Assembly (NCBI GenBank): GCA_022451235.1
Contig: JAKUOA010000004.1
Span: 3,366 to 42,994, forward strand
DNA: 39,629 bases
Direction of reading: 5' to 3'
DNA from: Candidatus Thalassarchaeum sp.
GTDB taxonomy: Archaea; Thermoplasmatota; Poseidoniia; Poseidoniales; Thalassarchaeaceae
Under the pieces are notes generated by a model, which was not told the origin of the DNA, made no database searches, and worked only from the letters and a program-made list of their open reading frames with translations. Both the position numbers and the translations under genes were made by a program. Of the stretch, positions 1 through 39,629 are shown one piece after another. The number at the start of each line of letters is the position of its first letter. The first letter of the stretch is position 1.

Positions 1-1477
1 CAGGTTTACGTTTACCTTGGAGATATTCTGATACTCAAACCACTCTAGGACAAATGTGGGTCGAATCACTTAGGCAAGCCTCACACCGTAGAGGCGAACA
101 TTCTGAAGATTCACCTTGGTTATCTTCGGAAGATGACAATCAACCTCATCCACTAAACTCAGAAAGAGGCCTTGATAGAATACTCAATCCTGCTTTACTT
201 CATTATGATGGATGGCTAAGAGCCGAGCAAGAAGGCCGCCCGAAAATGGGCATCAATGTATACCACCACCCTGACTGTCTAATCAGCGAAAATATAGATG
301 AAAATGTACTGCATTCTCCACTCGTACGCCAAACCATGTTGCACGAAGCAGCAACTGAAGATAGGGTGGCTGAGATAGAAATAATCTCAAGGTTGGAAAC
401 AGGAGCAAGAATACGACTAGCACCTCATAGATTATCTAAAATCGACTCCTGCCCTCGTCGGAATTGGTTTGAGACAAGAGGGGGGTTGAAACCAGACCCT
501 ATATCCTCCTCTAATCAACTACTCGACGAGGACAACGATTCTCGTTCTGCTCCCCAACAGAATTGGGATTGATTGTACACAGGATGTTTGAGGTTGGAAT
601 TGGTAACCCCGGCCCAGTAGGTGATCAACCATCAAAACCTCTTCCAACAACCTGGGCAACTCCTGTTGATAGTCGCTTATTGGATTATGAATTGATGGAC
701 GAAGTATTCTCAGAATTGCTACCAATGGGAGTTGATGTCGAGAAAACTACAGAGATTGTTGCATTGATTTTGCAGAGAATTGAAGCAGGTCATATTGGAA
801 GATTATCAAATGCAGAAATTATCGGAGGCGAAAGGGTTGAGGGATTACGAACTGAATATCCATTCACCATTTCAAATTCAATCTTCTTCGATTCTGTATC
901 TCGAACTAGATGGGCGCCTGATGGCCAACAAAACCTCGCCCAAATTGAAAACGCATTTGTCGATATGGATGGTTCAATCGACCTCGTATTATGTTCAACT
1001 CACGAAGATGGTTCCTCTTCGATTCGCCCAATTGATCTGAAAACCGAACAGGCGGAGACTGTATTATCTGGCTCAGGAAAATTAGTCGATGCTTACGGAA
1101 ACACCTCTACTTCACCCGCCAATGATGCAGAACTGGATATGTTGGAACATCACCGATTACAACTTGCATTGTATCACCGAGCCTTGGAGAAGATGGAGGC
1201 CGGACGGCCAGAAGGGCAGCGACGTCGAGTAGAGAGGCCGGCAATTCTTGTCGGTGTTTCTGGTCGTCTAGTAATTTATCCTGAAGAAATGTTCGCAGCA
1301 GCACAATCGGACTTAGATGAAATTCTTGCAACTGCTGCGCGTATGGAGTTGGCCACAGAATTGCCATTAGCAGAATTCCAAAGAAGACCTGCAACAGAGG
1401 CCCATGTATGCAAAATATGTCCGTTCAGTCGAGGAGATTTGCCAATATGTGGTCCTCTCCCAGAACTCAGCACTTAA
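1..1477 (+). CDS. 3' part of a UvrD/AddA-like helicase-nuclease with C-terminal PD-(D/E)XK nuclease and Fe-S 'staple'; split by a 1-nt frameshift at ~552-555
   Basis: The frame of ORF 54..572 is open from the window edge and holds 'HRLSKIDSCPRRNWF'. ORF 563..1477 holds RecB-family motifs GLIVHRMFE, TEYPF, GSIDLV, IDLKT, QLALY and CKICPF...PIC. One extra C in the CCCC run at 552-555 joins them (…SAPPTELGLIVH…). The helicase part is inferred and lies outside the window. Confidence 0.7.
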
Positions 1478-1547
1478 CCCAATTTTGAATAAAATAGCGA
1501 GCCATCTGCGGGGAATAATCCATTTGCCTAAGTGATAACCCGAGTCC

Positions 1548-2960
1548 ATGGCCGCAGATCTAAATAGCATGGTAGAGAATGCCGAGAGGATTTGGGAAGA
1601 GTCAATTCTTCCTAGCCTTGGAGAATTTATCGAGATTCATGCCTTATCGCCAATGTTTGAGCCAAATTGGGATGAATTAGGAGAATTGCAGGCTACAATC
1701 GATTTATTCTGCTCATGGTTAGATAATCAGGGAATTCAGGGTATGAGTTACAAGGTTCATCGAATCGAGGATCGTACTCCTGTGCTTTTGGTGACTGTAG
1801 AAGGCACTGGAAGTGGCGAGGTACTATTCTATTCTCACTTAGATAAGCAACCTAGCCGACCCCACCTTTGGTCCGAAGGTCTACATCCACTCAATGCCGT
1901 TAGACGAGACCCTTTCCTGTTTGGTCGAGGGTCGGTTGACGATGGTTACGGTGGTTATCTATGTGTAACAGCAATTCGGCTTTTGCAAGAGGCTGGAATC
2001 CCTCACCCAAAGGCCACCTTTCTAATTGAGACCTGTGAGGAATCCGGCTCATTTGATCTACCTCCTTACCTAGACGCGTTAACCGAGGACTTGGGTAATC
2101 CCGACCTAATCGTGGTTCTCGACAGCGGAGGGCCAAGTTACGAGCACATTTGGGTAACCGAGGCACTGCGAGGTCTTGTTGCTGGAAATCTAAGTGCTCG
2201 AGTCTCTCATGAAGGAGTACATTCTGGGATGTCTGGAGGGGCAATTCCATCTTCGTTTAGGATACAGCGAATGCTTCTTGACAGAGTTGAAAACTCAAAG
2301 ACAGGCGAGGTCCTAATTCCAGAAATGCATGTTCAAATTTCTGAAAAAATAAAACGAGAAGCAGTAGCCCTAGGAGAAATACTCGGAGATGAATTATGGA
2401 CATCTTTGCCTGTTGTCGAGACTCTCGAAGCCCAGTCAAAAGAATCTAGTGAGATGCTATTGGATATCAATTGGAGACCGGCTCTTTCGATTATTGGAGC
2501 AGATGGTATACCTCCAGTACAGACCGCAGGAAATGTTCTGCGGACAAATACAGACTTGAAACTCAGTTTCCGAATTCCACCAGGGGTGAAAGCGGATGAA
2601 GTTCAAGAGATTCTAAAGCAGGTTCTAGAGGAAAATCCACCGTACGGTGCAGAAGTGACTTACAAGCCCACCGAACCTGCCGATGGCTTCCATGCGCCTC
2701 CCTTGCACGAAGGGGTTGCTTCGGCTCTTGAATCCGCCAGTATGCACCTAACAGGACAACCGCCGATGGCTACTTGGATTGGGGGGACAATTCCATTCAT
2801 GGCGATGATTCAGGGTAAATATCCTGAAGCTTGCTTCCTTTGTACTGGGTCATCAGGCCCGGGCAATAATGCACACGGCCCCGATGAGAAATTGCACATA
2901 CCCCATTCAAAGCGACTGAACGTTGCACTGGCAGCCGCAATTGCGGCGCTCTGTGAATGA
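1548..2960 (+). CDS. M20 family metallopeptidase (ArgE/DapE-like)
   Basis: Motifs HLDKQP, GRGSVDDG, CEESGS, HSG and NAHGPDE. Confidence 0.92.
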   Translation: MAADLNSMVENAERIWEESILPSLGEFIEIHALSPMFEPNWDELGELQATIDLFCSWLDNQGIQGMSYKVHRIEDRTPVLLVTVEGTGSGEVLFYSHLDKQPSRPHLWSEGLHPLNAVRRDPFLFGRGSVDDGYGGYLCVTAIRLLQEAGIPHPKATFLIETCEESGSFDLPPYLDALTEDLGNPDLIVVLDSGGPSYEHIWVTEALRGLVAGNLSARVSHEGVHSGMSGGAIPSSFRIQRMLLDRVENSKTGEVLIPEMHVQISEKIKREAVALGEILGDELWTSLPVVETLEAQSKESSEMLLDINWRPALSIIGADGIPPVQTAGNVLRTNTDLKLSFRIPPGVKADEVQEILKQVLEENPPYGAEVTYKPTEPADGFHAPPLHEGVASALESASMHLTGQPPMATWIGGTIPFMAMIQGKYPEACFLCTGSSGPGNNAHGPDEKLHIPHSKRLNVALAAAIAALCE

Positions 2961-3071
2961 TTTTCCTGATATTTCAAACTCAAATTTGGATATTCTAAGT
3001 GCGGTCTAGGATGATATTCAATCCGCCGAAGTTAAAGCAGGGCGGAGTTTCGAGGGATATGAGGTGCGCTG

Positions 3072-3707
3072 ATGAGCGATGAAGAAGTCAATGATTCCCC
3101 CGATCTTCAAATCCGCCAATTGGAGGAAGATTTGACCAAGGAGAAAGACCGACTCGAGAAACTATACGCCGGTTATACAGCCCTCAAAGACACCTCCGAT
3201 GAAAAGGATGCAACCATCGATGTTCTAGAGCGTCAGATGATCGATAAAGAGATTGAGATGGAGGGTCTTCAAGAACTTCTTTCAGACAAGGACAATCGTA
3301 TCAGAGATCTCGAATTAGATGGCGCAAAGAATTCACAACGAGTAAAGCATCTCGAGCCTGAACTACAGAAAATGGAAGAGATGTACAGCCGTGAATCGGC
3401 TCGTTTAGGTAGAGTATTCGAGGTCGCTGAAGACCTTGACGAAGCTCTACGGGTGGCCAAGGCACAATTGACTGCTAGAGATGATTGGTATGCTCAGCAC
3501 ATGAGACTATTCGAAGACCTAAGTCAAGCGATTCAGACGCGATATGACATGATTGATACAGCGATTGAAGCAATTCGCGAGCAGGAACTCAAACAGGCAA
3601 CATTCCGCGAGAGAATGGATGAAACTCTCGAGGCGGCTGCAGATGCGGCTGAAGAAATGGCCAAAGAAGCAGCCGAAGAAACTCAGGAAGAAGTCGACGA
3701 CGAATGA
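3072..3707 (+). CDS. acidic coiled-coil hypothetical protein
   Basis: 211 aa, E/D/K/L/A-rich heptad pattern, almost no Pro; GAGGTG SD upstream. Confidence 0.8.
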   Translation: MSDEEVNDSPDLQIRQLEEDLTKEKDRLEKLYAGYTALKDTSDEKDATIDVLERQMIDKEIEMEGLQELLSDKDNRIRDLELDGAKNSQRVKHLEPELQKMEEMYSRESARLGRVFEVAEDLDEALRVAKAQLTARDDWYAQHMRLFEDLSQAIQTRYDMIDTAIEAIREQELKQATFRERMDETLEAAADAAEEMAKEAAEETQEEVDDE

Positions 3708-3711
3708 TTTC

Positions 3712-4437
3712 TCATTCGGGTTTAGTTCCGTCAGCTAGGCGTATGCATTTTGCTGGTACTCCACCCCATACTTCTCCGGCTGGGATATCAGTCCATTTTG
3801 GTAAAACTGCCCGATTAGCAACGACTGCTCCTTCACCGATTGTACATCCAGGTTGAACAGTCGAGTTTCCTCCAATTAGGGCACCATTTCCTATTTTTAC
3901 GGGGGCCATAACCAACTCTCCTTTCTCTACCAAATGGGCGTTAATGATTGCATTTCCTCCGATTACTACACCATCCCCTAGGACAACTGATCCAGCATCA
4001 TTTAGATGGGGGGAATTAATCTGACAACCGGCACCAATCTTCGCGCCTGCCATGCGATAGTAAATCGTACCAACAAAAGAAGGAACTAAGATTGGCAAGA
4101 ATAGTATCGCAACTCTATGGAATACCATTGACCAAGCCCATTGAATTGTAACAAATGAACGAAGAGGGTATCTGCCTGGCTCTAGCCGAGGCCGGAATAA
4201 TCCACCTAGCAATCCCGACATCAATACTAGGGTAATTCCCCAAATCACACAAGCTAATCCTAGAGATATACCAGTGCCGACTAATTCCAACCAATTTGCT
4301 TGGTCAACTAGGTATGCCCTAGCCTCAAGAAACATCCAAACACCAGGGATAGAGGCAATTCCAACAATAATTCCAAGGAATGGAATAATCAGAAAAGTCA
4401 ACAAATTTTGAACAACCTCAAACGACTTCAGGTGCAC
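3712..4437 (-). CDS. membrane-anchored hexapeptide-repeat (left-handed beta-helix) acyltransferase
   Basis: Two to three N-terminal hydrophobic helices, then GAKIGAG, VVLGDGVVIGGNA, VKIGNGALIGGNSTVQPGCTIGEGAVV and the terminal WGGVPAK motif. Confidence 0.85.
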   Translation of the reverse strand: MHLKSFEVVQNLLTFLIIPFLGIIVGIASIPGVWMFLEARAYLVDQANWLELVGTGISLGLACVIWGITLVLMSGLLGGLFRPRLEPGRYPLRSFVTIQWAWSMVFHRVAILFLPILVPSFVGTIYYRMAGAKIGAGCQINSPHLNDAGSVVLGDGVVIGGNAIINAHLVEKGELVMAPVKIGNGALIGGNSTVQPGCTIGEGAVVANRAVLPKWTDIPAGEVWGGVPAKCIRLADGTKPE

Positions 4438-4518
4438 ACCCCGCCTTTGGTCTCGGTGAGTCAGTCATCAATTTTGGCCTGTCGGCAGAATCAAGACATT
4501 ACTGAATGCCGACATAAT

Positions 4519-5652
4519 ATGGCTCAGGCTTGTGGCATGCTAGGCGATGGTTCACCTACGGTGAAAATCCACCATCTAGTCAAAGCACCAGAAAATACAG
4601 CTGAGTCTATTGCACGTCGCGAATCTTGGGACGCAAAGAAGCCGGCGACGGTCTATGTAACGCCTGAGCGAATGCCAGACGGAACACCCTGTCAAGCAGC
4701 AACGGTAATCTTGCGTACTCGTGGCTGTGCTTGGTGGTGGAAATCGGGTTGTACTTTCTGTGGCTACTTCAACGATGTTCGCGATGACATAACTACAGAT
4801 GACCTGTTTGCTCAGTGGGAGGATGCAAAAAATCAGACTAATGATTTCGAAGGATGCTCTATGGTCAAGGTGTATACATCAGGCACCTTCTTTGAGGATC
4901 AAGAGAATCCAGTAGAATGGCAACAGCACGTTCTGAAAGAGACGCATGATATGGGGTTACATCTTGTAGTCGAAGCCCAAGCCCACATGTGCAAGCCAGA
5001 GAAATTAGAGTTCCTTGCTAAGCATCATCCAGGATGTACTGTAGCCATTGGGCTTGAGGCCTACGATGACGCAGTACTTCGGTTTCATGTCAACAAAGGT
5101 TTCTCCACAAAAACATGGAGGAAGGCCGTAGAAGATCTTCGAAGAAACAACCTTCGCGTCAAAACCTATCTGATTTTCAAGCCTCCATTTATGAGTGAAG
5201 GCGATGCATTGAATCACACATCGAAGTGGCTTGTCGATGTCGCGCCACTTTCCGATGAAGTATCAATAAATCCAATGAATATACAGAATCGAACAATTGT
5301 CGACCGATTGTTCAGGAATCGAGAATACCGCCCTCCATGGCTATGGTCTCTAATCGAAATGATTCAACGTACTCACGAAGAGACGGCAGAACACGACTCT
5401 CGTATTATCGTACATCCAACTGCAGGAGGAAAGATTCGTGGAGCCCACAATTGTGGTTCTTGCGACAAACATGTAGTCGCTGCTATCGAACGATACTCGG
5501 TTTCTCGAAATCTAGCTGAATTCAAAGGATTAGAATGCGAATGCAAAGCGATTTGGAGAGCAGAGATCGCCTCTGACCTCAGTCTCCCCACTCCTCTCGG
5601 CACTGGTCGAGATAGGCGTGGCAACCGCGTAGACCTAATGCGCGCTCCTTGA
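4519..5652 (+). CDS. archaeosine biosynthesis radical SAM protein RaSEA (TIGR01210-like)
   Basis: ILRTRGCAWWWKSGCTFCGY, KVYTSGTF, IGLE, KPPF, YRPPWLWS, RGAHNCGSCD, CECK. The start is probably ATG 4519 or 4537, because the 4408 start overlaps the divergent gene. Confidence 0.88.
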   Translation: MAQACGMLGDGSPTVKIHHLVKAPENTAESIARRESWDAKKPATVYVTPERMPDGTPCQAATVILRTRGCAWWWKSGCTFCGYFNDVRDDITTDDLFAQWEDAKNQTNDFEGCSMVKVYTSGTFFEDQENPVEWQQHVLKETHDMGLHLVVEAQAHMCKPEKLEFLAKHHPGCTVAIGLEAYDDAVLRFHVNKGFSTKTWRKAVEDLRRNNLRVKTYLIFKPPFMSEGDALNHTSKWLVDVAPLSDEVSINPMNIQNRTIVDRLFRNREYRPPWLWSLIEMIQRTHEETAEHDSRIIVHPTAGGKIRGAHNCGSCDKHVVAAIERYSVSRNLAEFKGLECECKAIWRAEIASDLSLPTPLGTGRDRRGNRVDLMRAP

Positions 5653-5675
5653 GGTGAGGGACTACGTCCCTCGCC
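5653..5675 (+). terminator. 10-bp hairpin immediately after the RaSEA stop codon (3'-end or regulatory structure)
   Basis: GGTGAGGGAC-TAC-GTCCCTCGCC, with one U-G pair on the + strand; no U-tract, so function is uncertain. Confidence 0.35.
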
Positions 5676-5742
5676 CAACGCTTAAGGGCGAATCTTCAGT
5701 GGTCCACCCGTCCACGATGTGTTGTGGACTAGTGGTGTCTAA

Positions 5743-6000
5743 ATGAAGAATGATGACGGATTTCTACAAGGCGAGAACGAACCTGCGGCTTCGAAGGTGG
5801 TAATTGTTGGAGCGTTAGTCTCCTCTCTAATCTTCATGGTGATATACAGCATTCTGTATCCAGGACAAGATTATCCTGTTCTTTCTGATTTCGAGACCTT
5901 CGGTTCTCTGAATGGAGGGATCTGGTTCTTCATACTTGGAGCAATATTCGGAATGTTCTCGATAGTTGCGACGATGATTACGGAGGCAACTCGTGAGTGA
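5743..6000 (+). CDS. small two-TM membrane protein, probably co-transcribed with the downstream CcoN-like gene
   Basis: 85 aa with two hydrophobic segments; its stop overlaps the GAGGTGA SD of the next gene. Confidence 0.75.
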   Translation: MKNDDGFLQGENEPAASKVVIVGALVSSLIFMVIYSILYPGQDYPVLSDFETFGSLNGGIWFFILGAIFGMFSIVATMITEATRE

Positions 6001-6010
6001 GGTGATTGTG

Positions 6011-7663
6011 ATGTCTGAGATTCTAACTACTCTGGCCATTTTTTGGCTCTCTGCGCTAATTTTCTATATTCTAGTCCACAGAGGATTGTGGATATTCTCC
6101 GATGTAGCACGAACTATGGGGATGTTCATGCTTGAGAAAGCCCTAGGCCCGGGAATCGACTTGGTTGAGGGCCGTTCAGGTTCTGCTGCAAGAGCATGGA
6201 TTATGCAATCGGTTCTATGGATGATGGTCGGTGGTCTATTCACCTTTGAGGGAATGTGGCTTGCACATGACCCGACCGCACTTCATTCACTTGGCGCATG
6301 GGGATACGACCCAACTGCCGAGACTCTAGCAGCAACAGGTAAGGCTGTTACCGCATTTGGTGGAATAAGCATGGCACTAATCGGTTGTGGCCTACACATC
6401 CTTCCCAAGTTATTGGGCACAGAACTTGCGAGTGAAAGAAATGGAACCTTGGTCTCATTCCTTTACTCTGGCGGGGTTTTCGTCACTTTGATTGGTTCCC
6501 ACGATCCGGTTATTCTTGGATTCAAGGTTCTGGTTATTGGAACCGGAATACATATTTTGGCAATGACAGCCATCGTCATCAACCAATTAATCACCGTAGC
6601 TAGCCGTGCTGACTCAATTCCGATGCCAGCATGGCTGATCCTTCTAGGTTTGATGTCTGAATCATTCAATATAATTGCTGGAATTTCAACCGGTACAATT
6701 GAGGATGGAAATGGCCAGTGGTTGATGTACAGATTACAGGGAAGCGGATTCTTCTTCCTTTCATTATCAGGTATTGTATTGTATGCATCTAGCGTTGCTT
6801 CCGGTAATGCACTCTGGTCTCGAACACTAGTTGGTGCAACATTGCTCGGTGGCCTGTTTACATTGAACCCGTTTGGTGCAAACCACGGAACCCTAGTTGC
6901 AGATTTATTCGGCCTTGATGCCGGAGAGTTGGCTATGTCCACAAATGACACAGTGATAGTAACCTTCCTAATGGCGCTTGCCTCAGTACCGGTAATCGCT
7001 TTCGTTGCAAATGCTATGCTAACCATTCGAGATAGTTCGTCTCCGGGTACTGCTGGTCTAGCCGAGATTAATCTTGGATTACTGGCCATGATTCCGGTAT
7101 TCATCGGCTCACTGTTTGTTCAAACCGATGCAGTATCGGGAACTAATGCAATCTCTGGACTTTCGTGGACAATCGAAGAAATGAGCCGATGGGCAGTATT
7201 GGTGCCACTATCACTTGGTTCAGTACTTGCTCTCTATCCATCAATTACCGGGCGACAATTGGCGTCCGCTGAGCGCGCCCGAACCGCGTTTTGGTTGATG
7301 GGCGCTGCAGTTTTGCTTGGATTAATGCTCAATTTGACTTCCAGCGCTATCGACATGGCTCTCTTAGATGCTGGTGTAGAAGATTCATCTAGTCTCTCTC
7401 ACGAACTTTCAGTGGCCGCTTCTGTAATCTTCTACTTCGCTGTAGTTGCGATGATTCTACACTGTCTAAATATGGTAAGCGGGCTATTCCGTGGCGAGAT
7501 TGTCGGAGAAGATACCGAGGTTGCCTCATCTATCGAGATTGAAACCTACAACCTTGCATCTGCTACAAGCGTCTCTCGAATCCTTGCCTCTGGTGCTGGA
7601 ATGGACACAATGGTAGTGCCAGTGGGCGAATCAGACGAGAAGGGCTCAGCAACTGATTTGTAA
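6011..7663 (+). CDS. polytopic membrane protein, degenerate cbb3-type heme-copper oxidase subunit I (CcoN)-like
   Basis: About 13 hydrophobic helices. Segments AVTAFGG, ILPKLLGTELASER, QWLMYRLQGSGFFF, NALWSRTL, WTIEEM and LYPSITGRQLASAERARTAFWL are colinear with CcoN as I recall it, but the ligand His residues are mostly absent. ATG 6011 follows a GAGGTGA SD. Confidence 0.65.
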   Translation: MSEILTTLAIFWLSALIFYILVHRGLWIFSDVARTMGMFMLEKALGPGIDLVEGRSGSAARAWIMQSVLWMMVGGLFTFEGMWLAHDPTALHSLGAWGYDPTAETLAATGKAVTAFGGISMALIGCGLHILPKLLGTELASERNGTLVSFLYSGGVFVTLIGSHDPVILGFKVLVIGTGIHILAMTAIVINQLITVASRADSIPMPAWLILLGLMSESFNIIAGISTGTIEDGNGQWLMYRLQGSGFFFLSLSGIVLYASSVASGNALWSRTLVGATLLGGLFTLNPFGANHGTLVADLFGLDAGELAMSTNDTVIVTFLMALASVPVIAFVANAMLTIRDSSSPGTAGLAEINLGLLAMIPVFIGSLFVQTDAVSGTNAISGLSWTIEEMSRWAVLVPLSLGSVLALYPSITGRQLASAERARTAFWLMGAAVLLGLMLNLTSSAIDMALLDAGVEDSSSLSHELSVAASVIFYFAVVAMILHCLNMVSGLFRGEIVGEDTEVASSIEIETYNLASATSVSRILASGAGMDTMVVPVGESDEKGSATDL

Positions 7664-7731
7664 GAAAGTCAGTACAAGCCACTACCGTCAAGTTGAGGGC
7701 TAAACACCCCTGTTGAATAGAAGGGAAGGAC

Positions 7732-9018
7732 ATGAGGATTGGCCTAGTTGGTAAGCCGAACGTTGGGAAATCAACGACATTCTCGGCTCTAACCCAAACA
7801 CCTGTTGATATTGCAAATTATCCATTTACAACCATTGACCCCAATGTCGGAGTAGCATGGATTCCGCTTAGAGAACCGTGTGCCTGCTCGACACTTAGAG
7901 CAAAACGCGAGGCAGAGGGGAGACTCGTATCAACAACTGATGACGACCCCCGAAAGGGCAGTATTTGTACCCCAAATACTGGCTCTTGCGTTGGGCACAA
8001 TCGCCTAGTTCCTGTCACATTAGTGGACGTAGCGGGATTGGTTCCAGGAGCCCACGAGGGGCGGGGTAGAGGAAATCAATTCTTGTCGGATTTAGCCCAA
8101 TGTGATGCACTAATCCAAGTCGTTGATGTATCTGGTTCGACAGATTTGGAAGGAAATCCAGTGGGTCAGGGGGGCTCCAATCCCGTCGAAGAGCATGAGT
8201 TCCTTCTCGGAGAATTGGATGCTTGGATCCGTGGAATAATCGAATCTAGCTGGCAGCGCGGATCTCGCCGTGTCCAATCAGAAGGTGATAAGGCCCTAGT
8301 TACATATCTGTTAGATCAGTTAAGTGGCATTGGTGCGAATGAATCCCATGTCTCATCCGGCATTACTGAGGTTTCATCTCAGCACCCTGATGCCGGCGTC
8401 CCATGGTCTTGGGGCCAAGAAGAGTTGACAACACTCGCGAAAACAATTAGAACAGGATTATTCCCTATTTGTGTTGCAGCAAACAAAGCCGATCGAGTTG
8501 AAGAAGACTCATGGAATCAACTTGAGGAGATGGTAACTGCATCTGGAGGTATACTAATTCCCACAAGTGCCGAGGCAGAACTTGCGCTAAGCAGAGCTAG
8601 TGCTACTGGATTAATTCAACACAGACCAGGGGGAGATGGTTTCACCGTCACCGAAAAAGGAGAGGCGAATCTGTCAGAAGCGCAAAGGAATGCTCTATCC
8701 TCAATTGGAGAGTCGCTTGCAAAATGGTCTGGTGGAGGATTGGTTGGGCTTGTTGGAGATATTGTATTCGATAGACTCGATAGAAGAGTCGCCTATCCTG
8801 TACAAGATGAAACTCATTGGATAGATGGAGAAGGTAATATCCTCCCTGATGCGATTCTAATCTCAGAGGGAACAACAGCGAAGGGATTAGCCTACGCAGT
8901 TCACACCGATCTTGGTGACGGTTTCATTCGAGCTACAGACGCCCGTAGTGGACGTGTAATCGGTGCAGATCATGAGGTAGAGAACGGCGACGTGATACGA
9001 ATTCACGCCAAATCATGA
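7732..9018 (+). CDS. ychF: YchF/OLA1-family Obg-like NTPase (archaeal type)
   Basis: GKPNVGKST, YPFTTIDPN, DVAGLVPGA, NKAD and a C-terminal TGS domain (AYAVHTDL). Confidence 0.9.
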   Translation: MRIGLVGKPNVGKSTTFSALTQTPVDIANYPFTTIDPNVGVAWIPLREPCACSTLRAKREAEGRLVSTTDDDPRKGSICTPNTGSCVGHNRLVPVTLVDVAGLVPGAHEGRGRGNQFLSDLAQCDALIQVVDVSGSTDLEGNPVGQGGSNPVEEHEFLLGELDAWIRGIIESSWQRGSRRVQSEGDKALVTYLLDQLSGIGANESHVSSGITEVSSQHPDAGVPWSWGQEELTTLAKTIRTGLFPICVAANKADRVEEDSWNQLEEMVTASGGILIPTSAEAELALSRASATGLIQHRPGGDGFTVTEKGEANLSEAQRNALSSIGESLAKWSGGGLVGLVGDIVFDRLDRRVAYPVQDETHWIDGEGNILPDAILISEGTTAKGLAYAVHTDLGDGFIRATDARSGRVIGADHEVENGDVIRIHAKS

Positions 9019-9032
9019 TTCAATCGCTAAGT

Positions 9033-9136
9033 CTGGACGAGAGAAGGGTGAGCTGTCTCTCGGCATCCGCCCGTTGAAGCGGCCAGCATCCGCACGACCT
9101 CGTAGCCACCGCTAAACGGTGGTCGCAGGTTGTGTG
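9033..9136 (+). ncRNA. candidate structured RNA of unknown family (three-way junction plus long hairpin)
   Basis: Pairings CTGG/CCAG, CGAGAGA/TCTCTCG, CCGC/GCGG, CGCACGACCT/AGGTTGTGTG and GCCACCG/CGGTGGT; three G-U wobbles that only work on the + strand. Confidence 0.45.
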
Positions 9137-9153
9137 TTAAGTTACTATTAGCT

Positions 9154-9468
9154 TCAACCGAAGAGAGAACCGAGGCCTTCGAAGCCACCGGCTTCATCCT
9201 CTTCTTCTTCTTCAGCTGGTGCTTCTTCAGCAGCAGGAGCAGCGTCTCCACCACCGCCACCAGCAGCAGCTGGAGCAGCAGCGACAGGCGCAGCAACGGC
9301 AGTTGCCATTGCTTCACCGATGTCAACATCGCCGAGGGATGTGACAAGTGCCTTTACTCGGGCACCGTCAACCTCAACACCAGCAGCGCTCAAAACCGAG
9401 CTAACGCCGTCTTCATCGATATCCTTCTCTGCGGAGTGCAGTAACATTGCAGCATATACATATTCCAT
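9154..9468 (-). CDS. rpl12: 50S ribosomal stalk protein P1/L12
   Basis: [11 protein letters not shown] start, Ala/Gly hinge, acidic tail ending GLGSLFG. Confidence 0.97.
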
Positions 9469-9488
9469 TTTTTCTCACCTATTTATTT

Positions 9489-10514
9489 TCAGCCGAAGAG
9501 GTCGCCGAGTCCATCGAACCCAGCGTCTTCTTCTTCCTCCGCTTCCTCTTCTGCCGAGGCTTCCTCGGCGGATTCTGCTACATCGGAGGTTGCAGCAGGA
9601 GCACTTTCAGCAACGCTAGCAGCAGCACCTAGTGCTGCCGCCAACTCGTCATCAAGCGCTGAGGAATCTAGCTGACCTGCTAGGGCCAGCGCACGTGCGT
9701 TTGCACGTGTAATGAATAGTGGAATCGTGACATCGTTGGTGATGCCTGCTTCCACCGCGACAGATGTTGCCTCACCACTCGCCTTCGCGAGTAGGGTTGG
9801 CATTGTCTGTGAAGAGAACCAGCGAATGTTACAGGCGAGGTTGAATGCGCCTGATGTCGCGGTAATGATATCCGATCGTAATCCATCTGTATCTAGGTCT
9901 AGCGAATCGACTTCGAATAGGAACCCGTCCTCAATCGCTCCGGTTAGGATAATTCCAATTTCAATCGGGTTAATATCCAACTTGGAAAGCATGATTCCAA
10001 GATCTGCTGAAATCGGTTCACCCTTATTGACAACAGTCGTCGTCTTCTGAATGGCAACCTTCCCCTTGTCTATTTTCGCAGGAATTCCAACAGCGTTGAA
10101 CTCACCAACGATTGGACCAGGGCCGAATTCGGTTGGTCCAGCCTCGACTACAATGTCCATTGGCGAAACTTCTCCTTCCTTCGCAGCACGACCTTGTTTT
10201 GTCTTTTCCAGTTCGGAGTATAGTTGGAAGGCATTCATAGAATTAGAATGAACGATAGCAGGTTGTACTGCTCCTTCAAGTAGAGATTCTAGTTCTTCCA
10301 TCGGTCGACCGGTCTGCTCCCAAGCAAGGCGCATCAAGGTCTTCTTTGCCATTGTTATCGATAGGCTACTTCGCAAATCATCACGCATGCTTAGCATATT
10401 CTTGGCAGGAACTCCTCCGATGTCGACAACCCCAAGAACTCCATCTGAGGTCAAGATTGCAGCTAGTTCATCAACACGGCCTCGCTTCCAAGACGCAACC
10501 TTTGGCTGAATCAT
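9489..10514 (-). CDS. rpl10: 50S ribosomal protein L10/P0 (uL10)
   Basis: VASWK, AGPTEFGPGP, GIPAKIDKGKV and acidic tail ending GLGDLFG. Confidence 0.96.
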   Translation of the reverse strand: MIQPKVASWKRGRVDELAAILTSDGVLGVVDIGGVPAKNMLSMRDDLRSSLSITMAKKTLMRLAWEQTGRPMEELESLLEGAVQPAIVHSNSMNAFQLYSELEKTKQGRAAKEGEVSPMDIVVEAGPTEFGPGPIVGEFNAVGIPAKIDKGKVAIQKTTTVVNKGEPISADLGIMLSKLDINPIEIGIILTGAIEDGFLFEVDSLDLDTDGLRSDIITATSGAFNLACNIRWFSSQTMPTLLAKASGEATSVAVEAGITNDVTIPLFITRANARALALAGQLDSSALDDELAAALGAAASVAESAPAATSDVAESAEEASAEEEAEEEEDAGFDGLGDLFG

Positions 10515-11155
10515 TCAATCACCTCGACCTTGATTGAAGGACCCATTGAGGTCTTGATGTAGCAAGAACGGATATTTCCAGTACCGCGCTCTAGTTTTCC
10601 AGTAACACGACTCCAGATTGCCATCGCATTGTTGGTTAAATCGTCGAGACTTTGCTCTCTTGAGCCCATTGGGCTGTGGAAAGTCATATTGTCTCTTGAA
10701 CGAACAATCGTTGTATCCTTCAGACCAGCTGCAACCATTGCGGGGTCAAGAGTAGGGGGAACGGGTCGTGGCATCTTACCACGAGGTCCGAGAACTACAC
10801 CGAGGAATCTACCAACGGTTCCCATGTGTGGTATCTCTGCGAGGAAGAAATCGATACTATTTGCTAACTTACGAGCCTGTTGACGGTTACCGCCTAGGTC
10901 CTCTATAGTTGTAGGGTCGATAATATCGATTCCAGCAGCTCTGGCTTTAGTTGCCATTTCGCCACCAGCGAACATGGCTATCTTGATCGGCTTTCCACGG
11001 CCAGCGGGAAGTCGAATTTCCTCTTGTATACGGTTTGCTGGATTCTTCAAATCGACGTCCTTCAAGTTAAATGAAAACTCGACGGTTTCGATGAACTTAC
11101 GCTCAGGAGCGCTGTTCAAGGCTTCTTCAATTGCTGTTTGGATGTTTTCTCTCAT
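10511..11155 (-). CDS. rpl1: 50S ribosomal protein L1 (uL1)
   Basis: RKFIETVE, LGPRGKMP, KTSMGPS; ATG 11155 is preceded by a GAGGTGA SD. Confidence 0.96.
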   Translation of the reverse strand: MRENIQTAIEEALNSAPERKFIETVEFSFNLKDVDLKNPANRIQEEIRLPAGRGKPIKIAMFAGGEMATKARAAGIDIIDPTTIEDLGGNRQQARKLANSIDFFLAEIPHMGTVGRFLGVVLGPRGKMPRPVPPTLDPAMVAAGLKDTTIVRSRDNMTFHSPMGSREQSLDDLTNNAMAIWSRVTGKLERGTGNIRSCYIKTSMGPSIKVEVIE

Positions 11156-11167
11156 ATTCCTCACCTC

Positions 11168-11196
11168 TGCGGTCAGCGAGGTTTCCCTCTTCCGCA
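11168..11196 (-). promoter_or_regulatory. kink-turn-like GNRA hairpin abutting the rpl1 SD; candidate L1 autoregulatory site
   Basis: mRNA sense UGCGG-AA-GAGG-GAAA-CCUC-GCUGA-CCGCA, followed immediately by GAGGUGA. Confidence 0.5.
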
Positions 11197-11208
11197 ATTC
11201 GTGATTTT

Positions 11209-11487
11209 TCACTCAAAATGTTCGTCGAATCTCCCTTCTTTCATTGCTTGTAATGCGGCCTTTGGCTCCATGCCTTCGACCTTAACTCGCATTGCTACGC
11301 AGGTTCCCATAACCTCGCGCGAGCGCGCGTATAGTGTTGCACCAGTCAAGCGATCTTTCTGCTTCTCAGCAACCTGCTTTACTTGGTCCATTGATAGGTT
11401 CTCAGTGGATGCATCCCAGCTTCCATTACACTTCTTCTGACCGAGGGTCTGAATAATCACATGAGGTGTTTCATTACGTGCTGACAT
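11209..11487 (-). CDS. rpl11: 50S ribosomal protein L11, C-terminal rRNA-binding domain only (92 aa)
   Basis: NLSMDQVKQVAE…REVMGTCVAMRVKVEG…EGRFDEHF matches the archaeal uL11 CTD, and the gene sits at the syntenic position between spt5 and rpl1. There is no GPPLGP N-terminal domain. Confidence 0.85.
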   Translation of the reverse strand: MSARNETPHVIIQTLGQKKCNGSWDASTENLSMDQVKQVAEKQKDRLTGATLYARSREVMGTCVAMRVKVEGMEPKAALQAMKEGRFDEHFE

Positions 11488-11573
11488 GCTCTTTACCCCC
11501 TACTGAAGTGCCTCGCCGACCTACTCTCCCTATTTGAGCGTGATGACGAACCTCCAATTTCTCCTGATTATGA

Positions 11574-12473
11574 TCACTCAACACGCTGAGTAACTCGAAC
11601 TTGATCAGCTCGTACTGTCAGAGCGACTGGTACAGCCGCTTCGAATAGCTCGACCGTAACTTCTTCCTTTGATTCTGTAACACGGATAACACGGGCTGCC
11701 TGACCTTTGAATGCGCCACCGCTGATTTCGATAATACAACCTTCCTCAATACCGGCTGTCGCCGCCTTAGGCTCTAGGTAGGAAAGTGTATTTTCCAGAG
11801 GTGAAACACCAGGTAGAACCTTTCGACAGTTCTTCAAGCGTGTTGTGGTCATTCCAGACATTCCAATTAATTTCTCGACATGGTGAAGTGCAGATGCCTC
11901 GACGAAAATATAGCCGCGTACATGTCCTGGAACCAATACTCCGAAGACTTCGTCTTGAATATCCTTTAGAGAACCAGTACCCGAGAGTCTAGCGCGAATT
12001 TCATTGGCAACATTCTCCTCCTGTCCGATACTGGTCTTTAGGATGTAAAGGAACGTAGCGACGTCTCCATACATGGCGTCAATCTGTGGAATTGAAAATC
12101 TCTCAGCACCAGTACCTTCGCTGGATTCGGATTCATAATGCCCGATGAAGGCAGGGTCAACCCAGCTGTGATTCTTGTAAATGGTTCGCGGACTGACCTC
12201 ATCAGTTTCGCTAATGAATAGCAAAGGAGTCACATCGTTCAGGCGATTTCCAAAGGCAAGACCTCTTGCTAGACCTGAACGGACATGTTGTAAAGCATCA
12301 GCCGGAATACCCGTGCATTCTGTAATTCTGGTTGTTACAGCATCGATATCTTCGGGGTCTCCAATACCGTACACACCATCCCAAGCACCAGGGAAATCAG
12401 CAACCTCGTCGGCACGCTGCATAATCAGGACCTTCTCGCCATGGCGAACGTAGACTACGAATGTATCAGACAT
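11574..12473 (-). CDS. spt5: transcription elongation factor Spt5 (NGN+KOW) with N-terminal Nudix-like domain
   Basis: C-terminal half: KTSIGQEENVA, RGYIFVEA and KOW ISGGAFKGQAARV…EEVTVELFEAAVPV. N-terminal ~140 aa: KVLIMQR…FPGAWDGVYG…ITECTGI. ATG 12473 follows a GAGGTGA SD. Confidence 0.9.
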   Translation of the reverse strand: MSDTFVVYVRHGEKVLIMQRADEVADFPGAWDGVYGIGDPEDIDAVTTRITECTGIPADALQHVRSGLARGLAFGNRLNDVTPLLFISETDEVSPRTIYKNHSWVDPAFIGHYESESSEGTGAERFSIPQIDAMYGDVATFLYILKTSIGQEENVANEIRARLSGTGSLKDIQDEVFGVLVPGHVRGYIFVEASALHHVEKLIGMSGMTTTRLKNCRKVLPGVSPLENTLSYLEPKAATAGIEEGCIIEISGGAFKGQAARVIRVTESKEEVTVELFEAAVPVALTVRADQVRVTQRVE

Positions 12474-12483
12474 ATTTCTCACC

Positions 12484-12750
12484 TCAAGAGCTAGTTAGCC
12501 AATCGAAGAAAACCGGTAGGGCGTTATCCATCAGCCAAAGCATGAAGAAGCCGATAGCACCTAAAACAAACATTCCAATTCCACAGACGATTACGGTTTG
12601 TCGAAATTCTTGTTTGGAGGGTTTTCTAGCCATCTTTAGGATACGAGCCATTGAGCCGGTTTGCACCCGGCGGACTCTCTCCTCTATGTCATCCTGCAAC
12701 CTCTGTGCAGTTTGCTCGATAGGACCAACATCTGAGTTCTCGATAGCCAT
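12484..12750 (-). CDS. secE: protein translocase subunit SecE/Sec61-gamma
   Basis: RILKMARKPSKQEF followed by a single TM helix; syntenic between ftsZ and spt5. Confidence 0.93.
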   Translation of the reverse strand: MAIENSDVGPIEQTAQRLQDDIEERVRRVQTGSMARILKMARKPSKQEFRQTVIVCGIGMFVLGAIGFFMLWLMDNALPVFFDWLTSS

Positions 12751-12853
12751 GACTCTTCCTCAATTGCGAGTCGGCGACCAACCATCCCTCTTTAAGCACG
12801 ACGGGCGAACCCCAAAGGGTTCGATTTGAGATTATACTTTCAATCGAATAAAA

Positions 12854-13972
12854 TCAGTTGACAAAATCTACGGTTCTAGTTCGTAGATTTCGCATCTGTG
12901 TATGCAGTGCTGCTCCATGTATTTGGTCGGATTTGACTCCGGTAAGTACCAGCAGCACTCGAATTTCATCTCCCATCGATTGATCAGTAGTAGCTCCCCA
13001 AATGATTCTAGCATACGGGTTGATTCTATCTCGAATCAATTGAGCGCATTTCTCTGCGTCTCCCAACGACAAAGTTGGACCTCCAACTACATTGACAAGA
13101 GCGCCTCTGGCATCCGAGATGTCGATGTCCAATAATGGCGATTCTAACGCCTCGTCGGTAGCCTTCTCGGCAGAATCTTCGCCTCTCGCTTCTCCAAGAC
13201 CAATCATTGCAACTCCACCACCATTTTCCATGACGGATCTTAGATCTTGGAAGTCTAGATTGACAACTCCTTCCTTTGAGATCATCTCTGATACTCCAGC
13301 AATCGATCTCATCAATAATTCATCTGCGACTCTGAAAGCCGCATCCAGTGGTAAGTCACGTACTCCTTCAACTTCCAGCAATCGCTCGTTTGGAAGCACT
13401 ACTACGGTGTCGCAAACTTCGCGCAATCTCTCCAATCCCCACTCGGCATTCTGTCTACGAAGTGCACCTTCGGAGAGGAAGGGGTACGTCACCACAGCAA
13501 TTGTTAGAGCACCTTCTGCTCGGGCCAGACGAGCAATGACGTGAGCCGAACCAGTACCCGTTCCACCTCCCAATCCGGCGGTGATGAAAGCAAGGTCGCA
13601 ATTTTCGACCTCTTTCTTGAGGGCCTTCTCAGATTCGAATGCGGCTTGTTCACCTTTCTCAGGGTCTCCACCCGCACCTCGACCTCTAGCACTTCGACCG
13701 ATGAGTACTTTGTTGTCGACTCCGACTCTTAGCAGGTGTTGTGCGTCGGTATTGATTGCCATTCCACGAACATATTCGCCATCGAACAATCCTTCCATTT
13801 CCAGTCTAGCCACTGTGTTTGAGCCGCAGCCACCACAACCGAATACACGAATTCGTGGTTGTAGTGATTTCAGTAGCGTTTTCAGTTCAGGATCAGTCTC
13901 CGTCACAACCGGCGCAGCCGGTGATTCTTCCCCATCCTGAAGCTCCAATACTCGGTCGATAAGGTGCTTCAT
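12854..13972 (-). CDS. ftsZ: cell division protein FtsZ (FtsZ1-type locus)
   Basis: GCGGCGSN, INTDAQHL, GAGGDPEKG, GLGGGTGTG, VNLDFQD; probable start ATG 13972. Confidence 0.96.
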   Translation of the reverse strand: MKHLIDRVLELQDGEESPAAPVVTETDPELKTLLKSLQPRIRVFGCGGCGSNTVARLEMEGLFDGEYVRGMAINTDAQHLLRVGVDNKVLIGRSARGRGAGGDPEKGEQAAFESEKALKKEVENCDLAFITAGLGGGTGTGSAHVIARLARAEGALTIAVVTYPFLSEGALRRQNAEWGLERLREVCDTVVVLPNERLLEVEGVRDLPLDAAFRVADELLMRSIAGVSEMISKEGVVNLDFQDLRSVMENGGGVAMIGLGEARGEDSAEKATDEALESPLLDIDISDARGALVNVVGGPTLSLGDAEKCAQLIRDRINPYARIIWGATTDQSMGDEIRVLLVLTGVKSDQIHGAALHTQMRNLRTRTVDFVN

Positions 13973-14050
13973 AAGTAACGCTGGCCATCCAAGCAAGGAT
14001 AATGCTTGCCGTAGCCATTGAGCCCTATGGGCTCATTCTGCAACCCCTAA

Positions 14051-14731
14051 TCAATTTGCCAAAAGTTGCTTTCGAGTTTCCATAAACCGAACTAGGAAAG
14101 TGTATACTCCGCCCCAAAATGATACTGCAAGCGCCAATGTCATACCGTTCAATTCAGCGTTTCCTAACAATGCCCAGTGAGCATATTCGTGGAGTGATGA
14201 AATATCGACTCCAGTTCCACTTGAACCGGCTTGCCAGGCGGCCCACAGAAGGCCGGCAAGAGTGACCACCAATCTGTCGGCTCGACTGAATCCTCCGTAA
14301 AGTCTTCCGAGCCCCACAGACTGTGCTTGAGTTCCCATGTATGAACCGAGCAAAGTCAGCAAGGCAGCAGCCCAACCAGCCATTGGGTCAATCACATACG
14401 CCGAGTTGTAACCGATGGCGACTACCAAACCAACATCGACCACGCGGTCGATGGTGTGGTCGAGGAAGTCTCCGTAGGGTCCTGCGGTTCCCTGATGCCG
14501 GGCCAATGCACCATCTAGCGCATCGAAAACACCAGCGATTAGAACCAGAGCGACTGCTCCAGTAATCATCATCGCTCCTTCGTTATCGAGTTCAGCGACT
14601 GCAATTAGGTAGAATGATACGATTGAGATTGCCAAAGATGTCCAAGTAAGAACACTAGGATCTAGGTCTCCCATTCTGACGACTAAAGGCTGAACCATTT
14701 TTGTCCAAGTATCACGCATTTTCTCGAACAT
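14051..14731 (-). CDS. CDP-alcohol phosphatidyltransferase family protein (archaeal phospholipid head-group synthase)
   Basis: Signature DALDGALAR…GDFLDHTIDRVVD. Confidence 0.92.
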   Translation of the reverse strand: MFEKMRDTWTKMVQPLVVRMGDLDPSVLTWTSLAISIVSFYLIAVAELDNEGAMMITGAVALVLIAGVFDALDGALARHQGTAGPYGDFLDHTIDRVVDVGLVVAIGYNSAYVIDPMAGWAAALLTLLGSYMGTQAQSVGLGRLYGGFSRADRLVVTLAGLLWAAWQAGSSGTGVDISSLHEYAHWALLGNAELNGMTLALAVSFWGGVYTFLVRFMETRKQLLAN

Positions 14732-15261
14732 CAGCCCACCCAGTCGATAACATCCTCAGGGCTAGTCGGTTTGAAGCCATCTGAAATCCAATTGAGAATA
14801 TTTGCGACAATTACTTCAGGCCCATCTTTCGAAGTGTCGAACTCAACCCAAGGAGCGTCGTTTTCCTTTTCATTCCAAGCACCACCAAGTAATTCCCACT
14901 CAACATTTGCCTCCACCTTTGGCTGAGGATAACCTCGTTCGTTTAGGCGCCCTCGAATAATTTCTGGCTCGCATCGCAAAAGCACAACCGCATCTACAGG
15001 GAGATTGTGAGATAAATGCCCGTCGATCAGTTCCGCCTTCAGTGGAGCAGTCTGCCATTTTTGATTTATGTATCGTAATAGAATCCCCATGTCAACCGGA
15101 TGGGCTCCATCGGTTACATCAACCTCCTCAAGAGCACCTGCTTGCTGAGCCAATTCTTCGATGTTTGAGATGCTCATGCCATGTGAAGAAAGTAAGCCTG
15201 CGAGGGTCGATTTACCTGTGCCAGGGGTGCCTGAGAGAGCCAGACGGTAGGTGTCTTCCAC
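14731..15261 (-). CDS. AK6/Fap7-family adenylate kinase
   Basis: SGTPGTGKST, IDGHLSH, VLLRCEP…RLNERGY…KVEANVE. Confidence 0.88.
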   Translation of the reverse strand: MEDTYRLALSGTPGTGKSTLAGLLSSHGMSISNIEELAQQAGALEEVDVTDGAHPVDMGILLRYINQKWQTAPLKAELIDGHLSHNLPVDAVVLLRCEPEIIRGRLNERGYPQPKVEANVEWELLGGAWNEKENDAPWVEFDTSKDGPEVIVANILNWISDGFKPTSPEDVIDWVG

Positions 15262-15344
15262 ATATTCACGGGCGGGCCATTAACCCAAGAATACTCCGCG
15301 TCGGGAGCGTAACATTGACCCATCGAATGTATCACCGGCTTTTC

Positions 15345-16484
15345 ATGAGTGATACCGAGGCCGGCCATGTAAGCGTACTTGGAGCGTTTTCTCCAACAGA
15401 AAATAAGCTAAACATTCTACTTCTTGCAGTACCCGTAACCTGCTATTTTGCTTACGTTTCTCATGATGAGTCGATGGCATTCTTCGCTTCACTGGTCGCA
15501 ATCATGCCTCTTGCCTTCTTGATGGGCAGGGCTACTGAAGAAATTGCGCTCTACACCTCAGAATCATTAGGTGGATTACTGAATGCAACTTTTGGAAATG
15601 CGGCTGAGATGATTATTGCTCTACTAGCAATCTACGCAGCATCTCAAGCAGCCTCTGGCAGTGATACAGAGACACTAATGGTTGGACTAGTGCAGGCCAG
15701 TCTAATCGGTAGTATTCTCGGAAATCTATTACTCGTCATGGGCCTCGCATTTTTGTGGGGTGGAATCAATTATTCTGAGCAGAAATTCTCTGATACACAG
15801 GTGAGTTCCAATGGTTCCCTGATGTTGTTAGCGATGATTGTACTCATCATTCCAACCGTATTCAACTCAACCGTTGGTGGTACCGAAGGCGAGAAAGGAG
15901 TTGAGCAACTAAGCCATATCGCGGCAATTGTTTTGCTATTACTATACGGATTATTCCTATTCTTCCAGTTCAAGTCCCACGTCGATCTATTCGCAACAGA
16001 GACGCATCATCACGAGGCTCCTGAAATGACTAAGAAAGATGCAATTATTCTTCTCGTCGTAGCAACTATCCTAGTATCTTGGATGGCAGAGATTCTAGTC
16101 CACTCAGTCGAGTATGCGGCTGATGATTTGGGACTACCTCACTTATTCATCGGGGTAATTTTGCTACCACTATTCGGTAACGCAGCTGAGCACTTTACTG
16201 CTGTAGTAGTGGCTGGTAAGGATAAGATGGACCTGTCATTCGCAATCTCAATGGGTTCATCCACACAAATTGCGGTATTCGTTGCTCCAGTAATGATTCT
16301 CGTTGCTTGGGCGATGAACGTACCACTAACCTTTGAATTCGGAATGCTAGAAACTGTCGCGGCTTTCCTTTCTGTACTGATAGTCAATGTTATCGCAGCT
16401 GATGGTAAATCAAACTGGTTGGAAGGAGCATTGTTGCTCGGAACCTATGTTGTTCTTGGTGCAGCCTTCCTAGTACATCCATAA
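15345..16484 (+). CDS. cax: Ca2+/H+ antiporter (CaCA family)
   Basis: Alpha repeats LNATFGNAAE and GNAAEH, GSSTQIA, SNWLEG. The start is probably ATG 15345; the 15042 extension overlaps the AK6 gene. Confidence 0.93.
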   Translation: MSDTEAGHVSVLGAFSPTENKLNILLLAVPVTCYFAYVSHDESMAFFASLVAIMPLAFLMGRATEEIALYTSESLGGLLNATFGNAAEMIIALLAIYAASQAASGSDTETLMVGLVQASLIGSILGNLLLVMGLAFLWGGINYSEQKFSDTQVSSNGSLMLLAMIVLIIPTVFNSTVGGTEGEKGVEQLSHIAAIVLLLLYGLFLFFQFKSHVDLFATETHHHEAPEMTKKDAIILLVVATILVSWMAEILVHSVEYAADDLGLPHLFIGVILLPLFGNAAEHFTAVVVAGKDKMDLSFAISMGSSTQIAVFVAPVMILVAWAMNVPLTFEFGMLETVAAFLSVLIVNVIAADGKSNWLEGALLLGTYVVLGAAFLVHP

Positions 16485-16555
16485 ATCAAACGGTACCCAT
16501 TGAAAGGACGGGTTTCGCAAGGGGTCACCTTGTGTTCAAACTAACTTCATCAGAC

Positions 16556-16816
16556 TTAATGTCTCAGAAACATTCTGCCCAAACTAAATGAAAATATACC
16601 AACAAAGAATGTAATCATAAACATTAGGTCAGTGAGCCCGAAGAACAACCCCCCGGGGTACAACCTCAACAGTGCCACAGCACCGAAAATTAGCAGAATC
16701 CAACCAACGATTTTTCGAACTGGTTCTGGGATCATACCTATAATATAATCACGAAATTTGCGTAACGGATCCCACTCCGTATCACGCAGCACGAATTGGA
16801 GAAATGAGTCGTCCAT
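16556..16816 (-). CDS. small two-TM hypothetical membrane protein
   Basis: 86-aa ORF fills the gap, same strand as its neighbours, two hydrophobic segments. Confidence 0.6.
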   Translation of the reverse strand: MDDSFLQFVLRDTEWDPLRKFRDYIIGMIPEPVRKIVGWILLIFGAVALLRLYPGGLFFGLTDLMFMITFFVGIFSFSLGRMFLRH

Positions 16817-16909
16817 AATGTCTACTTTCGCTTTGCGATGATTAAATTTTCTCCGGCATTATAGACTAAATCTCAGCGAGCGCATGTTTACCCAATGATT
16901 CGGGGATAA

Positions 16910-17455
16910 TTAATTGAAATTCCTAGACAAATCGACCTTGATAATCTCTGCAATTTCCTCAGCGACCCCTGTGCTGGAAATCCCCCTTAGCGTCCCGATT
17001 CTTGCTCCTTCGCTTCCTATCAGTACGGCAGAGTAGGTGATAGTCTTGTGGCCTTCATCGTTAGTCCTCACTATTTCGTTTAACTCGATGCTTGTTATCC
17101 CTTCTCTAGGATGTCTTTCAATAAAGCTTGGAGATTTGGAAATTAGACCTCCAGGTCGAACCGCCTCAATATAGTCGTCATAGATGTTGAACTTAATCGG
17201 GTCCTTGATGATTAGACCAAGCCATAGGGGGGTTGTGATACCTCCTATGATGCCAAAAGCAGTGAGTACTACGCCTTCTATTACCAATCCATATTCATAC
17301 GAGGTTAGTACGAAAGGATCTAGCGTTTTAGTTAAGCCAAGGACGATAACAATCAAACCAACTAGAATCCCTTGGCCTACAAATATGGCAATAAGAGCCC
17401 AAAATCCCGATTTGTTCGATACTGTCTTACTTGACATGAGTATATCAGAGAACAT
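16910..17455 (-). CDS. hypothetical membrane protein (two TM helices plus a beta-rich, possibly PH-like soluble domain)
   Basis: 181-aa ORF with N-terminal hydrophobic helices; the start may be ATG 17437. Confidence 0.65.
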   Translation of the reverse strand: MFSDILMSSKTVSNKSGFWALIAIFVGQGILVGLIVIVLGLTKTLDPFVLTSYEYGLVIEGVVLTAFGIIGGITTPLWLGLIIKDPIKFNIYDDYIEAVRPGGLISKSPSFIERHPREGITSIELNEIVRTNDEGHKTITYSAVLIGSEGARIGTLRGISSTGVAEEIAEIIKVDLSRNFN

Positions 17456-17488
17456 TTGAACAAATACTTTCTCTCGGCATCTCCAACT

Positions 17489-17860
17489 CTATGATTCGAG
17501 GATATTGACTTCGATGTTACCATCCTTTAGTCGAGTTTCATAGATTTCCAAATCTTTCTGTTTGCTGAATTTCCCAACCATTTTCCCATAAGGAGGGAAT
17601 ATTGGAAACGGAGACCATTCAATTAATTCCCCAGTTTCTATATTGTGAGTTGTTTGGTGTAGTGGACATGTAATACAATCATCCTTCACCTTACCACCGT
17701 AGGCGAGAGGCCATCTCATATGTCTGCAGAGAGCTTCTGTAGCATAGTACCCATCGTCTTCATCAAATCGACCAACGAGAATTATCTTTTTTCCAACGGT
17801 CAGCATTTTTTTCTTACCCGGTTTCAACTTTGATGATTTAATTGCGATTTTCCAAGCCAA
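17489..17860 (-). CDS. soluble Rieske [2Fe-2S] ferredoxin
   Basis: CRH…CPLH ligand boxes; GAGGTGA SD before a TTG start. Confidence 0.9.
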   Translation of the reverse strand: MAWKIAIKSSKLKPGKKKMLTVGKKIILVGRFDEDDGYYATEALCRHMRWPLAYGGKVKDDCITCPLHQTTHNIETGELIEWSPFPIFPPYGKMVGKFSKQKDLEIYETRLKDGNIEVNILES

Positions 17861-17893
17861 TATATCACCTCACTAAATCAATCATTATCGGAC

Positions 17894-18553
17894 CTAATTC
17901 GCTAACCTTCTTGCACATTCTTCAAGGCTTTCACCTTCATTTCTAAGTCCTCGAATATAGTTCGGAATAGATGAATTAGAATTTTCCAAATCCCTCAGAT
18001 CTCCTATCCACTCTAATTCGGTTTTTACCTTCTCAGAGTTTTCTTGCCATTCGTGAACACTCCAAACAGAACATCCCGACTCGTCATCACTCTGGACTTG
18101 TTTGAACCAAGGAATGACTTGTGGTTCTCGAACTAAATCGTGTCTTTGCACGAATCTAACAATGCAGTCATCCTTGACGAACTTCCATCCAGCATTTTGA
18201 AGCCAATCTTCCGATAAATCATCTTCTGCCCCTAATTGAAACCAAATTAGAGGAGGAGATTCATAGTTTCTAATCAGAAGTTTTCTTATTGCCTCTCTTG
18301 CCCTTTCAGGCGCAAGAAATAGCACAACAATCTCAGGTCCAATTCCGTCCTCAATCATAGGCCTAATTGGGTATCCAGAAATGCTAGTACCGGCATCCTT
18401 AGGATGTATTGGAATAGGATTCCATCCTCTCTCAGATAGGTCCTTAACAGCCGAATTAGCAGGTTTTTCTGAATTCAATCCAGCACCCAGAATATGAACA
18501 AATTCAGTTTGTAAAACCAAATTAATTAGTTGATTGGAATCGTGCACACGCAT
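17894..18553 (-). CDS. CoA-binding domain protein (YccU-like) with C-terminal extension
   Basis: HILGAG…KPA, PIHP, IWFQLGAE, VKDDCIV. Confidence 0.8.
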   Translation of the reverse strand: MRVHDSNQLINLVLQTEFVHILGAGLNSEKPANSAVKDLSERGWNPIPIHPKDAGTSISGYPIRPMIEDGIGPEIVVLFLAPERAREAIRKLLIRNYESPPLIWFQLGAEDDLSEDWLQNAGWKFVKDDCIVRFVQRHDLVREPQVIPWFKQVQSDDESGCSVWSVHEWQENSEKVKTELEWIGDLRDLENSNSSIPNYIRGLRNEGESLEECARRLAN

Positions 18554-18608
18554 ACTCAGACAATACCCTAACTTATGCAGATTATATCAAATTCTGTATA
18601 GGCATAAT

Positions 18609-19901
18609 CTATAATTCACTGTAGTAATCAATTGCTACTTCATTGAGTCTTTCTCTAGCCTTTTGCTCATCCACAGTTAATGTAATTCCATCCCTTCGTA
18701 ATGCTTCTCCATCGACTAAGACATCCATTACTTTACCGCCAGAATATAGCAAGTTAGGAAGTAATCTCCGACCATCTTTTCCAATAGGTGACATTCGTAT
18801 ATCATTGAGGTCCCAAGTAATCCAATCCTTGGAATCTTTAGTCGATAGACGCCAGGTTTCTTCTGGACTTAAAACTCGAGCATTCCAATGATCATGCTTC
18901 TGAATCAAACTGGCCGTTTTTGCTTCCGCACGCATATCTAGAGAATTATTGCTGGCGGAACCATCAGTTCCCAAGCGAATATCCACCTTTGCTTCCTTCA
19001 TTGCGGGGTATGACATAGTGCCGCCACAGGCGAGTTTCTGGTTGGAGGTTGGGCAATGAACAGCATGCGCTCCATGCCCTGCTAGAATTCTCATCTCCTT
19101 CTTTGTCACCCAGCCACAATGAGCACAAACAGTGCTTCCCTCTTCTGCATCTTGGAAGTAGCCTATGGAGTCGAGATATTCGATAGGATACATTCCATGT
19201 TCAGCGTGGCAGTCTGCAACTTCCTTGCGAGTCTCAGAGGTGTGTATATGCAACATAGAACCCGTTTTCTTTGCTAGTTCTGAACCCTTGAGTAAAGTAT
19301 CCTCATCGCAGACATATACTGAATGCGTACCTACTCCGTATTCGATTCGCCCCGGTCTAGGGGATGGGCCTGTAATCAAACCCTCCATGTATCGTAATGC
19401 ATCTCCTGAACCAGGTTCGAAGTTAGGAGTTAATCCATCTGTAATTGGGCCACATAAAGCAGCTCTAACGCCAGTATCGGCTAATGTCTCACCTATCGTT
19501 TGAGTATGGAAGTACATGTCACAAGCAAATGTGGTCCCAGTCGCGATCATTTCTGCGGCAGCCGCTTTTGTACCAACTCTGATTAAATCCTCAGTCAATT
19601 TCTTCTCAACAGGAAAAATAGCACTTTCTAACCATTCCATTAGGGGCAATCCTTCGCCCATTCCTCTGTTGAGAATCATCGGAAGATGTGTGTGCCAGTT
19701 TTGGAAAGAACGTGTAATGATTCGGCCAGATCCATCAATTGTTTCTAGAACATCCTCGTCACCTTTACTAATCGACCATGAACCATCATCATGAAGGATG
19801 AAATCGCCGTGCTGCGGACTACAATCATGGTCCATGAGCCAAGCATTGGTATATCGGCGCGAGCCGATTCGCCCCAAACCCCGGTCACTTGACATAGTCA
19901 T
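18609..19901 (-). CDS. amidohydrolase, MTA/SAH deaminase-like
   Basis: NWHTH, DMYF, HSVY, HIHTSE, AHC, HCPTSNQKLA, GTDGSASNNSLD. Confidence 0.88.
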   Translation of the reverse strand: MTMSSDRGLGRIGSRRYTNAWLMDHDCSPQHGDFILHDDGSWSISKGDEDVLETIDGSGRIITRSFQNWHTHLPMILNRGMGEGLPLMEWLESAIFPVEKKLTEDLIRVGTKAAAAEMIATGTTFACDMYFHTQTIGETLADTGVRAALCGPITDGLTPNFEPGSGDALRYMEGLITGPSPRPGRIEYGVGTHSVYVCDEDTLLKGSELAKKTGSMLHIHTSETRKEVADCHAEHGMYPIEYLDSIGYFQDAEEGSTVCAHCGWVTKKEMRILAGHGAHAVHCPTSNQKLACGGTMSYPAMKEAKVDIRLGTDGSASNNSLDMRAEAKTASLIQKHDHWNARVLSPEETWRLSTKDSKDWITWDLNDIRMSPIGKDGRRLLPNLLYSGGKVMDVLVDGEALRRDGITLTVDEQKARERLNEVAIDYYSEL

Positions 19902-19958
19902 CCTCGCTTTGATGGCAGAGGTGGTTTTGACTCAAGGTTTCCCTCAACTCCAATTCAA

Positions 19959-20642
19959 TTAGTTTGAACGAGTAGGCATGAATGGGATTAGTTTAGCAGC
20001 TAGAGCACCGAAATCTCTAGTCTGAATGTATACCTTACCTTGCCCGTTGAATTTCATTACCAATCCTTCTCCACCAAGTAAAGCAGACCCTAATCCTCCG
20101 ACCTTTCCCACAGTGTAGCTTACACCATCTGTAAATGCCACGACGTGGCCAGTGTCAACGACTACTTCTTGTCCATTGATTTCTAGTTCTTTCAGCGCAC
20201 CGTACGAAGTGTAGAATACTGTACCTGTTCCTTCAGTTACGCTAGCGCGGAGAAAGAACACACTTTCTCCTGTGAAGAATCCCTTTGCGCCCTGGAACTT
20301 TGTGTCAGTCTCAACATTAGCGGTGCTAGCAATGAATGCTCCACCCTGCATAAACAGAGTCTGTCCTGGTCCCAGTTCGAAAGAAGAAATGTCTCCTGGT
20401 GCCCCTGGTGCAAGAGAGACCCAACCATCTCCATTGGATGTGTATGTGTTTAGGATGAACGATTCCCCACCTACTACGCTCTTCATCAATCCCTTGAAGA
20501 AGCCGCCGGACATTCCGGACTTCATATCGACATTAGAGGACTGGGCAACCATTGCCCCTGGCTCTACTTTCAATTGCTCTCCATTAGAGAGGTTTACGGT
20601 CATCAGTGTGAATGCTGGTCCAAATTCGAACTCATGTTGCAT
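19959..20642 (-). CDS. AIM24/TIGR00266 (DUF124) family protein
   Basis: VEPGAMVA, GGESF, APGDI, VDTGHVVAF, GGEGLV, VYIQTR; probable start ATG 20642. Confidence 0.88.
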   Translation of the reverse strand: MQHEFEFGPAFTLMTVNLSNGEQLKVEPGAMVAQSSNVDMKSGMSGGFFKGLMKSVVGGESFILNTYTSNGDGWVSLAPGAPGDISSFELGPGQTLFMQGGAFIASTANVETDTKFQGAKGFFTGESVFFLRASVTEGTGTVFYTSYGALKELEINGQEVVVDTGHVVAFTDGVSYTVGKVGGLGSALLGGEGLVMKFNGQGKVYIQTRDFGALAAKLIPFMPTRSN

Positions 20643-20710
20643 GAAATAACCGCAAAAATAGTCATTTTTAGATTCATGGGGGGATAGGAGTAAACAATTC
20701 CACCAGAATA

Positions 20711-21322
20711 TTATCCATTTACGACGCACTGCGCCCTCAAAGTACTGACTACCTCACCTTTTTGATTGGTCAAATACGCTTCAACAATATCGCCCTTGTA
20801 CATCGGTCCAACTCCAGCGGGTGTTCCGGTCCAAACTAAATCTCCGGGTGAAAGATCATACCAACCAGACAGATGCTCAACCAGTTCTTCAACAGAATGA
20901 ATCATCAAAGATGTTGGCGCATCTTGTTTGGTTTCACCATTTACTTTCATAGTGACTTGAAAGACACCCTTTTCGTATCGTGTCCAGGTGCCCAAAACAC
21001 CACTTCCCCGGAATGCCTTACCTTCAGTCCATGGCCATCGTTTATTCTTCGCAATGGTTTGCCTTGTTCGGTTAGTTGTGTCGCATCCTATGCACATCCC
21101 CTCGGGTTGCAAATCATCTCCCAATCGAATGACTAGTTCTGCTTCGTGGTCAATGTGATCGTCCTCGTTCATCAACTCGATTACATTATTTCCATTTTCA
21201 TCGGCCTCAACATGCGCTCTTGCGGGCTTTAGGAAGAATCTAGGGTATTCTTCAGAGATATCTCCACCTATTTCTTCTGCGTGCCCGGCGTAATTTCTGA
21301 AACAGCACCATCCTAGTCCCAT
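20711..21322 (-). CDS. fumarylacetoacetate hydrolase (FAH) family protein
   Basis: RNYAGHAEE, FFLKP, DHEAEL, PWTEGK, GDLVWTGTPAGVGP. Confidence 0.9.
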   Translation of the reverse strand: MGLGWCCFRNYAGHAEEIGGDISEEYPRFFLKPARAHVEADENGNNVIELMNEDDHIDHEAELVIRLGDDLQPEGMCIGCDTTNRTRQTIAKNKRWPWTEGKAFRGSGVLGTWTRYEKGVFQVTMKVNGETKQDAPTSLMIHSVEELVEHLSGWYDLSPGDLVWTGTPAGVGPMYKGDIVEAYLTNQKGEVVSTLRAQCVVNG

Positions 21323-21420
21323 ATTACAATCGTGCAGGCAATCAGCCTTGAGCGATACGGTGGCCTAACCTTAGTTTTCGTCACGAGGATTCAAGGAGGT
21401 GTGATGTCCGATTAGCATCG

Positions 21421-22419
21421 ATGGCCGATGATCCTTACCGAGTCCTAGGTGTCCAAAAGGACGCTACTGATGCGGAGATAAAGCGGACTTACCGCAAATT
21501 GGCAAGACAACATCACCCTGATAGAAACCCAGACGATGCCGCTGCTGAAGAGAGATTCAAGGCTATTCAAGCGGCTTACGACCAGATTGGTACAGCCGCA
21601 GCCCGAAAGGAGTATGACCAGCAGAGAAGAATGGAGGAAATGTTTGCTCGAGGAGGTAATCCATTCTCTGGATTTGGTGGTGGAGGTGGAGGCTTTCGAA
21701 GCGGAGGATTCAGTGGTGGTCAAGGCTTCGATTTCTCAGATATTTTTAGTCAATTCATGGGTGGGATGGGAGGTACTGAACAACAATTCCAACAACAAAA
21801 TAGGCAGCAACGCCGCCCTCCTCAATCACCACCTTTACGTCGAGGTCCAGATATTGAGGCCGGAATTGATATTACCCTAGAACAGGCTCTCAGTGGCACA
21901 AAAATAGAGTTTGGGCATCGTCGATTAAGAATCTGTGAAAGTTGTGAAGGTAAATCATTTAACTCACCAAAAACGTGTGCTAAATGTTCCGGTAAAGGCG
22001 TCGAATCACGATCTTCAACAATCACAGTAAGCATCCCTTCAGGTGCTCAGCATGGTCAACAATTGCGCCTTAAAAAAATGGGTCATGAACATCCTCAAGG
22101 AGAGGCAGGGGACTTGCTAATCACAATTCGGCTAGATGCCGAAGAAGGCCGTCGTTGGGAAGGCGGTAGGCTGATTCAAGAAGTCCCGGTTACTTACTCT
22201 ACTTTGATGCTAGGAGGTGCAGTTAGGATACGTACTCCAGCAGGTAAGCGAGTGCAAATTGAGGTAGTTGAAGGTACACGGATTGGTGATCGTCGCCGAC
22301 TTGGTGGTCACGGTCATGACGGTGGGCCTCTAGATATCGAGTTCATTCTGGCCGAGCCAGAAAAAGTCAGTAAGGAACAGAAAGAGGCACTTGACCGATT
22401 GAAAGAATCTGGGCTCTGA
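21421..22419 (+). CDS. DnaJ-family chaperone (J domain, G/F region, reduced Zn finger, C-terminal domain)
   Basis: DPYRVLGV…HHPDRNP; G/F-rich tract; only two CxxC motifs (CESCEGK, CAKCSGKG). Confidence 0.9.
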   Translation: MADDPYRVLGVQKDATDAEIKRTYRKLARQHHPDRNPDDAAAEERFKAIQAAYDQIGTAAARKEYDQQRRMEEMFARGGNPFSGFGGGGGGFRSGGFSGGQGFDFSDIFSQFMGGMGGTEQQFQQQNRQQRRPPQSPPLRRGPDIEAGIDITLEQALSGTKIEFGHRRLRICESCEGKSFNSPKTCAKCSGKGVESRSSTITVSIPSGAQHGQQLRLKKMGHEHPQGEAGDLLITIRLDAEEGRRWEGGRLIQEVPVTYSTLMLGGAVRIRTPAGKRVQIEVVEGTRIGDRRRLGGHGHDGGPLDIEFILAEPEKVSKEQKEALDRLKESGL

Positions 22420-22459
22420 TTAAACATCAATTAAAAAACGCACTTTTTGCGCCAGTGGT

Positions 22460-25400
22460 ATGCGAGAAGTCAGAGATTTTGGGAAAGTTGCTGACGTTCT
22501 ACTCCCTCGTAGTTTCAAATTGCATGCCGCAGTCTTAGCAATTAGTCTATTCATGATTCCCGGATTAATCGCCAGCCTCACACCCATTGATGTCCAGTCC
22601 TACGACATGGAGTCTCCTGAATTAACCGCAAACCAGGTTGTAAATGAGCAATTCGAAGCGGCTGAGAAGACACATGGATTTGCGGTATCGGTGAGGAGTA
22701 ATGAGGCCATTTTGGCAGGTAACTCTGCCCCTCACTTCATTGATTCAGGAGACATAGATTATGCCAATCTTCCTCACCCTTCCGAACGCCTACCCTTCCA
22801 AGGTACTAGTGCAGGTTTGGTGGGAGATGATATTCCGATTGGTGGTATCCTTAATCTCACAGTACTCAGGGAGATAGAATCGAAAACAGAAATTGCAAGT
22901 TCTCACTATCTCTTGAATTACACAAGGCCTCTCGTAACAGAACTCACTGGAACAGGATTCATGGGGCCTATGTCTCTTCCCGATATTCTTCGTGCTTTCA
23001 TGGCCGGAGAGTCATTGTTAACCCAACCGACGGTGAATGTGTTCGGCATCCCACAACCTCCAAAGACAAATTGGGAAGATTGCGGAGTCCTAGAATGTCT
23101 GACGTACGATGATCCAAACGTTACCCAAGATCACATCGACTTAGCAGCCCACAGAATGATAATGAATTCTGATGGAGCTATGTTGAGATGGTTTTCGACA
23201 GATAGAGGTTTTACTCACGATGAAAACAGTACTCTGATTGGACCAATAGGAGGAACAATTCGAGAAGACGGAACCTTCGACGAAGATGTTACTTGGGGTC
23301 CAGGCCGATGGTCATCATCAACAACATGGATATTGATTCAACTCAGTCGTACTGATTTAGAAGAGAATGGAATTACATACTATTGGGCGGATGCAGAAAA
23401 TCAAAGGAATGGCTACGAATTTGAGGGATTGAATTTAGTTACAACACCACCTCAGTATTCTGTAACTGATTGCAGGGAAGCGAAGGAATCTGGAGATGAA
23501 CTTTGCAGCTTTGAATGGGCAATAATCGATCTCGAAAAGCAAATGCGTACAACCGATCAACTGTCAGTTACCTTTTCCATTAACGAAGGTGTTAATGTAG
23601 AATTGAATCGTGAATTGCTTGAGTCAAGTCTTCTGCTTATTGCAATGGCCATTGCGATTACTATTCTCTTGTGGTTCAGTCTCAGAAGAGCCTCAGATGT
23701 CGTGATTGTGGGAGCAACGCTACTTTTTGCTCTCCTTTGGATGCAAGGGTCAATCGGTTGGATGATGGTACTAGGAGAACGGTATGGATTCAAGATAATC
23801 AGCAAGAGCCAATTTTCCAATCTTCTTCCGATATTGGTAATTGCTCTCGGTATCGATGACAGTCTACACGCCCTACACAGATACAAGGAAGAAAGGAGAC
23901 AAGGAAGAACGCCCGAGCAATCTGCTCACGCCTCTCTATCCCGAGTCGGCAGAGCGATTATGCTTACATCATTCACAACCATGTCTGCGTTTGCTGCAAA
24001 CTTGACTTCTGATATCGCCGCTCTCCGCTCATTCGGTGTCGAGGCGGCGCTTGGAGTTGCGGCAGCTTTCATCCTAACAGGAATTTGGGCACCACTAATC
24101 AGAATGGATTGGGATAAATACCTTCGAGAGAAAGGAAAGTTACCAGAAGAAGAAGAAGGCATAGTTCACATGATAAGTGAAGAAAAATTAGTTAAAATTG
24201 CAGATAATTCTTCAAAGAATTCGGCCGTTTTACTTGTGTTAATTATGGCAATAACAGCCGTTGCAGTTCCAATGATGCTGAGTCTTGAAGGGGACTTCAA
24301 GGTCGAAGATTTCCTCGATGAAGAATCAGATTTCGCCCAGGCCGTTGAGTTAGTCAATACCAGATTTAGTGACGAGGGAGAGCCGGCGGTAGTAATTATT
24401 GAAGGTGATATGTTAGATCCTAGGGTCTTCGCAGCGATTCAGGAAACTAGGGACAATATGGCTGAACCGAGTCCTAATGATCCCGGAAAATACACCAAGA
24501 CTCCGCTAGGCACCCCTGAACTGCATGCAGTCGATGAGTTAGTTTGGGCGGCTAAGGCTAGTATGTTCGCCAATGTTACGCCATTTGTCGAAGCAGGTTG
24601 GGAATCCGACACTCTTGAATGCGACACACTACTCACAGGATTGCCCGATGATAACGACAGAGACTGTTTAAGATTCATGTATGGATTCGTGTATGTCTAT
24701 GGAGTTCCAGAAGGAGGCTACATTCCACATATTCCTCCATCATTGACGGCGCTAAATATCGCTCCTAATTGCGAAATAGACCCTGAAATGGTACATCTTT
24801 GTCGTGATGGTAGCATTCCAGAATATCCTCGAATGACACTTCGTTGGGGTATTGCAAATCCCGAGCAATTTATCGTTGTTGAACAGGTTTTAGCGGAGTT
24901 GGAAATGGATATGCAGCCATTCCAAGAATTAGCAGCACAAGGCCTATCTGAAAGAGCAGATATTAGCTCGGCGACTGAAGAATATCCAGTTACCTGGGCG
25001 ATTGCTACTGGCGACCCTGTGACTCGTTTCGTCGCTGCAAATAGTATGCAGAACCAACTACAAGGGACATTGGTTCTAGGGGTTCTATTCTGTCTTATCA
25101 CACTCTGGTGGGGGTTCCGAAAGGTCGAATATGGATTTGATGATTATTCTATTCGAGATCTTGCAGTATCTTCACCGATAATTATTGGAATAACTGGATA
25201 TGTATACCTGACAGTTAGCGTTAATCTTGCTATTGCCATTGCAATCCTTCTGGTTATTGGCGCTGGATATTGGGGCACTAGATCTCTCTCGACTGCAATC
25301 TTTACCACAATCCCAATTGTAGTTGTAATAATTTGGCTATACGCGATAATCGCAGCTGCTGGATATGGGTTGAACATGGTTACAGTAGCAATTGCCGCGA

Positions 25401-25729
25401 TGAGTCTAGGTGTAGGAATAGACTACGTTATCCACGTGGTTGAGAGGTATCGAGAGGAACGTGCAACCGGTGCTGATGTAGAGACCAGCATCAAGGCGAT
25501 TGGAGGAGCTGCAGGCCTTGCCCTGTTTGGATCAGCCGTCTCAGATGTAACAGGTTTCCTAATCATAACCCGCTCTGCAATGGGCTTCTTTGCAAGTTTC
25601 GGTCTGTTCTGTGCTGCAATGATTGGGCTTTCCTTATTCGCCAGCCTAGTCGTTACACCAGCAATGCTTGGTGCAATGTCTCGAACACGGAGCAACGAGA
25701 CTCAGCAGGTTGAAGCAGTTGGGGCTTGA
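22460..25729 (+). CDS. MMPL/RND-superfamily transporter
   Basis: Two TM bundles with ALGIDDSLH and LGVGIDYVIH motifs; large acidic extracytoplasmic loops with Cys pairs. Confidence 0.9.
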   Translation: MREVRDFGKVADVLLPRSFKLHAAVLAISLFMIPGLIASLTPIDVQSYDMESPELTANQVVNEQFEAAEKTHGFAVSVRSNEAILAGNSAPHFIDSGDIDYANLPHPSERLPFQGTSAGLVGDDIPIGGILNLTVLREIESKTEIASSHYLLNYTRPLVTELTGTGFMGPMSLPDILRAFMAGESLLTQPTVNVFGIPQPPKTNWEDCGVLECLTYDDPNVTQDHIDLAAHRMIMNSDGAMLRWFSTDRGFTHDENSTLIGPIGGTIREDGTFDEDVTWGPGRWSSSTTWILIQLSRTDLEENGITYYWADAENQRNGYEFEGLNLVTTPPQYSVTDCREAKESGDELCSFEWAIIDLEKQMRTTDQLSVTFSINEGVNVELNRELLESSLLLIAMAIAITILLWFSLRRASDVVIVGATLLFALLWMQGSIGWMMVLGERYGFKIISKSQFSNLLPILVIALGIDDSLHALHRYKEERRQGRTPEQSAHASLSRVGRAIMLTSFTTMSAFAANLTSDIAALRSFGVEAALGVAAAFILTGIWAPLIRMDWDKYLREKGKLPEEEEGIVHMISEEKLVKIADNSSKNSAVLLVLIMAITAVAVPMMLSLEGDFKVEDFLDEESDFAQAVELVNTRFSDEGEPAVVIIEGDMLDPRVFAAIQETRDNMAEPSPNDPGKYTKTPLGTPELHAVDELVWAAKASMFANVTPFVEAGWESDTLECDTLLTGLPDDNDRDCLRFMYGFVYVYGVPEGGYIPHIPPSLTALNIAPNCEIDPEMVHLCRDGSIPEYPRMTLRWGIANPEQFIVVEQVLAELEMDMQPFQELAAQGLSERADISSATEEYPVTWAIATGDPVTRFVAANSMQNQLQGTLVLGVLFCLITLWWGFRKVEYGFDDYSIRDLAVSSPIIIGITGYVYLTVSVNLAIAIAILLVIGAGYWGTRSLSTAIFTTIPIVVVIIWLYAIIAAAGYGLNMVTVAIAAMSLGVGIDYVIHVVERYREERATGADVETSIKAIGGAAGLALFGSAVSDVTGFLIITRSAMGFFASFGLFCAAMIGLSLFASLVVTPAMLGAMSRTRSNETQQVEAVGA

Positions 25730-25745
25730 CGGCTGGTCGAACCAC

Positions 25746-26072
25746 ATGGATGCTTCCGATTCGTTGACCGATCTCGAGAGAGGAAAGGAAGACTGTGTAA
25801 TGCGGTTTGCTGATGGACAAGCATTCCGAGTAGATTATCTCGATATCCGATTGGCTTGTCCTTGCGCAAAATGTGCGCCAAGACAGGAAAATGAACAGCG
25901 AATTATTGAATTCCGAGAGGAGGTCATGAGATTACGATTGGATAAGCCAAAGACGGAATTGGTGGGCCGCTATGGCTTACGATTTTCTTGGCCCACCGGC
26001 TGTTCTAGTGGTATTTTCTCTTTCTCTCTACTACGAGGCATCTGCGAAGAAAAAGCAATTTTGATTGATTAA
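25746..26072 (+). CDS. DUF971 (GBBH N-terminal-like) Zn-binding protein
   Basis: IRLACPCAKC…VGRYGLRFSW…SSGIFSF; probable start ATG 25746. Confidence 0.85.
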   Translation: MDASDSLTDLERGKEDCVMRFADGQAFRVDYLDIRLACPCAKCAPRQENEQRIIEFREEVMRLRLDKPKTELVGRYGLRFSWPTGCSSGIFSFSLLRGICEEKAILID

Positions 26073-26146
26073 TTTGGACAGAAGCGCTCAAAGGTAACCC
26101 TTGATTCCGCAAATCATCGCAATGTGGGATTCCCTCCCTTGTTGCG

Positions 26147-27589
26147 GTGGGTGATTCAATGACCCGAGATGAGCCAGAGGCCGATGAGACTACGCCTGAA
26201 GAAGAAGAGTGGCAACTCTACGCAACGGCTGGTTATGCTGCCGCAGAAGATCCTTGGGACGACCTCGTCGAAGTTCAAGACGAGGAAGAGCAAGAAGAGG
26301 AATGGTTCGATGGTGATGACTTCGAAACCAATGGGCAAACTTTGGATTGGGATTCCCCCCCTTGTCCAACTCCATTAGGTATAGCTCACATGATTCGACT
26401 CGGTACGTGTAATCACTGCTTACACCGAGTTAGCGGACGTCGTACTGAAGAAATCGGAGAAAAGGGAGGCGAATATCTTCGTGCTGAAGCATTTGCTAGA
26501 GACAAGGAATTGGAATCATTCGAGGCGCCCGATCTATGTCCACTTTGCGAGAATCTCTTCGAAGATGTCGATAATATCGTTGAAAGAATAGTCGAACAAA
26601 CCGGAGAACTCGATCATGGCTCATTACAAATTGGAGTTCATATTCCTAAAGATCTAATTCAGGAAGAAGATAGAATTCGTACTCGTCATGCAGCACCTGG
26701 TTCTCGACCGTTGAAAGCGGCATTTTCAGAATCGGTTCAGAAAGGAGTTGCTGCCCGAATGGAAGGTGTTGAATTCGTTAAAGAACGACCCGATTTAATG
26801 ATTTTAATCGATTGTTTAACCCTAAGAGTCGATGTTGATATTCGTCCGGTATTCATCTACGGTCGCTATCGAAAGTTGAGTCGAGGAATACCTCAAACCC
26901 GCTGGCCTTGCCGCTCTTGCCGTGGCCGTCCAGAGGGTTGTGAAGCCTGTGAAGGAACAGGGCTGCAATACCCTGATTCTGTGCAAGATCTAATCGGCGA
27001 ACCATTCCGGCTAGTTTTGTCTGCAGAAAACACCTCATTCCATGGAATGGGGCGAGAAGACATCGATGTTCGTTGTTTAGGAAGAGGCCGCCCCTTTGTC
27101 CTAGAAGTAAAGCGCCCAAAGGTCCGCCGCACAGATCTGGAGGAAGTTATGAAAGCAGTCAACTCAAACGGTGCGGATAAAATCGAGATTAGTGATTTGC
27201 GTTGGACGAACCGAAGCGAAGTTAGTAGGGTGAAAGAAACCCGAGCAGACAAGTCCTACACAATTCGTTTCTCCGTTGAAGAGCCACCGGAGGAATCGTT
27301 CATCATTGAATCAATTTCCAAACTATCTGGAGTCACTTTGGAACAACAAACACCGAAGAGAGTCTCTCACCGCAGAGCGGACCTAACTCGCAAGCGTAAG
27401 GTAGTCTCAATCGACAATGTTGCAGTTGAAGACAGCGAAGTACAATTTTCGGTGCGCTGCGAGGCTGGAACTTACGTCAAGGAGCTAGTACATTCCGACG
27501 AAGGTAGAACCGTTCCATCAGTAGCGGGTGTTTTGGGAAGTCCCTGTGAAGTAATTTGGCTAGATGTTGAGGATATCCACGCTGACTGA
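26147..27589 (+). CDS. pus10: tRNA pseudouridine(54/55) synthase Pus10
   Basis: GRYRKLSRGIPQTRWPC, HGMGREDIDVR, GRPFVLE, QQTPKRVSHRRAD, GTYVKELV. Confidence 0.95.
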   Translation: MGDSMTRDEPEADETTPEEEEWQLYATAGYAAAEDPWDDLVEVQDEEEQEEEWFDGDDFETNGQTLDWDSPPCPTPLGIAHMIRLGTCNHCLHRVSGRRTEEIGEKGGEYLRAEAFARDKELESFEAPDLCPLCENLFEDVDNIVERIVEQTGELDHGSLQIGVHIPKDLIQEEDRIRTRHAAPGSRPLKAAFSESVQKGVAARMEGVEFVKERPDLMILIDCLTLRVDVDIRPVFIYGRYRKLSRGIPQTRWPCRSCRGRPEGCEACEGTGLQYPDSVQDLIGEPFRLVLSAENTSFHGMGREDIDVRCLGRGRPFVLEVKRPKVRRTDLEEVMKAVNSNGADKIEISDLRWTNRSEVSRVKETRADKSYTIRFSVEEPPEESFIIESISKLSGVTLEQQTPKRVSHRRADLTRKRKVVSIDNVAVEDSEVQFSVRCEAGTYVKELVHSDEGRTVPSVAGVLGSPCEVIWLDVEDIHAD

Positions 27590-27668
27590 AGCCCAAAGGG
27601 CTCAGATGGGCTTAAGAATGGGCGGTAGGTCGACCGCTCGCACGACCTATGGTCGAGGGGTGAAAATA

Positions 27669-27959
27669 ATGCGCCGAAGTCACGGAACTCGTCAAGGAAC
27701 TCGCAGTATTCTACGTCGGTCCAAAACCCAGCGTAGTCGGATTAATATCGCTCGAGTAATGCACCAATATGAGATTGGTGATAGAGTTTCAGTCGTGCTT
27801 GATGGTTCCCAGCAAAAGGGTATGCCTCACCGTAGATTCCAAGGAGCTACAGGCGTAATTGAAGCCAAGCAAGGCCGAGCGTGGGTAGTTACTCTACACG
27901 ATAAGAATATGGCAAAGACCGTTATAGCTCGCCCAGAGCACCTACACCCATTGGAGTGA
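27669..27959 (+). CDS. rpl21e: 50S ribosomal protein L21e
   Basis: RSHGTRQGTR, KGMPHRRFQGATG, RPEHL; ATG 27669 follows a GGGGTGA SD. Confidence 0.95.
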   Translation: MRRSHGTRQGTRSILRRSKTQRSRINIARVMHQYEIGDRVSVVLDGSQQKGMPHRRFQGATGVIEAKQGRAWVVTLHDKNMAKTVIARPEHLHPLE

Positions 27960-27964
27960 TTTAC

Positions 27965-28318
27965 ATGAGCAACAGAGAGTTCGTCGACTTCGCCACCGTA
28001 CGTGATTTGTTATTGGATGCACGAGAACGACGTGGGGAATTGTCATACGAGCAGAAAGTCGCTCTTCAACACGCTGAGTGGGCTGCTAGCGAGAACCGAG
28101 GGGGAATAAAGACAAGTCCTGAGATATTCACTAATCTATTCGAAGATCTCTCAAAGAATGAGAAATTAGGTCAGTATCCTGAGGTTTGTGCAAAGATTGC
28201 CGAACTTGCCCCAATGGAAGTCGAGAATGTTAGGGTAATCATCGCATCTAAGAGAATCGCAATGGATACAGACGAGGTAGAAGAGATTATCACCACCGTC
28301 AGACAACACATTCTTTGA
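27965..28318 (+). CDS. rpo4: RNA polymerase subunit Rpo4 (F)
   Basis: ELSYEQKVALQHAE, KIAELAP; syntenic after rpl21e. Confidence 0.88.
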   Translation: MSNREFVDFATVRDLLLDARERRGELSYEQKVALQHAEWAASENRGGIKTSPEIFTNLFEDLSKNEKLGQYPEVCAKIAELAPMEVENVRVIIASKRIAMDTDEVEEIITTVRQHIL

Positions 28319-28393
28319 CTTGCAAATTTGATAATTTAACAAAAGTCAGCATTTTGCTGTAATTTTGCCTAACCCTACAAAACACATTCATTC

Positions 28394-28996
28394 ATGAGGG
28401 ATAACCGAACTCCGAGGACTGGGAATATGCAGCCGAGTGGCAATGTTAACGGCGACGGAGCCGATGGGCCCTTTGCCTCTGAGACTCATGTTCGTGTCCT
28501 CGATGTCATGGAAAGAAGACCCGTGGGCATGGAAATACATGCTATTTCGGAACCAGGACTTCACATTGTTCGGGCAAGATTGAACGATGGCTTCTCCTCA
28601 GAATCTGGTGACCATTTTGCTCTTGAGTCAGGTAAGTCTGGACAACTATCACCTCTACGCTTCCAAGATCTATCTGGAGATGCTAATTCGGTCTTGCAAG
28701 AAGCGGTTGCAGAATCAATCAAAGTGAATCCTGACCCACATTTGGGATTCTATAACCGAGCCAACAACATTTCACGTAAGGTTCACGCCTTTCGATTGCT
28801 ACCGGGAGTTGGCAGTTCAACCGCTAGGTCTTGGGTTGAAATTCGTGGGCCAAATGGCTGGGTTGACCTAGATGAAGTAAGTCAAAAGCTCGATATTGAC
28901 GCAGTCGAATTGCTAGCGGAGAGATATGTAAGTGAAATGGAAAATCCAGGAGAAGTCCCCTGTCTGCTAGATTTACTGGTGAGGGTCGACGCCTAA
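28394..28996 (+). CDS. DUF655 family putative nucleic-acid-binding protein (divergent)
   Basis: FYNRANNISRKVHAFRLLPGVG (HhH-like); conserved position between rpo4 and rsmA. Confidence 0.8.
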   Translation: MRDNRTPRTGNMQPSGNVNGDGADGPFASETHVRVLDVMERRPVGMEIHAISEPGLHIVRARLNDGFSSESGDHFALESGKSGQLSPLRFQDLSGDANSVLQEAVAESIKVNPDPHLGFYNRANNISRKVHAFRLLPGVGSSTARSWVEIRGPNGWVDLDEVSQKLDIDAVELLAERYVSEMENPGEVPCLLDLLVRVDA

Positions 28997-29009
28997 TCGA
29001 GGTGGGCGT

Positions 29010-29882
29010 ATGGACGATCTCGATGTCAGATTGCTAGTAGAATTGCTACGAGACCGAATTATTCCAGATCGAAAGCTCGGCCAACATTTCCTGCTCGACG
29101 AAGCGGTTATCGATAGGGCAGTAGAAATTGCTTCGAAGAATCATCCTATTAACGAGCAAAGTCATGTTTTGGAGATTGGTCCAGGTCCAGGTTCGCTGAC
29201 ATTAGAATTATTGCGAACGGGAGCAAAAGTAACCGCCATAGAATTAGATCAGGAATCCACGAATCATCTCGCCAGAGTTTTCAACGGCGTTGATGGGAAA
29301 TTACAAGTTATTCACGCCGATGCACTAGAAATCGATTGGCCAGAAGACATTACTCACATTGTTTCCAATCTCCCATACCAGATATCTAGCCCCGTGCTAG
29401 AGAGAATTCAGAAGCATCATTCCAATACCCAAATCAAAGGAATTTCATTACTCGTTCAGGAAGAATTTGCAGAACGTATGGCGATGAAAAAAGGGTATGC
29501 AACCCGTGGTCCCCTGGGTCACTCACTTTGGCTTGACTTCGATGTCGAACTGGATGTAAAGGTCGCACCTCATTCATTTAGTCCGTCACCAAGAGTACAT
29601 TCACGTCTGACAAATTTAATTCCAGTTAACCGTGAAACAACACAATCGATTGACAACCGCCTATACAGGATGGTCATCACAGAATGTTTTAGCAATCGTC
29701 GACGTAAACTTAGGACATCTCTGAAGAAGTCCCCAAAACGCCTCAATAGAATACCAGGTTGGCATCGTTCTCGATGGGAATCAGCAATCAAGACAATACC
29801 TAGCCAAACACTTGAACTCCGGCCTGAGAATCTAACTTCAGAGGATTGGGTCTTGCTAATCAGTCAAATTAGTCAGCCTTGA
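29010..29882 (+). CDS. rsmA: 16S rRNA adenine dimethyltransferase RsmA/KsgA
   Basis: LGQHFL, LEIGPGPGSLT, VSNLPYQISSP, QEEFAERM, FSPSPRVHS. Confidence 0.95.
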   Translation: MDDLDVRLLVELLRDRIIPDRKLGQHFLLDEAVIDRAVEIASKNHPINEQSHVLEIGPGPGSLTLELLRTGAKVTAIELDQESTNHLARVFNGVDGKLQVIHADALEIDWPEDITHIVSNLPYQISSPVLERIQKHHSNTQIKGISLLVQEEFAERMAMKKGYATRGPLGHSLWLDFDVELDVKVAPHSFSPSPRVHSRLTNLIPVNRETTQSIDNRLYRMVITECFSNRRRKLRTSLKKSPKRLNRIPGWHRSRWESAIKTIPSQTLELRPENLTSEDWVLLISQISQP

Positions 29883-29982
29883 ACCATTCTGAGAACCGGA
29901 GAACCACGCCTTCAAAGCCCACAGTAGGTTCGGCGACAACAGCGAAGCGCGTACAGGCCTCGCTGGGAAGGGAGATGGTTAA

Positions 29983-31074
29983 ATGGCCAAGAAGGACACT
30001 TATCTCGCGCTTTTGCGTAGAGGAATTGATGAAAATACAGCCCAACTCCTTGCTGACTCGGGTATCAAAGTTGGCGATTTGAAGAAACTCGATGAAGAGA
30101 AACTTCGTAATAACTACGGCCTCAAGAAAGAGATAGCTAAATCTGTTCTTGAGGCTGTCAAATCAGGGCCTAGAGCGGCTGCAAAGCAACGTTACCTAGC
30201 CGATGTTCTTTCTAAGGACCAGAAAAAGAAGGTCGACAAAATCGAGGAGCAACGCTTCAAGCGTGAGCAGAAGGATATCGTTACAGAACTTAACGAGAAG
30301 AAAGAGGAATTACGCATAGCCAAGGTCGAGGCTTTCCGCTCCAAGAAACTGGTCATGAATCGACTAGGGAAAACCGTTGAACTTATTGTCAAATTAGAGA
30401 ATTCATTCGATGATGAATCTAAGCGTGAACAGCGTAGCAAACTACGTGATCAACTTGAGACTAGAGGTCTAGAAGCAGCTAGAGACCACGAGATGCTTGA
30501 ATTGGTAGGAACTCCTCAAGACATTGTGGATTTCCGCCGAAAAATAGCCCCTAAACTGTGTATGTATGCCTGCCCAATATGTGGTGAGGAAATGGATCCT
30601 CGAGGCGGGAACGTCATTGAAGATACAACGGATTTCTCCTTTGTTTGCTGGGAATGTGAGGAAGAATTCCATGCTCCAATGGCAAACTTTGTCGATAAGC
30701 AACTAAACAACGGCTCTCGAATAAAAATCGATCCGAAGATGAAACCACGAGAAAAGCGTGTTCGAAAGCCAAAGAAGAAGTCGGCTGAAACAATCAAGGA
30801 TTTGATGGTGAAGGATTTGGAAGCGACCGGAGCATCCGCTGAAGAGATGGCAGCAGCAGTCGAAGCAAGCGACTTGACTGGCGGCTTGATGAGTATTGAT
30901 GAGTGGATTGACCAAACCCTCGCTGCTAAGGGATACATCCAAGCGCAAGAGCACCGAGAAGACTTCATCCTCGCTACCGGTGCTGGTGCTACCAAGTTCA
31001 ACAAGTGGATGAAGAAGGCAGGCCTTGTCTTCAATAAGCAGACAGGACAGTGGACTCGCTGGAAAAATGACTGA
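29983..31074 (+). CDS. hypothetical protein: HhH-like N-terminus, coiled coil, C4 Zn ribbon, small C-terminal domain
   Basis: 363 aa, highly charged; CPIC…CWEC; basic tract PREKRVRKPKKK. Confidence 0.8.
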   Translation: MAKKDTYLALLRRGIDENTAQLLADSGIKVGDLKKLDEEKLRNNYGLKKEIAKSVLEAVKSGPRAAAKQRYLADVLSKDQKKKVDKIEEQRFKREQKDIVTELNEKKEELRIAKVEAFRSKKLVMNRLGKTVELIVKLENSFDDESKREQRSKLRDQLETRGLEAARDHEMLELVGTPQDIVDFRRKIAPKLCMYACPICGEEMDPRGGNVIEDTTDFSFVCWECEEEFHAPMANFVDKQLNNGSRIKIDPKMKPREKRVRKPKKKSAETIKDLMVKDLEATGASAEEMAAAVEASDLTGGLMSIDEWIDQTLAAKGYIQAQEHREDFILATGAGATKFNKWMKKAGLVFNKQTGQWTRWKND

Positions 31075-31118
31075 ATTCGCCGGTCGATTTGAAGACGAAT
31101 AATCGAGTCGGGGTATCC

Positions 31119-31406
31119 ATGGCGATAGTCCGCTTCTTTCGCGGAGCTCTTCTTCTTGGGGTTGCAGAAGCCGAAGAAGACGAGTCCTTGGTTGAGGTAG
31201 CCGAGAAGGCTGGAGTGGATATTCCAACGAACTGTACTTCGGGTAACTGCGGCACATGTTTAGTTCGATTAAAGAGCGGTGAAGTGGATTATCCAGAGCC
31301 ATTACCCCCCGGTCTTGATGAATTCTTAGTAGAGGACGGAGGGATCCTCTCATGCTGTATGCAAGCTAACGGAACCTGCGATATCGATGTAATTCCACCT
31401 TTGTGA
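31119..31406 (+). CDS. plant-type [2Fe-2S] ferredoxin
   Basis: CTSGNCGTC…LSCC; probable start ATG 31119. Confidence 0.9.
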   Translation: MAIVRFFRGALLLGVAEAEEDESLVEVAEKAGVDIPTNCTSGNCGTCLVRLKSGEVDYPEPLPPGLDEFLVEDGGILSCCMQANGTCDIDVIPPL

Positions 31407-31415
31407 TGTGATATT

Positions 31416-31577
31416 ATGGACGACCAAGAATTCATTTTTCTTGTAATCTTTAATGTAGTAGGGGTAGGAATTGCTGTTTGGTTCCTATACACTCGTCTGC
31501 GTGCAAAACTCGTAGAGGTGGAGGAGCGTAAATCACGAAGATGGAAACGTGATAGTAAAATGGAGAGTGAAGAATGA
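31416..31577 (+). CDS. 53-aa single-pass membrane microprotein (not in the ORF track)
   Basis: Hand translation [53 protein letters not shown]; fills the gap exactly and has an ATGA overlap with the cupin gene. Confidence 0.65.
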
Positions 31578-31936
31578 TGGATATAATCAACCTAAAAGAA
31601 AAACTTGGCAAATTTTCCGATCATTGGTCGCCAAAAGTTATCGCCGAATTAAACGATTATCAATTCAAATTAGTGAAAATCCAAGGTGAATTTGTATGGC
31701 ACAATCATCCAGATACCGATGAGGTTTTCATCGTCATCGAAGGGAGCATGAAAATCGAGTTCGAAAATGAGACAATCGAATTGAACGAAGGTGAGATGAT
31801 AGTCGTACCCAAAGGGGTTGAACACAAACCATATGCCGAATCTGAATGCAAGGTTATGCTAGTAGAACCACGCGGTGTAGTTAACACCGGCGAAGCCGAT
31901 AGCGAACTTACAGCAGATAATGACATCTGGATTTGA
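31574..31936 (+). CDS. cupin domain protein
   Basis: [34 protein letters not shown]. Confidence 0.9.
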
Positions 31937-31940
31937 ATAC

Positions 31941-32240
31941 TCATTCGTTAATTGCAGCAGTCCATCTATCTGCTTGAGGCACACCAACAACTTCGATATG
32001 GCAAGCGAGGACTCCCTTCTGTTGATTAATTTCAGAGCGAAGTTCCATGAGGTCGTTGATACAACACGGGCAATGTGCTCTGGTTGGTTGAACCCACAAT
32101 TGAACTATTCCTGCATCATCAACTTCAACTCCTTTCAGAATTGATTCATCAGTCATTTCTTTTCCATGAGGTTCTATTCTTCCTCGTAGTAATCTTGCAA
32201 GCCGCTTTTGAGCAGTTGCTTTAGTACGGGACACAATCAT
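31941..32240 (-). CDS. DUF59/SufT (MIP18)-like small protein
   Basis: IEPHGKEMTDESILKGVEVDD…VQPTRAHCPCC; ATG 32240 has an ATGA overlap with the upstream peptidase stop. Confidence 0.6.
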   Translation of the reverse strand: MIVSRTKATAQKRLARLLRGRIEPHGKEMTDESILKGVEVDDAGIVQLWVQPTRAHCPCCINDLMELRSEINQQKGVLACHIEVVGVPQADRWTAAINE

Positions 32241-33493
32241 TCCTCCCATTCTGTGAGTAAATCCCATGAATCTCCCATAGTCAGACATTCAATTCCATCC
32301 GAAGTTCGAGCAAATGTGTCCTCAGTGCCTATTGCTCCAGAGTCATAGATTACCTTAGGTTCTACCGCCATCGTTCCTCCAATCGGGAGTTCTCTATCAA
32401 AACGATCGGCGATAACCGGCGTCTCATCAAGCTCTAACCCTACTGAATGGCCAAGAAATACGGCTTGTTCGGGTGCCATTCCCATAAGATGTTCAGAATA
32501 GCCCATTTCTTCTGCCATCCCACTACCAATTCTCCAAGCCTCCGAACAATAGTCTCCTCTTCCGAGGCTTGCAACAACTGAGTCTCTAATCTCTGCCATG
32601 TCGTCCAATTTAGTCACCGATTCCTCATTGAGTCGACCAGCGCAGAACATTCGTGTACAATCTGAGACATAGCCGCGGTGTAGATGAACAATATCGACTA
32701 TTACAGGCTCGCCGGCTGCGACTTTTGCGTGGCCCGCACCTAGTGAAGAGATTGGACTTGCTCCTAGTCCCCCGATAGCAGAATCGAAGTACGATGGAAC
32801 TGCTCCTGATCTTCCAGCGGCGATTACAACTCGGTCGCAATCCATTGGCCATCGTCTCATCCTAATGCGTCCTCCAAATCCTGCTGCTCGACTGACTTCA
32901 TCGGCCGCAGCAGCCATTTCTAATTCGCTGCGCCCCTCTCCGCCAAATTCTCTGACTGCTTCGAACATCTCTCTATTTATTCGTCCGCTTTCTCGCAGCA
33001 TTTCAATTTCCCAAGCAGATTTTGTTTCCCGCAAACCATACATTAGGTAAGTCGCATCCTGCATTTCACCTAGTGCGGACATTCTTCTAGAGAAGTACTG
33101 CCACCTGTCATGGGGCATTTTTCCAGCCAGCATAGCTGGCGCAGAAGTTGCGCCAAGTGAATGGAGTGCATCCGTCATTTGTCTCATTCTTGGCTGAGCG
33201 GTAATCGGATCCGGAGCATCATCACCTCCCGATTCAAATGTCGCTCTTCTCAGTGATTTTCGAACCCAATGGGTATTCTCTACATCTGATCCCTCAGCAC
33301 CGATGAGAATCATCCCGTTTTGTCTACCACCAGTCAACCAGTAGAGTTCTATTGGGTCATCGATTAGTACCGACTCAAAACCAGTTTCTGCGAGTGCTGA
33401 CGACAACCTACTACGACGCTCTTCCAACTCAGTAACAGGCACTCGCCAGTCTTCTCCATCTGGGCCGGTAAGTCGCTCCGCATCCCACGCCAT
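32237..33493 (-). CDS. Xaa-Pro peptidase family (M24) protein
   Basis: LRETKSAWEI; metal ligands in VDI, GYVSDCTR, GHSVGLELDE, VEPK and TEDT; probable start ATG 33493. Confidence 0.9.
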   Translation of the reverse strand: MAWDAERLTGPDGEDWRVPVTELEERRSRLSSALAETGFESVLIDDPIELYWLTGGRQNGMILIGAEGSDVENTHWVRKSLRRATFESGGDDAPDPITAQPRMRQMTDALHSLGATSAPAMLAGKMPHDRWQYFSRRMSALGEMQDATYLMYGLRETKSAWEIEMLRESGRINREMFEAVREFGGEGRSELEMAAAADEVSRAAGFGGRIRMRRWPMDCDRVVIAAGRSGAVPSYFDSAIGGLGASPISSLGAGHAKVAAGEPVIVDIVHLHRGYVSDCTRMFCAGRLNEESVTKLDDMAEIRDSVVASLGRGDYCSEAWRIGSGMAEEMGYSEHLMGMAPEQAVFLGHSVGLELDETPVIADRFDRELPIGGTMAVEPKVIYDSGAIGTEDTFARTSDGIECLTMGDSWDLLTEWEE

Positions 33494-33580
33494 CAACTCG
33501 CCACTACAGCAAAGACACAAAGGCATTGGGGGGGAGTTCTGAGCCGTCCTATCTCCATCATTATCAAAAGACGCCTGCTA

Positions 33581-34828
33581 GTGGCCCACATCGTGAAAGA
33601 CGTTCTATCCTTGGACGACATTCACCTAAGCGGTAAGCGTGTGCTATATCGCGTCGACATTAATTCACCCCTTCATCCAGAGACTGGTGCCTTCCTAGAT
33701 GATGGAAGACTTAGGGCGATTCTACCTACTCTTGCTGACCTATCCGAATCTAAGGTTGTGATTATTGGGCATCAGTCTAGGCCAGGTAAAGACGATTTCA
33801 CTGATCTGTCAGGTCATGCAGAAAGACTTCGCAGAATTCTTGTTCGACCTATTCGTTTTGTTCCCGATGTCTGTGGTAAAGAAGCAATAGATGCCATTAG
33901 AAGTTTGAAAAATGGAGAAATTCTATGCTTGGACAATGTGAGAATGCACAATGAGGAAATTTCCCTAAAGAAGGCAGAATTGGAGGAATTACGATTATCT
34001 CAAATCGTCATGAATTTAGCCCCTGAATTTGATGCCTATGTTACCGACGCATTCGCTGCAGCACACCGAAATTCCCCTACTTTGACCGGCTTTGCCGATG
34101 ATTTACCTTGTATTGCAGGGCGCTTGATGCAACGAGAAATTAGCGCTCTACAAACCGCTGTTACAAATCCACCACGACCATACGTTGCAATTCTCGGCGG
34201 GGCTAAGGCGGACGATTCATTTCGAGTTGCTCAGAATCTAATCAATCGAGGTGTAGTAGATACTATTGCGTTTGTTGGTGTGGTTGGAAATATGGTTCTC
34301 TGGGTACAAGGAGTTGACATCGGAGAGGGAAATAAGGAATTTATCAGAGGCACCTTAGGAGAAGATTTTGATATCGCTTGGGAGATGGCCAACGAGCTTG
34401 TTGAGAATCATTCAAATTTTCTCTTAGTCCCCACTGATGTTGCGGTGGAAATTCGAGATGAACGAGTTGGGCTGAGCATCGATGAACTACCAGTCCCCCA
34501 TCCAATTTACGATATTGGTGTCGAAACCTTGATGCAATTACGACCTGTATTGATGCAAGCAGGTTGCATTCTTTGGAATGGACCTGCTAGTTACTTTGAG
34601 AAACCCTCCTTCGCGTTTGGAACAATTGAGATTCTCAACATGTGTACCGAAACCACGGCCATGACAATTGTAGGTGGTGGCCATACCAGTGCCTTAGTGA
34701 ACTCCCGAGGAGTTGCAAACAAGGTTTCACACAATAGCACCGGCGGAGGAGCCTGCTTGCAGATGCTTTGTGGGGATAGAATGCCGGTTATCGAAGCACT
34801 GCAACATTCTGCAGAAAAGTTTCGTTAG
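33581..34828 (+). CDS. pgk: phosphoglycerate kinase
   Basis: RVDINSP, HQSRPG, DAFAAAHR, LGGAKADD, GGGHT, STGGGA. Confidence 0.96.
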   Translation: MAHIVKDVLSLDDIHLSGKRVLYRVDINSPLHPETGAFLDDGRLRAILPTLADLSESKVVIIGHQSRPGKDDFTDLSGHAERLRRILVRPIRFVPDVCGKEAIDAIRSLKNGEILCLDNVRMHNEEISLKKAELEELRLSQIVMNLAPEFDAYVTDAFAAAHRNSPTLTGFADDLPCIAGRLMQREISALQTAVTNPPRPYVAILGGAKADDSFRVAQNLINRGVVDTIAFVGVVGNMVLWVQGVDIGEGNKEFIRGTLGEDFDIAWEMANELVENHSNFLLVPTDVAVEIRDERVGLSIDELPVPHPIYDIGVETLMQLRPVLMQAGCILWNGPASYFEKPSFAFGTIEILNMCTETTAMTIVGGGHTSALVNSRGVANKVSHNSTGGGACLQMLCGDRMPVIEALQHSAEKFR

Positions 34829-34876
34829 AGAAATTCCGCCAAAACCCTAATTCGTCTACAGCGATTACAGTCAGAT

Positions 34877-35419
34877 ATGGAAGAAGAGCCAAACTCTGAC
34901 ACTCTAGAAGGTACAACAGAACCAACAGTAGTAGATGCGGGGAGAGTATTCGTCAACACTGGTCCAGAATTTCCAGTTCAGAAGAATCAAGCTGCAAAGG
35001 TAATTGGGATACTGGTTATCATCTGGGGAGCGTTCAATTTACTCGGATCGCCACTAGCCCTGTTGTCGGATTTTGGAGCGACGGATCTTGATGGGAATCC
35101 GATAAGCTATCCGACAGAATATTTTGTAGTGACCATGCTATCTTCGGTAATCGCTGGAGCAATTGCTATTTTCGGCGGGTACCAAATGACTCAATACAAG
35201 AAAATGGGAATCTGGATGATATTCGGCTCATTTGCGATTGCGTGGATTGGCAGTATAATTTCTAGTACAATTGCGGGAGGGGCTATGGATACTGCAGATA
35301 CAGGCGGTTTTGGTGCCGTAATGGGCGCAGGATCTGGAATTTGCGGTATATTCTGCTATGCCATTTGTGGAATAATTGTGGCAATCCCGCTGATGTTATC
35401 TGATGGTGGAATGGAATAA
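34877..35419 (+). CDS. hypothetical four-TM membrane protein
   Basis: 180 aa with four hydrophobic helices; its stop directly abuts the convergent PMM/PGM stop. Confidence 0.75.
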   Translation: MEEEPNSDTLEGTTEPTVVDAGRVFVNTGPEFPVQKNQAAKVIGILVIIWGAFNLLGSPLALLSDFGATDLDGNPISYPTEYFVVTMLSSVIAGAIAIFGGYQMTQYKKMGIWMIFGSFAIAWIGSIISSTIAGGAMDTADTGGFGAVMGAGSGICGIFCYAICGIIVAIPLMLSDGGME

Positions 35420-36802
35420 TCATCTCAGTTTGGTCAAATCCAACATATGACCAATTCGGGAATTAACATCCTCGATGATCGCTACCAATGCTGAATCGTC
35501 TCGGCCCTCAGCTCGCATTACCAAAATCGGTTCTGTATTCGATGGCCTGCAAAGATACCATCCATCAGGATAGCGAACTCTGATCCCGTCCACAGTCGAC
35601 TTTTCCATATCTGCAAAAGCACCTTCGACAGCCATCATGGTTTCTTCTCTTTCTCCAACCAATGGGATCTTTGTCTCATCAGTTGAAGGGTAATCTGGGA
35701 GGTTAGTGAATCTCTGGGAGAAACTTACTCCGCCATCATTGGGTGCGGGGTCCCGTCCAATTATTTCCAGCAAACGAGCCGCATTGTATAGTGAGCAATC
35801 GAATCCAGGCCACCTATCGTGTAGGAAGAAGTGACCTGACATTTCTCCAGCCATCACCGCCTCTGGATTACTTCTCAATTCTCTCTTCATGAATGAGTGC
35901 CCTGTGCGAACCATTTTCGGAACTCCACCGCTAGTAAGAATCGCTTCTTCTAGTGCCATACTGCACTTTACATCGTAGAAAACGGTGCGCTCTGCCTCTG
36001 TTCCATCGCGACGGTCAACCAAAACATCAGCCGCGATGAGAGCCATTAAACGATCAGGATGTATGAATCGACCTTGCTCATCAACCACCCCTATTCTGTC
36101 GCCATCTCCATCCATACCAATTCCAAATTCACAATTATTCTCAATTACGGCTGCGGACAAATCAACCATATTCTTCTGGCGTGTTGGATCAGGAGGGTGG
36201 TTAGGGAAAGTATTGTCCCATTCACAGTGAATTGGTACTAGTTCAACCCCTAGTCTTTGCATCAGGGATACTGTCAATGGACCCGGAACTGCGTTACCAC
36301 AATCGATTGCGATCCGGATTGCACGTTGAGGGATTCCTGCATTTTCTACAATGGTCTGCAATACCTGTTCCTCAAAATCTGGCATCTCAGTTATTGTTCC
36401 AGACCCGCTATGGAACTCACCTGAATCGAAAGTTGCCTTTAGTTCCTGCAATTCTTCTCCAGCCATAGGCAAACTCCCTCGACAAATCTTGAATCCGTTA
36501 TACTCGGGGGGGTTATGGCTAGCAGTGATAGCCACTGCCGCATCTACAGACAAGTCGACAGTGGCTCGATATAACACACCAGTAGTAGTAATTCCAAGGT
36601 CGATAACATCGGCCCCTGATGCAGTTATTCCTTGCAAAAAAGCCTCATGTAATTCAGGGCCCGATTCACGAATATCTCTAGCCACTGCAATTGATTTAGC
36701 ATCGAGGTGAGTAACCAATGCAGAACCCAGTCTATTGGCAAAATCCGTATCCAATTGGCTACCGGCCAACCCACGAATATCGTAGGCCTTGAACACACTC
36801 AT
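35420..36802 (-). CDS. phosphomannomutase/phosphoglucomutase (AlgC-like)
   Basis: FKAYDIRG, TASHNPPEYNG, DGDGDR, GEMSGH, RPSNTEP. Confidence 0.93.
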   Translation of the reverse strand: MSVFKAYDIRGLAGSQLDTDFANRLGSALVTHLDAKSIAVARDIRESGPELHEAFLQGITASGADVIDLGITTTGVLYRATVDLSVDAAVAITASHNPPEYNGFKICRGSLPMAGEELQELKATFDSGEFHSGSGTITEMPDFEEQVLQTIVENAGIPQRAIRIAIDCGNAVPGPLTVSLMQRLGVELVPIHCEWDNTFPNHPPDPTRQKNMVDLSAAVIENNCEFGIGMDGDGDRIGVVDEQGRFIHPDRLMALIAADVLVDRRDGTEAERTVFYDVKCSMALEEAILTSGGVPKMVRTGHSFMKRELRSNPEAVMAGEMSGHFFLHDRWPGFDCSLYNAARLLEIIGRDPAPNDGGVSFSQRFTNLPDYPSTDETKIPLVGEREETMMAVEGAFADMEKSTVDGIRVRYPDGWYLCRPSNTEPILVMRAEGRDDSALVAIIEDVNSRIGHMLDLTKLR

Positions 36803-36874
36803 GGATTAGACGGAGCACTTTTCCTTCATCATCCCATCGTGGCTATGGCAACTGAATAATCGAATCTTGAAGGC

Positions 36875-37252
36875 TCAATTCGCCCCTGAACCCCTTACAG
36901 CCCGCGCTACGACCTCTACCTTTGCACCCGCAGGTAATTCCTTCACTCCATATGCGGCACGGGCAGGAAGAATGGTACCTTCCAACCAAGCCGCGTAGAC
37001 GTCGTTAAATTCGCCGAATTCAGTCATATCTTCTAGCAGGACCATGACCATAACCAAATCTGCTTTATCTGCTCCTGCCTCACCTAGCAGTACATCGATT
37101 TTGGATAGTGCACTAGTGGCCTGTTCAGCCATAGAATTGCCACCATCAATTCCAATTTGACCGGCTACCCAAATATCGTCTCCAACAACCATACATGGGT
37201 TGTATGGAAACATTGGTTTCACGCCTGCATAGATTGGTTGCTTCTTACTCAT
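36875..37252 (-). CDS. RidA/YjgF family protein
   Basis: VAGQIG, FNDVY, PARAA, LPAGAKVEV; probable start ATG 37252. Confidence 0.88.
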   Translation of the reverse strand: MSKKQPIYAGVKPMFPYNPCMVVGDDIWVAGQIGIDGGNSMAEQATSALSKIDVLLGEAGADKADLVMVMVLLEDMTEFGEFNDVYAAWLEGTILPARAAYGVKELPAGAKVEVVARAVRGSGAN

Positions 37253-37293
37253 ACACAAACCAGTCAAACTCGCATGATAGGGTTATTCCCTCA

Positions 37294-37758
37294 TCATTCC
37301 CTTAGCATATCCACGATATCCAAGTGGTCTGCGGCGACGGTATCTTTGGTCAACTCGTCGATTGGCACCCATGCAGCAGACACTGCGTCGTCCGCCCCTT
37401 TCGGTTCTGTATCAATGTCAGCATCTACGAGATAGAAAAGACCTACACAGTGTTTTCGAGGATCTCTACCAGGTGCACCTAGTACATGCAAAACTCTTGG
37501 GTTTAGGCCTTCTATTCCGGTTTCTTCCTGTAATTCACGTAGAACTGCATCTTCTGGGTCTTCTCCATAATCGACAAAACCTCCTGGAAATGCCCACAAT
37601 CCTTGCCATACTGCGGGGTCTGGACCACGTTCTATCATCAGTAATTCGAGTCCATTTTTTGTTTCCCGTGCCGCTACTGCGTCAACAGTGACCGACGGGC
37701 TATGATATCCATCTCTACCACATGTAGGACAACGCTTGGTGTTCGGTTCAGCTCCCAT
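37294..37758 (-). CDS. Nudix hydrolase (ADP-ribose pyrophosphatase-like) with N-terminal CxxC
   Basis: Intact Nudix box GGFVDYGEDPEDAVLRELQEETGI; PSVTVDAV, RDPR, ADDA. Confidence 0.92.
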   Translation of the reverse strand: MGAEPNTKRCPTCGRDGYHSPSVTVDAVAARETKNGLELLMIERGPDPAVWQGLWAFPGGFVDYGEDPEDAVLRELQEETGIEGLNPRVLHVLGAPGRDPRKHCVGLFYLVDADIDTEPKGADDAVSAAWVPIDELTKDTVAADHLDIVDMLRE

Positions 37759-38638
37759 AACGCCTTCTCCTCATTTGATAATCTTCAATCGCTTCGTATA
37801 GGTCTCTTCGACCGAATGATGGCCAATGTACATCGGAGAAGTAGAGTTCTGAGTAAGCGATTTGCCACAAAAGGAAATTCGAAACCCTTTCCTCGCCCGA
37901 GGTTCTGATAACTAAATCAGGGTCTGGTAAATCCGCAGTATAGAGTCGATTAGAGATTGTTGACGGGTCGATTGAATCGAGTTCGATTTCCCCCGAAGCG
38001 TGTGCTTCAGCAATTTCCTTCACCGCATCAACAATTTCCTCTCTGCCTCCATATGCAAGACAGACTGTGAATAGGAAATCGCTGTACTTCGAGGTTGCTT
38101 CTTCTGCTTTTTTGATTGCATCCAGAACCCTACTTGGGAGTAATTCCTTGCGCCCTACTACCTGAACTCGAACATTGTTATCATGAATCAATGGATCCTG
38201 TGAGATTTCTTCGAGACCGGAGATATACAGATCGAATAGAGTTTCGAGTTCTGCATCGTCGCGAGAGGATAGGTTTTCCGTAGACAATGCATAGACCGTT
38301 AGGTAAGGAATTTCTAGGTCTAGAACCCAACGCATAACTTCCTTCAATTTCTGTTTTCCAGCAGAGTGTCCTGCTTCGGTTTGTAGCGAACGATTCCAAG
38401 CAAATCTACGATTACCATCCATGATCATTGAGATGTGCTTCGGCATCATTTCAGGACCTGAGGAAACCACTCTCTCACGAAGTCGACTCCTTCTGATTCT
38501 GTCAGTACGAGAGATGAAACTCCATGCTAGCCGCGAATTCGCAACCCATCTAGCAGGGGCGGCAATGAGTCGCCACCGCAGTAGCCAATGAGCAAGAGCG
38601 TCAATTCTACGCCCTAACGCACTGCGGGTTCTTCCCAT
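37748..38638 (-). CDS. uppS: cis-polyprenyl (undecaprenyl) diphosphate synthase
   Basis: PKHISMIMDGNRRFA, YALSTEN, AYGGREEI, DLVIRTSGEERVSNFLLWQ, RRYG. Confidence 0.95.
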   Translation of the reverse strand: MGRTRSALGRRIDALAHWLLRWRLIAAPARWVANSRLAWSFISRTDRIRRSRLRERVVSSGPEMMPKHISMIMDGNRRFAWNRSLQTEAGHSAGKQKLKEVMRWVLDLEIPYLTVYALSTENLSSRDDAELETLFDLYISGLEEISQDPLIHDNNVRVQVVGRKELLPSRVLDAIKKAEEATSKYSDFLFTVCLAYGGREEIVDAVKEIAEAHASGEIELDSIDPSTISNRLYTADLPDPDLVIRTSGEERVSNFLLWQIAYSELYFSDVHWPSFGRRDLYEAIEDYQMRRRRYGS

Positions 38639-38705
38639 GCCTAAACCAAATGTCTACTGCGCTAAAGGTCGTCGGCGGCAACGGTTCGCATTTTGTTCAG
38701 AAAAA

Positions 38706-39251
38706 TCACTCAAAAACAAGGTCTACTGAGTCTGCCACTTTGTCTAGAAGCCCCTTTTCTGGATTCACAACAATAACCTGTCCAGCATGTTCCCAAACAG
38801 GAATATCGTGAACGCTATTTCCTGCGTATCCGAATCCATTTTCTCCATATCTTGCAATCAGTGCCTCAGCCTTCTTGTGGTCTCTTAGGTTGATGTTTCC
38901 ATCCGAGCCCATTACATCGTCGAACAGACCAACATGTGCTGCGATTATTTCGGCGACTAAACGGTCTGACGCAGTTGCCAATATGAGTTTTCTACCTCTT
39001 GCACTTTCGCCGGTTAACCAGTCAACAAATGCTTCGTGGTACTGTAATTCATCGGGATCAAATTTGAGCTGACGAGCAAGATTCTTCTTCCATTTTGCTC
39101 TCTTTCCTGTCAATTCAAGGAATATTGTCGAAAATATCGTCCATGGTTTACGGAGAAACACACGCTTAGCGCTCATCACACTCATGTCAGTCAGAATAAG
39201 TGTGCCATCCATATCGACGGCCAACGGCATCTCAACCGGTGCCTCCATCAT
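38706..39251 (-). CDS. HAD-family phosphatase resembling the N-terminal domain of HAD-UbiA fusion proteins
   Basis: PLAVDMDGTLILTD, LATAS, FDDVMGSDG…NL, YAGNSVHDIPVW. Confidence 0.8.
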   Translation of the reverse strand: MMEAPVEMPLAVDMDGTLILTDMSVMSAKRVFLRKPWTIFSTIFLELTGKRAKWKKNLARQLKFDPDELQYHEAFVDWLTGESARGRKLILATASDRLVAEIIAAHVGLFDDVMGSDGNINLRDHKKAEALIARYGENGFGYAGNSVHDIPVWEHAGQVIVVNPEKGLLDKVADSVDLVFE

Positions 39252-39345
39252 AGCCAATCGTCTAGCCAATCCCGAATCAAGCCTTTGGAATGTAAAGAAC
39301 TCCTCCGACCGATTCCATCAAGCCCTCATTGCGCTTCGGCCGGTC

Positions 39346-39629
39346 GTGCCGCAGTCTGATTCAGCCTTCAACAGCGTATGGCGCCCAGCCGCAATGGTGG
39401 AGGTCGATTGTGACACAGAGGCTCCTACAGGCTTCACAGCCCATCTAATGAGAGGAATGAGATTCAGACTAAACCTGTTTGAGCCAGAAGAATCTCTTGC
39501 CACTGTTGAAGGTTGGAATACGGCAACTGATGGATTGGAATCCTGGGGAGAAGTTCCGGCAGAAGTAAGCAGTATTCGAGCAGAGGCCACGGATAGAGGG
39601 CCAGTATACCACATAGAGGCGGCGGATGG
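39346..39629 (+). CDS. 5' part of a hypothetical protein running off the window
   Basis: The frame is open from GTG 39346 / ATG 39394 to the end (MVEVDCDTEAPTGFTAHLMRGMRFRLNLFEPEE…), with acidic composition like the other genes. Confidence 0.6.
   Translation, partial: MPQSDSAFNSVWRPAAMVEVDCDTEAPTGFTAHLMRGMRFRLNLFEPEESLATVEGWNTATDGLESWGEVPAEVSSIRAEATDRGPVYHIEAAD

What the first reader, a model, noticed from the sequence alone, without database searches (positions are those of the whole stretch)
5743..7663. Ligand-less heme-copper oxidase: CcoN-like pseudo-enzyme with a small membrane partner
Seen, and compared with remembered CcoN motifs: LAATGKAVTAFGG ~ RPLHTNAVIFAFGG (His lost); QWLMYRLQGSGFFF ~ QWWYGHNAVGFFL (His lost); NPFGANHG ~ WAGPHHL (one His kept); WTIEEMS ~ WTIGHVHS (both lost). 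The loop motifs LPKLLGTELAS and YPSITGRQLAS…AFWL are kept. The ORF is intact and full length, has an extra N-terminal helix and an acidic tail, and has no CcoO/CcoP cytochrome c (no CxxCH) neighbours. An 85-aa two-TM gene is coupled upstream. Inference: an oxidase scaffold repurposed as a transporter or channel, metal/heme chaperone, or structural partner of a real oxidase. Automated pipelines could miscount it as a functional cbb3 oxidase.
Basis: partly seen in the sequence, partly recalled or inferred. Interest (0 to 1): 0.75.

Follow-up and report, generated by a model that had tools for sequence, protein, structure and literature searches.

The report
Ligand-less oxidase-fold protein of MGII archaea
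A membrane protein found in essentially every marine Group II archaeon examined has the fold of the catalytic subunit of respiratory oxidases but has lost the residues that hold heme and copper, so it must do something other than respiration.

Summary
Window 5993-7663 (+) encodes a 13-helix membrane protein. Its AlphaFold model matches cbb3 oxidase subunit CcoN (Z 35.5, 421 residues, 3.1 A) and NorB (Z 32.7). The next unrelated fold scores Z 7. A family profile hits five CcoN chains in the PDB (E 3e-15 to 6e-13).

Mapped onto P. stutzeri CcoN, the six metal/heme histidines become G116, R247, F294, G295, I394 and E396. Across 141 homologs four sites never hold His, and the H347 site does in only 5. 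The H207 site is His in 105, but Arg here.

The gene is not a relic: dN/dS is about 0.06. It matched at E <= 1e-100 in 148 of 151 sampled genomes of its order and in 0 of 203 other genomes of the phylum. A conserved 85-aa two-helix ORF precedes it in 15 of 15 loci. The genome has a separate, canonical A-type oxidase operon and no CcoO or cytochrome c domain.

Corrections: the "one His kept" is not at a ligand position; the likely start is ATG 6011; pipelines mostly miss this gene rather than miscount it.

Function is inferred only. Most likely it is a non-redox membrane device acting through its conserved cytoplasmic face and a buried polar track.

The parts
5743..6000 (+). Small 85-aa two-TM protein. 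Invariant E13, P14, S17, P45, G59-I60-W61, G66, G70, I74. G66xxxG70 is a helix-packing type motif.
   Evidence: ORF. A same-strand ortholog lies directly upstream of the large gene in 15 of 15 loci, gap -22 to +15 nt. Alignment A3, 24-81% identity. dN/dS 0.027-0.071 in the closer pairs. No Pfam or PDB family.
5999..6006 (+). Shine-Dalgarno-like GAGGTGAT. It overlaps the small ORF's stop (TGA 5998-6000) and lies 4 nt before ATG 6011.
   Evidence: Read from the sequence. Its function as a ribosome-binding site is inferred.
5993..7663 (+). CcoN-like, ligand-less HCO subunit-I homolog: 556 aa from GTG 5993, or probably 550 aa from ATG 6011.
   Evidence: M7 is at least 90% conserved.
6017..6082 (+). 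Extra N-terminal transmembrane helix TM0 (residues 9-30), absent from CcoN.
   Evidence: Helix 9-30 in the model. CcoN aligns only to residues 60-506, while the qNOR chains 3ayg_A and 6fwf_A align from residues 10 and 7.
6083..6181 (+). Conserved predicted-cytoplasmic segment (residues 31-63) with invariant G31, F45, K49, A50.
   Evidence: The cytoplasmic side is inferred from CcoN topology (recalled) and from K/R lying only in the predicted inner loops.
6170..7510 (+). 12-TM HCO subunit-I core (residues 60-506).
   Evidence: VIA-align model range 60..506 against 3mk7_A 8..467: Z 35.5, rmsd 3.1 A, 421 residues aligned.
6338..6340 (+). G116, at the position of CcoN H60 (low-spin heme b ligand).
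   Evidence: H60 lies one residue before the printed alignment start, so the mapping is by contiguity. 0 His in 141 homologs (G 103, S 23).
6731..6733 (+). R247, at the position of CcoN H207 (CuB ligand).
   Evidence: In 141 homologs: His 105, Arg 21, Lys 6, Gln 3. In the 11 EF-hand-bearing long forms of A1: K/R 6, other 5 (read).
6872..6877 (+). F294-G295, at the positions of CcoN H257-H258 (CuB ligands). The preceding P293 matches P256.
   Evidence: 0 His in 141 homologs at either site. P293 is kept in 136 of 141.
7010..7012 (+). N340 in TM8, invariant, aligned to CcoN N289. T344 aligns to T293.
   Evidence: Asn in 141 of 141, alignment. The role of N289 in the cbb3 proton channel is recalled and was not verified here.
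7172..7180 (+). I394 and E396, at the positions of CcoN H345 (heme b3 ligand) and H347 (heme b ligand).
   Evidence: H345 site: 0 His in 141. H347 site: 5 His in 141.
7553..7627 (+). Conserved C-terminal predicted-cytoplasmic motif (residues 521-545) with invariant T525, G534, D538, T539.
   Evidence: Two short strands (518-521, 540-543) and a helix (527-532) in the model at pLDDT about 50-60.
7628..7660 (+). Acidic C-terminal tail. In long-form relatives an EF-hand pair and a SAP domain follow this position.
   Evidence: Residues 501-556: 11 D+E, 2 K+R. SAP in 12 of 26 and EF-hand in 11 of 26 members.

Best explanation
Shown.
- The gene encodes a divergent member of the heme-copper oxidoreductase (HCO) subunit-I superfamily. 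It is closest in sequence and fold to the C-family (cbb3 CcoN) and to NorB.
- At five of the six canonical histidine positions His is absent or nearly so across the family (0 of 141 at four, 5 of 141 at the fifth). The window protein has lost all six.
- It has no cytochrome c partner.
- It is a single-copy gene under strong purifying selection, found throughout one order of marine archaea. By the source labels on its homologs this is Thalassarchaeaceae / Marine Group II.
- It is always preceded by a conserved two-helix membrane protein gene.
- It coexists with a complete, canonical A-type oxidase encoded elsewhere in the genome.

Inferred.
- It binds no heme or copper and does no redox chemistry, so it is an oxidase-fold pseudo-enzyme.
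- Its function sits where conservation sits. That is the predicted cytoplasmic face: the segment after TM0, loops 2, 6 and 10, and the C-terminal motif that probably folds back onto that face. It is also a short track of buried polar residues: S276, N340 and T344, aligned to CcoN S236, N289 and T293, plus N197, T201, T393 and N493.
- My best guess is that the old proton-uptake route of the oxidase survives as a gated, non-redox proton or ion conduit, or as a sensor. It would be built together with the small 2-TM protein.
- In the sister family it would be regulated through a cytoplasmic EF-hand (Ca2+) and SAP tail.

Odds: about 0.9 that it is a cofactor-less, non-redox HCO derivative, and about 0.3-0.35 that the retained activity is conduction or gating rather than pure scaffolding.
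For: Homology.
- The A1 profile hits CcoN chains 6xkw_n, 3mk7_A, 9g6b_A, 8smr_E and 9g83_t, E 3e-15 to 5.9e-13.
- PF00115 is passed by P0135 (43.2 bits) and P0131 (42.0 bits) against a cut-off of 34.8.

Fold.
- Model pLDDT 80.8, pTM 0.85.
- Foldseek E 6.5e-10, TM 0.76.
- VIA-align Z 35.5 (CcoN), 32.7 (cNOR), 22.5-27.7 (A and B families, qNOR), then 7.0.

Ligand census, n = 141.
- 0 His at the H60, H257, H258 and H345 sites; 5 at the H347 site.
- No invariant or at least 90% conserved His column in A1 or A2.

No partners.

Selection: dN/dS 0.056 and 0.070 for the large gene, 0.027-0.071 for the small gene in the closer pairs.

Distribution.
- 148 of 151 genomes of the order have a match at E <= 1e-100, covering 22 of 22 genera.
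- 0 of 203 genomes outside the order in the phylum sample, including 0 of 7 in the same class.

Operon.
- The small ORF is upstream in 15 of 15 loci.
- RNA-library contigs X2 record 9 (5729-6142) and X1 record 3 (5950-6127) bridge the junction.

Separate real oxidase: a COX2-COX1-COX3 operon on contig 7.

Conservation and topology.
- All K/R lie in predicted inner loops and none in outer loops.
- Loop 6 has mean top-residue frequency 0.74, loop 2 0.63, loop 10 0.61, loop 0 0.58.
- The buried conserved polar residues are listed.
Against: - No experiment exists and no coordinates were available to me. Whether the heme pockets are filled or open was not examined.
- The ligand mapping rests on a profile-HMM alignment, not on a residue-level superposition.
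- The H207-site His survives in 105 of 141 homologs, so some metal or proton chemistry at the old CuB site cannot be excluded for those members.
- The census sample is dominated by close relatives from one family.
- The conduit idea has no direct support. Buried Asn and Thr residues may only hold helices together, and the ex-CuB position is not conserved in the long forms (K/R in 6 of 11).
- The gene neighbourhood (archaeosine radical-SAM enzyme, YchF-type GTPase, ribosomal proteins) says nothing about transport.
- RNA contigs cannot exclude DNA carry-over.
Confidence: 0.5

Rival explanations
1. Membrane anchor or signalling platform. The oxidase fold is only a stable 13-helix raft. The function lies in the cytoplasmic parts: the N-terminal amphipathic segment, the C-terminal motif and acidic tail, and, in the sister family, the EF-hand pair and SAP domain. 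These would recruit or tether cytoplasmic partners or nucleic acid to the membrane.
For: - Conservation is highest on the predicted cytoplasmic face and in the C-terminal motif.
- 12 of 26 members carry SAP and 11 of 26 carry an EF-hand pair at the C-terminus.
- The housekeeping neighbourhood is conserved: the radical-SAM gene is upstream in 12 of 12 loci and the GTPase downstream in 11 of 12 loci read.
Against: - The window's family lacks EF-hand and SAP yet keeps the whole TM core under dN/dS of about 0.06.
- Invariant buried residues (N340, Y481, W69, W76, F85, W89) show that the TM core itself is constrained.
Confidence: 0.2
2. Accessory subunit, assembly factor or supercomplex scaffold for the genuine A-type oxidase of these archaea.
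For: - Both genes are near-universal in the order: the family at E <= 1e-100 in 148 of 151 genomes and PF00115 in 146 of 151.
- An HCO-shaped protein could plausibly pack against another HCO (inference).
Against: - The two genes are never seen in one operon here (contig 7 against contig 26).
- Co-occurrence is uninformative when both are near-universal.
- Five genomes have the family but no COX1 match. They are 82-92% complete, so this is weak.
Confidence: 0.15
3. Still a redox enzyme (oxidase or NO reductase) that binds heme or metal through non-canonical ligands.
For: - The H207-site His is kept in 105 of 141 homologs.
- Family-restricted histidines sit at window positions 135 (89%), 98 (89%) and 490 (87%).
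Against: - Both axial-ligand positions of the low-spin heme, the high-spin heme ligand and two of three CuB ligands are G, F, G, L/I and V/L/E family-wide.
- No His, Cys or Met column is invariant.
- There is no Tyr in TM7 (residues 277-295, read).
- There is no electron-donor subunit and no cytochrome c domain in the genome.
- The NOR motifs given by Sousa 2011 are absent at 247-251 and 294-295.
Confidence: 0.03
4. A decaying relic or mis-called ORF with no function.
For: No single-sequence Pfam, NCBIfam or PDB hit.
Against: - dN/dS 0.056-0.070.
- Intact at about 550 aa, or 610-860 aa in the long forms.
- Found in 148 of 151 genomes of the order down to 20% identity.
- Covered by contigs from four RNA libraries.
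Confidence: 0.01

Closest known systems
CcoN, catalytic subunit of cbb3-type (C-family) cytochrome c oxidase (P. stutzeri, PDB 3mk7_A)
   Same: - 12-TM subunit-I fold: Z 35.5, 421 residues, 3.1 A.
- Profile homology at E 3.3e-15.
- Shared motifs in TM6 (W203), loop 6-7 (S236), TM7 (P256), TM8 (N289...T293) and loop 10-11 (P...GR...S...FW).
   Different: - All six His ligands are replaced in the window protein, and there is no TM7 tyrosine.
- No CcoO, CcoP or CcoQ genes.
- An extra N-terminal helix and a conserved cytoplasmic segment.
- A conserved C-terminal motif and acidic tail.
- An unrelated 2-TM partner gene.
- An archaeal, order-restricted core gene.
NorB / qNOR nitric oxide reductases (PDB 4xyd_A, 3o0r_B, 3ayg_A, 6fwf_A)
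   Same: - Nearly as close in fold: Z 32.7 for cNOR.
- qNOR also has extra N-terminal helices, and the aligner extends to model residues 7-10 for the qNOR chains.
   Different: - No NorB chain appears among the 60 PDB matches shown.
- The NOR motifs quoted by Sousa 2011 are absent.
- No His or Glu ligands for FeB.
Halobacterial hypothetical family fam02696 (Meheust et al. 2022, PMC9258230; passages and one supplement row seen)
   Same: An archaeal, lineage-restricted, roughly 12-TM family with no Pfam or KEGG annotation. The authors link it by HMM-HMM comparison to HCO subunit I.
   Different: - A different lineage and length (405 aa).
- Reported to sit next to cbb3 or NorB genes, which this family does not.
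- Its ligand status was not seen, and its relation to this family was not tested.
The genome's own A-type cytochrome oxidase (COX2-COX1-COX3, contig 7)
   Same: Same superfamily and same organism.
   Different: PF00115 scores 472 bits for it and gives no hit for the window protein. It has COX2 and COX3 partners and is the real terminal oxidase.

Membership tests
HCO superfamily (subunit-I fold) | 12-TM subunit-I architecture superposable on solved HCOs | tested here: met
   VIA-align Z 35.5, 32.7 and 22.5-27.7 to C-family, NOR, A- and B-family chains, with the next fold at Z 7.0. Foldseek probability 1.00, TM 0.73-0.78 to the seven cbb3 chains.
HCO superfamily (subunit-I fold) | Detectable sequence homology to subunit I | tested here: met
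   The family profile hits CcoN at E 3e-15, and 3 of 26 members pass PF00115. The window protein alone does not, and profile A2 does not.
Functional HCO/NOR enzymes as curated (Sousa et al. 2011, PMC3084760, Methods passage) | [quoted passage not shown] | tested here: not met
   G116, R247, F294, G295, I394 and E396 in the window protein. 0 His in 141 at four sites, 5 in 141 at one site and 105 in 141 at the H207 site. The roles of the six His are recalled. Their residue numbers were checked against the printed 3mk7_A alignment.
Functional HCO/NOR enzymes as curated (Sousa et al. 2011) | Length of at least 400 residues | tested here: met
   550-556 aa.
C-family (cbb3) oxidase | Active-site tyrosine on TM7 (Tyr-II) cross-linked to the CuB histidine | tested here: not met
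   CcoN Y251 falls in an insertion relative to the family profile. Window residues 277-295 contain no Tyr.
C-family (cbb3) oxidase | CcoO (FixO) and CcoP cytochrome c subunits encoded with CcoN | tested here: not met
   No CxxCH in 9 neighbouring genes. PF02433 and PF13442 give no match at E <= 1 in the 88%-complete genome.
C-family (cbb3) oxidase | Curated model hit (Pfam COX1 or an NCBIfam model) above cut-off | tested here: not met
   0 families at E <= 1 for the window protein in Pfam and NCBIfam.
Nitric oxide reductase (NOR) | Motifs H-X-Arom-X-E and H-H-X-Arom-Arom-X17-E (as quoted from Sousa 2011) | tested here: not met
   The window has R-L-Q-G-S at 247-251 and F-G-A-N-H at 294-298.

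The most novel reading that the evidence does not exclude
The ancestor of Marine Group II archaea took a C-family oxidase or NOR catalytic subunit, stripped it of hemes and copper, and fixed it as a lineage-defining core gene. Paired with a new 2-TM protein, it works as a non-redox proton or ion conduit, or as a sensor, using the remnant of the oxidase's proton-uptake path. In Poseidoniaceae it would be gated by cytoplasmic Ca2+ (EF-hands) and tied to nucleic acid through SAP. [quoted passage not shown] Earlier surveys excluded such a branch by design, because they discarded sequences lacking the six histidines.
Probability: 0.3. Interest if true: 0.8.

Novelty: new variant of a known kind. 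Interest (0 to 1): 0.62.

Why it matters
- Heme-copper oxidases are among the best-studied membrane enzymes, and the six histidines are treated as the definition of the superfamily. A curated database explicitly discarded sequences without them (PMC3084760, Methods passage).
- This family shows that the scaffold can outlive its cofactors and stay under strong selection.
- It does so as a near-universal gene of one of the most abundant archaeal groups of the surface ocean. That abundance claim comes from the abstract of PMC6461757, seen in the listing.
- It gives bioenergeticists a natural 'apo' scaffold for asking what the fold does apart from redox chemistry.
- It gives marine microbiologists a lineage marker of unknown function, one that is covered by contigs from four marine RNA libraries, to test.
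- It also warns against inferring oxygen affinity from COX1-domain hits on the long-form relatives.

Tried and rejected
- Complex prediction of the large protein (A1) with the small one (A3) gave no verdict. The three runs scored 0.01, 0.52 and 0.02 against a mark of 0.32. It counts neither for nor against binding.
- The TM-only profile A2 (17 sequences, mostly close relatives) against the PDB gave 0 hits at E <= 10. The CcoN signal therefore depends on the divergent long forms in A1.
- P0117 carries a precomputed PF00115 label, but a fresh scan at E <= 10 did not reproduce it.
- The profile search of the 5.8-billion collection with A1 was saturated by close relatives: 313 hits among 8000 scored candidates. 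It says nothing about outgroups or origin.
- The FixP_N match of the small protein (E 0.37, 1 of 11 orthologs) was rejected as chance. So were the Chs7 and MARVEL matches.
- I could not verify the CcoN ligand and channel residue roles from papers. 'N293/Y321' was not found in any held paper. None of His207, H207, His60, His345, His347 or Tyr251 occurs in PMC4742706.
- The OMZ paper PMC13508795 mentions Poseidoniales and cbb3 in unrelated passages.
- RNA contigs leave 6562-7005 uncovered in all four runs. That has no meaning for contigs.
- Co-occurrence with the real COX1 cannot discriminate between hypotheses, because both genes are near-universal.
- No prior description of this family was found in six full-text searches, nor in passages of the Murali et al. 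preprint and of Meheust et al.. One Meheust supplement was cut when stored, so the family may be listed there unannotated.
Full report
**What is there**

Window 5743-6000 (+) encodes an 85-aa protein. Window 5993-7663 (+) encodes a 556-aa protein, and the two overlap by 8 nt. The surrounding 39.6 kb is an archaeal housekeeping region:
- An archaeosine radical-SAM enzyme (RaSEA, TIGR01210, 288 bits) lies upstream.
- A YchF-related GTPase lies downstream.
- Further on come ribosomal proteins L12/P1, L10/P0 and L1, then Spt5, FtsZ, Pus10, L21e, KsgA and PGK.

None of the nine genes between 3072 and 11212 has a CxxCH motif.

**Is it CcoN-like?**

By single-sequence methods it is not:
- Pfam and NCBIfam give no family at E <= 1.
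- phmmer against the PDB gives only a chance hit.

Through its relatives it is:
- 313 homologs at 90% clustering and 99 representatives at 50% clustering form one family. Where named, they are labelled 'hypothetical protein' from Thalassarchaeaceae, Euryarchaeota or Thermoplasmatota MAGs.
- A 26-sequence alignment reaching 20% identity (A1) gives a profile whose five best PDB matches are all cbb3 CcoN chains, E 3e-15 to 5.9e-13. The other 55 of the 60 shown are calmodulin-type proteins hitting the EF-hand tail of the long forms.
- Three of the 26 members pass Pfam COX1 on their own: P0135 at 43.2 bits and P0131 at 42.0 bits against a cut-off of 34.8, plus one member I did not identify.
- A narrower profile of 17 mostly close relatives finds nothing. 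The signal therefore comes from the divergent branch.

The fold settles the question:
- The AF2 model has pLDDT 80.8 and pTM 0.85.
- Foldseek ranks 1-7 are cbb3 CcoN (TM 0.73-0.78), followed by ba3, NOR and aa3.
- The Foldseek-independent aligner gives Z 35.5 to P. stutzeri CcoN (421 residues, 3.1 A), Z 32.7 to cNOR, and Z 22.5-27.7 to A-family, B-family and qNOR chains. The next row is Z 7.0.
- The protein atlas also lists COX1 clusters among the look-alikes.

**Ligands**

The His residues at 207, 257, 258, 345 and 347 of 3mk7_A can be counted directly in the alignment printed. H60 is the residue just before the alignment start. Their roles are recalled from the cbb3 structure paper, which I did not see:
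- H60 and H347: heme b.
- H345: heme b3.
- H207, H257 and H258: CuB.
- Y251: cross-linked to H207.

I rebuilt the same 625-position HMM and aligned the window protein to it. Over 141 sequences (the window plus 140 homologs of at least 500 aa, a sample dominated by close relatives) the census is as follows:

| CcoN residue | Window residue | Census in 141 |
|---|---|---|
| H60 | G116 | G 103, S 23; no His |
| H207 | R247 | His 105, Arg 21, Lys 6, Gln 3 |
| H257 | F294 | F 91, V 22, L 17; no His |
| H258 | G295 | G 129; no His |
| H345 | I394 | L 110, I 18; no His |
| H347 | E396 | V 53, L 42, E 13; His 5 |

Other points from the same analysis:
- No His column is invariant or at least 90% conserved in A1 or A2.
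- CcoN W203, S236, P256 and N289 correspond to W243 (138 of 141), S276 (141 of 141), P293 (136 of 141) and N340 (141 of 141).

**Not a relic, and not the organism's oxidase**

- dN/dS against two same-genus orthologs is 0.070 and 0.056 for the large gene. For the small gene it is 0.027-0.071 in the closer pairs.
- The genome (88% complete) has a COX2-COX1-COX3 operon on another contig, with PF00115 at 472 bits.
- It has no FixO or Cytochrome_CBB3 domain.

**Distribution**

- With A1, 151 of 151 sampled genomes of the order and 22 of 22 genera have a match at E <= 1e-5.
- 148 of these are at E <= 1e-100.
- G121 (6.4e-87) and G143 (5.4e-28) are 380-contig assemblies.
- G058's only match covers the EF-hand part of the profile, not the TM domain.
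- In a phylum-wide sample, both large families of the order are positive (17 of 17, and 30 of 30 including G058). All other families are negative: 0 of 203, including 0 of 7 in the same class.
- A genuine COX1 is found in 146 of 151 genomes of the order, usually as the only PF00115 match. Standard annotation therefore misses the CcoN-like gene rather than miscounting it.

**The small gene**

- In 15 of 15 loci (the window's own plus 14 other genomes, five of them from the sister family) an 85-113-aa ORF lies directly upstream on the same strand, with a gap of -22 to +15 nt.
- Its orthologs align at 24-81% identity. Invariant residues are E13, P14, S17, P45, G59-I60-W61, G66, G70 and I74.
- It matches no Pfam or PDB family.
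- The small ORF's stop (TGA 5998-6000) overlaps a GAGGTGAT motif 4 nt before ATG 6011. Most orthologs begin at this Met. The likely product is therefore 550 aa, translationally coupled to the small ORF (inference).
- Contigs from four marine RNA libraries cover parts of both genes, and two of them bridge the junction. This is weak support for expression, since contigs cannot exclude DNA carry-over.

**Anatomy and where constraint lies**

- The model has 13 TM helices. TM0 (residues 9-30) and a conserved segment (31-63) precede the 12-TM core (60-506). A C-terminal motif (521-545) and an acidic tail follow.
- Every K/R of the loops lies in the loops predicted cytoplasmic by homology to CcoN, and none lies in the outer loops.
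- Conservation over the 26 diverse sequences is highest in inner loop 6 (0.74), loop 2 (0.63), loop 10 (0.61), outer loop 1 (0.60), loop 0 (0.58) and the C-terminal motif (0.55).
- The conserved buried polar residues are N197, T201, N340, T344, T393 and N493.
- In the sister family the tail is extended by an EF-hand pair (11 of 26) and a SAP domain (12 of 26).

**Interpretation**

- Shown: an HCO subunit-I homolog, nearest to the C-family and NOR, that has lost the defining ligands. It is a selected, order-wide core gene paired with a small membrane protein gene.
- Inferred: it binds no heme or copper.
- Best guess: the surviving function uses the cytoplasmic face and the polar residues aligned with the cbb3 proton-uptake side. 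N289 as a channel residue is recalled only. This would make it a gated, non-redox conduit or sensor.
- Alternatives: the fold may be a mere anchor for cytoplasmic modules, or an accessory to the A-type oxidase.
- No tool here could separate these readings. The one complex prediction gave no verdict.

**Prior knowledge**

- Sousa et al. 2011 discarded sequences lacking the six histidines when building the HCO database (PMC3084760, Methods passage).
- The new HCO families of Murali et al. lack the tyrosine but, in the passages seen, not the heme ligands.
- Meheust et al. 2022 report a halobacterial hypothetical family distantly related to HCO subunit I. They also report 199 Poseidoniales-specific families and Ca-binding modules. 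In the passages and the searchable part of the supplements I found no mention of this family as HCO-like. One supplement was cut when stored.
- Six full-text searches found no description of it.

**Verdict**

The interpretation as a repurposed oxidase scaffold is supported at the level of 'cofactor-less and functional'. What it does remains open.

Noticed in passing
L002:1492-3660, L003:1501-3636, L004:1465-3705, L009:1501-3645, L010:1492-3681 (-); proteins P0134-P0160: Orthologs in the sister family are 610-860 aa. After the TM core they carry an EF-hand pair and a C-terminal SAP (Rho_N-like) domain. P0160 adds a long coiled-coil-like insert. That makes a Ca2+-binding module plus a putative nucleic-acid-binding module on an oxidase-fold membrane protein.
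   Followed up: partly
G-handle genomes of family f3, e.g. G026:C44:5322-5564 and G016:C20:10368-10628: The EF-hand part of the profile (positions about 545-591) also hits other open frames of about 230-870 aa, one to three per genome, in the sister family. This fits the lineage-specific calcium-binding families noted by Meheust et al..
   Followed up: no
window 6395-6397 and 7460-7462 (H135, H490 of the large protein): Two histidines near the predicted cytoplasmic ends of TM2 and TM12 are conserved in 89% and 87% of 141 homologs, but not in the long forms. This is a family-restricted feature with no explanation.
   Followed up: no
L001:1240-3567 (-) (own genome, contig 7): The genuine COX1 ORF is 775 aa, with the PF00115 domain only at residues 237-689. 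It therefore carries an N-terminal extension of about 236 aa of unknown nature. The COX3-like ORF overlaps its 3' end.
   Followed up: no
G054:C31:2-1105: One genome has a second, partial match to the TM core (E 3e-79, profile positions 126-463) at a contig end, in addition to its full copy. It may be a paralog, strain heterogeneity in the MAG, or an assembly duplicate.
   Followed up: no
window 4408-5652: The listed TTG start of the RaSEA gene overlaps the convergent hexapeptide-transferase gene (3712-4437). The Met-started ORF in the own-genome locus L008 and in ortholog locus L006 begins 37 codons further in, so the true start is probably near 4519.
   Followed up: partly
window 22460-25729: A 1089-aa MMPL/Patched/sterol-sensing-domain (RND-type) membrane protein lies in this small archaeal genome.
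   Followed up: no
window 15042-16484 and 17489-17860: A Na+/Ca2+ exchanger family protein (480 aa) and a 123-aa stand-alone Rieske [2Fe-2S] domain protein lie 7-10 kb downstream. No link to the finding was established.
   Followed up: no

Follow-up and report, generated by a model that had tools for sequence, protein, structure and literature searches.

A uL11 gene that encodes only the C-terminal domain in the archaeal order Poseidoniales

Does an archaeal ribosome work with a uL11 protein that lacks its N-terminal domain, or does that domain lie elsewhere in the genome? The question is raised by a 92-codon uL11 (rpl11) open reading frame (ORF) at 11209..11487 on the minus strand, with an ATG start and a TGA stop, in a 39,629-nucleotide stretch of DNA (the window) from Candidatus Thalassarchaeum sp., a Marine Group II (MGII) archaeon of the order Poseidoniales, family Thalassarchaeaceae. 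The ribosomal protein uL11 is universally conserved. Elongation factors are contacted by its N-terminal domain (NTD; PF03946, about 65 aa) through a GPPLGP helix, and thiopeptides bind in a pocket that has this domain as one of its walls. An earlier note on this DNA described the ORF as an L11 without its NTD and offered three readings: a lineage with an NTD-less ribosome, a split L11, or a paralogue that could compete with a full-length copy at another site. Our analysis argues for the first of these. We consider it very probable that the gene is the intact and sole uL11 of its genome, reduced to the C-terminal domain (CTD), and that the NTD was deleted a single time, exactly at the inter-domain linker and in the stem lineage of Poseidoniales, rather than moved, split off or duplicated.

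Anatomy and conservation of the short uL11

A Pfam scan of the 92-aa product returned PF00298 alone, which covers residues 9–70 and profile positions 7–69 of 69 and scores 29.3 bits (cut-off 21.4); PF03946 was not matched. The protein divides into a remnant of the inter-domain linker (residues 1–8), the rRNA-binding domain (residues 9–70) and an archaeal C-terminal tail (residues 71–92), and it aligns with residues 74–159 of the 164-aa L11P of P. furiosus (4v6u_BH) at an E value of 2e-11. In an alignment of 76 distinct uL11 sequences, among them 12 full-length L11 proteins from the sister lineage MGIII, the short forms start at the inter-domain ...GTPP... linker and have their C-terminal tail in common with the 12 MGIII proteins. 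At this linker, ...GTPPASSLIKQILGIEKGSGEA of the sister lineage is aligned with the N termini of our protein (MSARNETPHVIIQTLGQKKCNGSW) and of its counterpart from the other family (MPKPWTSKLIIKALGVQKCNGS). The archaeal tail, which reaches beyond the bacterial CTD and ends in ...G-x-[FYW]-D-x-x-F, aligns with the L11 tails of MGIII, P. furiosus, M. jannaschii and H. marismortui. Judged from these alignments, what is missing from the protein is precisely the NTD and nothing besides.

The 92-aa protein is predicted to adopt the fold of the uL11 CTD, in which a three-helix bundle is joined by a short sheet. Its AF2 model, built on 47 sequences, has a mean pLDDT of 85.3, and the top Foldseek match to the model is M. 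jannaschii L11 (5d8h_C; TMq 0.82, RMSD 2.0 Å over 88 columns), from an entry that by its title is the P-stalk base complex of M. jannaschii with thiostrepton. The best 50 Foldseek matches are all uL11 chains, 70-aa C-terminal fragments included.

The domain that remains is itself divergent, as the earlier note had remarked of its CVAMRVKVEG stretch. Here an Arg stands in place of the Gly of ...SMG(L/V)... that is seen in the aligned L11 sequences of MGIII, Pyrococcus, Methanocaldococcus and Haloarcula. This residue, Arg67, is invariant across the order, as is Cys20 (KCNG, vs KGSG elsewhere). PF00298 scores lie at 29–43 bits in Poseidoniales uL11 (40–43 bits for relatives within the order) compared with ~61 bits in MGIII. 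Because the CTD is unusually divergent and carries the Arg67 and Cys20 changes, RNA binding by the short uL11 is not to be taken for granted.

The short uL11 gene is intact and under strong purifying selection. It occupies the same place in 81 loci, a recurrence well beyond what chance would give, and there it encodes 92 aa (66 loci), 93 aa (13), 85 aa (1) or 90 aa (1), with an ATG start in 80 and a GTG start in one. The dN/dS of the short form, which the earlier note had proposed to compute, is low: Nei–Gojobori (NG86) analysis of 67 distinct nucleotide sequences, using the 353 of 2,211 pairs with dS of 0.1–1.5, gave a median of 0.080, a mean of 0.12 and a maximum of 0.53. The close protein relatives are 51 Marine Group II/Poseidoniales loci at 62–98% identity, plus one weak bacterial match at 34%, and PF03946 is present in none of at least 120 database relatives among the matches listed. 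NCBI annotates the short form as a 'hypothetical protein', JGI as 'ribosomal protein L11'.

Searches for the N-terminal domain

At the locus itself, the ORF of spt5 ends at 11574, and the spacer from the spt5 stop to the uL11 start (11488..11573, minus strand) is 86 bp long with stops in every frame, which leaves too little room for an NTD of ~65 aa. The uL11 frame is open for just 4 codons above the ATG. No GPPLGP-like stretch was found upstream of the ATG in any of the three minus-strand frames across 11200–11642, and stops are present. The description in the earlier note, of a 92-aa L11 ORF with a purine-rich Shine–Dalgarno sequence, 86 bp from the spt5 stop and with no GPPLGP remnant before it, thus holds in each particular. 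In the 71 of 81 loci with spt5 placed, the spacer measures 61–108 bp, never enough for the ~195 bp that would encode the NTD.

The genome is metagenome-assembled (1.48 Mb in 31 contigs, 88.26% complete), and the window lies on its contig 26. Its six-frame translation contains zero matches to PF03946 at E ≤ 10, in a search whose control was positive in 14 of 14 reference genomes. An NTD HMM built from the 12 full-length sister-lineage L11 proteins, run with --max against 25,294 six-frame ORFs of at least 30 aa, reached a best E value of only 0.44, for a 30-aa ORF that we read as noise. The corresponding HMM of full-length sister-lineage L11 retrieved just the known uL11 gene, at profile positions 74–156, and PF00298 has one match in the genome. 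The lack of any match above noise to either NTD profile, together with the single PF00298 match, argues against both a split gene and a second copy. Since this genome is 88.26% complete, absence from it alone is weak, and the case rests on its many relatives.

Among 41 Poseidoniales genomes, our own included, none has PF03946 above the cut-off. PF00298 exceeds the cut-off in 39 of them, once per genome and in open frames of 92–143 aa, and was missed in G006 (73% complete) and G029 (94% complete); second PF00298 matches in G002 and G030 (E 0.027 and 0.19) fall below the cut-off. PF03946 is likewise absent from two one-contig genomes, one from our own genus (G023) and one from the other large family (G026). 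Four weak PF03946 matches in relatives (E 0.37–0.62) were rejected; the two that we inspected lie out of frame in a gene of 279–298 aa. The remaining two are L004 and L005.

Our phyletic survey of PF03946 spans the Thermoplasmatota. At class level, none of the 40 genomes of f1 and none of the 65 of f3, the two large Poseidoniales families, has the domain (0 of 105 in total). In the sister families, whose L11 open frames are at least 130 aa long, it occurs in 38 of 43 genomes of f4 and in both genomes of f5 (40 of 45 in total). At phylum level, among genomes at least 85% complete, the counts are 0 of 24 for f1 and 0 of 50 for f3 (0 of 74 in total), and 219 of 226 for the other Thermoplasmatota families. 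A third Poseidoniales family (f2), which we would guess is probably the deep-sea 'MGIIc' of PMC10480650, also lacks the domain (0 of 2) and has uL11 forms of 85 and 90 aa. These counts support a truncation that is common to the whole order and affects its only uL11 gene.

The genomic evidence, purifying selection included, thus favors the NTD-less lineage among the readings that the earlier note had offered. The split L11 has no support from the HMM searches, and closed genomes of the order are without the NTD as well. The paralogue beside a full-length copy fails on the count of one PF00298 match per genome, in our own as in each relative above the cut-off. Nor do close relatives within the order carry a full-length rpl11 at this locus, an outcome that the note had said would overturn its view; they carry the short form. 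The homologous CTD, the archaeal tail, the synteny and the single copy mark the gene as uL11 by descent, and the absence of PF03946 makes it a single-domain variant rather than a canonical two-domain member. On sequence grounds, we regard the 92-codon gene as the single, vertically inherited uL11 orthologue, with the CTD and the archaeal tail only.

The absence has left a trace in a published table. Of the 455 Poseidoniales MAGs in Table S5 of PMC10877094, 2 are listed with the CheckM marker PF03946 and 347 with PF00298, uncommented, and L11 goes unmentioned in the main text of the paper. This independent count agrees with ours, although the two positive MAGs speak against a complete absence. 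In Table S4 of the same paper, arCOG04372 (L11) has entries for tip-level gains or losses within Poseidoniaceae, which we take as annotation noise. Apart from the Table S5 line, our searches of the literature turned up no main text that describes a uL11 naturally without its NTD throughout a lineage; other supplements could hold similar lines. PF03946 belongs to the 43 phylogenetic markers of CheckM (PMC7024585), and because Poseidoniales systematically lack it, both completeness estimates and marker trees are biased for the order.

The GTPase-associated centre and explanations of the loss

The 23S rRNA of this genome (contig 13) has H43 and H44 loops that do not differ from the Rfam archaeal consensus (GCUUAGAAGCAGCC and GUAACAG). 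Two MGIIb and two MGIIa genomes have the same loops, and those of an NTD-bearing sister genome, with which a U-A variant of one H44 stem pair is shared, are near-identical; no bacterial-type H44 loop motif, as distinct from the archaeal GUAACAG, was found in the 23S loci. The stalk protein P0 retains its N-terminal and insertion domains, and the C termini of P0 and P1 follow GF(D/E)GLG(D/S)LFG. With the H43/H44 loops, P0 and P1 canonical, uL11 is the sole altered component of the GTPase-associated centre. Among the factors, an alignment of the C-terminal 249 aa of aEF2 from 19 genomes reveals a 2-aa insertion in MGII, in the domain IV–V region, and clustered MGII-only changes in domain V; the mean identity to outgroups is just slightly lower for MGII (49.2%) than for MGIII (53.0%). 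As possible compensation for the loss of the NTD, these aEF2 changes are a suggestive lead and not evidence of co-evolution.

We propose that the short uL11 would sit beside P0 and still bind and stabilize the H43/H44 RNA of the GTPase-associated centre; the titles of structure entries name H43/H44 as the binding site of the CTD. That it would bind this 58-nt RNA and take its place in the 50S subunit has indirect evidence in the canonical H43 and H44 loops. The P0/P1 stalk would bring factors in, and aEF2, aEF1A, aIF5B and aRF1/ABCE1 would dock on H43/H44, the sarcin–ricin loop and the P0/P1 stalk without the uL11 flap. Poseidoniales ribosomes would also be without the protein half of the thiostrepton/micrococcin cleft. 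We infer the N terminus of the short uL11, its presence on the ribosome and the lack of a substitute, and on this account the ribosomes of the order seem to run without a domain thought universal. According to PMC9122527, the GPLG helix of the NTD contacts the translocase; in yeast, mutation of the motif reduces poly-Phe synthesis to 9–32%, and cells that lack both uL11 genes are viable but slow. PMC6813808 places the stalk base with L11 in contact with eRF1 in termination and pre-recycling complexes.

A separate reading holds that the loss was adaptive, in that it removed the protein half of the cleft for thiopeptides (thiostrepton, micrococcin and nosiheptide) and made the cells insensitive to such compounds from marine bacteria. 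This idea concerns why the NTD was lost and does not conflict with our main explanation; we think it unlikely. Thiopeptide resistance would be more cheaply obtained by point mutations, and drift in slow-growing oligotrophs accounts for the loss of the NTD equally well. What speaks for adaptation is the architecture of the site: according to PMC5960728, thiopeptides bind in the cleft between the NTD and H43/H44, stacked on the prolines of the uL11 NTD opposite A1067 and A1095, and the title of entry 5d8h indicates that the archaeal uL11–RNA–P0 complex binds thiostrepton. The rRNA half of the site, formed by the A1067- and A1095-equivalent loops, is unchanged in Poseidoniales, so that the protein is its only altered component. 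From the known drug site, an NTD-less uL11 would predict thiopeptide insensitivity, the intrinsic resistance that the earlier note had suggested. A more far-reaching version, which we find improbable too, posits a minimal GTPase centre in which a remodelled CTD (Arg67 and Cys20) alone holds H43/H44 and with which the factors co-evolved, as the MGII-only substitutions and the 2-aa insertion of aEF2 would hint. The loss would then have been selected for removal of the thiopeptide pocket, and the whole order would be intrinsically insensitive to thiopeptides.

We give still less weight to the possibility that the function of the NTD persists unrecognized, either in an NTD encoded by a diverged split gene or in an unrelated Poseidoniales-specific protein or domain that sits beside H43/H44 and P0. 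HMM searches would miss an NTD diverged beyond recognition, and a non-homologous replacement as well. The same gene cluster contains another lineage-specific novelty, a Nudix domain fused to Spt5, domain V of aEF2 carries its MGII-only substitutions, and the cost of GPLG mutations in yeast, at 9–32% of poly-Phe synthesis (PMC9122527), leads one to expect some compensation for the loss of the NTD. Against this, the six-frame searches uncovered no NTD-like sequence, whether at a Pfam E value of up to 10 or below E 0.44 with the sister-lineage HMM, and none of the 105 class-level Poseidoniales genomes contains one; no candidate replacement was identified. As uL11 is wholly dispensable for the viability of yeast (PMC9122527), a replacement is not required.

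That the short gene reflects an artefact or decay, be it a collapsed assembly, a mis-called start or the remnant of an rpl11 pseudogene, is hardly credible, even though the source is a metagenome-assembled genome of 31 contigs and 88% completeness and NCBI calls the relatives 'hypothetical protein'. The 85–93-aa form recurs in 81 loci, one-contig genomes among them; the frame is open for 4 codons above the ATG, dN/dS is 0.08, and promoter-like and Shine–Dalgarno motifs are conserved. Contigs from an independent DNA run (X14) cover 10900–11426 and 11397–12365 with 0 and 1 differences, respectively, and with no indel or joint at the junction, which speaks against the collapsed ~200-bp deletion that the earlier note had weighed; indeed, none of the four runs compared with the locus has an insertion, deletion or joint. 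A CTD-only paralogue in competition with a full-length uL11 from another locus, for which the incompleteness of our genome is the only point, deserves next to no credence in view of the one PF00298 match per genome above the cut-off, the absence of PF03946 across the searched Poseidoniales and the position of the gene in the canonical spt5–uL11–uL1–P0–P1 order.

Under the explanation that we prefer, a CTD-only uL11 left by a single deletion on the Poseidoniales stem, the gene can be compared with its canonical archaeal counterparts (P. furiosus, 4v6u; M. jannaschii, 5col/5d8h; MGIII, 156 aa). The CTD and tail are homologous, and the gene is single-copy and in the same place after spt5. The Poseidoniales form differs in that it is without the whole NTD, that its CTD matches the Pfam profile less well (29–43 vs ~61 bits), that it has the order-specific Cys20 and Arg67, and that it is preceded by a promoter-like box of its own, whereas the start of MGIII L11 overlaps the spt5 stop.

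The nearest known cases are laboratory CTD fragments of L11 and strains that are uL11-deficient or mutated in the NTD. The fragments (70-aa chains 1hc8_B, 1mms_B and 1s72_I) are similar in size and fold (TMt 0.81–0.82), and because, by their entry titles, such fragments were solved with GTPase-centre RNA, the domain alone can bind its target. They are engineered or partly modelled pieces of full-length genes, whereas the short uL11 of Poseidoniales is the natural, selected product of an entire order and retains the archaeal tail. The yeast rpl12a/b double deletion and the GPLG mutants live at a cost in growth and translation (PMC9122527), and in bacteria there are thiopeptide-resistant mutants, the NTD being the protein part of the thiopeptide site (PMC5960728). 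Such uL11-deficient or NTD-mutant strains are laboratory mutants of reduced fitness; in Poseidoniales, the NTD-less state is fixed in 81 of 81 loci and the CTD is under purifying selection. An abundant order of ocean archaea without the uL11 NTD would thus amount to a natural experiment on what this domain does in archaeal and eukaryotic-type translation, where factor recruitment, fidelity, and contacts with the stalk base during termination and recycling are at issue.

Gene neighbourhood and upstream region

The uL11 gene holds its conserved position in the secE–spt5–uL11–uL1–uL10–P1 cluster as a single copy. In the window, the cluster runs in the order ftsZ–secE–spt5–uL11–uL1–P0–P1, all on the minus strand. 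The ftsZ gene (12854–13996) is followed by the gene for SecE (12484..12750; PF00584, 26.6 bits), upstream of spt5, and by that for Spt5 (11574..12482), which has NGN and KOW domains (PF03439 and KOW, residues 145–278) in addition to an N-terminal Nudix-fold domain. Directly downstream of uL11 lies the gene for uL1 (10511..11212; PF00687, 149.3 bits). Its start is either GTG 11212, which would overlap the uL11 stop by 4 nt, or, with greater likelihood, ATG 11155 after GAGGTGAGG. The uL10/P0 stalk protein (9489..10514) matches PF00466 and PF17777, has the insertion (EXT) domain and ends in a canonical GFDGLGDLFG. The ORF at 9154..9468, the translation of which ends in the canonical C-terminal motif, we take from this motif and from its position to be the stalk protein P1 (archaeal L12). 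In the MGIII sister lineage, where the start of the full-length L11 overlaps the spt5 stop, L1 is not downstream.

We aligned the 120 bp before uL11 from 64 distinct loci that represent all three Poseidoniales families. The region keeps three features: a TATA-like box, a GTCG motif and a purine-rich Shine–Dalgarno site. The TATA-like box (TCAAATAGGG; 11528..11537, minus strand) lies at about −50 to −41 from the uL11 ATG and takes the form TTAAATAGGGG or TTATATAGGGG in other loci. It is followed by a conserved GTCGGCG at 11514–11520, and in the 64 distinct upstream regions (MGIIa, MGIIb and the third family) conservation reaches at least 90% in the columns T.A.ATA..G.......GTCG. Given what we take to be the archaeal TATA consensus, the box is a probable promoter of a uL11–uL1–P0–P1 operon. 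Closer to the gene, where GGGGGTAAAGAGC stands before the ATG, a putative Shine–Dalgarno sequence, GGGGG(T) (11495..11500, minus strand), is located 7 nt before the start codon, and a GGAG, GGGG or GGAGG run occurs at the matching position in the aligned upstream regions of the 64 loci. At the Rfam gathering threshold, the window contains no RNA family, and hence no known RNA leader in the spacer.

Contigs from three metatranscriptome libraries cover 11381–11565, 11401–11506 and 11222–11478; because these data are contigs, they place the sequence in RNA libraries and stop short of proving transcription. In the RNA-library contigs of run X15, depth is higher over uL11, a difference that is unusable for ranking expression, just as stretches uncovered by RNA are uninformative.

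The earlier note had also drawn attention to an altered spt5 next to uL11. Spt5 does lie directly upstream and carries at its N terminus a Poseidoniales-specific Nudix-fold domain of ~130 aa. Residues 1–144 have no Pfam match at E ≤ 10, and the Nudix fold was seen through structure search alone, in which the AF2 model of Spt5 matches both archaeal Spt5 and the Nudix hydrolases 3n77_A and 3grn_B. The Spt5 of MGIII is 187 aa long and without this domain; in Poseidoniales, the domain is conserved in 39 aligned sequences.

Gene neighbourhood of the short uL11

The gene for the short uL11, the 92-aa product that consists of the C-terminal domain only, is preceded by a TATA-like box and a GTCG motif (window 11514-11537, minus strand) with at least 90% conservation among the 64 Poseidoniales upstream regions that we compared. 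Judged from the sequence, these motifs probably serve the uL11-uL1-P0-P1 operon as its promoter. The arrangement differs in the sister lineage MGIII, in which the L11 start overlaps the spt5 stop. The start of uL1 reads ambiguously (window 11155-11212, minus strand): GTG at 11212 would give a 4-nt overlap with the uL11 stop, but ATG at 11155, preceded by GAGGTGAGG, would give an N terminus beginning with MRENIQTAIEEAL, of the kind usual for archaeal L1.

Structure matching revealed a Nudix-fold domain at the N terminus of Spt5 (window 11574-12482, minus strand), made up chiefly of residues 1-130 (about 12093-12482). Foldseek matched this domain to NudI-type hydrolases (3n77_A, E 1.7e-7) as well as to MutT (3grn_B, rmsd 3.0), and the C-terminal half to archaeal Spt5; a Pfam scan of the N-terminal region returned no match. 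The domain is kept across 39 aligned Poseidoniales sequences representing all three families, whereas the 187-aa Spt5 of MGIII lacks it. The Nudix box consensus is REUxEExGU; at this position we read RITECTGI by eye, and because the box looks degenerate, the domain may be non-catalytic.

uL11 residues, 23S rRNA and aEF2

Two residues within the RNA-binding domain of the short uL11 are invariant order-wide. Cys20 (window about 11428-11430) lies in a KCNG context where other uL11 proteins have KGSG, and Arg67 (about 11287-11289) takes the place of the glycine in their SMG motif. In the 23S rRNA of the genome that holds the window (contig 13, L099 about 2650-2665), one pair of the H44 stem is U-A rather than the G-C of the Rfam archaeal consensus (UUCGUAACAGAUCA versus UGCGUAACAGCUCA). 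The U-A pair is unconnected to loss of the uL11 N-terminal domain, since a sister genome that retains the domain, G063, has the same pair.

The Marine Group II aEF2 (in this genome, C-terminal region at L111:1081-1827, contig 3) contains a 2-aa insertion in the alignment, along with substitutions in domain V found only in this group; the stretch reads AETFGFSNDIRAASQGRAVWN against AEMFGFA..IRSAT.GRALWS in other Thermoplasmatota. These changes could possibly reflect co-evolution with the altered stalk base. The assembled aEF2 gene also contains ambiguous bases (L111 about 950-975) that translate to X residues.

Other markers rarely listed in Poseidoniales MAGs

Beside PF03946, the uL11 N-terminal domain, Table S5 of PMC10877094 lists several further CheckM markers in only 0-4 of 455 Poseidoniales MAGs: PF03684, TIGR02237, PF02649, TIGR00422, PF01849, PF09249, PF13685, TIGR03677, TIGR00162, PF01287 and TIGR00537. 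Some of these entries may conceal similar domain losses or strong divergence.

What the first reader, a model, noticed from the sequence alone, without database searches (positions are those of the whole stretch)
11574..12473. Spt5 fused to an N-terminal pseudo-Nudix domain: a possible nucleotide/RNA-cap sensor carried on RNA polymerase
Seen: the syntenic spt5 gene encodes ~299 aa in one frame, whereas canonical archaeal Spt5 is ~150 aa (NGN+KOW). The extra ~140 aa read like a Nudix fold: VVYVRHGEKVLIMQR-ADEVADFPGAWDGVYG…, later HSWVDP. Its box is broken: GIGDPEDIDAVTTRITECTGI versus the intact GFVDYGEDPEDAVLRELQEETGI of the Nudix gene at 37294-37758, so RE is replaced by TR and EE by EC. Known: Nudix enzymes act on RNA 5' ends, NAD caps and ADP-ribose; inactive Nudix domains act as ligand sensors (e.g. 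NrtR); eukaryotic Spt5 recruits capping enzymes. Inference: a binding-only module tethered near nascent RNA, coupling elongation to metabolite or 5'-end status. I cannot tell whether it has been described.
Basis: partly seen in the sequence, partly recalled or inferred. Interest (0 to 1): 0.85.

Follow-up and report, generated by a model that had tools for sequence, protein, structure and literature searches.

The report
Spt5 carrying a dead Nudix domain
In this marine archaeon and its whole order, the only copy of the universal transcription elongation factor Spt5 carries an extra, conserved, apparently inactive Nudix-type domain whose role is unknown.

Summary
Window 11574-12473 (-) is one 299-aa gene. 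Residues 143-297 are a normal archaeal Spt5 (TIGR00405, 109 bits). Residues 1-140 have a Nudix fold: AF2 pLDDT 88.5, Foldseek top hits all Nudix, VIA Z up to 15.6. They are homologous to a stand-alone Nudix family (hhalign 99.25%, E 5e-20). The catalytic motif is degenerate.

The fusion is not an assembly artefact. The N-domain matched in 94 of 94 other genomes of the order (Poseidoniales by inference), and 32 of 32 loci read in one continuous frame. A metatranscriptome contig crosses the junction.

This is the genome's only Spt5, and Spt4 is present. The domain is under purifying selection (median dN/dS 0.09).

The "nucleotide/cap sensor" function remains untested. I found no paper describing the architecture.

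Two side findings:
- Other Thermoplasmatota carry different N-terminal additions on Spt5.
- The adjacent uL11 gene lacks its N-terminal domain across the order.

Verdict: a real new variant of a known factor; the mechanism is open.

The parts
11574..12473 (-). Whole gene: pseudo-Nudix + NGN + KOW Spt5, 299 aa plus stop
   Evidence: ORF and translation. TIGR00405 at 109.2 bits over residues 143-297. It is the only Spt5 locus in the 88%-complete genome.
12144..12473 (-). Nudix-fold core, residues 1-110
   Evidence: AF2 model with pLDDT 88.5 and pTM 0.84. Foldseek gives 383 matches at E<=0.001, and all listed are Nudix. VIA Z 15.6 to NudI, 15.5 to M. mazei MutT, 15.2 to the NrtR Nudix domain. hhalign to a stand-alone Nudix family: 99.25%, E 5.2e-20, 114 columns. 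No Pfam hit on its own.
12306..12368 (-). Degenerate Nudix box, residues 36-56 (GIGDPEDIDAVTTRITECTGI)
   Evidence: Column counts over 26 order members against 9 active relatives. Box Glu becomes Arg49 in 25/26 and Cys in 1. Glu52 is kept as E20/D4/Q2. The next Glu becomes C13/A9/S2/T1/V1. The G-x5-E Glu becomes D18/N3/S3/A1/T1. The box is two residues shorter than in the relatives.
12090..12143 (-). Variable acidic loop, residues 111-128
   Evidence: pLDDT is below 50 at residues 115-124 (full-length model) and 117-124 (N-domain model). Length and sequence vary among relatives.
12054..12089 (-). Last helix of the Nudix fold, residues 129-140, running straight into NGN strand 1 (invariant Y135, G136)
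   Evidence: Helix 131-138 is followed by strand 141-147 in the full-length model. It aligns with the C-terminal helix of the stand-alone Nudix relatives. Y135 and G136 are invariant in 26/26.
11778..12053 (-). NGN domain and linker, residues 141-232
   Evidence: Pfam Spt5-NGN over 142-212, 1.1e-11. PDB Spt5 chains match at 2e-23.
11577..11777 (-). KOW domain, residues 233-299
   Evidence: Pfam KOW over 249-275 (0.004, below cut-off). The region is covered by TIGR00405 143-297.
12484..12750 (-). secE directly upstream; its stop lies 10 nt before the spt5 ATG
   Evidence: PF00584 SecE, 5.9e-6; coordinates.
11209..11487 (-). uL11 gene directly downstream, 92 aa, C-terminal RNA-binding domain only
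   Evidence: Matches PF00298 only. PF03946 was not found in the genome, nor in any of the 36 genomes of the order searched.

Best explanation
This is the organism's sole, housekeeping Spt5. An ancestral stand-alone Nudix hydrolase gene was fused to its N-terminus at the base of the order (Poseidoniales, Marine Group II, by inference).

The Nudix fold has been kept under purifying selection, but its metal-binding and catalytic residues were replaced. The domain is therefore a pseudo-enzyme. The NGN domain carries it onto elongating RNA polymerase, with the last Nudix helix running straight into NGN strand 1.

Shown:
- The architecture and the Nudix fold.
- Homology to active Nudix proteins.
- Loss of the catalytic residues.
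- Conservation across the order.
- Single copy of Spt5, with Spt4 present.

Inferred: the domain works by binding, not by hydrolysis. The remodelled former active-site region has new invariant residues (R10, D32, G38, R49, Y99, D106) and is the likeliest contact surface.

My split for what it contacts:
- A phosphate-bearing small ligand or nucleotide (NrtR-like sensor): about 0.3.
- A protein or nucleic-acid partner at the polymerase cleft: about 0.3.
- No specific partner, with the Arg simply plugging the old metal site: about 0.15.
For: Architecture. One frame carries TIGR00405 Spt5 at residues 143-297. There is only one Spt5 locus, and Spt4 is present at 44.4 bits in the own genome.

Fold. 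pLDDT 88.5 and pTM 0.84. Foldseek gives 383 hits at E<=0.001, and all listed are Nudix. VIA Z is 13.9-15.6 over 113-127 aligned residues.

Homology. A profile of 26 order members against a profile of 9 stand-alone relatives gives 99.25%, E 5.2e-20. All 9 relatives match PF00293.

Loss of catalysis. The relatives have six invariant polar positions (four Glu of the box region, His on strand 6, Glu before strand 7).
- Four are non-acidic in all 26 order members.
- One is conservatively changed (D in 18/26).
- Only one is largely kept (E in 20/26).

Constraint. Median dN/dS is 0.09 for the Nudix core against 0.04 for NGN-KOW over 9 pairs. The 6 unsaturated pairs give 0.01-0.17. Thirteen positions are order-specific and fixed or nearly so.

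Spread.
- The N-domain matched in 36/36 and 58/58 genomes of the two families of the order, almost all in open frames of about 290-390 aa.
- 32/32 fetched loci give one tblastn alignment across both halves.
- The 120 listed database relatives are 288-299 aa and cover 100% of the query.
- In the sister family of the class, the Spt5 frames shown are 185-197 aa, and the N-domain matches lie in 165-aa frames. The one read (L019) is a stand-alone Nudix with an intact box.

Transcription. An RNA-library contig of 750 nt covers 11528-12275 with 2 differences and no gap, crossing the junction.
Against: No binding partner or ligand was identified by any search.

The fixed Arg49 next to the retained Glu52 and Asp39 could be an internal salt bridge that fills the lost metal site. 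That would mean a plugged cleft, not a binding cleft. I had no model coordinates to check this.

The domain is acidic (pI 4.05-4.66 in 27/27), which does not favour general nucleic-acid binding. The whole proteome is also acidic, though: median pI 4.89 over 36 window ORFs.

The full-length model places the domains with only moderate confidence. pTM is 0.68, and the other four models have pLDDT 66.7-71.8.

Some Nudix-superfamily enzymes work with incomplete boxes (recalled, not tested), so sequence alone cannot exclude residual activity.
Confidence: 0.6

Rival explanations
1. Metabolite or RNA-5'-end sensor. The dead Nudix cleft still binds a nucleotide-derived ligand (NAD, ADP-ribose, NpnN) or a capped or triphosphorylated RNA end, and couples elongation to that signal.
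For: The NrtR Nudix domain with bound ADP-ribose is among the tied best structural matches (3gz8, Z 15.2, rank 3). RppH with RNA and Ap4A/Ap6A hydrolases are close behind. New invariant Arg, Tyr and Asp residues sit at or beside former active-site positions.
Against: The structural matches are tied across many subfamilies, so no ligand is indicated. The order-only profile finds solved Nudix sequences only at E 0.11 or worse. From textbook structures (recalled), the NGN N-terminus lies over the DNA cleft, not at the RNA exit where the KOW domain sits. No binding was tested.
Confidence: 0.3
2. Docking or scaffold domain. The domain contacts a protein (a polymerase subunit, Spt4, a chromatin protein or another factor) or DNA at the upstream fork. 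In this it resembles the other N-terminal additions on Spt5 in this phylum and the acidic N-terminus of eukaryotic Spt5.
For: Spt5 of other Thermoplasmatota carries unrelated N-terminal additions at the same position. Of 15 loci inspected, 11 carry a beta-rich domain of about 130-160 aa and 3 carry acidic low-complexity stretches (these loci were chosen for their long frames). The position, more than the fold, seems to be what is used. The domain is acidic in 27/27 relatives. The MutY C-domain, a Nudix fold that reads DNA, scores Z 13.9.
Against: No partner was identified. The acidity is not exceptional for this proteome. The different additions need not share a function.
Confidence: 0.3
3. 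Auto-inhibitory gate. The domain masks the clamp-binding face of NGN until a signal releases it, as the RfaH C-domain does.
For: There is a short, direct connection between the last Nudix helix and NGN strand 1, and Y135 and G136 at the junction are invariant. This is the only Spt5 in the genome, so any gating would act on all transcription.
Against: There is no evidence for an interface; I could not read model coordinates. A permanently needed housekeeping factor is an unlikely target for masking.
Confidence: 0.1
4. Still an enzyme. A non-canonical active site hydrolyses some substrate next to the transcribing polymerase.
For: One box glutamate is largely kept (E in 20/26), and the G-x5-E position is Asp in 18/26. 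Some Nudix-superfamily members act with incomplete boxes (recalled).
Against: Four of the six polar positions invariant in the active relatives are non-acidic in all 26 order members, including two metal-binding glutamates. The box is shortened by two residues. PF00293 does not match even at E<=10.
Confidence: 0.07
5. Artefact. Two adjacent genes were joined by an assembly or gene-calling error.
For: None found.
Against: 32/32 loci from separate genomes show one continuous alignment. The N-domain matched in 94/94 other genomes of the order. No insertions or deletions appear in contigs of 3 RNA runs and 1 DNA run, and an RNA-library contig bridges the junction.
Confidence: 0.01

Closest known systems
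Canonical archaeal Spt5 (e.g. chains 3p8b_B, 9bct_G, 4zn1_A; 147-152 aa)
   Same: NGN plus one KOW domain. Residues 142-297 align at E 2e-23 to 4e-21. Same secE-spt5-rpl11 gene order. Spt4 is present in the genome.
   Different: It carries about 140 extra N-terminal residues forming a Nudix fold. A 2019 review, read in passages (PMC6391919), describes archaeal Spt5 as an NGN domain and a single KOW domain only.
Stand-alone Nudix family of Thermoplasmatota (P0159-P0194; also fused to AcnX-swivel or IF-2B domains)
   Same: Alignable end to end, including the C-terminal helix. Profile-profile probability 99.25%. The structural invariants L16, R20, W31, G36, G67, P83 and W104 are shared.
   Different: The relatives keep an intact box and match PF00293 (9/9). 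The Spt5 domain has lost the box glutamates and the conserved His and Glu.
NrtR and other Nudix-like regulator domains (3gz8, 5bs6 AraR)
   Same: A Nudix fold used without hydrolysis as a binding module attached to a gene-expression protein. Z 15.2 and 14.2.
   Different: Those are fused to DNA-binding winged-helix domains and act at promoters. Here the partner is the elongation factor. No ligand is known.
Eukaryotic Spt5 acidic N-terminus and T. maritima NusG domain II
   Same: Precedents for lineage-specific additions to the NGN core (review passages). The addition here is also acidic.
   Different: The eukaryotic N-terminus is disordered, and domain II is inserted inside NGN. Here a folded enzyme-derived domain precedes NGN.

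Membership tests
Spt5/NusG (TIGR00405) | NGN domain | tested here: met
   PF03439 over residues 142-212, 1.1e-11, 45 bits against a 22.4 cut-off.
Spt5/NusG (TIGR00405) | C-terminal KOW domain | tested here: met
   TIGR00405 covers 143-297 at 109.2 bits against 69.95. Pfam KOW alone is below its cut-off (17.4 against 22.3).
Spt5/NusG (TIGR00405) | Conserved gene order secE-spt5-rpl11-rpl1-rpl10, single copy, Spt4 partner in the genome | tested here: met
Spt5/NusG (TIGR00405) | Binds the polymerase clamp coiled-coil and stimulates elongation | not testable with these tools
   Needs biochemistry.
Nudix superfamily (PF00293) | Nudix alpha/beta/alpha fold | tested here: met
   (Z up to 15.6, rmsd 2.4 over 126 residues).
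Nudix superfamily (PF00293) | Sequence homology to recognised members | tested here: met
   hhalign 99.25%, E 5.2e-20, to relatives that all match PF00293. The domain itself gives no PF00293 match at E<=10.
Nudix hydrolases (active enzymes) | Nudix box G-x5-E-x7-R-E-U-x-E-E-x-G-U with its metal-binding glutamates (box pattern recalled) | tested here: not met
   Only the flanking Gly residues, one Glu (E in 20/26) and the final G-[IL] remain. The box is two residues shorter.
Nudix hydrolases (active enzymes) | Hydrolysis of a nucleoside-diphosphate-X substrate | not testable with these tools
   Needs an enzyme assay.
NrtR-type Nudix-like sensors | Degenerate box, with a ligand (ADP-ribose) bound in the cleft | tested here: inconclusive
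   The box is degenerate and the fold matches 3gz8 at Z 15.2, tied with many enzymes. Ligand binding was not tested.
NrtR-type Nudix-like sensors | Fusion to a winged-helix DNA-binding domain | tested here: not met
   The fusion partner is NGN-KOW.

The most novel reading that the evidence does not exclude
The universal elongation factor has become ligand-gated in Marine Group II archaea. The dead Nudix cleft binds a nucleotide-derived signal (for example ADP-ribose, NAD or a dinucleoside polyphosphate) and changes how Spt5 engages RNA polymerase. This would give these abundant ocean archaea a genome-wide, metabolite-controlled elongation checkpoint. The same order has also lost the N-terminal domain of uL11, encoded by the adjacent gene. 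If the two changes are linked, the handover between transcription and translation may be rewired.
Probability: 0.12. Interest if true: 0.9.

Novelty: new variant of a known kind. Interest (0 to 1): 0.62.

Why it matters
Spt5/NusG is the only transcription factor shared by all cellular life, and archaeal Spt5 is treated as a minimal two-domain protein (review passages). Here a whole order of very abundant, still uncultured ocean archaea has only a three-domain form, carrying an enzyme-derived but catalytically dead module under selection.

Neighbouring lineages carry other additions at the same position. The NGN N-terminus may therefore be a general attachment point for lineage-specific control of elongation in archaea, much as in eukaryotes.

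The question can be tested directly with recombinant proteins and a heterologous archaeal polymerase, with no need to culture the organism. Databases currently name these proteins simply "Spt5" or "NusG", so the extra domain goes unannotated.

Tried and rejected
Pfam on residues 1-140 alone gave no family at E<=10. The only hint from the whole protein was IPP isomerase TIGR02150 at E 0.15. Sequence search of the whole protein against solved structures found nothing for residues 1-140.

A profile that included the active relatives hit polyubiquitin chains (E 3.6e-9). Each repeat scored only 4.5 bits (per-domain E about 300). I rejected this as a summed short-motif artefact. The 4799-aa and 2460-aa multi-stretch hits P0139 and P0162 may be similar; I did not inspect them.

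Spt4 replacement idea: rejected, because Spt4 is present.

Second, short Spt5 paralogue: none found in the 88%-complete genome.

Acidity as a functional clue: weakened, because the window's ORFs have a median pI of 4.89.

Complex prediction of the N-domain against NGN gave no answer (scores 0.00 and 0.31; the mark is 0.32). I do not use it for or against docking.

Three of the nine dN/dS pairs (L003-L036, L006-L031, L039-L031) have synonymous distances too saturated to trust. They remain in the medians, but my reading rests on the other six.

The independent DNA run X14 did not bridge the junction with 31 letters on both sides; its two contigs meet at 12067-12079.

Literature. Seven searches bore on this architecture, combining Spt5, NusG, Nudix, NGN domain, Marine Group II, Poseidoniales, Thermoplasma and N-terminal extension. 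None found a paper describing it. From the hits I read only passages of PMC9258230, PMC6741140 and PMC6391919. Subscription journals are outside the library, and I did not ask for supplements.

I could not read model coordinates, so no residue-level mapping of the cleft or the domain interface was possible.

Full report
**What is in the sequence.** The minus strand between 11574 and 12482 holds one open frame. From the ATG at 12473 it encodes 299 residues beginning MSDTF.

- Residues 142-212 match Pfam Spt5-NGN (1.1e-11).
- Residues 249-275 match KOW weakly (0.004, below the curated cut-off).
- Residues 143-297 match the NCBIfam equivalog TIGR00405 "transcription elongation factor Spt5" at 109.2 bits against a cut-off of 69.95.
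- Solved archaeal Spt5 chains of 147-163 residues align only to residues 142-297, at E 2e-23 to 4e-21.

The neighbours on the same strand are FtsZ, SecE, then this gene, then L11, L1 and L10, the usual archaeal arrangement. The gene is the only Spt5 locus found in the 88%-complete genome, and an Spt4 gene is present on another contig (44.4 bits).

**The extra domain is a Nudix fold.** Residues 1-140 alone match no Pfam family, even at E<=10. Three lines of evidence still show what they are.

1. A search of the domain against 1.84 billion representative proteins and against 401 genomes of the phylum found, beyond the close relatives, a family of about 130-140-residue stand-alone proteins. All nine that I took match Pfam NUDIX (9 of 9). 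The Spt5 domain aligns with them end to end, including the last helix.
2. A profile built only from 26 Spt5 N-domains, compared with a profile of those nine proteins, gives 99.25% probability and E 5.2e-20 over 114 columns.
3. An AlphaFold2 model of residues 1-140 is confident (pLDDT 88.5, pTM 0.84). Foldseek finds 383 matches at E<=0.001, and every listed one is a Nudix protein. VIA-align gives Z 15.6 to NudI, 15.5 to a Methanosarcina MutT, 15.2 to the NrtR Nudix domain with ADP-ribose, and 13.9-15 to Ap4A/Ap6A hydrolases, RppH and the MutY C-domain. All of these are effectively tied. A language-model look-up agrees: 23 of 30 nearest clusters are NUDIX.

**The catalytic apparatus is gone, in every relative.** I counted residues column by column in 26 order members against the nine active relatives. 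The relatives have six invariant polar positions.

| Position in active relatives | State in 26 order members |
|---|---|
| G-x5-E glutamate | D18, N3, S3, A1, T1 |
| First box helix glutamate | Arg in 25, Cys in 1 |
| Second box helix glutamate | kept: E20, D4, Q2 |
| Third box helix glutamate | C13, A9, S2, T1, V1 |
| Histidine on strand 6 | T14, A4, V3, M2, I, K, E |
| Glutamate before strand 7 | I11, R9, L5, V1 |

The box is also two residues shorter than in the relatives. The structural invariants of the fold (L16, R20, W31, G36, G67, P83, W104) are all kept. New residues are fixed only in the order: R10, D32, G33, G38, R49, G71, L78, Y99, D106, Y135, G136, and nearly F5 and V46. This is the pattern of a pseudo-enzyme that kept its fold and took on another job. 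It is not the pattern of decay.

**It is under selection.** I ran a Nei-Gojobori comparison on codon alignments, keeping pairs with a usable synonymous distance (9 pairs). The median dN/dS is 0.09 for the Nudix core and 0.04 for NGN-KOW. The six clearly unsaturated pairs give 0.01-0.17 for the core. The three saturated pairs (L003-L036, L006-L031, L039-L031) should be disregarded.

**It is not an artefact, and it defines an order.**

- The 120 best database relatives are 288-299 residues long, cover 100% of the query, and come from many independent contigs. Sources name them only "Spt5" or "NusG", in Poseidoniales, Thalassarchaeum or unclassified archaea.
- Thalassarchaeum belongs to Candidatus Poseidoniales.
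- In 401 genomes of the phylum, the N-domain matched in 36 of 36 genomes of the window's family and 58 of 58 of the second family of the order. Almost all matches lie in open frames of about 290-390 residues. The two exceptions lie at contig ends (G297, G324).
- All 32 loci that I fetched give a single tblastn alignment across both halves.
- In the sister family of the class, the Spt5 frames shown are 185-197 residues. The N-domain matches there lie in 165-residue frames, and the one I read (L019) is a separate gene with an intact box.
- Contigs from three metatranscriptome runs and one independent DNA run show no inserted or deleted letters. One RNA-library contig of 750 nt covers 11528-12275, across the domain junction near 12054. 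DNA carry-over in that library cannot be excluded.

**Anatomy of the whole protein.** The full-length model (pLDDT 83.4, pTM 0.68; the other four models 66.7-71.8) has four notable features:

- the Nudix core;
- a disordered, variable, acidic loop at residues 115-124;
- a helix at 131-138 that corresponds to the last helix of the stand-alone relatives;
- NGN strand 1 at 141-147, two residues after that helix.

The domain is therefore closely tethered to NGN, not joined by a long linker. Whether it packs against NGN is open. The complex prediction gave no verdict, and I could not read coordinates. The domain is acidic in all 27 relatives (pI 4.05-4.66), while NGN-KOW is near neutral. The proteome as a whole is acidic too.

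**How it most likely works.** Shown: a catalytically degenerate Nudix fold, conserved under selection, riding on the only Spt5. Inferred: it acts by binding.

The new invariant Arg, Tyr and Asp residues lie at or beside former active-site positions. That fits a remodelled pocket for a phosphate-bearing ligand, the NrtR precedent. It fits equally well an Arg that fills the lost metal site through a salt bridge with the retained Glu52 and Asp39.

From textbook structures (recalled, not tested), NGN spans the DNA cleft, with Spt4 facing upstream DNA, and the KOW domain lies nearer the RNA exit. An N-terminal domain is thus better placed to meet DNA, the non-template strand, Spt4 or chromatin proteins than the RNA 5' end. 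I rate residual enzymatic activity low (0.07).

**Context from the phylum.** In one search, 391 of 401 genomes have Spt5. I picked 15 non-Poseidoniales Spt5 loci because their open frames were long, plus one N-domain match locus (L055) that holds no Spt5, and read them.

- Eleven Spt5 loci carry an unrelated beta-rich N-terminal domain of about 130-160 residues. It has no Pfam family, only sub-threshold Ig-like hints.
- Three carry long acidic low-complexity extensions.
- One carries a short acidic tail.

This is a biased sample, so it shows that such forms exist, not how common they are.

**Comparison with what is known, and novelty.** A 2019 review (passages read) describes archaeal Spt5 as NGN plus one KOW. 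It notes domain insertions in some bacterial NusG proteins and the acidic N-terminus of eukaryotic Spt5. The seven literature searches that bore on this architecture found no paper describing a Nudix-Spt5 architecture. The library omits most subscription journals. I therefore rate this a new variant of a known kind.

**Side finding.** The L11 gene next to spt5 encodes only 92 residues and matches only the C-terminal RNA-binding domain.

- The L11 N-terminal domain family was not found in this genome.
- It was found in none of the 36 genomes of the order searched, but in 160 of 165 other genomes of the phylum and 14 of 14 controls.
- In 28 of 32 fetched loci the gene is present, with frames of 93-127 residues.
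- The one search for a report of this found none.

Noticed in passing
window 11209-11487 (-); loci L001-L040: The uL11 gene next to spt5 encodes only the C-terminal RNA-binding domain (92 aa, PF00298). PF03946 (L11 N-terminal domain) was found in 0 of 36 genomes of the order, against 160 of 165 other Thermoplasmatota and 14 of 14 controls. In 28 of 32 loci the gene frame is 93-127 aa. The loss coincides exactly with the Spt5 fusion. One literature search found no report of it.
   Followed up: partly
L043-L049, L051-L054 (Spt5 loci of other Thermoplasmatota): Spt5 in several other families of the phylum has an unrelated beta-rich N-terminal domain of about 130-160 aa, with a recurring APEW...LWDS...APKGAR...GD pattern. 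It matches no Pfam family over the cut-off, only weak Ig-like hints: NPCBM_assoc, FixG_C and Ig_VWA7, with atlas scores of 0.84. The loci were chosen for their long frames, so frequency is unknown.
   Followed up: partly
L050, L056, L058: Spt5 with long acidic low-complexity N-terminal extensions (Glu/Pro/Lys repeats, pI 4.05-4.23, 135-256 aa), reminiscent of the acidic N-terminus of eukaryotic Spt5.
   Followed up: no
L014-L016, L018; P0170, P0175: The closest active Nudix relatives occur alone, or fused to an aconitase-X swivel domain (PF01989), or fused to an IF-2B-family domain (PF01008). Their substrate is unknown, so they give no clue to a ligand.
   Followed up: partly
P0144 (385 aa): One relative carries about 85 further N-terminal residues with a Cys-x2-Cys...His-x4-His pattern ahead of the pseudo-Nudix-NGN-KOW protein.
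   Followed up: no
alignment A1 columns 222-230; loci L021-L033: The second family of the order has a conserved basic 9-residue insertion (RDPxARRGL) between NGN and KOW that the window's family lacks.
   Followed up: no
window 37294-37758 (-): A separate, intact Nudix hydrolase gene (PF00293, 1.7e-24) lies in the same window. It is not the closest relative of the Spt5 domain.
   Followed up: partly
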